A stretch of DNA of 44,281 nt, taken from contig SEAL01000020.1 in NCBI GenBank assembly GCA_004145215.1, positions 1 to 44,281 on the forward strand, read 5' to 3'. This DNA comes from Chloroflexota bacterium (lineage in GTDB: Bacteria; Patescibacteriota; Saccharimonadia; Saccharimonadales; Saccharimonadaceae). Under the pieces are notes generated by a model. It ran no database searches. It was not told the origin of the DNA and saw only the letters and a program-made list of their open reading frames with translations. This document shows, in pieces, positions 1-44,281 of this stretch. The stretch's first letter is position 1. The number at the start of each line of letters is the position of its first letter. The position numbers were made by a program, and so were the translations under genes.

Positions 1-1178
1 TCGTTATAACGATCAATATACGACTGCGCCATAGCTGTCGCTGAAAACTTTTCTTCGACAGAACGACGACACGCCGCCGGGTCAATTTCATCGATACGAG
101 CCATATACTCTTCAAACTCTTTTTCATCATTTGCCAAGAAGCCATTAACGCCATGTTCTATAATTTCTGGCATCGCACCACGATTCATAGCAATGACAGG
201 CGTGCCACATGCTAGCGCCTCTATTACCGCCATACCGAATGGCTCACTCCACGTTATCGGAAACAACAATGCTTTGGCTTCTGATATAAACTTCATTTTC
301 TTTTTTCCACCTACACCGCCAGTATAGGTAACTCGAGGATTTCGCAGGACATACGGAAGGACTTTGTCGCTATAATAACGGAAATCACGATCGTTTCGGT
401 ACTTGCTGAGCGGATTGGCGAGTTCGATCATTACGCGACGATTAGAATTCATCGCAGCAACAGTGCCAGCCATGCGCAAGCGATATCCGCGTTTGGCACT
501 AATCTTTGCTGCGATATGCTGACCTTTTTCTTCAGAGAACCTAGCAAGCGTTATGAAATAATTCTTCTTTTTATCCTTATCGACAAATGGAAAGTGCTTT
601 ATGTCGATTGCATTATGCACCGTATCCAACATATTGCCCGCTAGCTCTTTCGGCATGGATCGCTTCATCGCATCAGAAATAGATACGAAATAACACTCAT
701 GCTCACCAGCGACGGCTCGCCAAAATACACGATTGTCGGGCATCCCGTCCGCAACGGATTGATCCGTACTAACAGGTGGTCCATGGATTGTATGTATAGC
801 TGGAGGTATTTTTTTGTCCGCCGTAGCCCAAGCCAAAAGACTAGGACCAATGAAATAATTGTGATCATGAATAACATCGAACTTTCCGTCGTTCTTGATC
901 AATTCCAGAGATTTCAACACGTGCGCCGTTGGTATTGGCAAAGAAAAGTCATACATTGGCTTTAGGATATGCTCGAATTGCTCGGATTTTGTCACCGTAT
1001 GTACTTTTGCGCCATGGAGTTTTCTCCGACCTACACCGAATATCTCTACTTCCACTCCTGACTCAACAAGACCCTTAACTAGATTATCGAGTACCGCCTC
1101 GACGCCGCCATAGCCTTCACTTGGAATATGAAGCCATGGTGGCGTAATAATCGCCACTCGTATTGGAGGTTTTGCCAT
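1..1178 (-). CDS. Glycosyltransferase, GT4 / GT-B family (N-terminal ~392 codons; 3' end runs off the left edge)
   Basis: Absent from the supplied ORF track because no stop lies in the window. My translation from ATG 1178..1176 gives MAKPPIRVAIITPPWLHIPSEGYGGVEAVLDNLVKGL... and stays open to base 1. It contains the GT4 C-terminal motif FPITWSEPFGMAVIEALACGTPVIAMNRGAMPEIIEHGVNGFL. Confidence 0.8.
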   Translation of the reverse strand, partial: MAKPPIRVAIITPPWLHIPSEGYGGVEAVLDNLVKGLVESGVEVEIFGVGRRKLHGAKVHTVTKSEQFEHILKPMYDFSLPIPTAHVLKSLELIKNDGKFDVIHDHNYFIGPSLLAWATADKKIPPAIHTIHGPPVSTDQSVADGMPDNRVFWRAVAGEHECYFVSISDAMKRSMPKELAGNMLDTVHNAIDIKHFPFVDKDKKKNYFITLARFSEEKGQHIAAKISAKRGYRLRMAGTVAAMNSNRRVMIELANPLSKYRNDRDFRYYSDKVLPYVLRNPRVTYTGGVGGKKKMKFISEAKALLFPITWSEPFGMAVIEALACGTPVIAMNRGAMPEIIEHGVNGFLANDEKEFEEYMARIDEIDPAACRRSVEEKFSATAMAQSYIDRYN

Positions 1179-1248
1179 CAAATCTCACCTCGAGTATTTT
1201 TTGTGTCGCTGGTGTACAACATATAACTCTTCTTAGTATACCACTTCT

Positions 1249-2826
1249 ATGGCTTATAATAGATACATGGGGTCAAATAAAACCGAATCACCGCTATCGA
1301 CAACAGACTACAAACTCCTTACGGGCGAAGAATTAGTGCGCATCGATTCGTTTGCGCCACGACATTTTGAACATAGCCCATCGACCATTGAACAGATTAA
1401 ACGCTTGACCAATTCGCCAGATACGAATTCGATCGGCGAACATGGCCCAAGTGTCGCTTCGCTCGCCTTTGATGTTTCATCGAGAACATCAGTCAACCCA
1501 GAATCTTCGCCGCTGGATGACCACGAGGACAATTTATCGTCAACACCAGATCATCTACGACTCTACGAAGTGCTGTTTGGCCGCGATTCACTGCGCGTTG
1601 CGATTGATCTGATATCTAGCTATCCGGAATTAGCACGAACAACTGTGCTAGAATTGGCAAAACTACAGGGCGTAACATACAATCACGAACGCGAAGAAGA
1701 ACCAGGACGTATTGTCCATGAAGCCCGCGATCAAGACGACGCGATCGCAAAAAACCTGACCGATCAGCTGGGCTGGGGCTGGCCGTATTATGGGTCAGTT
1801 GATGCGACACCTGAATTTATCCGAACACTGACAGCATACGTCCGCCGAACCGAAGAAAATCACGCGTTCTTGTCACAAAAATATATCGACAAGAGCAACA
1901 ACGAACGCGACATCGCCTATGCGCTCGACATGGCTGTCGATTGGATTATTGAGCGACTCGGTGCAAATTCGGAAGGCGTTTTGGAATTCCATTCAGAACT
2001 GGAAAAAGGTATCGAAAATCAGGTATGGAAAGATTCGTGGGACGCATATCATCACAAAGACGGAACACTCGCGAACCATACTGCGGGTATCGCATCAATT
2101 GAAGTCCAGGTAACCACCTACGACGCACTGATCGACGCGGCCGACATGTACCGGCACGTACTGGACGATGCGCACAAATCAGAGGTATTGAAAGATACGG
2201 CGGCACGATTAAAGGAAGTAATTTTGGAAAAATTCTGGACTGACGACGAGGGCGGTTATTTTGTACTTGGCACCGACCGTGATACTGATGGTAACATGCG
2301 TCAACTGAAAATCAAAACGTCGAACATGGGCCACACATTGAATTCGCGATTGCTAGAATCTGATGACATAGACATCAAACGCAAACGCGATGCAACCGTC
2401 GTGCAGATCATGTCACCAAAATTGTTAAATGTCAGCGGAATTCGCACACTCGCAACAGACGAAACGCGGTTTCGCGCCGGCGCGTACCACTGCGGAAGCG
2501 TCTGGTTGTGGGACACGCACCACATCGCAAAAGGACTACGACGTCATGCCCTACATGAATCAGCCGATGCAATCGACAGGCGCCTGCTGCACGTCGTCGA
2601 CGCAACAAAAATATTTCCAGAATACGTCAGGGGTGATGATACCGACACACCGTCAATCAATACTGATCGGATCGTGTTATGGGATGCGGTTAACCAACGC
2701 GAAAATATTGTCGAACAGCCACCACAGGAAGTCCAAGCATGGACTGTCGCGTCAATCTTGGCCATCAAAAAACGCCTAGACCGTCGCCAAGCGGCAATTG
2801 ATAGGCGCAAACAAGAAATCGTCTAG
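1249..2826 (+). CDS. Amylo-alpha-1,6-glucosidase / glycogen-debranching-like six-hairpin glycosidase (GDE_C-like)
   Basis: 525-aa ORF. The segment RTLATDETRFRAGAYHCGSVWLWDTHHIAKGL is typical of the GDE C-terminal (alpha/alpha)6 family. Converges on the trehalase gene with a 4-nt overlap. Confidence 0.6.
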   Translation: MAYNRYMGSNKTESPLSTTDYKLLTGEELVRIDSFAPRHFEHSPSTIEQIKRLTNSPDTNSIGEHGPSVASLAFDVSSRTSVNPESSPLDDHEDNLSSTPDHLRLYEVLFGRDSLRVAIDLISSYPELARTTVLELAKLQGVTYNHEREEEPGRIVHEARDQDDAIAKNLTDQLGWGWPYYGSVDATPEFIRTLTAYVRRTEENHAFLSQKYIDKSNNERDIAYALDMAVDWIIERLGANSEGVLEFHSELEKGIENQVWKDSWDAYHHKDGTLANHTAGIASIEVQVTTYDALIDAADMYRHVLDDAHKSEVLKDTAARLKEVILEKFWTDDEGGYFVLGTDRDTDGNMRQLKIKTSNMGHTLNSRLLESDDIDIKRKRDATVVQIMSPKLLNVSGIRTLATDETRFRAGAYHCGSVWLWDTHHIAKGLRRHALHESADAIDRRLLHVVDATKIFPEYVRGDDTDTPSINTDRIVLWDAVNQRENIVEQPPQEVQAWTVASILAIKKRLDRRQAAIDRRKQEIV

Positions 2827-4475
2827 TCGACGCGTGACACGTCTTCGTCAATCAAGACTGCCAGTACGCCATTCGTCCAGCCAAAGCCGTCCTGGAGCGG
2901 ATATTCGCCCCCAGCGCCTAGTCGCGTATGGCTAACGACATTGTACTTTTCGATCATTTTCGCTTTTTTTGCAAAAACTTCCAGGCCAGATCCAACCCAG
3001 GCTTTTTTGATCTTTTCTGCAAGTGCGCGGTGACCGTAATTACGCAGGCCTTCTATCACCACCCAGTGAAGCGGCGCCCAGCCGTTCGGTGCATCCCATT
3101 GCTGACCGTTATCAACCAATGTCGCAATTAATCCACCTTCTTTCAGGAAGTCTTTTTCTAATCGATCAGCAACAGCCTGAGCCTGTTTCGTCGTCGCAAT
3201 TTTTGCATACAATGGAAACACTCCGGCTAGCGTAACGCTCGGTGTGGCTTTGCTTTTTCGAAAATCATAATCCATAAAGAACTGTTCTTTTTCGCTCCAC
3301 ATGAACTGTACAACAGTCTTTGCTCGACGCTCTGCCAGTGTACGGAATTTGCGTGCCAGTAACGGCTGAAACATCAGCTGGTATGTTTCAGCAATTGTCA
3401 TTTCTAGGTCATACAGCAAACAGTTCAAATCGACAGGCACGATATCGGTCGTATGAATCGATGTAATGTCTTGTGGGTCAGTAAACCAACGGCTACTAAA
3501 ATCCCAACCTGATTCAGCACCCGCACGCAGATCCAGGTACAGACGCTCGGAATCGTGAACACCCGCTTGTTCTGCGGTCTCGATATCTTCGCGGAGCGAT
3601 TCTGGTCGCGGTGTTGTTTTGTTATCAAAGTAACGGTTCAATACAACACCATTTGGCATCTGGACGACGCGCGCAAAAGCACGAGTGTCAATGTGACTAC
3701 CAACTGATTTTCGACCTTTCATCCAGAATCGATACTCGGCTAGCATATACGGGAGATATTCCAGCAGTGTGCGCGTGCGACCCTTGTGTCGGGCTAACAA
3801 TTTGATCATATGACTAAAGAATGGCGGTTGTGATCGGCTGAGGAAATACGTTCGGTTTGCTGTTGGAATAAAGCCAAATTTGCGGATCATATACGCATAA
3901 TTTTTGATCATACCTTCGATCAAATCCCATCGCCCGTCAGCAGCCAGCCCTAGCATAATAAAATAGGTATCCCAATAGAATTGCTCGCTGAATCGCCCGC
4001 CAGGAACGACGTACGCATGCGGCAATGCAATCAGCGACCCACGGTCTCTGCGATTTTTGCGCTCTAGGACCGACCATAGATCAGTAATATGTTCGCGCGC
4101 AGTCCGGTTAACGTCTGAATGGTACGCTGCTGCCGTATGTTGAAATTCATAAAAATGCCGGTTCACGAATTCGTGCAAATCAAAATCAGGGTCTTGTTTT
4201 GCCAGTAAGTATTCTTTTTTGATTTGATTTGAACGCTTCCTGGGGATCAGGTCGACAAACGTTTTTCCGTCTTCATAGACTTGCCGCTCTTGTACTTCGC
4301 TAAACAAACTGCCCAACGCCTCGTCCGGGCTCTTGCGTACGCGCATAAGCGCCCCAGTCGCGGCAACGAGTGTTGATTTGACCAGATCGTCGGACGGCAG
4401 TACGGTCGGTAGTGAAATAGATATTTTTCGCGGCATTACTTTACCTACTATAGCGTCTGTGCTTATCTGGCGCAA
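2823..4475 (-). CDS. treF: Trehalase, GH37, cytoplasmic TreF-like (no signal peptide)
   Basis: GH37 signature blocks are present: PGGRFSEQFYWDTYF, SRSQPPFF, LRAGAESGWDFSSRW, QWDAPNGWAPL and GGEYPLQDGFGWTNGV. The track start at 4475 is a TTG. The ATG at 4436 (MPRKISISL, preceded by AGGTAAAG) is the more likely start. Confidence 0.9.
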   Translation of the reverse strand: MRQISTDAIVGKVMPRKISISLPTVLPSDDLVKSTLVAATGALMRVRKSPDEALGSLFSEVQERQVYEDGKTFVDLIPRKRSNQIKKEYLLAKQDPDFDLHEFVNRHFYEFQHTAAAYHSDVNRTAREHITDLWSVLERKNRRDRGSLIALPHAYVVPGGRFSEQFYWDTYFIMLGLAADGRWDLIEGMIKNYAYMIRKFGFIPTANRTYFLSRSQPPFFSHMIKLLARHKGRTRTLLEYLPYMLAEYRFWMKGRKSVGSHIDTRAFARVVQMPNGVVLNRYFDNKTTPRPESLREDIETAEQAGVHDSERLYLDLRAGAESGWDFSSRWFTDPQDITSIHTTDIVPVDLNCLLYDLEMTIAETYQLMFQPLLARKFRTLAERRAKTVVQFMWSEKEQFFMDYDFRKSKATPSVTLAGVFPLYAKIATTKQAQAVADRLEKDFLKEGGLIATLVDNGQQWDAPNGWAPLHWVVIEGLRNYGHRALAEKIKKAWVGSGLEVFAKKAKMIEKYNVVSHTRLGAGGEYPLQDGFGWTNGVLAVLIDEDVSRVD

Positions 4476-4496
4476 TATGATTATGAAACAACATAG

Positions 4497-4530
4497 TTGA
4501 CATTTTATTAAGCTTATGCTATTATGAAAA
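4497..4530. promoter_or_regulatory. Overlapping face-to-face sigma70-like promoters
   Basis: Plus strand: TTGACA (4497-4502), 17 nt, TATTAT (4520-4525). Minus strand: TTTTCA (4530-4525), 17 nt, TAAAAT (4507-4502). The minus-strand promoter is correctly placed for the trehalase gene. Confidence 0.45.
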
Positions 4531-4695
4531 CATGTGAAAGATGACCGGTCTAAAACACAAACACATACTAAAAAATAACAATAGAAGGAACTTGTGAATG
4601 AACCGAAAACGGATTGTTGTCCGATACGAAAAAGTAGACGAAATCATAAAGATTCACCGATAATTAACTCACGAACGCACACCCACTAGAAAGGA

Positions 4696-5547
4696 CTAAT
4701 GGGTGTGTTTGCTATCATGATCATGTTCATCGTGATGCTGATCTTCTTCGTGGCCGTGCTCGCCGTGACTATGCGATTCATGCGGTATATACGAGTGTGC
4801 GATTGTCGTCGTAATCCCGACGAATACGACTCCGGCAATCAATACCGCCGTCTGAATATTCGCTACCTTGCGCTTTGGTTCTGCGTGAATCGTTGGAATA
4901 ATATCGCTTGCTGCAATATAGATAAAGAATCCTGCGATCGCCGCCAGTAGCAGTGGCTGAGGTATCGGTAGTTCACCTCCGACACCGAATACCAACACAG
5001 CACCAACGACAGTCGCAAGCGCGCTAAATAGATTGACGAGCAGTACTTTCTTTTTGCGCATACCTTTGGAAATCAGTAACCCAAAGTCACCTATTTCCTG
5101 GGGAATTTCATGCGCTGCAATTGCCAATGTCGTCACAACACCCGTTGCAGGACTGACCAAGAATGCCGCACCGATCGCTAAACCATCGATGAAGTTATGT
5201 AACGTATCACCGATGATAATCAATGATGTATTACGACGGCCATGTGTATGACTGGTATCTGATTCTTCGTGGTGATGGTGATACCAAGTGAGTGTTCGTT
5301 CTAGGACAAAAAAGAACAAGAACGCGATTAACACCGTCAATGAAATCGTTCGCCCGTCACCTTCTTCAAGTGCTTCAGGCAGCAGGTCAATAAAAGCAGC
5401 CGCCAGCAACGCACCGGCAGCAAATGGTACGGCAATACGCTGTAGTTTTGCCGCTCCCCATTTTCCATAGAGTAAATACACGCCACCAATCAGCGACACG
5501 ACGCTACCAATTGTAGCAGCCGCAAGTAAGAGTAACCAATCATTCAT
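4696..5547 (-). CDS. ZIP family divalent-metal (zinc) transporter with His-rich loop and His-rich C-terminal tail
   Basis: ZIP motifs HNFIDGLAIGAAF and AHEIPQEIGDFGLL are present, with multiple TM segments. His-rich stretches: WYHHHHEESDTSHTHG and a C-terminal HESHSHGEHGHEEDQHHDEHDHDSKHTH. Confidence 0.85.
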   Translation of the reverse strand: MNDWLLLLAAATIGSVVSLIGGVYLLYGKWGAAKLQRIAVPFAAGALLAAAFIDLLPEALEEGDGRTISLTVLIAFLFFFVLERTLTWYHHHHEESDTSHTHGRRNTSLIIIGDTLHNFIDGLAIGAAFLVSPATGVVTTLAIAAHEIPQEIGDFGLLISKGMRKKKVLLVNLFSALATVVGAVLVFGVGGELPIPQPLLLAAIAGFFIYIAASDIIPTIHAEPKRKVANIQTAVLIAGVVFVGITTTIAHSYIPHESHSHGEHGHEEDQHHDEHDHDSKHTH

Positions 5548-5587
5548 AGTGACAGTAGTTTAGCAGTCAGCTTTCATGGCTGCAATT

Positions 5588-5616
5588 TTGTTGCAAAAAT
5601 AATTATTCTGCAACAA
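5588..5616. promoter_or_regulatory. 29-bp near-perfect palindrome overlapping the putative ZIP promoter (metalloregulator operator candidate)
   Basis: TTGTTGCAAAAATAATTATTCTGCAACAA is symmetric at 27 of 29 positions. On the minus strand, TTGCAG-17nt-CAAAAT lies inside it, about 40 nt upstream of the ZIP ATG at 5547. Confidence 0.45.
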
Positions 5617-5617
5617 C

Positions 5618-5648
5618 AAATACCCGCACGACTGGCATGCGGGTATTT
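5618..5648 (-). terminator. Intrinsic terminator downstream of typA
   Basis: An 11-bp stem, AAATACCCGCA / TGCGGGTATTT, with a 9-nt loop. On the minus strand it is followed by a U-rich GUUGUUG tail and sits 22 nt after the typA stop. Confidence 0.6.
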
Positions 5649-5669
5649 ACAGAGTAGCGACTGCTCTCT

Positions 5670-7493
5670 TTAGTTTTTAGCAGCACGCTTGCGCTGGTTT
5701 GGATCCAAGAATCGTTTACGCAGGCGAAGTGATTTTGGTGTTACTTCTAGTAATTCATCGTCTTCGATAAAGTCGATAGATTGTTCCAGACTGAGGTCAG
5801 TAAACGGCGTCAACTGAATTGTTCCATCACTTGATGATGTACGCATGTTTGTCAGCTGCTTGCCACGGCAAACGTTCACATCCAAATCACCCTGGCGATT
5901 GTAGACACCGACGATCATACCCTGATACACAACTGTTCCCGGGCCAACATATAGTTCACCACGAGCAGCGGCCGCATCAAGTGCATAGGCAGTTGTCGAA
6001 CCAGCTTCGGTCGCAACCAACGCACCGTTACGAGTTTGTTGCAGGCGAGGTCCAACTGGTTGGTAGCCGTGAGGCAAGCTGTTGATAATAACCGTTCCCT
6101 TTGTGGCAGTTAGTAGCAAGTTACGCAGACCAATCATTGCACGTGTTGGCAAGATATATGTCGTACGAGTCGTGCCGCTACTTGTCTGTTCTTGCTTTGT
6201 TAGTGCAGCGCGGCGAGTACCGAGCTCTTGACTAACAGCGCCGAGGAATTCTGGAGCAACTTCAATCAATAGTTCTTCGACAGGCTCTTTAACTTCGCCA
6301 TCTTCTTCGATGGTAACGACTTGTGGCCGACCAACTTCAAATTCGAATCCTTCACGGCGAAGTGTTTCGATCAAAACGGAAAGGTGAAGTTCGCCACGTC
6401 CACTGACAGTAAAACCAATACCGGCGTCTTCGACGCGAAGTGATACGTTTGTTTCCAGTTCTTTCTTCAGTCGATCACCGATTTGGCGTGACGTGTTGAA
6501 TTCCGCTTCTTTGCCCTTCATCGGGCTAGTGTTCGGACCCAGGTACATGCTGAGTGTTGGCGCTTCCACGTCAATCACTGGCAATGCTTCTGGATTTTCT
6601 TTATCAGCAAGTGTTTCACCGATATGCGCTTCGGCAATACCAGTCAGGGCAACGATGTCACCTGCGCTTGCAGAGTCAATCTCTTCGCGGTTCAATCCAC
6701 GATATCCAAATACCTTGTCAATTTTTGCATTGATGATCGTACCGTCACGTTTGATCAGCACAATTTGCTGTGCTTTTTTGACGTCGCCCCTAGTAATACG
6801 GCCAATTGCATATTTACCTAGGAAGTTATCATATTGCAATGAAGTTACGAGCAGCTGGAAAGGTTTGTCGGCTTCGACAGTTGGCGCTGGAATATCGTTC
6901 ACGATTGCGTCGAAAATAGGCGTCAAGTCAGTGTGCTCACCCGGGTTATCTGGTAGTTCCGCCCATGCTTTACCTTCGCGGCCAATTGCATAATAGACAG
7001 GATAATGTAGTTGACTATCGTCGATAGCTAGTTCTAGGAATAGATCTGATATTTCATCGATCACTTCGTCAATACGGCGTGATGGTTTGTCAATTTTATT
7101 AATGATAACAACTGGTTTTAATCCCAGTTCGAGTGCCTTTGACAGTACGAATTTCGTCTGTGGCATTGGACCTTCTTGGGCGTCGACAACCAATAGCACA
7201 CCATCAGCCATGTTCAATGTTCGTTCAACTTCACCTGAAAAGTCAGCGTGACCTGGCGTATCGATAATGTTGATTTTGTAGTCGTCATGATAAATCGATG
7301 TCTGTTTTGCAGTAATCGTGATGCCACGTTCGTGCTCTTGATCACCGCTGTCCATGATGAGTGACTGTTCCATTTCCGCCTGGTTTGAGCGGAATGTGTT
7401 TGACTGTTTTAACAGTCCATCGACCATAGTTGTTTTACCATGGTCAACGTGCGCGATAATAGCGATGTTGCGAATGAATTTAGGGTCTTTCAT
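5670..7493 (-). CDS. typA: Translational GTPase TypA/BipA
   Basis: 607 aa. The N-terminus IRNIAIIAHVDHGKTTMVDGLLKQ, together with DTPGHADF and NKID G-motifs and the overall length, matches TypA. Confidence 0.95.
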   Translation of the reverse strand: MKDPKFIRNIAIIAHVDHGKTTMVDGLLKQSNTFRSNQAEMEQSLIMDSGDQEHERGITITAKQTSIYHDDYKINIIDTPGHADFSGEVERTLNMADGVLLVVDAQEGPMPQTKFVLSKALELGLKPVVIINKIDKPSRRIDEVIDEISDLFLELAIDDSQLHYPVYYAIGREGKAWAELPDNPGEHTDLTPIFDAIVNDIPAPTVEADKPFQLLVTSLQYDNFLGKYAIGRITRGDVKKAQQIVLIKRDGTIINAKIDKVFGYRGLNREEIDSASAGDIVALTGIAEAHIGETLADKENPEALPVIDVEAPTLSMYLGPNTSPMKGKEAEFNTSRQIGDRLKKELETNVSLRVEDAGIGFTVSGRGELHLSVLIETLRREGFEFEVGRPQVVTIEEDGEVKEPVEELLIEVAPEFLGAVSQELGTRRAALTKQEQTSSGTTRTTYILPTRAMIGLRNLLLTATKGTVIINSLPHGYQPVGPRLQQTRNGALVATEAGSTTAYALDAAAARGELYVGPGTVVYQGMIVGVYNRQGDLDVNVCRGKQLTNMRTSSSDGTIQLTPFTDLSLEQSIDFIEDDELLEVTPKSLRLRKRFLDPNQRKRAAKN

Positions 7494-7649
7494 AAAAATA
7501 TGCCCAGATTTGACGGGCTTCCTTTAATAGTACTTTAACAGATTGATGGGGGTTTTTCAAACATAAGCTATGAGATAGCGCGACCCACCACTTCAAATTT
7601 ACTAAAGCAAATTTCGTGGAGAACCAAAGTAATCTTTACGGCGAATACC

Positions 7650-7686
7650 AAATAAAAACGAGATCCGTAGAGATCTCGATTTTATT
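7650..7686 (-). terminator. Intrinsic terminator immediately 3' of tRNA-Leu
   Basis: CGAGATC / GATCTCG stem extended by flanking A/T runs. On the minus strand the hairpin is followed by UUUUUAUUU. Confidence 0.6.
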
Positions 7687-7773
7687 TGGTGCGCGAAAGA
7701 GGACTTGAACCTCCACGCCCCGAAGGGCACCAGCCCCTCAAGCTGACGCGTCTACCAATTCCGCCATTCGCGC
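7687..7773 (-). tRNA. tRNA-Leu (anticodon GAG), class II with long variable arm, CCA encoded
   Basis: Reverse complement: GCGCGAATGGCGGAATTGGTAGACGCGTCAGCTTGAGGGGCTGGTGCCCTTCGGGGCGTGGAGGTTCAAGTCCTCTTTCGCGCACCA. It folds with a 7-bp acceptor stem, a TCAGC/GCTGG anticodon stem, loop TTGAGGG, T-arm GGAGG-TTCAAGT-CCTCT, and a 15-nt variable arm. Confidence 0.9.
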
Positions 7774-7827
7774 ATGTTGTCATATCATAGGTTCCTATGA
7801 TGAGGAGCTTGGTCAATTATATCGGTA

Positions 7828-9627
7828 CTACGGTGTTTTGTAAACTACTGCGTTATCGGCAGTCCAATTAATAACATTTGCATAGCGATCCGCAGCAGAG
7901 ATTATTTTTTCATCCTGCGTCAGAGAATGTGCAGTTTTACTACGGACATACAGCATATTAGACTGATATAATCCGACCGCTGGAACATCGTCCAACCACT
8001 GCTTTGCAAATGCTTTATACTTGACGTTACGCAGCTCTGGCTCGGAGCGAGTGCGAGCACTAGCTAGAGCATCGTCACTAACACTATTACTGTAATTAGC
8101 CAGATTCAAGAATCCCTGGGTGTGCCAATAAGCAAACACGTCTGGATCAGCGCCAATCAATAGTTCGTCTAGCAGAACGTCATAGTTACGTTCTTTCAGT
8201 ACCGCCTGAGCAAAACTCTGCCCGACTTCGGACGGATCGACAATCTGCGTATCTACTTGCACGCCAAGTGCTCGCCACTGCCCCACCAGAGACTCCAGCG
8301 CTCGCTCGAATTCGACGCTCTTGCGCGTGACGACACGTAGTCGCAACTCTTCGCCGGCTTTTTGACGAATCCCGTTTGAACCTAACACCCAGCCATCAGC
8401 ATCGAGTGATTCTTTTGCTTGACTCTGGTCGAAGCCTGCCGCGACTGGTATATCTTCGCCCGTTAGCTGGCCATTCACAAACGGCAAATCTAATCGCTGC
8501 GGATTGCCATAAATCTTTTTACGTAATTCATTCGTATTCAAGCCAAGCTGTAATGCTTTTCGAACTTTCGTATCTTTTAGGATAGGCTGACTGGTATTAA
8601 ATATCGCATAAACTCCACTATTCACCGGTTTGACGGAAATATCATACCTGTTTTGGTCAACGGCACGGGCCGTGTCGCCACTTACTTCTGCAGCTGCACT
8701 GATTTCACCCGTCCTCAGGGCTGTGGCGACTTTATCATTTGTCGTATATGCATGTAGCTGCAAACGATCCAGCTTTGGCGTTCCTCTGTAGTAGTCGGTA
8801 TTGCCATTCAAATGAACAATCTTTCTACCCTCTTCATTACCGATTTGTTGCAGCAAACTGAATTGGAACGGTCCGCTACCAATCGGGCTATTATTATAGG
8901 ACGATTCGCGCATTGCACCAGGATTCACATCTTTCAGTAAGTGTTCTGGTAATACAGAGAACGTCAGCGCCTGAGGAAACGATGCATACGATGCCGGCAA
9001 TGTAAACGCAACCGTTTGATCCGAAACTGCCGTCGCCTGAATATCTTTCCAGCTAGAATAACTCGCTTCGCGGTTAGTCGCGCGTGTCGACGAATTCTTC
9101 ATCAAATCAACAGTAAACACGACATCTTTTGCCGTCACGTCGTATCCATCATGCCATTTTGCATCTGACCGCAGCGATAACGTATATACTTTACCGCTGG
9201 CATCTTGTGTCATTCGCGTCGCCAAATCACCCTTTAGGTGACCTGTGGTGTCGTATGAATACAGTGACGAAAACAGCAATCTGCTGGCAGCGACTTCTGC
9301 ATTCGTTACCGCATAGAGTGGATTTAATGATCCGATTGGACCGGTGACGCCTTCAGCGTACGTTCCGCCAGATGTTGGAGCGGCGCTCAGATAGCTACGC
9401 TGAAACCACATCATCTGAATACCAACCGCGCTGATTAGTAGTGCTACACCAACCATCCAGACGATGATATGACGACGAACGCCACGGATATTATCCCAGC
9501 GTTTGACGATAAATTTATGAGCATGACGAACGGTTGCGCCTTCGGCACGTTTTGCGCGCTTCGAAAAGTCCTTGCGAGATATTTTTACTCGCTGAAATCG
9601 CTTCCAATCACGTCCTTCACCCGCCAT
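7828..9627 (-). CDS. ABC transporter substrate-binding protein, family 5 (peptide/nickel type), N-terminal membrane anchor
   Basis: 599 aa. It has a basic N-terminus, one TM helix (IIVWMVGVALLISAVGIQMMWF), then an SBP_bac_5-like body (DAKWHDGYDVTAKDVVFT). Confidence 0.75.
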   Translation of the reverse strand: MAGEGRDWKRFQRVKISRKDFSKRAKRAEGATVRHAHKFIVKRWDNIRGVRRHIIVWMVGVALLISAVGIQMMWFQRSYLSAAPTSGGTYAEGVTGPIGSLNPLYAVTNAEVAASRLLFSSLYSYDTTGHLKGDLATRMTQDASGKVYTLSLRSDAKWHDGYDVTAKDVVFTVDLMKNSSTRATNREASYSSWKDIQATAVSDQTVAFTLPASYASFPQALTFSVLPEHLLKDVNPGAMRESSYNNSPIGSGPFQFSLLQQIGNEEGRKIVHLNGNTDYYRGTPKLDRLQLHAYTTNDKVATALRTGEISAAAEVSGDTARAVDQNRYDISVKPVNSGVYAIFNTSQPILKDTKVRKALQLGLNTNELRKKIYGNPQRLDLPFVNGQLTGEDIPVAAGFDQSQAKESLDADGWVLGSNGIRQKAGEELRLRVVTRKSVEFERALESLVGQWRALGVQVDTQIVDPSEVGQSFAQAVLKERNYDVLLDELLIGADPDVFAYWHTQGFLNLANYSNSVSDDALASARTRSEPELRNVKYKAFAKQWLDDVPAVGLYQSNMLYVRSKTAHSLTQDEKIISAADRYANVINWTADNAVVYKTP

Positions 9628-9645
9628 GATTCAATAAGTCCTGCC

Positions 9646-9867
9646 TTATGCAGGAAGAAGAAGTCCTGTCAGAATTGATAGTACGAATATGACAGCAAGT
9701 ACAATTGTCGCTTCAAATAAGTTCTTATCAAGTCCACGACGGGTCGTATACAGTTCGCCAGAACTACCGAATCCGGCGCCAAGAGACGCACCACGTTGCT
9801 GTAGCAAGATGCTCGCGATCATCAGTACGGCTGATCCGATCGTCAAAAACTGTAAAATGTTATCCAT
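9646..9867 (-). CDS. secG: Preprotein translocase subunit SecG
   Basis: 73 aa with two TM helices and the SecG-typical LLQQRGASLGAGFGSSG loop. Confidence 0.85.
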   Translation of the reverse strand: MDNILQFLTIGSAVLMIASILLQQRGASLGAGFGSSGELYTTRRGLDKNLFEATIVLAVIFVLSILTGLLLPA

Positions 9868-10262
9868 TAGATTCTCTCCTGTTTATTGCGGCTATAGCCG
9901 AGCTCTAGCGCGCTACTTACTATATAGTTTATCAGACTCAGTATCATTCCCGTAAGAATTGAGTTGAAAAAGCTCATCTTTAGGTCTGGTGTCAGTGCTA
10001 GTGATATATAAACCATCAGTCCGTTTACGACAATGATAAACAATCCTAATGTCACTAGAATTGCTGGCAATGACAGTATAATCACAATCGGCCGCAACAC
10101 TCCGTTGATAATAGAAAAGATCAATCCCGCAAACAGGAACACCGCAAACCCAGCATCAACCTGGGCATCGCTATACCCATCACCTAAAAGTCGCACGGCT
10201 ATCCATAGGCCGAAAGAGTTTAGTACCCACCTGACAAGAAAAACAGCAAACTGACGTCTCAT
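9867..10262 (-). CDS. Phage holin family 4 / DUF360 (YvlD-like) membrane protein
   Basis: 131 aa, four TM helices. The INGVLRPIVIILSLPAILVTLGLFIIVVNGLM core is typical of this family. Confidence 0.65.
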   Translation of the reverse strand: MRRQFAVFLVRWVLNSFGLWIAVRLLGDGYSDAQVDAGFAVFLFAGLIFSIINGVLRPIVIILSLPAILVTLGLFIIVVNGLMVYISLALTPDLKMSFFNSILTGMILSLINYIVSSALELGYSRNKQERI

Positions 10263-10285
10263 ATAATACTTTTCATTATACGGAT

Positions 10286-11506
10286 TTACGACAGATCTGT
10301 CGAGAGTTTCACGCTGAGGTTACGATGGCCATTTGATGTAATCAGAATATCGTCTTCGATACGAACGCCTACGCCTTCGTCTGGCACATAGACGCCAGGT
10401 TCAACTGTCACGACCATGCCGGGTTTGAATTCTGTATGTCGACCCAGACTATCGTGGACGTCAACACCCAGTCCATGCCCTACGGAGTGTGGAAAATAAC
10501 GGCGATAGGTAGTGTCGTCAGAAGTATCATGAAGCAGTCCAACGTCCATCAAGGTTTGCTTCATAATCTGATCGACTAACTGGTAATATCGGCTCATCTG
10601 CAAACCCGGCTGCAATAGCGTAATGATCCGTTTTTGTGCATCAGCAACTGCTTGATGCAACTGCCTTTGGCGCTTGGTCGGTTCTCCAACGGCATAGGTG
10701 CGTGTTATATCGGCCGCATATCCATCAACCCGAGCCCCGACGTCCATCAATAATAACGAGCCTCGTTTCAACCGAGCTTGATTAGCATCATAATGCAATG
10801 TACACGCGTTGCCACCACCAGCAATAATCGGATCATAGGCATGTCCCACTGCACCGGATGCGCGAAATTCATGGGTGAACAATGCTTCGATTTCATACTC
10901 GAATTTATAGACGGTCAGATTATCACGTACTAGTTCGAACGCGTGGTTCGTCAGATTGATAGCCGATTGAATGGCGGCGACTTCACTGGCGGATTTGATC
11001 GCACGAACCGTCGCCAGTTCGCTACGAAAATCTTCGACTTTCTGGAACGTGCGCTCGAGCAATTCTTTTAGTTCACGAATGCTAGGGTTCAGAGAAAACC
11101 CGAAATGCTCGTGATGGGCAGGTATACCGACTGTCGATACAAAACGATGCTTTCGGGCAGTTTGACGCAGCAGCTCTAGCGCTTTCGTACGATCAATAAT
11201 GTCGTGAATACCGCTGATGGATTTGGCGTCTGTAGCAGAAAGACTACCGTCGAACAATGCGTGAGTTTTGTCGACAACCGGCATTACGAGCCAGGATTTG
11301 CGCCTGGCACCATCCAGGATTATCCACCAATCCGGATGAGTGATGCCGCTCAGATACCAAAAGTTCGCTTCTTGCTCGAATTTGAATGCCGTATCATTAC
11401 TACGCTGCATCTTTCCGTAGCCAGCCGCGACCAACACCCCACCCTGTAGCGCCTCGAAAACGGTGTCTCGGTTTTCAGTAAAAAATGAATGATTCAGCGC
11501 AGCCAT
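10286..11506 (-). CDS. pepP: Xaa-Pro aminopeptidase, M24B family
   Basis: 406 aa. Metal-ligand blocks MDVGARVDGYAADITRT, HSVGHGLGVDVHD, VVTVEPGVY and VRIEDDILIT are present. Confidence 0.85.
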   Translation of the reverse strand: MAALNHSFFTENRDTVFEALQGGVLVAAGYGKMQRSNDTAFKFEQEANFWYLSGITHPDWWIILDGARRKSWLVMPVVDKTHALFDGSLSATDAKSISGIHDIIDRTKALELLRQTARKHRFVSTVGIPAHHEHFGFSLNPSIRELKELLERTFQKVEDFRSELATVRAIKSASEVAAIQSAINLTNHAFELVRDNLTVYKFEYEIEALFTHEFRASGAVGHAYDPIIAGGGNACTLHYDANQARLKRGSLLLMDVGARVDGYAADITRTYAVGEPTKRQRQLHQAVADAQKRIITLLQPGLQMSRYYQLVDQIMKQTLMDVGLLHDTSDDTTYRRYFPHSVGHGLGVDVHDSLGRHTEFKPGMVVTVEPGVYVPDEGVGVRIEDDILITSNGHRNLSVKLSTDLS

Positions 11507-11534
11507 AGATCTATTCCTAGACTATCACATGCTA

Positions 11535-13082
11535 CTACAAATACGGCGTAATTGACTTGGCTTTTGCGTCGCCGATAACTTCGGCTATCTGATCTGCGCT
11601 CGCCGACTTCAGGCCACGCAAACTTCCAAAGGTTTTAATCAATTTTTTACGAGTTGCTGGACCGATACCTGGAATTTCTTCGAGGCTACTAGCTGTTTGC
11701 TTTTGTCGTTTCAGAACAGTATGATAACTGATTGCAAATCGGTGCGATTCATCACGGATACGCTGGAATAATTTGACGACATCGGAATAGGCATTTACTA
11801 GCGGCGCCCCGCGCAGATTTTTGGAGTGCGACGAAGCATTACGCTGTCCAGCGTGTAAATTCACGACGTAATAGTCGCCCGAGCTTTCAACAAACACACC
11901 CTCGGTCGGCCGTTCGATCAGTGATTTAATGACCGACGTATCGATATTTGATCGTGTTTTGTGGACAATGATTTCTTCTTCACGCTTGGCGATACTAAAT
12001 ATTGGATAATTCACGCCAGATACCTCCATCGCACGAATCGCCGAATCCAGCTGACCCTTGCCTCCGTCGATCAATAATAGATCGGGTGCGCCCCAGGCTT
12101 TCAGGTTTTTCTCGCTCATTCGTCGCTGCAGTGTTTCGTTCATATTGTAGGTATCGTTATTCTGCTCGATCTTTGTTTTGAATTTGCGATATTCTGCACG
12201 ATCACTGACGCCATTAGTAAATACCACCATACTCGCCACAACGTTCGTTCCGCCCATGTGACTAATGTCATACCCTTCGATACGAACAGGTATTTTGGGT
12301 AAATTCAATAAATCCTTTAGGTCACTGAGTGCGCGGTCCTTGCTGATATCCAAAAATTCTCGGTCGCCAAACATAATGCGTCGCTGCAGTTCACCCAAAT
12401 CACGTAACTTGTTGCGTAGACCTGCTGCTGCTTCGAAATCGTGTAATCCGGCAGCAGTCTTCATGTCGCGTTCAATTTCTAATGCCAATGTTTTTCGTCC
12501 ACCCTCGAAATATTTGATCAGTTTTCGCAGCGTTGCTTTGTACTCAGGGCTGGTTGTTCCTGGCTTTGGACTCAGGCCAATATGCGAATCAAGGTCTGGA
12601 CGGCCACCCACTTTCGGTGGTTTTGTGTAGTACGGAAATATTTTACGTAGATAACGCAGTGCTTTTTTGACGGCGAATGCATTATAGTACGGGCCGAAAT
12701 ATTCGGCGCCGTCATCAGCTGGGTTGCGCGTAAAACACACACACGGCCATTCGCTCTTCATATCAATTCGTACGAACGTTTGTGATTTATCATCACGCAG
12801 CAGAATGTTATAACGTGGCATATAGCGCTTGACCATTTCGGATTCCAAAAACAATGCATCAATTTCTGATTCCGTTTCGGTCCAATCCGTATCGTGAATT
12901 TCTGCAACCAGTGCGCGTGTTTTGATATCCATGTCTCGCGTTGACTGAAAGTACTGTCTAACTCGGTTTTTGAGTACAGCCGCTTTGCCAATATAAATAA
13001 TCTCTCCAGTGATAGATTTATGGAAATACACACCACTACTACGTGGCAATGTCTTTAATTTTGTTTCAAGCGCTGTATTCAT
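11535..13082 (-). CDS. uvrC: Excinuclease ABC subunit C (compact form)
   Basis: Domains seen: GIY-YIG N-terminus (SGVYFHKS...IIYIGKAAVLKNRVRQY), UVR domain (DFEAAAGLRNKLRDL), RNase-H-like endonuclease domain (RIEGYDISHMGG) and a C-terminal HhH (EIPGIGPATRKKLIKTFGS). Confidence 0.9.
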   Translation of the reverse strand: MNTALETKLKTLPRSSGVYFHKSITGEIIYIGKAAVLKNRVRQYFQSTRDMDIKTRALVAEIHDTDWTETESEIDALFLESEMVKRYMPRYNILLRDDKSQTFVRIDMKSEWPCVCFTRNPADDGAEYFGPYYNAFAVKKALRYLRKIFPYYTKPPKVGGRPDLDSHIGLSPKPGTTSPEYKATLRKLIKYFEGGRKTLALEIERDMKTAAGLHDFEAAAGLRNKLRDLGELQRRIMFGDREFLDISKDRALSDLKDLLNLPKIPVRIEGYDISHMGGTNVVASMVVFTNGVSDRAEYRKFKTKIEQNNDTYNMNETLQRRMSEKNLKAWGAPDLLLIDGGKGQLDSAIRAMEVSGVNYPIFSIAKREEEIIVHKTRSNIDTSVIKSLIERPTEGVFVESSGDYYVVNLHAGQRNASSHSKNLRGAPLVNAYSDVVKLFQRIRDESHRFAISYHTVLKRQKQTASSLEEIPGIGPATRKKLIKTFGSLRGLKSASADQIAEVIGDAKAKSITPYL

Positions 13083-13108
13083 CTACTACTAGTATACCAA
13101 GTTGCGAA

Positions 13109-14314
13109 CTAATTGCCCTCGGCGAGCTTGTCAGTGTCGTCTGATACTGGACTCTCGGAATGCTTTTGAGTAAACGGTACGACCTTAGCTTCGATCGCTG
13201 CGTCGTATTTTTGCGGTTCTTGATTTGGATTGGCATGACCAGTATCCATACGGGCGACCATCAATGCAGTTTCATTTTCAACACGAGATTCTAACAGGTG
13301 ACTTTGGGTGTAATCATTGTCGACAACTTGATCAGCCGAGGCGTCAGTTGGCCGCATAAATACGATAACTGGCAGTATTTTGCCATCTTTTATCTGCGCT
13401 AGCGCTCGCAAATTATCCCTCGCTCCAGATGTCGCAATAGCAGCGAACTGCATTTCAATTAGCCCGTTGCTGGCAACGCCTTCATTGAATATCTTTTCGC
13501 GTAGCACTTCATCGACTACATCAGCCAATGCACCAAAGTCGACGCTAGGTACTAATGATGAGTCGGCTGTTAAAAATCGATCCTTGCGCGCACCGACTTC
13601 GACAACCGTTCGCAATGATCGGCTCTCACGTGCACCTGGAATCCACCCCATCCAACGCATCATTTCCTGCCCCCTACTTCGTTCTTCTGGTCGCACCGCG
13701 TCTAGATTGATTGGCGTGCAGTCCAATACAACCGCCATCAAATCTAAATCAGTTTCTTCATAAATATAGTTGGCAACTTCGAGTCCGATAATACCACCCA
13801 TACTATGTCCAACGATCGCTATTGAATCGATATTATTCGCCTCGGCCTTTTCTTCGACAATTTGCGCAATGACTGTCGTATCGATACCACTATTATCGTA
13901 TTGCACCGCCCATACATCCCCAATTTCCGCCAACGACGGTAACGACGATGCAGTTTGGGATGCGTCCAAATTACCCAACCCGACTAGGTCAACGACTGCT
14001 GTCGTATTTGCAGGATCAGTTGCATGATATATTTCATGAATTTCCGGCTGCGTCTGAGCTAATCGCTCACGTTCGGGTAAGACATCATGCACCCAATACT
14101 GTGCGCCCACAACTGACGCCGCTGCGCCAACCGCCAACCCTGACAATGCAATCCGCCCTGCAGTACGAACGACAATACCTCTTTCATCGAGGCTATGACC
14201 TGTCCTCGTTTCATGTAATCGCTGCTTTCTGCGCTCATCGTCGTAATCACTCACCGTTGTTTCCGGTCGAGTCATTCCGCCGGTAGGTCGAAACTCAGGA
14301 TTCTTCATAAACAT
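13109..14314 (-). CDS. Alpha/beta hydrolase (lipase/esterase-like), membrane anchored
   Basis: 401 aa with an N-terminal TM helix and the nucleophile elbow IVGHSMGG. Confidence 0.6.
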   Translation of the reverse strand: MFMKNPEFRPTGGMTRPETTVSDYDDERRKQRLHETRTGHSLDERGIVVRTAGRIALSGLAVGAAASVVGAQYWVHDVLPERERLAQTQPEIHEIYHATDPANTTAVVDLVGLGNLDASQTASSLPSLAEIGDVWAVQYDNSGIDTTVIAQIVEEKAEANNIDSIAIVGHSMGGIIGLEVANYIYEETDLDLMAVVLDCTPINLDAVRPEERSRGQEMMRWMGWIPGARESRSLRTVVEVGARKDRFLTADSSLVPSVDFGALADVVDEVLREKIFNEGVASNGLIEMQFAAIATSGARDNLRALAQIKDGKILPVIVFMRPTDASADQVVDNDYTQSHLLESRVENETALMVARMDTGHANPNQEPQKYDAAIEAKVVPFTQKHSESPVSDDTDKLAEGN

Positions 14315-14364
14315 TTGTCCATAATTATACGCCCTTGCCGACTCTTTGCTATACTAAATAGAGC

Positions 14365-15126
14365 ATGTTACAACAATTACGTTTATTCCGAATCTTTATT
14401 ATTGCCCTGATTGCATCCGTTGCTGTCGTTATTATCAAATATCTCCTTCACGACTTTGACCTAGAACCCATTGAACAAAGCTCGCTCCACAATAGTGTTT
14501 CGTCCGGCGTCTTTTTTGTAGTCGGGTTCATCCTGTCTGCGACGATTGCTGATTACAAAGAAAGCGAGCGTATTCCCGCAGATTTCGCATCCAGCGCCGA
14601 AAACCTATACGAAGACGCCAAGGCAATTCACGAAAGCTACCCTGATTTTGACCTAAAGGGACTCGGCGAGCAGTTGACGACAATCCTGTCATCATTCAAC
14701 AGTGATGTACGAAAAAAATCGCATAGTTCTCGTGACCATATTCACGCGTTAAATCCATATTTTTCACAAATGGAAAAAGCCGGCGTACCTGCGAATTTTA
14801 TCGTCAAATTAAAACAACAGCAAAATGGCATGCTGCGTAATGTGTTTCGTGTAAATTACATTCAGCGCATCAAATTTATACCATCTGCAACCATATTGGC
14901 GCGATCAATTGTCGTTCTATTGATAGTTATGCTGACGCTAACAAACGTCGACCCATTCTATGGCGGTCTAGTCATCGTTGGATTAATCACATTTATTCTG
15001 ACCTATATGTTGATACTGATTCAAGTAATCAGTACACCATTCCATGCCGAAGGTAAAACACGCGACGACGTCAGCCTTTTCCTACTGACGGACGTCAACC
15101 GTCACATCGGCAAACGAAACAGCTAA
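14365..15126 (+). CDS. Hypothetical integral membrane protein (possibly bestrophin/DUF4239-like)
   Basis: 253-aa ORF with about four hydrophobic helices (two N-terminal, two C-terminal). The family assignment is only a guess. Confidence 0.5.
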   Translation: MLQQLRLFRIFIIALIASVAVVIIKYLLHDFDLEPIEQSSLHNSVSSGVFFVVGFILSATIADYKESERIPADFASSAENLYEDAKAIHESYPDFDLKGLGEQLTTILSSFNSDVRKKSHSSRDHIHALNPYFSQMEKAGVPANFIVKLKQQQNGMLRNVFRVNYIQRIKFIPSATILARSIVVLLIVMLTLTNVDPFYGGLVIVGLITFILTYMLILIQVISTPFHAEGKTRDDVSLFLLTDVNRHIGKRNS

Positions 15127-15524
15127 GCGATCTGGTGCGCTCCTAACGACCACTGTGCTAATTTTTGCTCGGCAGATTTTCTGACGTATGATTTCAAAAT
15201 ATTAGCATGAAATGCAGCGACTTGATCATATGCGTGTACTTGAATACTCGACATATCTGGCACCCCCGCGGGCTGCTCGTACCAGGCAACGGCGGTGTCG
15301 ATATATGCTGAATGTGAATGTGACGTCAGCCAATGCACTGACGCGTTAGTTTGCTGTTGCCAATCCATAATATGATTTTCGTCGGTCATTTCTAGACATC
15401 CATGCGATAACAATAGCGGAAGGATTTGCCGTGCAACGCAGTGGTCCCAGCCGTGAAACCCATACATTCTTTGACTGCCCAATTCTGGCAAAACAATGCG
15501 CTCAAATGATGCAGGCGACGACAT
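15123..15524 (-). CDS. Hypothetical protein
   Basis: 133-aa ORF filling the gap between neighbouring genes. No motif recognised. Confidence 0.4.
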   Translation of the reverse strand: MSSPASFERIVLPELGSQRMYGFHGWDHCVARQILPLLLSHGCLEMTDENHIMDWQQQTNASVHWLTSHSHSAYIDTAVAWYEQPAGVPDMSSIQVHAYDQVAAFHANILKSYVRKSAEQKLAQWSLGAHQIA

Positions 15525-15572
15525 TATGCATTTAGCATACGCTTAATCGGTCTTGCTGTCTATAATATTTTA

Positions 15573-16316
15573 CTATGCAGTCACGACACCGAATAACGAA
15601 CCGATTCCATACGTTACACCTGCGGCGAGCAGAATAATGACAAGCTGACGTATAGCTCCGTATGTCAGGCCTTTACCGCTTGAGCGTGCGGTATAGCCGC
15701 CGACGAGCAGACCGCCCAGGCAAGTAAGACTGATAGCCATTACTATTCCTATTATCGAATTGAACCCAAGAATCCATGGTAGCAATGGGACCATCGATCC
15801 TGCGACGAAGAGTAAAAATGATGAAGCTGCCGCTCGCCACGGTGATCCGAGCTCACTCTCGTTAATGCCGATTACTTCTGCAGAGTACATCGACACCAAT
15901 TGAGCATCTTTGCGAGCAACATCCCCCGCTGCATGGTCGGCCGTTTTTCTATCGATACCGTGTCGTTCGAAATTGTCTGCCAGATCGGCAATCAACTGCT
16001 GCCGATTCCGTTTCATCTCTGTTTTCAAATCAGATAGGACGCCCTCGAATAACTCGACTTGAGCTTTCACTGATATCCATTCACCTGCCGCCATCGATAA
16101 CGCGCCAGCTAACAATCCAGCAAGACCTGCCGTCAGTACCGCTTGTGAAGACCCGCCCGCAGCAGCAACACCTACGACGAGACATAATGTGCTGACTAGC
16201 CCATCGTTCACGCCTAATACCGCTGCGCGCGCACTGCCGCGCTGGACTTGCGCTGCACGCTTCACTAAACTATTAGCCGTCCCGCGCGTATTTAGTTTTG
16301 ATTCAACAACATTCAT
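15573..16316 (-). CDS. VIT1/CCC1 family iron/manganese transporter
   Basis: 247 aa. Contains the VIT signature AAVLGVNDGLVSTLCLVVGVAAAG, a central cytoplasmic helical domain and C-terminal TM helices. Confidence 0.8.
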   Translation of the reverse strand: MNVVESKLNTRGTANSLVKRAAQVQRGSARAAVLGVNDGLVSTLCLVVGVAAAGGSSQAVLTAGLAGLLAGALSMAAGEWISVKAQVELFEGVLSDLKTEMKRNRQQLIADLADNFERHGIDRKTADHAAGDVARKDAQLVSMYSAEVIGINESELGSPWRAAASSFLLFVAGSMVPLLPWILGFNSIIGIVMAISLTCLGGLLVGGYTARSSGKGLTYGAIRQLVIILLAAGVTYGIGSLFGVVTA

Positions 16317-16350
16317 ATTAATTCAGTATGACACCAGCTTGTTGATGTCG

Positions 16351-16665
16351 CTACTCTATTCTCTGCGAGATTTGAGACACCAGTTCATGCGGATTGTCGA
16401 CTTGCATCTGGATCATGTCGAACTTTGTCGGATCATCCGGGTGTTGTCGTAATGTAATTGTCAGAACATCAGCAGGCCCTGCGGATACTGATTCAATGTC
16501 TCTGTACGAAAATGACGATGCTTTATGCAATGATGCGATCGCGTTCAGGCCCTTCATCTTCACTGTAAACATATCAACACCGAGTGCAATCGATCGATTC
16601 GGCGTATACACCCGCTGCACATATTGCTGCGCCGTGTCTCGTAATTTCTTTATCGTCTCATTCAT
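16351..16665 (-). CDS. Hypothetical protein
   Basis: 104-aa ORF tightly packed with the downstream gene. No motif recognised. Confidence 0.45.
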   Translation of the reverse strand: MNETIKKLRDTAQQYVQRVYTPNRSIALGVDMFTVKMKGLNAIASLHKASSFSYRDIESVSAGPADVLTITLRQHPDDPTKFDMIQMQVDNPHELVSQISQRIE

Positions 16666-16666
16666 T

Positions 16667-17203
16667 CTAAAATAGCTCGATTATCTTTTTTGTCGTATTA
16701 AAATTGCGTACAGTCATATCTCTATAGATGGGCAGGCTTGCCAGTTTGCCACTTCGTGCCTTCGAAAATTGCGCGAATTCAATCGCTTGGAACACCACAC
16801 CTTTCGCTGCAATCAAAATCTCTATGTCAGACTGCAATTCTCCAACTTGCTGCAGAACATGGGATTCCATACCGGGTCGCAGCATGAATAACGTATTATA
16901 CTTCCAGTCCGGCTTCGCACCCCAATCCCGCGGGATACTCGCTTGCAGCTGATCTATATCCGATTTATTCAGCACAACAACCTTGGCGTTTAGCGTGAAA
17001 TCGTCGAGTAACAGAGATTCGATCGCACTAGCCAAAGATGATGTATCAGCAATTTTGGATTCAAAAAATACATTCCCACTATTGATATATGTACGGACCG
17101 ATTCGTAGCCAGCCCGTTCCATGGATAGCTTTAAATCACTCATTTTTATCAGCGATTTCCCGCCAACATTGATGCCCCTCAATAGGGCGACGTATTTCGC
17201 CAT
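16667..17203 (-). CDS. DUF1697 domain protein
   Basis: The N-terminus MAKYVALLRGINVGGKSLIKMSDLK is the characteristic DUF1697 opening. Confidence 0.75.
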   Translation of the reverse strand: MAKYVALLRGINVGGKSLIKMSDLKLSMERAGYESVRTYINSGNVFFESKIADTSSLASAIESLLLDDFTLNAKVVVLNKSDIDQLQASIPRDWGAKPDWKYNTLFMLRPGMESHVLQQVGELQSDIEILIAAKGVVFQAIEFAQFSKARSGKLASLPIYRDMTVRNFNTTKKIIELF

Positions 17204-17209
17204 CTGGAA

Positions 17210-17875
17210 TTAGTTCTTGATCTCGACGCCTGCAAGGATTACCTCGCCAGTCACATACAGTGTTGGCGCATTTTTGCTAACATCTTGATCAGTACCATCT
17301 TCGACGCCACCTAATATAGCTGATGTCTGGTTTTTTACGATGACATTATGCGGCACTTTAATTTCAACACCGCCCATCAATGAAAACACTTCAATCGTTG
17401 CATCATGCTTGATCACGGCTTTGCGCAGATCTAGCTCGACGCCACCTAATATAGCCGTTATCTTACTTCCTTTGAAATCTTCGGATCGGTTTTTTTGCTG
17501 ACTACCGCCCAGTACAGCACGAATATCATCACGCTCTTCACGACTAACTAGCTGGCGAGCACTCGAGCGATTAACGAGTATCGAGACTCCTACTGCAACG
17601 ATAACCAATGGCCAAAAGAATTGCCATGGACTGACGGTCACAATATCTAATTCTCGTAACTGCAGTGCGACACCGAAAGCCAAAACGATCAGCGCCCAAA
17701 TGTAATTCTTGATGTCATTTACTAGTATCAATATACCGGCAATGATTATAGCGAGAGGCCACCAAGTGCCGATAAAATCACCAAAATTAAATACATTTAG
17801 ATTGCCCAGCAGCAGCCCTAGACCTATCGCAATAATACCTATACCTGTGACGAATCGAGTGATATTTTTATCCAT
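17210..17875 (-). CDS. LiaF-like / cell-wall-active-antibiotic response membrane protein
   Basis: Four N-terminal TM helices, then a repeated GGVE beta motif (ILGGVELDL, LMGGVEIKV, ILGGVED, LAGVEIKN) as in the LiaF C-terminal domain. Confidence 0.55.
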   Translation of the reverse strand: MDKNITRFVTGIGIIAIGLGLLLGNLNVFNFGDFIGTWWPLAIIIAGILILVNDIKNYIWALIVLAFGVALQLRELDIVTVSPWQFFWPLVIVAVGVSILVNRSSARQLVSREERDDIRAVLGGSQQKNRSEDFKGSKITAILGGVELDLRKAVIKHDATIEVFSLMGGVEIKVPHNVIVKNQTSAILGGVEDGTDQDVSKNAPTLYVTGEVILAGVEIKN

Positions 17876-17925
17876 ATATGTATCATACGCTAGTACAATC
17901 TGAGAGACAACTTGAACGAGTGATT

Positions 17926-18831
17926 TTACGCGGTTGCACCAATGAGCGATTTGTCACGACAGAGTTCTGTGTGAAATAACAGGTCGGGATTTTGCTTGCA
18001 GTTCAGGCAAATTAACACCAGGTCGTTACAATTGGCCCATGCACAATTTTCAAAGTTATTCGTCGGGCCATCGCAATGACTGCATTTACCGATCGTTTTT
18101 GTATGATCACTAAAATCAACGGTCATACGATTATCGAACACTCGAAGCGATCCTTCCCATAACCCGTCGTCCCCGTATGACTCGCCGTATTTCACAATAC
18201 CACCGTCAATCTGATACACATCAGTAAAGCCGCGTTTTTTCATCATCGCAGAAATCACTTCACAACGAATGCCGCCCGTGCAGTAGGTAACAACTTTTTT
18301 ATTTTTAATATCGTTATATTTGTCGCTTTCGAGCTCTGCGATAAAATCACGCGACGTATTCGTATTCGGAACGATGGCATTTTTGAACTTACCGATTTTT
18401 GCTTCGTGTTCGTTACGTCCATCAAAGAACACGACATCGTCACCGTATTTTTCGACCAGTTCGTGGATTTGTTTCGGCTTTAAATGCTTGCCGCCACCAA
18501 CGACACCATTGTCATCAACAGTAAATTCATCGTCACTATTTTTAAATCCAACTAGTTCACGACGAGCTTTGACGCTCATCCTGGGAAAATCTTCTCGCGA
18601 GCCCTCGCTCCACTTAAAAACGATGTCCTTAAATCCAGTCAGTTCTTTGGTTGCTTTAATGTACTTTTTCAAATCATCCATGTCACCACCAACAGTCCCG
18701 TTTAGCCCGTGTTCGCTAATCAGAATCCGACCACGCAAATTCAACCCATCGCAGAGTGTTTTTTGCCATAGCGTAACGGCCTGAGGGTCTTTGATTGGGG
18801 TGAATTTGTAGTACAGAAGTATCTTTTGCAT
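17926..18831 (-). CDS. trhO: Rhodanese-domain tRNA uridine(34) hydroxylase (UPF0176/YceA family)
   Basis: The LLYYKFTPIKDP...GRILISEHGLNGTVGG N-terminus, the rhodanese active-site loop YCTGGIRCE and a Cys-rich C-terminus all match. Confidence 0.85.
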   Translation of the reverse strand: MQKILLYYKFTPIKDPQAVTLWQKTLCDGLNLRGRILISEHGLNGTVGGDMDDLKKYIKATKELTGFKDIVFKWSEGSREDFPRMSVKARRELVGFKNSDDEFTVDDNGVVGGGKHLKPKQIHELVEKYGDDVVFFDGRNEHEAKIGKFKNAIVPNTNTSRDFIAELESDKYNDIKNKKVVTYCTGGIRCEVISAMMKKRGFTDVYQIDGGIVKYGESYGDDGLWEGSLRVFDNRMTVDFSDHTKTIGKCSHCDGPTNNFENCAWANCNDLVLICLNCKQNPDLLFHTELCRDKSLIGATA

Positions 18832-18875
18832 CGACAGCTATTATACCATAATAACTTGCTTGCATCACGCACGTA

Positions 18876-18930
18876 TTGCAGCGCCCGTATCAGCATGATA
18901 AAGTATAAATACTATGATCCGAATCGGATC
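18876..18930 (+). promoter_or_regulatory. Putative promoter plus operator-like dyad upstream of the ABC exporter
   Basis: TTGCAG (18876-81), 17 nt, TAAAGT (18899-904) with TG at -15/-14. A perfect 7-1-7 dyad, GATCCGA-A-TCGGATC (18916-18930), follows just past the predicted start site. Confidence 0.35.
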
Positions 18931-18992
18931 CTCTACTCGCTAACGTTTCATCGAAACCACTAGCAATCTCGAATACACTACCTAGAAAGGAA

Positions 18993-20771
18993 ATGATTAT
19001 TAAAAATCAATTGAAAAACACCGTTACGATTAAAAAGACGCTCAAGTTATACACTTCCATTATTTTAAAGGGGTGGCGCTTTACCCTGCCTGTCACGGTT
19101 GCTGTCGCAGTTGGTAGTACGCTCATATTTTATATTCCACCGCTCATCATCGCCAGCATGATCAACTCGACTGATTCGCCGGTTAATCTGCAGACCGCAT
19201 GGCCGCTTGTCGCTCTGTTTGGCGCAGCATGGCTAATCGGCGAGGGCTTGTGGCGCCTAGCGATGTATCTCATGATTCGATTTGAATCAGGGGTCATTGA
19301 AAAGCTATATAAATCATCCTTAGACGTCCTACTGCAAAAAGAAATTTCATTTTATTCAAACCAATTCACCGGCACTATCACAAAAAACCTACTCGCCTAT
19401 GCACGCCGATTTGAAACCTTTTTCGACACGATCGTTTTTGAAGTGATATCACAATTAGTACCGGCGTTATTTGCGGCCGTCATATTATGGTTTATATCAC
19501 CATGGCTATCGATTGGTCTATTCGCTATGGTCACATTTGGAGCAATCGTTGTCGTTCCATTGATTAAGCGCCGCTTGGCATTAGTAAAAGATCGCGAAGA
19601 CGCTCATTCAATAATGGCTGGCCATGTATCGGATGTCGTCAGCAATATCAGTGCAATCAAATCATTTGGCGCCGAAGACCAAGAACATGAAACGCACAAG
19701 AAATTAACTGACAGTTTTCTGACAAAAGCAAAACGCAGTTGGCACTACCAGAATAGTCATATCGACATGGCCGTATCACCTATTTATGTTGCGACGAATG
19801 TTCTTGGTCTCGCTATCATCCTCAGCCTGGGTGTCGATCCAGCGACAAAAGCCACACTGTTCATCGGGTATAGCTATTATGCGAACGTCACGAGATTCAT
19901 GTGGTCATTTAGTAGTGTCTATCGACGACTCGAAGAAGCGGTCACCGACGCATCACTGTTCGTTGAGTACACACTCCAGCAGCCAAAGATTCTCGATTCG
20001 CCTAGCGCGTCAGCTCTAGCGATTAACCGCGGAGCAATTTCATTTGCGAATGTTGGTTTCACGCACGGAGAAAAAACCGATCCACTATTTCATGGGTTTT
20101 CACTTGATATTACAAATGGACAAAAAATTGGACTGGTCGGTCACTCTGGCGCAGGTAAATCGACGATATCTTCGCTGCTACTTCGATTTATGGATATCGA
20201 TAGCGGCAAAATTGCCATAGATGGTCAGGATATTTCCCAAGTCACACAAAAAAGCCTTCATCAGTCGATCGCCTATGTCCCGCAAGAACCATTGCTATTC
20301 CATCGCAGTTTGCGTGAAAATATCGCCTACGGAAAACCGGACGCAACTGACCAAGAAATCACTGACGCCGCCATAAAAGCAAATGCCTACGAGTTTATTA
20401 AAACGCTGCCAAAAGGTTACGACACCCTGGTTGGCGAACGTGGCGTAAAATTAAGTGGCGGACAGCGCCAGCGTATTGCAATAGCTCGCGCGATACTAAA
20501 AGACGCTCCAATATTAGTGCTCGATGAAGCAACAAGCGCCCTCGATAGTGAATCCGAAAAGCTAATCCAAGATGCACTCGAAAAGCTAATGAAAGGTCGT
20601 ACCAGTATCGTTATAGCTCACCGTTTATCGACAATTGCAAAACTGGATCGGATCATTGTCCTAGACAACGGTTCGATTATCGAAGACGGCACACATAGTG
20701 AACTTCTACACAAAAAGGGAACCTATGCATCACTCTGGTCACACCAAAGTGGCGGATTTATCGAAGAGTAG
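18993..20771 (+). CDS. ABC transporter, fused permease/ATP-binding protein (MsbA/exporter type)
   Basis: 592 aa: six-TM domain plus NBD with Walker A GHSGAGKST, signature LSGGQRQR, Walker B ILVLDEATSALD and an H-loop. RBS is GAAAGGAA. Confidence 0.9.
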   Translation: MIIKNQLKNTVTIKKTLKLYTSIILKGWRFTLPVTVAVAVGSTLIFYIPPLIIASMINSTDSPVNLQTAWPLVALFGAAWLIGEGLWRLAMYLMIRFESGVIEKLYKSSLDVLLQKEISFYSNQFTGTITKNLLAYARRFETFFDTIVFEVISQLVPALFAAVILWFISPWLSIGLFAMVTFGAIVVVPLIKRRLALVKDREDAHSIMAGHVSDVVSNISAIKSFGAEDQEHETHKKLTDSFLTKAKRSWHYQNSHIDMAVSPIYVATNVLGLAIILSLGVDPATKATLFIGYSYYANVTRFMWSFSSVYRRLEEAVTDASLFVEYTLQQPKILDSPSASALAINRGAISFANVGFTHGEKTDPLFHGFSLDITNGQKIGLVGHSGAGKSTISSLLLRFMDIDSGKIAIDGQDISQVTQKSLHQSIAYVPQEPLLFHRSLRENIAYGKPDATDQEITDAAIKANAYEFIKTLPKGYDTLVGERGVKLSGGQRQRIAIARAILKDAPILVLDEATSALDSESEKLIQDALEKLMKGRTSIVIAHRLSTIAKLDRIIVLDNGSIIEDGTHSELLHKKGTYASLWSHQSGGFIEE

Positions 20772-20915
20772 CAGCGGATCATCGAGACTATTGAATAATG
20801 TCTTTCACCGTTTTGGTTGACCAAGCGTATAAAATAGATAGCTTTATTCGTATCACCCGACACGAAACGCCGACGGCGGAGCACGGCGCACATACTAGCA
20901 GCGAGGTGTGTACTC

Positions 20916-21398
20916 GTGAAGATTCGGAACCCAGAAAGTTACGGTCGAAAACAAGCATCTGTCAAAGCAAAACGCGAGATCAGCGTAGAGCGCGCAATTG
21001 GAACAATCGAGATACTCGTCAATGCGAAAGCCTATTACGGCCCCAGCCGATCCGACATAGCATGGTCACTTCGACAGGCAGGATCACTCGGCAAGCAGGA
21101 TCGCAACAAAAAGCGTTATGACGCCTTCACCAAGTTTTCGGAAGAAGTCCTGGATGTTGCGATTAACAGAAAGCTTGTCGTCGTCGAGAAATGCGCAAGC
21201 GGATTGAAGATCTCGCCGAACAAAAAGTCGACGGTTCCACTGAAGACAATTCGAAAGTACGAGAACGTCAAATACCCCGAGACAATCTTGGACACGACCA
21301 AATTGGATCCCGTCGACCTGATTTGCAACCTGACATCTGGTCGCTACACTCACCTGAGAGGATCATCGTCACTCCGCGAATTAACCAACCACACCTAG
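20916..21398 (+). CDS. Hypothetical protein (possible wHTH DNA-binding), GTG start
   Basis: 160-aa ORF with GAGGTG 7 nt upstream of the GTG. Followed by a strong terminator. No family recognised. Confidence 0.5.
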   Translation: MKIRNPESYGRKQASVKAKREISVERAIGTIEILVNAKAYYGPSRSDIAWSLRQAGSLGKQDRNKKRYDAFTKFSEEVLDVAINRKLVVVEKCASGLKISPNKKSTVPLKTIRKYENVKYPETILDTTKLDPVDLICNLTSGRYTHLRGSSSLRELTNHT

Positions 21399-21407
21399 CC
21401 GCTCAAA

Positions 21408-21451
21408 GGCCGAAACTGACAGACATTGTCGTCCGTCAGTTTCGGCCTTTT
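21408..21451 (+). terminator. Intrinsic terminator
   Basis: 13-bp perfect stem GGCCGAAACTGAC / GTCAGTTTCGGCC followed by TTTT, starting 10 nt after the ORF stop. Confidence 0.75.
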
Positions 21452-21484
21452 CGAATCCAAGTCAAAAAACGTAACTGCATATAG

Positions 21485-21513
21485 TTGCACTTTGTATAAA
21501 AATGGCATTTAAT
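21485..21513 (+). promoter_or_regulatory. Putative sigma70-like promoter for the 214-aa ORF
   Basis: TTGCAC (21485-90), 17 nt, TTTAAT (21508-13). An alternative extended -10, TGTATAAA, lies nearby. Confidence 0.4.
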
Positions 21514-21592
21514 GAATGCATCGCCATTGATCAAAGACAGTGATGGGCAAAATCCCATGTAAGCGATACGTTCCTCAGAAGTTAGGAGTAGT

Positions 21593-22237
21593 ATGCCTGC
21601 AATATACGACGAGTTAGGTAGAGTCGCCTACGTCGAGGAGGATATGTTCTTTCCAGAACACCCCTCAGACTTTCTGAATCCGCAGACCTACACAGAGCGT
21701 TTACTTGAGGCTCGCCGTAGAGTTCTTGAGATAATCCGCTTTTTGGATCAAAATCACTCTGATCGTGGGCTCAACCATCAGGTCCGTTGCGCTGACGGTA
21801 CGCTAAATACCTTCACCAACTTCATCGACAAGCACGATGGTCGCAAATCAAAACGCGTACGAAAACAAGGTCACAGTAAAAGGGTGCGAAGTTTCGGAGG
21901 ATTCAGAGTAAAGTCTCCTCAAAACCTGCGGAATCGTCGGCGCAGCCTTTTTTCGTTAGACGACGTGCCAGTCTTGTTTTTCGATGAGTATGCGCGCAAC
22001 AGTCGAGTCTACGAACATTTCATCGACCTAATGCGATGGCATCTCTTGCGCGAGGCTATCAGGCAGATGATAGACGAACACGAGATAGAGCTCCTGAACG
22101 GGATCTGGCACGTGAAGGTAACAGTTCTCGATATTCATCGAGGCTGCGGAAAACGAAGCAAGAAGGCGTCCATCAAGCGAGATGATCGCTCATACCACGG
22201 GCGTCCAAATCGTGATCGCGGACGTACTGCTGCGTAA
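21593..22237 (+). CDS. Hypothetical, highly basic (Arg/Lys-rich) protein
   Basis: 214-aa ORF with TAGGAG RBS 5 nt upstream. Basic tracts GRKSKRVRKQGHSKRVRSFGG and HGRPNRDRGRTAA. No family recognised. Confidence 0.55.
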   Translation: MPAIYDELGRVAYVEEDMFFPEHPSDFLNPQTYTERLLEARRRVLEIIRFLDQNHSDRGLNHQVRCADGTLNTFTNFIDKHDGRKSKRVRKQGHSKRVRSFGGFRVKSPQNLRNRRRSLFSLDDVPVLFFDEYARNSRVYEHFIDLMRWHLLREAIRQMIDEHEIELLNGIWHVKVTVLDIHRGCGKRSKKASIKRDDRSYHGRPNRDRGRTAA

Positions 22238-22344
22238 CTTATTCGGTAAAGAGTGGTGCAAAAAGAGCAGATGAAAGTGATGCCGTTAAGGTTGATTCTA
22301 CTGCCAACACCGTTCTTTACCGGAAAGAATTAGCTATTATTATG

Positions 22345-22372
22345 TAAAAAACACCGCACTTTCGTACGGTGT
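22345..22372 (-). terminator. Intrinsic terminator of rplY
   Basis: On the minus strand, ACACCGUAC-GAAA-GUGCGGUGU (9 bp including one G-U, GNRA loop) is followed by UUUUUU. On the plus strand the G-U becomes a C-A mismatch, which fixes the orientation. Confidence 0.75.
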
Positions 22373-22394
22373 CTTTATATAGTGAACGCGTGGG

Positions 22395-23129
22395 CTATTT
22401 ATTAGCGTCGACGTTCGACTGCTTTGGCTCATCCTGAGATTTGCCGCCAGGTTTCGTTTCCTCTGCCTGTGAAGTCTGGTCAGTGTCACCACCGTTTTCA
22501 GCGGCAACGTCACCTTCGTCAAGAGTAGCATCACCACCAGCTGCATCGTTAGCGGCTTGCAATGCGCCTGGTTCATAGACATTCGCCACAACCAATGTCG
22601 TATCTTGCTCGATGTCGTCATATTCAACACCAGTCGGCAATGTGATGTCAGCAAGTGTCAGCTTGTCTTCGTCAGACGCGAGCCCTGCAACTGACAATTC
22701 CAAAGATTCTGGTAGGTCAGCTGGCTTTGCTTTTACCTGAATATGCTCAATCGCCTGCAATACAACCAGCCCAGCTTTTTCAGCTTCGCTTTCACCCAAT
22801 CCCGTCAAGTGGATTGGCACTTCAGTCGTAATAATCTCATTCTGTTTAATCGTATGGAATGCGATATGTCGAATGTGATGCTTTACTGGGTGAATATCAA
22901 TCGATTTGATAATAGCCAATTTCTTCTTGCCATCAATTGTGATTGTGACAGGCGAATGCTTGCCAGCTGCCTGAGCAACCTTCGTCGTTTCAATTACCGG
23001 TGATTGCGTTGCAATAGGGTCAGCGTGACCTCCATAAACAACACTAGGTACTAATCCGTCAGCACGTAATTTTGCAACGTGTTTACCAGCGGCCGTTCGT
23101 TCATTAAGAGTTAATGCGATGTTCGTCAT
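22395..23129 (-). CDS. rplY: 50S ribosomal protein L25 / general stress protein Ctc (long form)
   Basis: The N-terminus LNERTAAGKHVAKLRADGLVPSVVYGG and the two-domain Ctc architecture match, followed by an acidic/low-complexity tail. RBS is AAGGAG. Confidence 0.9.
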   Translation of the reverse strand: MTNIALTLNERTAAGKHVAKLRADGLVPSVVYGGHADPIATQSPVIETTKVAQAAGKHSPVTITIDGKKKLAIIKSIDIHPVKHHIRHIAFHTIKQNEIITTEVPIHLTGLGESEAEKAGLVVLQAIEHIQVKAKPADLPESLELSVAGLASDEDKLTLADITLPTGVEYDDIEQDTTLVVANVYEPGALQAANDAAGGDATLDEGDVAAENGGDTDQTSQAEETKPGGKSQDEPKQSNVDANK

Positions 23130-23238
23130 TGTGTCTCCTTAGTCGTTACGTATCTACAGTCAATTTGGTAGTACCATTTCATTGTAGCATTTATAGGCTT
23201 TTCATATTGTAAGATACTTCACATGCTAGAATAGATAT

Positions 23239-23967
23239 ATGACTGATCTGCTACTCTCTTCATTTAGCCTATTTGGAATTCCTGGGCTCGATTTTTTGAA
23301 CCCTGTTGAATTAATTCGATTACTTGGTACAGCTGCCGTATTCGCGATACCGTTAATCATCTTTGCCGAAAGCGGATTATTAATTGGGTTCTTTTTACCT
23401 GGCGATAGCCTGTTATTTACTGCAGGCTTTTTGGTACAGACTGGAGTTATTCCAATCAACATTCATCTATTCGTCCTAATGCTATTCGTCGCTGCCGTTG
23501 TCGGTGATAATGTTGGCTACTATTTCGGTAAAAAAGTTGGCCGCAAAGTATTTGACAAACCTGATTCTCGTATATTCAAGCAAAAATACCTATTAAAGGC
23601 AGAAGAATTTTACAAAGAACACGGCGCAAAAACAATTATTATTGCTAGGTTCATCCCAGTCGTGCGTACATTTGCTCCGATCGTCGCTGGAACAGCTCAT
23701 ATGCATTATCGTACATTCTTTACCTATAACATTATCGGTGGCCTATTATGGACAGCCGGTATTACATATATCGGATATATCCTAGGTGAAGGATTGACCC
23801 GTATTGGCCTGGATATTGATCAAGTCATCCTACCTATCGTCGCAATCATTATCCTAATTTCGATCTTGCCACCAATTATCCATGTTCTGCGCGACAAACA
23901 ACAACGCGAAGCAATCTTTGCCGCTTCGAATCGACAGCTAGACGTATTACTTCGTCGCAAAAAATAA
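23239..23967 (+). CDS. DedA / VTT-domain family membrane protein
   Basis: Motifs FAESGLLIGFFLPGDSLLFTAG and IIIARFIPVVRTFAPIVAG are characteristic of DedA. Confidence 0.85.
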   Translation: MTDLLLSSFSLFGIPGLDFLNPVELIRLLGTAAVFAIPLIIFAESGLLIGFFLPGDSLLFTAGFLVQTGVIPINIHLFVLMLFVAAVVGDNVGYYFGKKVGRKVFDKPDSRIFKQKYLLKAEEFYKEHGAKTIIIARFIPVVRTFAPIVAGTAHMHYRTFFTYNIIGGLLWTAGITYIGYILGEGLTRIGLDIDQVILPIVAIIILISILPPIIHVLRDKQQREAIFAASNRQLDVLLRRKK

Positions 23968-23979
23968 TTGATTTAGTAA

Positions 23980-24540
23980 TTATGAATTAGTGCCGGCCAG
24001 CACATACGCTGGCGGAACATTTCGCCATTCGCGAGAAATAACAATTTGATTAAAATATTCGTCAAGCAGGCCTTTTTTGAGTAGCGTGTATTGAAACGTA
24101 ATGAATGTTCCGTCAGTACCTAGAATGTTCTTGGCGCGGTCGAGGATTGCACGCGATTGCTTGTCCGGCAGAGACGCAAACGGCAACCCTGACACGATGT
24201 AATCTACCTTTTGTGGCAGGCCGTATTGTTTCAATATACCGTCAACATCTTCGGCAGTACCATTGTAGATATAGACACCTTGTTCATCTCGGTATTTAGA
24301 TACCAGCGTTTCGTAAAAGCTTTCGTTGTATTCTATCAGCACAACAATCGTTTTATCGTTGCGCCGTTGGAGTATCTCTGATGTAAAACTTCCTGTGCCA
24401 GGCCCAAATTGCACTATCACCCTCGCATCAGTAAAATTGATCGGAAGCACCATTTTTCGTGCCAAGTGTGGCGAGCTAGGCGCGACCGCACCGACTGTTC
24501 GCAGATTTTTAATATACTGCGTAAAAAATTGCGTGTTCAT
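23980..24540 (-). CDS. Class I SAM-dependent methyltransferase (COG3963-like)
   Basis: 186 aa. GAVAPSSPHLARKM plus the SAM motif I VIVQFGPGTGSFT. Confidence 0.6.
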   Translation of the reverse strand: MNTQFFTQYIKNLRTVGAVAPSSPHLARKMVLPINFTDARVIVQFGPGTGSFTSEILQRRNDKTIVVLIEYNESFYETLVSKYRDEQGVYIYNGTAEDVDGILKQYGLPQKVDYIVSGLPFASLPDKQSRAILDRAKNILGTDGTFITFQYTLLKKGLLDEYFNQIVISREWRNVPPAYVLAGTNS

Positions 24541-24544
24541 CGAA

Positions 24545-27163
24545 TTACAAAAGTGACTTTAGGTATTTACCAGTGAACGATGCTTTCACCTTTGCGATAT
24601 CTTCGGGAGTACCGGTTGCAACGACGGTACCACCGCCCATTCCACCTTCGGGACCCATATCAATAACATGATCGGCAGTTTTGATAACGTCCAGGTTATG
24701 TTCGATGATCACCATACTATTACCGCCTTCGACGAGTTTTTGCAAAATACCAACTAGGCGCTTCACGTCAGCGCTATGCAAACCTGTGGTTGGGACGGTC
24801 ATTTCTAGCACGTCACTAATAGTTTTTTCTTTATATTTAATCTCTAAGGCTTCGCGGTTGTAGCGCTTTCCCTGGCAAACATCACAAGTAACATACACGT
24901 CAGGCAAAAAGTGCATTTCGATTTTGATGACACCATCACCCTGACAGTTCTCGCAGCGACCGCCTTTGACGTTAAAACTAAATCGTCCAGCTTTGTAGCC
25001 ACGAACATTCGCTTCGGTCGTTCCAGCAAACAATTCACGAATCGGCGTGAATACGCCGGTATACGTTGCAGGGTTAGATCGTGGTGTTCGTCCAATTGCC
25101 GATTGGTCGATTACAATAGCCTTGTCAAGGTGTTCAATACCCTCTAGGTTGTCATGCGATCCCGGTACGGCCTGTGAACGATGTAAACGGGCAGAGAGTT
25201 CTTTTGCTAGAATATCGTTCACTAGCGTCGATTTACCGCTACCGCTGACGCCGCTGACGACGGTAATGACACCAAGCGGGATATCAACATCAATACCCTT
25301 TAGATTATTTTCGCGAGCGCCCATGATCGTCAACTTCTTGTCTTTTTGAATGACGCGGCGCTTTTTTGGAACATCAATTTTTTCAGTTCCCGCCAAATAG
25401 CGGCCAGTGACGCTATTTTTATCTTTGGCAACTTCTGCAGGCGTTCCTGCTGATACGATCGTACCGCCAGCCACACCCGCGCCAGGCCCGACATCGAGCA
25501 GATAATCCGCTTCGCGAATCGTATCTTCGTCATGTTCGACGACAAGGACAGTGTTGCCTAGATCACGAAGACGCTTTAACGTTCCGATCAACCGATCGTT
25601 ATCGCGTTGATGCAGTCCGATCGATGGTTCGTCGAGGACATACAACACACCCTGTAGTCCAGATCCGATCTGTGTTGCCAAACGAATTCGCTGCGCCTCA
25701 CCACCCGATAGCGTATTAGCTGCGCGTGCCAATTCCAGGTAGTTCAATCCAACGTTGCTCATGAACGTTAAACGAGCAGTAATTTCTTTCATAATCTGCG
25801 CCGCGATAAACGTTTCTTGTTCGGTCAGCTTGAGGTTGTTCTGGAATAGATCCAGCGCGTCATCGACACCCAGGCTACATATATCCATGATGCTCATTCC
25901 ATGCACAGTGATAGCCAAAATAACGGGCTTTAGGCGCATTCCTTTACAGGCATGACATTTACGATTACGCATAAAGCGCTCGATGTCTTTTCGCATAAAT
26001 TCACTGTCAGTTTCTTTGTGACGGCGTTCCAAATTAGGAACGACACCTTCGTAGACAGATTCGTAGTTACGGCCACTGCCCAGATTGACAGAATATTTCT
26101 GCTTTCCAGTTCCATAGAGTACTTTATCCAAATCGTCTGACGACAATTCACCAACAGGGACATGCATACTAAACCCATGCGCATTACCGACCGACGTCAG
26201 GCGCTTCATATACCACGCATCGCTGTTGACGCGGTTGTACGGGCGAATCGCACCTTCGGCAATCGTAAGGTTGGGATTAAACACTAGATCGGGATCAACC
26301 TCTAATCGACTCCCCAGCCCTGTACAGACCGGACAGGCACCTTGCGGCGCGTTAAAGCTAAAGATTCGCGGTTCTAGTTCGGGAATTTCGATATCAGGGT
26401 TATCGAGCGAGGCGTAGCGTTGACTCAGTGTCTGCACTTCGTCGGTTTCGGCGTTCAGAACACACAATATACCCCCGCCGATTTCAAGCGCCTGTTCGAC
26501 AGATTGAGCAACGCGTGTCCGCATATCGTCAGCCATAGCGATACGGTCAACAACAACTTCGATTGAGTGACGATCATTTTTGCGAAGCGTCGGAAATTCG
26601 TCTAGCGCATAGATAACTCCATCAACACGAGCACGAGCAAACCCTAAACGGCGATACTGCTCGGGAACATGAGCAAACTCGCCCTTTTTATCAATAGCGA
26701 TTGGTGCCAGCAGCATAATGCGCGTTCCGGCTTCGGTTTTCATAACTTCATTAATGATGTCATCGCGCGTTCGCTTGGTCACTTCGCGGCCAGTGATCGG
26801 ATCATGTGGCACACCGATACGCGCAAACAACAAGCGCATATAATCATAGATTTCCGTGACCGTCGCCACCGTACTGCGGGGGTTACGGCTGGTTGATTTT
26901 TGATCGATAGAAATCGCCGGACTCAGACCGTCAATCGAATCGACATCAGGTTTGTCCATGATACCCAAAAACTGCCGAGCATAACTCGACAAACTTTCGA
27001 CGTATCGTCGCTGGCCTTCGGCGTAAATAGTATCGAATGCCAGTGATGATTTGCCCGAACCAGATAGTCCGGTAATGACCACTAATTTATCACGTGGAAT
27101 ATCAACGTCCACGTTTTTTAGATTATGCTCCCTCGCACCTCGCACATGAATATGTCCTGCCAT
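24545..27163 (-). CDS. uvrA: Excinuclease ABC subunit A, carrying an internal in-frame deletion in NBD-II
   Basis: 872 aa. NBD-I is intact ([33 protein letters not shown]). NBD-II has Walker A (GVSGSGKST) but reads ...ISDVLEMTV|[10 protein letters not shown]..., so it lacks its signature and Walker B. Confidence 0.9.
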
Positions 27164-27410
27164 AGAGATATATTATACCACGATTTGACCTCTTTATGAC
27201 AGTCCACGTGAACGAGAATAGTACTACTTTGAACATAACAAAAATGAGTTTTCGACTGGTGTTAATTTTACCTCTTGATCGATCGTGCTTATCGTTGCAT
27301 AGCATGACTGACGTTGTTACAATTCACCATAAGTTAATCAGTTTTTGAAGGAGCGAGCGTGAAGCGATTCGTATTATTTGTCATAACCATCTTTACCGCT
27401 TTAGCCAGAT

Positions 27411-28847
27411 CTAATCCATCGTATCTTGATTACTCGTGTCGATTGGTGCAATCGACTCCAACCACAACTGCAGTTCTTGTAGTACGAATTGTTTATTATC
27501 ATCCATTTCCGAACCGGCAAGTTTTTGTAAAGACGTCATAAACGCTGGTAATTGGCCCCGAATGCGATCGGTGCGCCACTGCTCCCATTCAAGTGATTCG
27601 GACTGCGAGAGTGTTTTCGGAAAATTGCGCGCTTTGTAATGCAGGAGTAATGGCGCTAACCGCTCATCAGAAAATTGCGGTGTAAAATCAGCGAGTTCGC
27701 GTTCGGTTGCGTTTCGAACAGTTTCGATGCGCAATTTGTCTCGGTCGCCAACGAATCCATCATACAGCTGCGCTTCCGGTTGCGTACTTTTAGCGAATTC
27801 CGGACGAGATTCAACTACAGATCGAATGTTTTCTGCAAAATGTGGCGATGCCAGTAGGATGTTTCGATGTGATTCAATTGTTTGCGGATCGAGTAACAGT
27901 CGTTTCCAGCCATCAGCTTGTTCCAGTACGCCTAACGGTGCTACGGCTGGTGCGCGGTTGAACTGCAGTTCTTTGACGGGGACTTTGACAAATCCTTCTT
28001 TGCTTCGCTCTTCCCAAGTAGCAAATAATTTTTTCTTTAATTCATCCTGCGACAAATTAATTAGCGGAGTCGGGTCGTATCGTAGATCATAGACGACAAC
28101 GTTGCCATTTCGTCCACTCGTCAGTGGAAATGCGACGGTCGTTTTATCATGTTCAGCATCGTAGCGACCGCTAGTATAAACAAATGGTTTCTTGTCATCC
28201 AAACTAACCAGTTTCTGAACCTCTTTTTTGCTGCGCATCTTTAGTAGGTAATCATACAACTGCGGCTGTTTTTGCTTGATTAATTTCGTGACAGCAATCA
28301 GCGCTTCAACATCGCTGAGCGCGTCGTGCGCTTTAAAATGATCGATGTCATTTTGTTTCGTCAATAATTCTAGTCGATTACTGGCTTTGCCATCAATAAC
28401 TGGCCAGACGATGCCATCCGGACGTAGCGCTCGCGTCATACGAACGACATCTAGCAAATCCCAGCGACTGGTGCCGTTTTTCCAGCACCATTCGTATGGA
28501 TCGTAAAATGTTCGCCAGAATAGATGTCGCACAAATTCATCGTCGAACCGCACGTTGTTGAACCCAACGGCAATCGTATCGTCGATAAAAATTTCTTCAC
28601 ATAATAATTTTGCAAACTGTGCTTCGGTATACCCATCAGTTACTGTTTGCTGTGGAGTGATACCGGTCACCATCAACGCCTCGGGGCTCGGTAACGTATC
28701 ATCGTTGAGCGCCACTAGCACATTATATGGTTCGCCGATCGGATTTAAATCCATATCCGTGCGAATGCCAGCAAATTGCATGATGCGATCGTCCCGTGCG
28801 CTCAGGCCGCTGGTCTCTAGGTCATAAAAAAAGAATGTCTGTGCCAT
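27411..28847 (-). CDS. sbcB: Exodeoxyribonuclease I
   Basis: 478 aa. The DEDDh exonuclease N-terminus FFFYDLETSGL...IMQFAGIRTD, the HDALSDVEA motif and the length all match ExoI. Confidence 0.9.
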   Translation of the reverse strand: MAQTFFFYDLETSGLSARDDRIMQFAGIRTDMDLNPIGEPYNVLVALNDDTLPSPEALMVTGITPQQTVTDGYTEAQFAKLLCEEIFIDDTIAVGFNNVRFDDEFVRHLFWRTFYDPYEWCWKNGTSRWDLLDVVRMTRALRPDGIVWPVIDGKASNRLELLTKQNDIDHFKAHDALSDVEALIAVTKLIKQKQPQLYDYLLKMRSKKEVQKLVSLDDKKPFVYTSGRYDAEHDKTTVAFPLTSGRNGNVVVYDLRYDPTPLINLSQDELKKKLFATWEERSKEGFVKVPVKELQFNRAPAVAPLGVLEQADGWKRLLLDPQTIESHRNILLASPHFAENIRSVVESRPEFAKSTQPEAQLYDGFVGDRDKLRIETVRNATERELADFTPQFSDERLAPLLLHYKARNFPKTLSQSESLEWEQWRTDRIRGQLPAFMTSLQKLAGSEMDDNKQFVLQELQLWLESIAPIDTSNQDTMD

Positions 28848-28861
28848 TACCTCTATAATAC

Positions 28862-29587
28862 AAAAAATCCCGCTAGATAGCGAGTCGAGGCAAGTTTAGA
28901 TGCTGTATGACAGCTAGATACGTCACCCGAAGGTGGGAGCGGAAAGGCTATGTTGCCTGTCGACCGCTCCCACCCGGAAGATGAGGGTGGATAGGCTCGG
29001 TAGCCAATCTTCCTCCCTCATCTGGGCGTGTTACTGCACCACCGGTTTCAGGTTGCTTGACAGATGAATGTGTTCGCTGCCGATGAGCGATGAGCATTCA
29101 GTCCCTGCTGCCGGGCGGTAAAGCTATTGAGTTGTTCTTCTGGTAGTACTCCGGGGCGGATCACAAAGTATGTAATCGCATCAGATACATCCTTCCAACA
29201 TGTTGGCTTTTCAGACAGAATCGATGGACTGGCACTGCGAGTTTTGCAGTGCTAGGTGAAACCACGAACATGAATCATACTCAAGTCCCTTCAGTCGAAG
29301 CGAGTAGCTCGCCGGCGATGATCAGGAGGTGGCGACGCGGTCCGGGGGGACGCTGACGTCGACGCCCGCGATGTCCGAGGAGTTCACGTGAAGCTCGTGG
29401 TTGCCGCAGTGTTTCATGCTTTTCTTCATGATGCCTCTTTCGTCGGACCGACCTGAAGTAACAGAATTGTCACTACAGGTTACCAGCTATTCGTCGAATA
29501 ACCACTAACCTATAGTGAACAATATATACGTATCTAGCTTGTCAAAGTACCAAGCAGACGCGGGAATAATTCACCGGATCTGATGAT
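28862..29587 (-). other. Unassigned GC-rich, ORF-poor, hairpin-dense transcribed-looking region (candidate structured RNA / sORF locus)
   Basis: No ORF of 60 aa or more in any frame. Promoter at 29594-29622. Multiple stems of 7-11 bp. U6 tract at the 3' end in minus orientation. Details are in the findings; the strand assignment is tentative. Confidence 0.35.
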
Positions 29588-29593
29588 ATAAAG

Positions 29594-29622
29594 ATAATAA
29601 CACACATTAACATAATAGTCAA
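29594..29622 (-). promoter_or_regulatory. Near-consensus sigma70-like promoter reading into the GC-rich locus
   Basis: Minus strand: TTGACT (29622-29617), 17 nt, TATTAT (29599-29594). It sits just downstream of the pilin-operon stop codon. Confidence 0.5.
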
Positions 29623-29640
29623 TACTATTTTATAAACGCT

Positions 29641-31047
29641 TTAAAATAACTGTCGATAGCTCAGGACAGTAAAATTAGCCGCCATCGTCACAGTCGCGGG
29701 CGGTATATCCATCCAGGAATTAGCGCCATAATCATACCCACTGATGTCGACATAATTACCCAATACAGCCCCCATCTTTGCGTTAACCGACCTGGGGCCA
29801 TTCAGATGTGCTTGTCCAAAATATGCCCACAAAACCGCGCCGTCACCGGTGCAAAAAACACAGTTGATCGCAAGTGTGTTTACAGAGTTTTGCAGCTCTT
29901 GGCCGGATATGACAGAGCAGGTAGGACTAATGCTGCAGCTATTGTTAATCGATTTGAAACTAATAATACGAACAGATACGCCGCTACTATTGGCTTTTAT
30001 CAAGCCGCCTAAGTCAACCGCCCCGTTAACAACTATCGTAGGTGGTGCCGTTAATCCATTTTTTACCGTTAAAGTCGCACTATAATCTAATTTGAAATCA
30101 CCCTCGACATATACGTCACCCTCTATAATGCTATTACAATAAAAATCGATAGTTACATTTTGTGAATATTTCGTACGATCTTTGAGCGTCGTTGGCCCCG
30201 GTGGAAGAGGGCTTGCTCCACAGCTGTCCGACAAGCCTGTACGACTGTTCGTCATAGAGGTTGTGTAGCCAGCTTTATCGAACTGCGGCATTGACATCGG
30301 CTGTGCCGTACACGGATTAATAAAGCCGCTAGATGGTACGACACCAGTACCGCTCGTTTGATTCGTGGCGCATAACGTACCGTTAATACGTGTGTTATAG
30401 CCCATCGTTATTGGCTGCTCATTGCTCGGACATTGCGATGGATAATTTCCGTTCACCATACAGGCAATGCCACCGACCTGCAGATTCACTGGCAGTGATG
30501 CCGTACCAATTGTCGCATAGTTTTCTAAACGTAATTTACCCATGACGTAAACATTGCCACTCGGCCCTCTGGACGCAGTCATAAATATCCCTCCAGGACC
30601 TGCGAATACACTTGGACTAATTTCTATTTGCTTTGAGCTGACGACAACTTCGATACTTTTTTTATTCGTAGCTGTTGCAGCTGTTCCCGAGCCCGTTGCG
30701 TAGATATAGCCAGTCGAAACGATCGTCTTTGTCAGATCAGAATTTGTCGTCACTGTCGTTCCGTATTCAGCTTTACCTTGAGATGTATTATTATAAAACT
30801 CTTTCCGAGCACCATCCGTATCTGGGTATCCGGCAAAACTAGGGCTCATTCGTAGTTGTGCGATAGTGTCGCTAACCCCGGCCTCGGCAACCGATATAGC
30901 AGCATCGCCATAGCTACTTTTCTTTGTAGAGGCGTAGCTAGCACCAATTACTCCGGCAACACTCAACCCGATACCCGTTAATACCGAAATGATGATTATC
31001 GCTAAAATTATCACATAGCCAAACTGTTTTTTTCTAACACGAATCAT
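29641..31047 (-). CDS. Large PilX-like minor pilin / pilus-associated protein
   Basis: 468 aa. N-terminal hydrophobic helix FGYVIILAIIIISVLTGIGLSVAG (PilX_N style). 4-nt ATGA overlap with the upstream pilin gene. Its C-terminal half is paralogous to that of the 550-aa protein. Confidence 0.6.
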   Translation of the reverse strand: MIRVRKKQFGYVIILAIIIISVLTGIGLSVAGVIGASYASTKKSSYGDAAISVAEAGVSDTIAQLRMSPSFAGYPDTDGARKEFYNNTSQGKAEYGTTVTTNSDLTKTIVSTGYIYATGSGTAATATNKKSIEVVVSSKQIEISPSVFAGPGGIFMTASRGPSGNVYVMGKLRLENYATIGTASLPVNLQVGGIACMVNGNYPSQCPSNEQPITMGYNTRINGTLCATNQTSGTGVVPSSGFINPCTAQPMSMPQFDKAGYTTSMTNSRTGLSDSCGASPLPPGPTTLKDRTKYSQNVTIDFYCNSIIEGDVYVEGDFKLDYSATLTVKNGLTAPPTIVVNGAVDLGGLIKANSSGVSVRIISFKSINNSCSISPTCSVISGQELQNSVNTLAINCVFCTGDGAVLWAYFGQAHLNGPRSVNAKMGAVLGNYVDISGYDYGANSWMDIPPATVTMAANFTVLSYRQLF

Positions 31048-31451
31048 TCAGTTAATCCCGATGCGCCGATAAGTGTCGTTAGCGTCGTTGATTTTGTCAT
31101 ACTTCCGACCGGCCATGACACAGTGACATCCGCCTTTTTTAAACCCGACATGCCAGCAGGCATAGTCACGTCAACCCTACCCGTTGAACCGCTTGGAAGC
31201 GACGCCGGCAGGCTAGACGTAAATATAATTGGCGTCGCAGGATCGAGTGAAGCATACTGCCCATTTCGCAGTATTTCAATCTGTGAGCGCGCAGCACGTG
31301 TTGCCGTTGACAAATATTGCACTTCTCGCTGAGAATACTGCATATATGAAAATAACGACGTCAGAGTTGCCGCCGCCATACCAAACATTGCGATTACAAC
31401 AACCAGTTCAACGATCGTAAAGCCGTTATATCGGACGATGAGACTCTTCAT
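31044..31451 (-). CDS. Prepilin-type N-terminal cleavage/methylation domain protein (minor pilin)
   Basis: 135 aa. MKSLIVRYNG|FTIVELVVVIAMFGMAAATL shows the class III signal peptide with G-F-T-x-x-E. Confidence 0.75.
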   Translation of the reverse strand: MKSLIVRYNGFTIVELVVVIAMFGMAAATLTSLFSYMQYSQREVQYLSTATRAARSQIEILRNGQYASLDPATPIIFTSSLPASLPSGSTGRVDVTMPAGMSGLKKADVTVSWPVGSMTKSTTLTTLIGASGLTE

Positions 31452-31463
31452 TCGGTCGACCCT

Positions 31464-31883
31464 CTACGGCCTCACGACGATGTCAGCGTCCGAAACCCCG
31501 CCATTCCAGTTATTTTTTGCAACCGTAATGGTGTACTTTACGCATGTCTGCGGGCTACTACTGCACGATCCGTCGCTTGCATTCAAGGCAGTATATAAAT
31601 ATATCGGTTTGTTAAATTCAGTCGCCAATGTATTACCAGAGGGACTATTAATATAGGAGTATGCGGCATTTTTTGTTTCGGGGTAACGATTATTATCCGT
31701 GAAATACTCACCTAGCTTTAGCTTTACTTGCTGGGCATTCGTATCTAATGAAGTTTTTGTGGCGCGCTGCTGAGATGTGACATATGACACAATAGCGATA
31801 CTCGACAGAATACCTATAACGGCAATAACAACGACCAATTCGACAATAGTGAATCCACTTATTTTTTGAAGTTTAGGTAACAT
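31464..31883 (-). CDS. Type IV pilin (139 aa; start revised relative to the ORF track)
   Basis: From ATG 31883: MLPKLQKISG|FTIVELVVVIAVIGILSSIAIVSY. The longer track ORF (to 31988) overlaps the upstream gene and adds a non-pilin extension. Confidence 0.75.
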   Translation of the reverse strand: MLPKLQKISGFTIVELVVVIAVIGILSSIAIVSYVTSQQRATKTSLDTNAQQVKLKLGEYFTDNNRYPETKNAAYSYINSPSGNTLATEFNKPIYLYTALNASDGSCSSSPQTCVKYTITVAKNNWNGGVSDADIVVRP

Positions 31884-31922
31884 TTTTTTCTTTCTATAAG
31901 CGTATACGTTTTCTATTGTATT

Positions 31923-31951
31923 ATCATACCTCTCGCCAAATATAATGTCAA
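31923..31951 (-). promoter_or_regulatory. Internal promoter in front of the 139-aa pilin gene
   Basis: Minus strand: TTGACA (31951-31946), 17 nt, TATGAT (31928-31923). Confidence 0.5.
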
Positions 31952-31968
31952 AATAACAGCACGATGGC

Positions 31969-33621
31969 TTACTGATCGAACCATACATATGGCTTTAAAT
32001 TAACGATCGTCCCGTAACCAAAGGATAACTTTTGAGCGGCAACCGTTCCATTAACAGTAACGCTAATTCCCGTAAGTATCCGCCCGAAATACGCATAGTA
32101 CGATCCATCATAGACTGAACCCGTTCCGGAAAGCGAGATTGCTGTCTGTACATTGAAGAAAGGATTCGCCGCATCGTATATTGTTTTGGGATCCTGTGTA
32201 ATATACGCGTCATCTGCGGATTTCGCTGAATCTAATGAATAAAAACTGACAAAGATTGGCGTTATTGATGTCGTTGTTTCAACTCTCATATTAGTGAAAT
32301 TTATCCGTCCATTCACAACAACGATAGGTCTCTTTGTTAGCGTTGGATCGACAGTCAAGATCGTAGTACCGGGAGCGCTATCCCCTAAAACGAAGTCGCC
32401 AGTAATGTATAGATCGCCGCGCAGATTCACCGTCTTTGCGCCCGTCGCTAATACGTTACCGGTAAACTTTGTTAAAGCAGGAAGCTCCATGCTCGCACAA
32501 CTGGATTGACAGGTTCTACCAGGTACAACGCTCGTCATCCTCGCTGCGTGCCCGGCTTTGTCGAAAAGTGGCTGATTATTTATTTTTGGAGTGCAGGGAA
32601 CTTCGAGGCCGTAAATGCGCGCACCGAATGAACCTGTATACGTAGATGACACTTGATCCCTCGCGCAAACCCGACTTGCTCGAATCTCAGAGCCTGATGG
32701 CCCGGACCCATTGAGTGCGATTGGCTCGCTAGGCGAGCAGGATGTACCATAAGATGCGTTTGTTCCGCAGCCATTGTTAAGTATATCTATTTTACCAATC
32801 GGCGCTGACGTCGTCCCAATTATGTCACCCTGCCCCAGCGTTAATCCGCCGGCAGAAAACAAATTAGTACCAGGGCCGCCATTTACGCGGGTGTTCCCTG
32901 CAAAATCAAGCCCACCAAAACCCGATGTCATTTGAGCATTATTTGAAAACTTTAATATAATCCGCGGAGTCATCATTGAATCGTCCGTCATGTTAATCTG
33001 TTGACCAGATTGAGTCCTTTCAAACGATAACGTCGTCTTTACAGATCCAGCCAAAATAGGATCCATCGTTGTCGTACCTGTTTTTGTATAATATGTAAAA
33101 GAAAGTCCGGCTGTATTATTGGCAATTAGTATATCTGAGGGACAACCGCCACTCGCCGTTGCAGGACATGTCAATGTTGTTATCGCATTTTCGCTATCGG
33201 GATACGCAATAGTGCGTTTATAGATGTTGCTGTCTTTCCGGTAATAGACAATAGTATCATATGCGCGGGCAGCACTATCGTATGTACCTCCATCAGCTTT
33301 TAGCGCAGGTTGTGCAATGACGAGAGTAGACGCACTGCTCGCCCACTCCCCTGACGCGGACGGCGCACTTGGATCGGGTGTGGAGTTATTTGACATCACC
33401 CCATACGATCGGCGGACATCATCGTTGATACGACCTAATGTTGTCTGAATCGTATTTGTTAGCTGACTTCTTGTTTGTGCTATCGCTGATTGACCGAGCG
33501 ATGTCACCATAAAACCAATAAGAGCAATGCTAAGTATTGTCGTCAGTGCCATCGCAACAACAAGTTCGACGATAGTATAACCCGCATTGCCCGTTGTCAC
33601 CCATAAATGTTTGTGTTTCAT
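31969..33621 (-). CDS. Large prepilin-type N-terminal domain protein (giant minor pilin / tip-protein candidate)
   Basis: 550 aa. MKHKHLWVTTGNAG|YTIVELVVAMALTTILSIALIGF is a class III signal peptide, followed by a long Ser/Thr/Gly-rich beta-type body. Confidence 0.7.
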   Translation of the reverse strand: MKHKHLWVTTGNAGYTIVELVVAMALTTILSIALIGFMVTSLGQSAIAQTRSQLTNTIQTTLGRINDDVRRSYGVMSNNSTPDPSAPSASGEWASSASTLVIAQPALKADGGTYDSAARAYDTIVYYRKDSNIYKRTIAYPDSENAITTLTCPATASGGCPSDILIANNTAGLSFTYYTKTGTTTMDPILAGSVKTTLSFERTQSGQQINMTDDSMMTPRIILKFSNNAQMTSGFGGLDFAGNTRVNGGPGTNLFSAGGLTLGQGDIIGTTSAPIGKIDILNNGCGTNASYGTSCSPSEPIALNGSGPSGSEIRASRVCARDQVSSTYTGSFGARIYGLEVPCTPKINNQPLFDKAGHAARMTSVVPGRTCQSSCASMELPALTKFTGNVLATGAKTVNLRGDLYITGDFVLGDSAPGTTILTVDPTLTKRPIVVVNGRINFTNMRVETTTSITPIFVSFYSLDSAKSADDAYITQDPKTIYDAANPFFNVQTAISLSGTGSVYDGSYYAYFGRILTGISVTVNGTVAAQKLSFGYGTIVNLKPYVWFDQ

Positions 33622-33673
33622 ATAGCTAATGCTTATTTAAGCACGCTCTCACGGCAGTAGCAAGAACAGTTGA

Positions 33674-35752
<2,079 letters not shown>

Positions 35753-36022
35753 ATTGTTCTGATTACGAATTATCGTTCTCCTGCCGCCTGCATTACTACA
35801 AGGGCGCTACCTTACTTTGTCTTTCTTCTCTCTATCTCGCAAATAGACATAGGGAACGGGGTACGTGTCGACCGAATTCATTATTTAGTATTTTTTTGAA
35901 AATGTTCATTTCGGTACCCGTGCGACATTTGTCGGTAGGCTCATTTGCTGCTCATTCTTCCCACTCGCATGTATGCCGTTTCCGCCATACCCGTAGTTGA
36001 ACTCACAAATGTGCTATGACTC

Positions 36023-36051
36023 ATTTTACTTGACCTTGCGTAAAATGTCAA
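36023..36051 (-). promoter_or_regulatory. Consensus-like promoter about 265 nt upstream of the CHAP gene
   Basis: Minus strand: TTGACA (36051-36046), 17 nt, TAAAAT (36028-36023). Confidence 0.55.
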
Positions 36052-36132
36052 TATATTTTTTAAAATGGTGATTTTGTCAATCAAGATTTCCTATGTCGCC
36101 GAAGGCCGTTCACCGCTTTGCCGAAGGGCTTA

Positions 36133-37275
36133 CTATGGTAGCAAGCACTTCTCTAGACAGTATTTTGCGACATTCGCATCATGTTCGGCATTCGTTCGCG
36201 CAAAATACGTTTTGTCGTCGTCACCACTAACAAAGAACAGATAATCGCCCGCCGCTGGAGTCGCAACAGCCTTTAGCGCACTCAGGCCAGGTGACGCAAT
36301 CGGCCCTGGTGGCAGCCCCTTGTATTTACGCGTATTATACGGCGAATCCAGATTAAAATCGCGGGCGACATTCATTTTGTCGGCTGCGTAGTGATAGGTT
36401 ACGTCAGACCCCAGATTCATCCCTTGTTTAATGCGTGAATAGAACACTTGCGCTACTTGTGCAGAATCGGTTGCGCTTGATACTTCACGCTGAACAATAG
36501 ACGCCAGAGTTATTCCCTGAAATAGTGTCATGTTTTGAGCTTTTAGCTTTGTCGTGAGGTTTTCGGCGATGATTTGCTTTTGCAATTCATCGAGCGTGCG
36601 CACAATAATATCTTCTGGTGTTGCACTACTGGCGAATCGATACGTCTCACCATATATATAGCCCTCCAAATCTGCCGTTGCTGGCTTGGTCGCAAGCGCA
36701 GGATGATCATACTGCTTTTTTAATGCCGCATCGACATCCGCGGCGCTGTATCCGGCAGCAATGATTCGTTTACGGTGATTTGCCAACGTGTCGCCCGGTA
36801 GGAAGGTCAAGCTAAACTCGTCAACCTTGCCTGATACTAAATGATCAACGATTTGTGGTACAGATTCGCTTTTTTGCAGATTGTACGCACCAGCTTTTAA
36901 CTGCGATTTTGTCCCTGATATTTCTGTATAGGCAATAAAAGCAGTTCGGCTCTTGATCAACCCCTCTTGTTTCAACTAACCGATAAACAATTTTTTAACC
37001 AATGATTTTTTCTTTTTAGGCTTTGCGCCGCTATCACCCAGACTATCCAAAGTTAGCTCAGCAGGACTTTGTGGCTGTGGCTGCGGTCCTGGCGGAGGTA
37101 GTATAGTGTTCTGTAGCGCATGCTCGCCCAGCAGCTCATGCGGCTTTGGTGCAGGTAATTCATGATCGTAACGTAATTCCGGCTGACGAACCGGCTGCGG
37201 CGTCGGCACGACTCGAGGCAGCGACACACCATCAATCGAACGGGGCTTTGGCTGATTATCGTTGTCAGGACGCAT
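36133..37275 (-). pseudogene. mltG: Endolytic murein transglycosylase MltG (YceG-like), interrupted by an in-frame TAG and lacking the TM segment
   Basis: The 280-aa part has YceG motifs (KAGAYNL, GITLASIVQREV, SPYNTRKYKGLPPGPIASPG). The 99-aa Pro-rich N-terminal part ends KKKKSLVKKLFIG. A TAG at 36976-36978 joins the two parts in the same frame. Confidence 0.7.
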
Positions 37276-37693
37276 AATGTATCTCCATGTAATCTTGTAG
37301 TATTATCGCTGCTGCGCGCGCATCAATGTCGCCTTTTGTATACGGCTGACGTGACGCCTTCAGTTGCTCTTCTGCCATGACGCTCGTTAGGGACTCATCC
37401 TGATAAACGATCGGAGCTATATCAGTCAACTGAGCTGCAAATGTTTTAACATACTCGGTTTGCGCAGTGGCTTCACCGGATTGATTGCGGGGATATCCAA
37501 CGACGATCAGCTCTGCATTTTCCGTAACAACGATTTCTGCGATCTGCTTGACTTCGTCACCCTGGACCTCGATAGTCGTCAGCGGTATCGCAATTCTAAT
37601 TGATGTATCAACCGTTGCAACACCTATTCGACGTTCACCGACATCCAGCGCAATGATGGTTTTAGCTGCTGGCATTCTGCAGTTTAAACTCAA
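37265..37693 (-). CDS. ruvX: Holliday-junction-resolvase-like RNase RuvX (YqgF)
   Basis: IIALDVGERRIGVA, IVVGYPRNQSG and DESLTSV motifs are present. The start is more likely the ATG at 37675 (MPAAKTII). Confidence 0.85.
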   Translation of the reverse strand: MSLNCRMPAAKTIIALDVGERRIGVATVDTSIRIAIPLTTIEVQGDEVKQIAEIVVTENAELIVVGYPRNQSGEATAQTEYVKTFAAQLTDIAPIVYQDESLTSVMAEEQLKASRQPYTKGDIDARAAAIILQDYMEIHYAS

Positions 37694-39320
37694 TTTTAAT
37701 TTTATTTACATCGTTTGGTACAGTTCGCACCCAGAACGGCGAGAACTTGGTGTCGGCATCATTAACGCCTTCAATTTCTTTCAGTGTTGACTGGATTTCA
37801 CCGTAGCGCTTGCCTTTTACCTGCTCTTTGATCGCATCATCATCAATCTTTGGACCGACTTTTCCAGTCGTCTCGATAGTGACAGATGCATTATTGCCAG
37901 TCTGTTTGAACGCGGTCAGCTTGACACCAGTAACACCGTCGTCATAAATTCGCTGATCATCTTTGCTAGTTAATTGCTGTTCGATAGCTCCCTGGAAATA
38001 TGCGCTGAGGTCATTTTTTGCAACGCCCGTAACTGTATACGTCACTTCGCTTGTCAGCTTTGCTTTACCGGATGCGGCTTCCTTGCCGATGGCAGGTTCT
38101 GATCGCGGGTCGGCAGCATTTGCGACAAAACTATCCTGAATGACGACAACGCCATCATCAAATTTTGCTATCAACGCAGCTTTTTTGTCGTCACCTTTTT
38201 GTTCATTCAACTGTTGCGTCGCTTTCTGAACATCTGCAGCTGTGACGATTTTTATAGTCTTTTTTGATCCACCAGCCATCTGGCTACCAGCTGCAGTTAT
38301 GCCATCCACCGTTGAATCATAATTCCGGCCAGACAAGTTACACTGCTCGCCAACCGCCGTCGCCTGGACTCGTACATCGATCGTGCCAGGAACAATCGAA
38401 AAGCCCGAACCGTTAAAGCCACCAGGTGTCGCACCAGGAACAGTCACCTGACTCTGCGTGACAAAGGTACACTCACCATTACTAAATCCTGCGCCGAATG
38501 GTACATTTACTGCGCCTGGTGCTGAACGGGTCAGTGTTAGCGTACCAGCAGCACGCTCTCCAACTTCTTCGGTTCCAGTTGCATCGAATTCGACTGATGA
38601 TTCTTGCTTGTCTTCTTGGACAATTGATTTCACCGTTGCGGCATCGGTGTCAGTTTTCAATGTCGCACCTAGCGCCACTTGTGTCTTTATAGGAACTTCA
38701 GTAGTCCGTGCGTCGATGACGACAGTCGCGTGAGGAGCGAACCAAATTGCCCACACCAAAAAGCCAATTAACAATATTCCTAATCCACCAAATATGAATA
38801 GCTTCTTGCGAAAACTATTGAAACTCGGCACCTTAATCTTGTTCTTTGACTTTGGTTTTCCTGGCTTTTCACCATCAGACGGAGGAAGCGCACGAGTACT
38901 GTCGTCGTCAATATCGATACCTGATATCACACTCGCTGGAACGCCCGGCGTCTTTTTGACGTCGCTTGTACGTGCCAACTCTCCGACGGGCAATTGCTCG
39001 CCATCGATAATATCATCGTCATCGTCAACCTGCAGTGCTGGAATTTCAGCAATTTCGGGTTTGCTCTGCAAGTTCTTTGCAACGGGAATTTTAGCACTAC
39101 CTGCAAGGGCTAGCAACGCCTGGTTATTTGTTATTAAAACTAAATGCTTATTATTCAGATCAGCAGTGCGCGCTAGTAGTCGCAAGTTAACCGCACTTTG
39201 CAATACGCCAATACGCTTTGGCGGCACTAGTGCAACTACTTTTTCTTTGGCAGCTTTAACTTTACCGATTATCGCGGTAATGTCGTCTTCTACATCGATA
39301 TAAATTACGTCTTTTTGCAT
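37662..39320 (-). CDS. Hypothetical bitopic membrane protein (cytoplasmic N-domain, one TM, large extracytoplasmic domain)
   Basis: 552 aa with TM LFIFGGLGILLIGFLVWAIWFAP near residue 180. No family confidently recognised. Confidence 0.5.
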   Translation of the reverse strand: MQKDVIYIDVEDDITAIIGKVKAAKEKVVALVPPKRIGVLQSAVNLRLLARTADLNNKHLVLITNNQALLALAGSAKIPVAKNLQSKPEIAEIPALQVDDDDDIIDGEQLPVGELARTSDVKKTPGVPASVISGIDIDDDSTRALPPSDGEKPGKPKSKNKIKVPSFNSFRKKLFIFGGLGILLIGFLVWAIWFAPHATVVIDARTTEVPIKTQVALGATLKTDTDAATVKSIVQEDKQESSVEFDATGTEEVGERAAGTLTLTRSAPGAVNVPFGAGFSNGECTFVTQSQVTVPGATPGGFNGSGFSIVPGTIDVRVQATAVGEQCNLSGRNYDSTVDGITAAGSQMAGGSKKTIKIVTAADVQKATQQLNEQKGDDKKAALIAKFDDGVVVIQDSFVANAADPRSEPAIGKEAASGKAKLTSEVTYTVTGVAKNDLSAYFQGAIEQQLTSKDDQRIYDDGVTGVKLTAFKQTGNNASVTIETTGKVGPKIDDDAIKEQVKGKRYGEIQSTLKEIEGVNDADTKFSPFWVRTVPNDVNKIKIEFKLQNASS

Positions 39321-39330
39321 CTCGTGTTTG

Positions 39331-40596
39331 TTATATTCTCAAAAGTCGATTTAGTTTTTCTTTGATTGAATCGCTTTCGCCTACTCCAACTATTGTATCA
39401 TAGCCGACACGCAATAATCCCATCGCGGTAATAAAGGTATGGTCATTGACTGATCCGGTATCGTCATGAATGCCAACCACTTCTTCGGGCTGAATATGGT
39501 GCACGGATGGCTTTTTCGTAAATGGCAAATCTTTGTACCACTCTTTGGTCGATAACGCATCAACCAGTTGATCCAAGCTAGCACCGCCGCCACAGAGTAA
39601 GATACGGTTTGGCAAATGATCGACAGAATCAAACTCGCTCAGAGCAAGTTCAACACCAGCTAGCCATACGTCAAGAGTTTTTTCAATCGCGTCTTCGGCT
39701 TGCTTGCGGACGGTTGCCTTTATCTGTTCGTGGTGTAAATTGACCTTTAATTTTTCGGCATCTGTATACGTCAAATCCATTTCGCTCGCAATCGTGCGCG
39801 TAAAACTACGGCCACCGATACCAAACATCTTTGTACCCTCGACACCACCATCATTAACCACGGCGATATCTGTCGTTCCACCGCCGACATCTGCCAGGAT
39901 TGCGGTAAAGTTACTACTAGAATCAGTACCTAGTACGGATCGACTGACCGCAAATGGCTCGGCTGCAACAGCAACCAATTCTAGCGCCAGTTCATCAGCG
40001 ACGCGCTCTAGCGCACCGATGTGCACCATCGGCGCGAATGCCGTGTAAATCTGCACCGCTACGTCACGCCCCTGGAACCCAATTGGATTACTAACTTTAT
40101 AGCCATCAATATGAATACTGACGAGCGCACTATTCACCAGCTTTACTTCAACTTCTTCGTTGCCTGTCTCGAGACCAATCTGCTTTTGGGCTTTTACTTG
40201 GGCGCGTTCCTGAACTTTTTCAATGATAAATTCCATTTCGGCAGTATCCAGCGGCCGATCTGGCTGTGGGCGGCGATAGCGAATGGTATTCGTAACGCCT
40301 TTGACTAGTTCGCCGGCAATACCAATAACAACGCGTTTAGCCTGTAGTCCCGCTTGATCCTCGGCTTCGGACAAAGCTTCTTCGCAGTTACGAACAACGC
40401 CAGATATATCTGCTATCGCACCACTGTGCATGTCGCTGACATCCTGACGAGCACGACCAACGCCAACAATCGACAACGAGTCGTCTTTGACCTTTGCGAT
40501 CAACACTTTGACGAACTCTGTTCCTATATCAAGACCGACGATATAGTCGTTATCAACTTTTTCTTTGCGAGCCGCTCGTATTTTATCAAAAACCAT
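39331..40596 (-). CDS. ftsA: Actin-like ATPase, FtsA-like (FtsA/PilM superfamily)
   Basis: 421 aa. IVGLDIGTEFVKVLIA (phosphate 1), ILADVGGGTTDIAVV (phosphate 2) and LLCGGGASL (adenosine motif). The domain order resembles FtsA more than PilM. Confidence 0.65.
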   Translation of the reverse strand: MVFDKIRAARKEKVDNDYIVGLDIGTEFVKVLIAKVKDDSLSIVGVGRARQDVSDMHSGAIADISGVVRNCEEALSEAEDQAGLQAKRVVIGIAGELVKGVTNTIRYRRPQPDRPLDTAEMEFIIEKVQERAQVKAQKQIGLETGNEEVEVKLVNSALVSIHIDGYKVSNPIGFQGRDVAVQIYTAFAPMVHIGALERVADELALELVAVAAEPFAVSRSVLGTDSSSNFTAILADVGGGTTDIAVVNDGGVEGTKMFGIGGRSFTRTIASEMDLTYTDAEKLKVNLHHEQIKATVRKQAEDAIEKTLDVWLAGVELALSEFDSVDHLPNRILLCGGGASLDQLVDALSTKEWYKDLPFTKKPSVHHIQPEEVVGIHDDTGSVNDHTFITAMGLLRVGYDTIVGVGESDSIKEKLNRLLRI

Positions 40597-40675
40597 AGTT
40601 GTACGTATTATATACCAAATATGCTTATGGTGGCAAAGTATTGTTTAATTTAATAAAATATGCTATAATATTATT

Positions 40676-41689
40676 ATGAATAGTGTCAAAGAACCTACAC
40701 CTCCGAGGCGGCGAATGGACGTCGTCTTTTCTGACAAGGAACCGATTGAAAAAGATGATTTTGAGCACATCGAAGCGCTGACAAAAAGTACTAATAAATT
40801 AGCAAGTGCGCTCGATACGTCCGCTTACCCCACTTCAATTGATTCCTATTTTTCGTACGAGGATAGCCAACTGTCAAATATAATACTTCCCGATTCGATA
40901 CGCACTATGATCGAAAGTTCTCAAAAGCCAAATATATTAGACCAGATAACTATCGATTACGGCCGCGAGCCAGAAACTTCTTTTGTCGAAATTACTATTC
41001 AATTACATCTAACAGAGGTTGCTAAGGAATTAGGACAAATGCCCGTTAAACGTATTGTCAATTGCCATACTAGCGGTGAAAATTCGACAAATATCATTCT
41101 CGACGTTGCAGATACAGACAGTGCGTCGAACACCTTTCCCCTAATTAGCGAGGAAGAGCTGTATCGAATGATTACCAGTATCGTCACGCGCGATAACCAC
41201 GAATTAGCTGATTTCATACATCTGTTTGACGAGCAAGCTTTTAAACATTACCTCCATAATCCGCTTTCCTACGATGATATCGCAAAGCTCTTCGACCAGA
41301 GCGCGTCTTTGAGTATGACAGATGCATTTTATTCGATTGAAGACCCTGTTACGATGCTGCCGGTTACTGTACAGACGCGAAAAATCGATGCCGAATTCAG
41401 CCGTGTCGACTTTGCGCTAGCAACAGGGCTTGATGGAGAGTCATGGATAAAAGTTCACTCGGAACAATCACCCGCACCGATTGTACATGCGCACAAAGAT
41501 GAAGATAGCGATTTTTTTGGAAACAAAAACGGCTCATCGGACTATGCACCAGCGACAACGTTTCGCCAATCTAACTTAACATTCACGCATTACGCGAACG
41601 GAGCGGCGGAGTCACCCTATGATCCAACGGTGACTGATTTCGATGCGATTATGGACATCCAGCACAATATCGCTGAAAAATATAACTAA
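40676..41689 (+). CDS. Hypothetical acidic protein
   Basis: 337-aa ORF divergent from ftsA. Asp/Glu/Ser-rich, with no TM helix and no recognised motif. Confidence 0.5.
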   Translation: MNSVKEPTPPRRRMDVVFSDKEPIEKDDFEHIEALTKSTNKLASALDTSAYPTSIDSYFSYEDSQLSNIILPDSIRTMIESSQKPNILDQITIDYGREPETSFVEITIQLHLTEVAKELGQMPVKRIVNCHTSGENSTNIILDVADTDSASNTFPLISEEELYRMITSIVTRDNHELADFIHLFDEQAFKHYLHNPLSYDDIAKLFDQSASLSMTDAFYSIEDPVTMLPVTVQTRKIDAEFSRVDFALATGLDGESWIKVHSEQSPAPIVHAHKDEDSDFFGNKNGSSDYAPATTFRQSNLTFTHYANGAAESPYDPTVTDFDAIMDIQHNIAEKYN

Positions 41690-42003
41690 ATCAACACCGC
41701 TTTAACACGGCGGATACCGGCAGAGCTCGACTCTTCTTTGGTAACCTTGAAGGTTTTACCGTCTTCGGCCAGCTGACCTGTGTGGTCAACATGAGGGCCG
41801 CCGCAAATCTCAAAACTAACTCGTTTTGGCTCATCACCCATTTTGTATACTTTGACCGTATCCCCATATTTGTCACCAAACGCGCCGATTGCGCCCATTT
41901 CGAATGCCTGATCAGTCGGGTATTCCTGGAATGATACCGGCAGATCCCAGCTAATCCATTCATTAACGAGTGCCTCTACTTGGTCCAGTTGTTCACGCGT
42001 CAC
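41686..42003 (-). CDS. alaS: AlaRS editing-domain C-terminal fragment (tRNA_SAD remnant), separated from the catalytic part by a frameshift
   Basis: 105 aa with FGDKYGDTVKVYKMGD, SFEICGGPHV (the CxxxH half of the Zn site) and AGIRRVKAV. The frame is open upstream through QHGSNITEERLRFDFNNDEK. Its GTG start overlaps the upstream TGA (GTGA). Confidence 0.7.
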   Translation of the reverse strand: MTREQLDQVEALVNEWISWDLPVSFQEYPTDQAFEMGAIGAFGDKYGDTVKVYKMGDEPKRVSFEICGGPHVDHTGQLAEDGKTFKVTKEESSSAGIRRVKAVLI

Positions 42004-43511
42004 TTTTTCGTCGTTATTAAAATCAAATCGCAGGCGTTCTTCGGTAATATTACTGCCATGCTGCGTGTATGGTATTTCTTGTGCTGCAGTGTCTGGCCAC
42101 CCAGGCCGCCCTTGAATGTGCCTTTTGCGGCAGTCTGTGAACGTGCTCGCTGTTCGGCCATTTTGTCGTCGAACTCTTGGCGCCAGTTGTCTGACAATGT
42201 GATTTCTTGTTTGTATGCCTCTTCCGTTGATAGTTCGACAGGGAAGCCGAATGTATCATACAGCGTGAATAATTCAGCGCCGGTTAGTCCGTTATCTGAA
42301 AATTTCTCTAGCTGCTTTAGACCTTTTCGAAGTGTCTGACGGAAGACCTTTTCTTCTTTGGCGAGCACTGCAACGACCGTATCGCGATTAGCTTTTACTT
42401 CTGGGTAATCTTCGACGTACATATCAGCGATAACAGGGACGATCTCTTCAAAGAAATTCTGTTCGATGCCCAGATCAAATGCAAAACGAATAGCGCGACG
42501 CAGTAAACGGCGCATGACATATCCCTGCTCTTTGTTGGCAGGTACAGTACCGTCAACCGCTAGGAACGTTGCCGCGCGCAGGTGATCGGCGATAACCCGC
42601 ATGCTTTCGGTGTGAGATTCGTACTTTTTGCCGCTGAGTGACTGTAGTTTTTCGATGATTGGCCATAACAGACTGATACGGAACACATCGGGACTATTCA
42701 ATTGCGCTGCGGCGATTCGCTCTAGACCGCCACCAAAATCGACGTTCTTGCGAACAAGCGGCTCGAATGAACCATCGTCCAAACGGCGATACTGCATAAA
42801 GACCTGGTTACCAATTTCCATGAACTGACCACTATCGCTGGCTGGATGCGCCAGGCCATAGCCTTCGGCGTGGTTTTGTGGACCAAAGTCATAGAATACT
42901 TCACTGTCTGGTCCGCACGGATCACCGATCGGTGTTTTGTCCAACCCGCCGCCGCGACTCCACCAGTTTTCGCCGTCATCATAAAAGAATATGCGTCCGC
43001 CCTGCATGCCTAGTTTGTCGCCATTTTCAGCACTGCCTAACTCGACAATCTTTGCATCGATACCCGCTTCGCTGAATACTGTTTTCCAGATCTGTGCGGC
43101 TTCGTCATCACGCGGAATGCCATGTGATTCGTCGCCAATAAAACATGTCACATAGATCTTGTTTGCATCCAGCCCAACTTTTTCCGTCAGAAATTCAAAG
43201 AACCAACGAATCTGCTGTTCTTTGAAATAATCGCCCATACTCCAATTACCCAGCATTTCAAAGAATGTCGTATGACGATTGTCGCCAACGTCTTCGATAT
43301 CCTGCGCACGTAAACATGTCTGACTGTCGACCAGGCGATTACCTTTCGGGTGTTTCTGGCCTAGCAAAAATGGCAAAAGCGGCTGCATGCCGCTACCAGT
43401 AAATAATGTCGTTGGATCGTCTTTTAAGACCAGTGGCGCACGCGAAATAACTTCGTGCATTCGTTCAGCATAGAATTTTAAGTATTCGTTACGGATTTGT
43501 TGAGCATTCAT
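42000..43511 (-). CDS. alaS: Alanine--tRNA ligase, aminoacylation plus tRNA-recognition domains
   Basis: 503 aa. Contains FTGSGMQPLLPFLLG, HTTFFEMLGNWSMGDYFK, VDFGGGLERI and YVMRRLLRRAIR. The last ~22 residues (RSMAVILPKNACDLILITTKK) are out-of-frame read-through. Confidence 0.9.
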   Translation of the reverse strand: MNAQQIRNEYLKFYAERMHEVISRAPLVLKDDPTTLFTGSGMQPLLPFLLGQKHPKGNRLVDSQTCLRAQDIEDVGDNRHTTFFEMLGNWSMGDYFKEQQIRWFFEFLTEKVGLDANKIYVTCFIGDESHGIPRDDEAAQIWKTVFSEAGIDAKIVELGSAENGDKLGMQGGRIFFYDDGENWWSRGGGLDKTPIGDPCGPDSEVFYDFGPQNHAEGYGLAHPASDSGQFMEIGNQVFMQYRRLDDGSFEPLVRKNVDFGGGLERIAAAQLNSPDVFRISLLWPIIEKLQSLSGKKYESHTESMRVIADHLRAATFLAVDGTVPANKEQGYVMRRLLRRAIRFAFDLGIEQNFFEEIVPVIADMYVEDYPEVKANRDTVVAVLAKEEKVFRQTLRKGLKQLEKFSDNGLTGAELFTLYDTFGFPVELSTEEAYKQEITLSDNWRQEFDDKMAEQRARSQTAAKGTFKGGLGGQTLQHKKYHTRSMAVILPKNACDLILITTKK

Positions 43512-43552
43512 CTCTGTTATTGTATCAGATCATGAATCAAGGCGAAACAGTA

Positions 43553-44020
43553 TTAGCAGCCACCGCTAATATCACCAAGAGTAAAGCTCTTGCCGACGTC
43601 ATTAGAAAACTTATAGTCGCCAGCGCGCGCATAATCCCACCACGTCACTTCCGCTCCTCCAGTAGGACTTACACAATAGGCGACTGATTTGGTCCAATCT
43701 ATCGTATGCCTGTCCGTATACCCGGCGCTATACGAATATAGCGTCACTCCAGCGGGTAGTTTCACTTCTTGTGGAGTCGTTGATGCACTAAACTCCGCAA
43801 TAGTTGGATAACGGCTATTATACGCGTAAAAAATCTGCGCTTTCTTAGAGACATCCTTTGCCAAGGATTGAGATTGAGTTGCCTTTGCACGATTTTGTAT
43901 CCCGTTAAATGAAACAATTGTTATCGCCGCCAGAATACCGATTACAACAATTACAATAAGTAGTTCGACTATGGTAAAACCGGATGTTTTGCGGTTATGA
44001 TTATTTAAAATAACGCTCAT
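43553..44020 (-). CDS. Type IV pilin (PilA-like)
   Basis: 155 aa. MSVILNNHNRKTSG|FTIVELLIVIVVIGILAAITIVSFNG. A TATAAT sits only 7 nt before the ATG, so the mRNA may be leaderless. Confidence 0.8.
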   Translation of the reverse strand: MSVILNNHNRKTSGFTIVELLIVIVVIGILAAITIVSFNGIQNRAKATQSQSLAKDVSKKAQIFYAYNSRYPTIAEFSASTTPQEVKLPAGVTLYSYSAGYTDRHTIDWTKSVAYCVSPTGGAEVTWWDYARAGDYKFSNDVGKSFTLGDISGGC

Positions 44021-44059
44021 GCTTTTAATTATATAGTATATACATAAATATTGTGAAAA

Positions 44060-44281
44060 CTACACAATAATGCCACCGCCAAGGCAGACATCGCCATCAT
44101 ACATAACCACCGATTGCCCTGGCGCGACAGCACGTTGCTGATCGTGGACAGCAAGGCGGACTGTGCCGTCAGATTCAGTCGTCAATGTCGCATCAACTAG
44201 CGGTGCTCGGTGGCGGATACGAATCTGATAGACGCCAGATTTCGGCGTATCGTTAATCCAATGAACGGATTGCAAATCGAC
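44060..44281 (-). CDS. mnmA: tRNA 2-thiouridine(34) synthase MnmA, C-terminal part (5' end off the right edge)
   Basis: The C-terminal barrel motif IRIRHRAPL...AVAPGQSVVMYDGDVCLGGGII matches MnmA. The frame stays open to base 44281. Confidence 0.8.
   Translation of the reverse strand, partial: VDLQSVHWINDTPKSGVYQIRIRHRAPLVDATLTTESDGTVRLAVHDQQRAVAPGQSVVMYDGDVCLGGGIIV

Follow-up and report, generated by a model that had tools for sequence, protein, structure and literature searches.

An undescribed family of heavily folded RNA genes with a conserved frame and a variable interior in Candidatus Saccharibacteria

What is encoded in a long stretch between pilin-like genes and sbcB that appears empty of genes? 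We addressed this in a 44,281-nt contig (hereafter the window, meaning the whole stretch of DNA analysed) from a genome of Candidatus Saccharibacteria (TM7), which are ultra-small parasitic bacteria. As a first-pass annotation had stated, positions 28848-29640 (793 nt) contain no ORF of 60 aa or more, the longest such stretch once the window edge is set aside; other genes near it encode UvrA-like, Obg, CHAP and YceG proteins. The G+C count given earlier for 28921-29400 is exact (269 of 480 nt; 56.0%), placing this segment above all other 480-nt windows (mean 46.3%, sd 3.0), and the flank described as AT-rich, 29461-29640, has 34% GC. The annotation proposed a novel structured RNA. We found that the locus is structured and absent from Rfam, as proposed, but the coding signals of a short ORF (sORF1) speak against a purely non-coding RNA. 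The GC-rich, ORF-free region is thus probably not a classical ncRNA but one that combines coding with structural parts.

No known RNA core had been recognised in the region, and Rfam 15 agrees: with membership defined as a score at or above the family gathering threshold (RNase P, tmRNA, SRP, 6S, riboswitches, OLE, GOLLD, ROOL and HEARO included), only lysM-TM7 (35778-35940) and one tRNA reached threshold in the window. A scan of 28700-29750 at E≤10 gave chance hairpin-level matches (14-19 bits against cut-offs of 38-126 bits), and ten related loci returned only lysM-TM7. ARAGORN, run for tmRNA, whose two ends form a tRNA-like domain and which carries a tag ORF, gave only a tRNA-Leu at 7687-7773. 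6S RNA was rejected on size, branching and the missing Rfam match, TIGR arrays on the absence of both short repeats and a Tas gene, and integron attC sites on the absence of an integrase. A literature search on small RNAs of Saccharibacteria and other candidate phyla radiation (CPR) bacteria found nothing relevant.

Positions 28862-29622 of the minus strand probably form a self-contained gene, separate from sbcB, for a heavily folded RNA of ~725 nt. It is bounded by two signals:

29594-29622, minus strand: sigma-70-type promoter (-35 TTGACT at 29622-29617, 17-nt spacer, extended -10 TGTTATTAT)
28862-28884, minus strand: intrinsic terminator CUCGCUAUCUAGCGGG followed by U6, the end of the unit

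Both had been named before. A promoter scan recovered TTGACT-17-TATTAT with an upstream TG at 29622-29594, and a terminator scan recovered the hairpin plus U6 at 28884-28862. The promoter is kept as TTGACA-17-TAnAAT in L003, L082 (the closest relative) and all other units, as copies of the RNA gene are called here; the terminator is kept in L003, L082 and L095 and has counterparts in all units. From these consensus motifs, both transcript ends can be placed provisionally, with transcription probably starting near 29587. MFE z-scores were -6.4 for the minus and -4.3 for the plus strand (0 of 20 shuffles folded as well), and the earlier reading of a structured RNA running on the minus strand from this promoter to this hairpin and U6 is supported.

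The ends of the RNA, together with its AT-rich 5′ part, carry the following elements:

29549-29587, minus strand: P1, an irregular hairpin at the RNA 5′ extremity whose apical part holds an SD-like GGUGA motif
29528-29544, minus strand: 5′ arm of P2, the 'box' (UGACAAGCUAGAUACGU), with its partner at 28923-28908, ~620 nt downstream
28908-28923, minus strand: 3′ arm of P2 (ACGUAUCUAGCUGUCA), paired with the box by covariation and MFE
29466-29523, minus strand: P3, a long near-perfect hairpin (core 29519-29471, ~24 bp) with the TATTCG-T-CGAATA dyad at its tip
29458-29473, minus strand: small hairpin GUGACA-AUUC-UGUUAC, read from the sequence, overlapping the P3 foot

Covariation in relatives, which the first-pass annotation had named as a check, was found for P1, P2 and P3 in family alignments; these comprise related sequences and are partly hand-anchored, and all covariation counts given here should be read with that in mind. 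Both the MFE and the consensus fold of window and L082 contain P1, and one of its G-C pairs has become A-U by compensatory change; in alignment A4 its 10 pairs are formed in 65% of cells, with both-side changes in 9. The P2 clamp appears unconstrained in the MFE of the whole region. Across 18 units, 77.8% of P2 cells were paired (29-42% with a slid partner), both-side changes occurred in 16 of 18 pairs and no shuffle reached the observed value (0 of 500); the clamp was also found in the held-out units L027, L005 and L095. Its length varies from 15 to 21 bp across the family with arms 240-750 nt apart, and some units carry bulges, which an ungapped partner search puts in the wrong register. Duplex energies of P2 exceeded those of shuffled and non-cognate-tail controls only moderately because GC-rich tails give a strong background, and its G.U and A.C cells (10 vs 6-7) are too close in number to tell the strands apart.

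P3 sits just within the clamp, and its 22 pairs in A4 are formed in 89% of cells, with compensatory changes in 21. Its cells include 52 G.U/U.G against 17 A.C/C.A, and this excess indicates that the hairpin forms as RNA on the minus strand. The P3 sequence is 100% identical in L082 despite saturated neutral sites. Since the small hairpin at 29458-29473 shares bases with the P3 foot, it excludes the basal pairs of P3; comparable overlapping hairpins are found in L003 (followed by U5), L020 and L007, and this one is a possible switch element. When P3 was used as a guide against phages, its arms were unmatched in the window and in IMG/VR, and the box pattern had one chance match in IMG/VR, within a coding sequence. 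A retron msr-msd, which needs inverted repeats (a1/a2) and an adjacent reverse transcriptase gene, was likewise rejected: inverted repeats are present, but the scan of neighbouring genes revealed no reverse transcriptase. Retron arms typically lie ~150-200 nt apart, compared with the 240-750 nt seen here.

The helices first reported do exist. The 11-bp helix (28932-42 with 28964-74) and the 9-bp helix (28979-87 with 29015-23) are perfect, and so are the mutually exclusive 7-bp alternative of the latter, the TATTCG-T-CGAATA dyad, the two-tier hairpin at 29065-29100, the 7-bp hairpin at 29232-52, the CACC-UUCG-GGUG hairpin and the palindrome at 29195-206. A proposed long-range 7-bp pair fared worse: its TGAAACC partner sits at 29257-63, not 29248-54, and the pair is not conserved in the closest relative. 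The GC-rich helices that had been stressed are, however, mostly lineage-specific. What defines the family is the AT-rich 5′ part together with the 5′-3′ clamp, which had been missed.

These elements very probably belong to a conserved structured RNA family on the minus strand; it is previously undescribed and limited to a clade of Candidatus Saccharibacteria. Covariance model R1 recovered at least 23 sense-strand units with E<1e-5, 4 of them outside the seed alignment. The window unit scores 117.2 bits (E = 7e-24), shows the family order of promoter, P1, box/P2 clamp, P3 and terminator, and is the single copy in the window by R1, with no repeat of the unit found elsewhere in it. A GC-rich hairpin ahead of the P2 3′ arm is also part of the frame common to every member. 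Compared with L082, the 5′ 150 nt are 88-100% identical and the 3′ 105 nt 92%, while identity at 4-fold degenerate sites in the flanking genes is 42% and 24.5% (neutral sites are saturated). Conservation at the ends of the RNA gene exceeds that at first codon positions in sbcB next to it. The unit is inherited vertically with its flanks, and its ends are under strong purifying selection. Loci by pilin/sbcB or obg devote 0.3-2.2 kb to 1-3 copies of the RNA gene. In L007, L020 and L089 units stand in tandem, every one with a promoter and terminator of its own, and the tandem copies are highly diverged.

The stretch between P3 and the P2 3′ arm of the window unit contains these elements:

SD at 29441-29434 and ORF at 29429-29322, minus strand: SD GAAAGAGG and sORF1 MKKSMKHCGNHELHVNSSDIAGVDVSVPPDRVATS, 35 codons
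29252-29292, minus strand: SD GAAGGGA and mini-ORF2 (29278-29252; MIHVRGFT and stop), with the start codon inside a small hairpin
29232-29252, minus strand: hairpin GCACUGC-N7-GCAGUGC, directly after the mini-ORF2 stop codon
29065-29100, minus strand: two-tier hairpin, conserved in L082
28979-29023, minus strand: strong hairpin of 9+ bp specific to this genome, perfect here and with no L082 counterpart
28924-28974, minus strand: GC-rich 11-bp hairpin (28974-28932) and the overlapping CACC-UUCG-GGUG hairpin, directly 5′ of the P2 3′ arm

The GC-rich interior is lineage-specific and rapidly diverging. No 8-mer was common to more lineages than in shuffles and no family-wide motif was found in the unit interiors. 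The block at 28924-28974 is 92% identical in L082, and other units have a strong GC hairpin at the same place. The inner stem of the two-tier hairpin reads directly as CGCU/AGCG in the window and CGCC/GGCG in L082, whereas in the consensus fold only a one-sided U-A to U-G change is counted.

Within this interior, sORF1 has a GC3 (G+C at third codon positions) of 0.91, compared with 0.45 ± 0.04 in the window's genes and a maximum of 0.74 over 2288 35-codon windows, and it shows clear 3-nt periodicity. Its L082 homologue (34 codons) differs by a 3-nt indel and has roughly half of its residues identical by eye, and L003 and L095 differ substantially only by a deletion of 36 nt and an insertion of 9 nt, each of which lies within the sORF and keeps it in frame. 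Many diverged units likewise contain a GC3-rich sORF. Because of the GC3 periodicity and the in-frame indels in relatives, we consider sORF1 likely to be translated into a fast-evolving 35-residue peptide. The predicted peptide is hydrophilic, with no hydrophobic or transmembrane stretch, and phmmer found 0 matches to it among 1.84 billion representatives; the peptides encoded by the sORFs in L003 and L020 are likewise orphans, matching only themselves and one 62% relative, and Pfam and PADLOC gave nothing for the cargo peptides of the units. Translation of mini-ORF2 is suggested by its peptide, which is identical in L082 despite 5 nucleotide changes; mini-ORFs of L009 and L008 also end in GFT, with differing stop codons. 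The hairpin after its stop codon is kept in L082 with altered sequence (columns 360-380; both-side changes in 3 pairs), the module of mini-ORF, stop and hairpin recurs in other units and the interior in this genome has several SD-preceded mini-ORFs.

The RNA could instead be large and purely non-coding, its frame and folded interior serving as a scaffold or sponge for proteins or as a regulator that acts by base pairing, with sORFs that are incidental or tolerated. The smallest units (L005, L008 and L089 u2/u3; ~300 nt) lack sORF1, so that the peptide cannot be the common function of the family, and family-wide conservation is confined to the RNA helices and the box. The argument from synonymous-only change in mini-ORF2 is weakened as well, since the same window/L082 changes are compensatory in the hairpin (consensus-fold columns 331-345), which explains them equally well. 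The GGUGA of the P1 loop, SD-like and without a start codon, resembles 5′ stabiliser elements, of which STAB-SD of cryIIIA is an example. We nevertheless regard a non-coding RNA as unlikely, given the GC3, periodicity and good SD of sORF1 and relatives that stay in frame through indels of 3, 9 and 36 nt.

Less probable still is a type I toxin-antitoxin-like system, in which, as in hok, the mRNA of a small toxic peptide would be silenced by folding its 5′ part back on its 3′ part until processing at the 3′ end activates it. The closing long-range pairing is there (the covarying P2 clamp), along with a long structured leader, a small ORF, a fold conserved while sequence is poorly so, diverged tandem copies and, in one unit (L007 c2), a Gly-rich hydrophobic 39-mer. 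Against it, the window peptide is hydrophilic and lacks a transmembrane segment, an ORF of this kind is missing from some units, PADLOC and Pfam matches are absent and no conserved antisense promoter was seen in the 5′ domain by eye or by scan; the one plus-strand site found by promoter scan is weak (9/12 matches, 29570-29598) and points away from the unit.

We also considered whether the unit acts as an attenuator within a long sbcB leader, where read-through of the terminator would control how much exonuclease I is made. It lies on the same strand and upstream of sbcB in most carriers, and its terminator ends 2 nt ahead of this element:

28845-28862, minus strand: extended -10 of sbcB, TG-T-TATTAT (28862-28855), outside the RNA and ending 7 nt ahead of the ATG at 28847

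A TAnnnT hexamer is found 6-8 nt ahead of the sbcB ATG in 40 of 44 Saccharibacteria loci, including loci free of an SD-like spacer, and implies that sbcB has a leaderless start driven by its own promoter; what had been called the RBS of sbcB is more probably that promoter's spacer. sbcB occurs without a unit in L004, L006, L013, L091, L092 and oral Nanosynbacter loci, many relatives having just a 30-50 nt gap, and the L087 unit lies between obg and a TerC-like gene. Each tandem unit, moreover, carries its own promoter and terminator. The earlier idea of a long sbcB 5′ UTR thus gives way to a unit with its own terminator next to an sbcB that appears to have its own leaderless promoter; the unit is probably an independent transcript, and the attenuator is improbable.

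It is hard to credit a DNA-level element, in which the P2 arms would be inverted repeats at the borders of a segment that either inverts or moves in the manner of a MITE. Co-varying inverted repeats of 15-21 bp do surround a variable segment, and the P2 wobble counts fail to separate the strands, but in all of ~25 units in assembled sequences the segment points the same way with respect to promoter and terminator, a scan of neighbouring genes turned up no recombinase, transposase or reverse transcriptase, P3 shows a strong sense-strand G.U excess, repeat copies are missing elsewhere in the window and tandem copies are highly diverged. A decayed gene or horizontally acquired high-GC (actinobacterial) remnant, to which the local GC excess and actinobacteria-like GC3 of sORF1 might point, is extremely improbable. 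The region had no blastn match in E. coli genomes, plasmids or phages, the 35-aa peptide had none in plasmids by tblastn and none by phmmer, and no stop-free translation of the region matched Pfam. In addition, the peptides of other units are orphans, the unit is vertically inherited with its ends under strong purifying selection, and GC3-rich sORFs are present in many units despite their divergence.

On balance we favour a self-contained RNA gene of an undescribed family, with a conserved frame and a variable interior that holds a translated sORF. Our best guess is that it is a stabilised, clamp-gated peptide-encoding or dual-function RNA. The terminal hairpins and clamp would make the RNA long-lived, and the closed fold would hold the sORFs until opened by processing or by ribosomes; the long perfect duplexes of P2 and P3 look like RNase III substrates. 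The RNA would then work in the manner of clamp-gated mRNAs for small peptides or of dual-function RNAs. This gating or processing mechanism is offered tentatively. Saccharibacteria live on Actinobacteria, and it is conceivable, if highly improbable, that the frame is a generic nuclease-resistant 'cassette holder' for fast-diversifying cargo aimed at the actinobacterial host. Delivery of the RNA or its peptide to the high-GC host, with possible translation there, would fit the actinobacteria-like GC3-rich sORF codons, foreign to epibiont genes, and the extreme stability features. As effectors carried on RNA, the units would take part in an arms race, and this would account for their tandem duplication and for indels between strains.

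Saccharibacteria and other CPR bacteria have ~1 Mb genomes with very little non-coding DNA, and some Saccharibacteria are now genetically tractable. One paper states that the model strain TM7x has no validated small RNA. The outcome here is a large structured RNA family that is new and has a covariance model ready for use, together with orphan micro-proteins that evolve fast and a clear architecture (clamp, long duplexes and SD-preceded mini-ORF modules) that is open to testing in tractable Saccharibacteria.

Among known systems, hok-family and AapA1 type I toxin mRNAs, with the fold-back element fbi of hok reportedly the work of the Gerdes laboratory and AapA1 said to have been described by Arnion and colleagues in 2017, share a strong promoter, a long structured 5′ region and a small ORF, a covarying 5′-3′ long-distance helix that closes the whole mRNA, a fold far better conserved than sequence and diverged tandem copies. 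Unlike them, the RNA described here has a hydrophilic window peptide, no antisense RNA gene that we could detect, members that lack the ORF, about twice the length and extra SD-preceded mini-ORF modules. RNAIII of Staphylococcus aureus is 514 nt long and encodes the 26-aa delta-haemolysin. It too is a large multi-hairpin RNA with long-range helices, a short encoded peptide, its own promoter and terminator and an architecture kept while sequence varies; our RNA differs in having no known target-pairing motifs or link to a quorum-sensing locus, a far more variable interior and units in tandem arrays. RNase III processing stalks of rRNA precursors and phage T7 early mRNAs are similar in that near-perfect long duplexes, formed by sequences hundreds of nt apart, bracket a functional RNA, and putative cleavage would leave hairpins at the new ends; the RNA bracketed here is neither rRNA nor an ordinary gene set. 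Finally, like OLE, GOLLD, ROOL and raiA, this RNA is several hundred nt long, GC-rich relative to its genome, supported by covariation and narrowly distributed, although the Rfam models of those families do not match it. The cores of those RNAs are conserved; in this one, conservation is confined to the frame, around an interior that is lineage-specific and probably partly coding.

The region 28848-29640 is flanked by sbcB and by a 468-aa gene that ends a pilin-like cluster (N_methyl motifs). The 468-aa protein (29641-31047, minus strand) and a 550-aa protein (31969-33621, minus strand), which flank two pilin-like N_methyl genes, gave no Pfam match. An ORF scan agreed with the first-pass annotation, made from sequence alone, that this is the window's longest stretch without an ORF of at least 60 aa, the window edge excepted; the second-largest internal ORF-free gap (7494-7827) holds a tRNA-Leu(GAG) gene at 7687-7773 (minus strand). 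The annotation's count of 269 G+C in 28921-29400 (56.0%) was exact on recount, and no other 480-nt segment in the 44 kb is as GC-rich (mean over segments 46.3%, sd 3.0). Its local helices, palindrome, dyad and tetraloop hairpin were all found as described and a scan recovered both its promoter and its terminator, while the proposed long-range partner TGAAACC was correct in sequence and misplaced (29257-29263 instead of 29248-29254). Folding against dinucleotide shuffles gave z = -6.4 for the minus strand and -4.3 for the plus strand.

Annotated neighbors
27411-28847, minus strand: sbcB (Pfam RNase_T and Exonuc_X-T_C)
35778-35940, minus strand: lysM-TM7 RNA (RF03005), 90 bits

The lysM-TM7 RNA precedes a CHAP-domain gene (35026-35511), the gene order being YceG, lysM-TM7, CHAP, Obg, and is found at the syntenic position in the related loci L008, L009, L011, L019 and L020. 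Within 28848-29640, no Rfam family reached threshold and a permissive scan returned hairpin-level chance matches only, in line with a candidate novel RNA; ARAGORN found no tmRNA. On the alternative of a decayed protein gene, a blastn search of E. coli genomes, plasmids and phages and a Pfam search with all stop-free translations gave zero matches. Together, these empty searches leave a decayed gene or an RNA known to these libraries unsupported.

The best sbcB relatives (70-94% amino acid identity) were all Candidatus Saccharibacteria (TM7) MAGs. A first blastn against 80 syntenic loci matched the region at its two ends only (in L003, L007 and L020), so the GC-rich middle at first resembled an insertion. 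This reading was dropped when the relatives' sequences were read directly: at this site, most of the closely related genomes have a unit, a putative RNA gene in which the architecture is kept and the interior differs. In the window the unit runs on the minus strand from a promoter at 29622-29594 to a terminator at 28884-28862 and would yield an RNA of ~725 nt.

Elements of the relatives' units, 5' to 3'
1: promoter TTGACA-17-TAnAAT
2: hairpin at the 5' end (P1 in the window)
3: semi-conserved box CAUUGACAAGYUGGAUA
4: hairpin of 20-25 bp (P3 in the window)
5: structured GC-rich interior with small ORFs, each with a Shine-Dalgarno sequence (SD)
6: GC hairpin
7: intrinsic terminator directly 5' of sbcB

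When metagenomes were scanned for a 21-nt box pattern, four real units came up along with two chance matches. At a contig end in L010 (234-386, minus strand), just 5' of sbcB, a box complement (TATCCAACTTGTCATAA) is followed by a terminator, probably belonging to a unit that the assembly truncated to its 3' end. Two or three units stand in tandem in L007 (4240-5950), L020 (4550-5950) and L089 (1830-3230), every one of them equipped with a separate promoter, clamp and terminator, and with interiors and cargo wholly unlike; the cargo of the second L007 unit is a Gly-rich hydrophobic 39-mer and that of the first L020 unit a 113-aa protein with an apparent N-terminal signal peptide.

The box (29544-29528) has its complement ~620 nt 3', at 28923-28908, and the resulting clamp helix, P2, already appears in the unconstrained MFE of the region. 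Equivalent pairing was present in every unit, always just 5' of the terminator, with sequences that differ even between tandem units of one genome, such as the two L007 units c1 and c2. In an anchored alignment (n = 18 units) 77.8% of P2 cells were paired, versus 29-42% with the partner slid; the observed values were reached by 0 of 500 shuffles, and the pairing was also seen in the held-out L027, L005 and L095. P3 (29523-29466; n = 19 units) comprises 22 pairs with 89% of cells paired, and its excess of G.U (52 cells) over A.C (17 cells) indicates a helix selected on minus-strand RNA rather than a DNA palindrome. P1 (29587-29549; 65% of cells paired) is more weakly supported. Covariation counts, which kinship of the sequences and partly hand-anchored alignments bias toward the proposed structure, came to two-sided changes in 16 of 18 pairs for P2, compensatory changes in 21 pairs for P3 and two-sided changes in 9 of 10 pairs for P1. 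R1, a covariance model covering the 5' domain, detected 23 sense-strand units at E < 1e-5, including four (L027, L005, L093, L095) that the seed alignment did not contain, with scores of ~100 bits in sense and ~25-33 bits in antisense; it hit the window once and found zero units near sbcB in oral Nanosynbacter genomes.

In the closest relative, L082 (sbcB 94% identical in amino acids), the unit is homologous over its full length. Neutral sites are saturated (4-fold identity is 42% for sbcB and 24.5% for the 468-aa gene, which is fast-evolving at 71% nucleotide identity), yet the RNA is 88-100% identical in its first 150 nt and 92% in its last 105 nt, so that both ends are under strong purifying selection; the interior is 30-74% identical. 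Interior hairpins at 29252-29232, 29100-29065 and 29206-29195 are retained with changes that keep pairing, and hairpin 28979-29023 has no counterpart. The helices first emphasized thus exist in the window, but the family-conserved structure lies elsewhere. The core idea of a structured RNA stands: the fold beats shuffles, Rfam is empty and, on the proposed check in relatives, units recur and P2 and P3 covary. We conclude with high confidence that the minus strand encodes a conserved structured RNA family; the family is new, large, in a CPR phylum and probably partly coding.

The 35-codon sORF1 (29429-29322) has an SD (GAAAGAGG) 4 nt 5' of its start and GC of 0.57, 0.40 and 0.91 at codon positions 1, 2 and 3 (GC3), against a GC3 of 0.45 +/- 0.04 in window genes and a maximum of 0.74 over 2288 35-codon windows. 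Its L082 homologue (34 codons, MPPHCDGQDNFHECSSIVADADLPVFPDRVATSS) has about half of its residues identical by eye and one 3-nt indel. The near-identical strains L003 (5560-5700) and L095 (2150-2200) show just two large differences across the whole unit, one a deletion of 36 nt and the other an insertion of 9 nt; each falls within the sORF and is in frame, which points to strain-level variation in peptide length. In nine units the first sORF is GC3-rich and spans 25-47 codons. On these grounds sORF1 is likely translated and is considered fast-evolving, so the locus, correctly described as lacking ORFs of 60 aa or more, is probably not ORF-free functionally. Its peptide had no homologue among 1.84 billion representative proteins; the peptides encoded by the sORFs of other units are orphans as well, which argues against a captured host gene. 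The simplest explanation for the GC3 excess is that selection for a stable fold acts on third codon positions, which are free to vary; a host-directed reading is possible but unsupported. Translation of the mini-ORFs, such as MIHVRGFT (then stop; 29278-29252), is less certain, because their 'synonymous' changes are also compensatory in a hairpin containing the start codon. Recurrent mini-ORFs in L001 (5330-5520), L083 (3450-3490) and L002 (5490-5525) end in LA (MRVKRLPTLA, MRIKRELVLA, MREFRELTLA, MKREFMLA), with the UAG stop in the loop of GCUGGC-AUAG-GCCAGC; those of other units end in KRR(L/P) or begin MRLxxY. The smallest units (~300 nt) lack sORF1 and unit interiors share no 8-mer beyond chance, which makes the RNA frame the common denominator and the interior variable cargo.

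The region had alternatively been proposed as a long sbcB 5' UTR. In 40 of 44 Saccharibacteria loci a TAnnnT hexamer, mostly after TG (extended -10, TGnTAnnnT), ends 6-8 nt 5' of the sbcB ATG, even where the spacer shows no SD-like sequence; sbcB mRNA thus seems leaderless with its own promoter, and the 'RBS' earlier assigned to it is probably that promoter's spacer. In the window (28845-28862, minus strand) the U-run of the unit's terminator abuts the promoter's TG. Also against a leader, sbcB lies 30-50 nt past the preceding gene in many relatives with the unit absent, a unit sits between obg and a TerC-like gene in L087, and tandem units are self-contained. An independent gene, unconnected with sbcB expression, therefore appears a good deal more probable than an sbcB leader.

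As an independent gene, the unit could work as follows. Its two ends would be shielded from exonucleases, the very 5' terminus by P1 and the 3' end by the terminator, and P2 would close the molecule; P2 and P3, long near-perfect duplexes, would be RNase III-type substrates. A small hairpin overlapping the P3 foot, with hairpins enclosing SDs and start codons, may gate translation. Retron and inverton readings are disfavored: among the neighbors scanned we found no reverse transcriptase (retron) and no recombinase (inverton), and units showed no orientation variants. Membership of the type I toxin family is unlikely, as the window's peptide is not hydrophobic and the promoter scan revealed no antisense gene; the closest working analogies are nevertheless type I toxin mRNAs inhibited by fold-back (hok, AapA1), together with RNAs of dual function, for example RNAIII.
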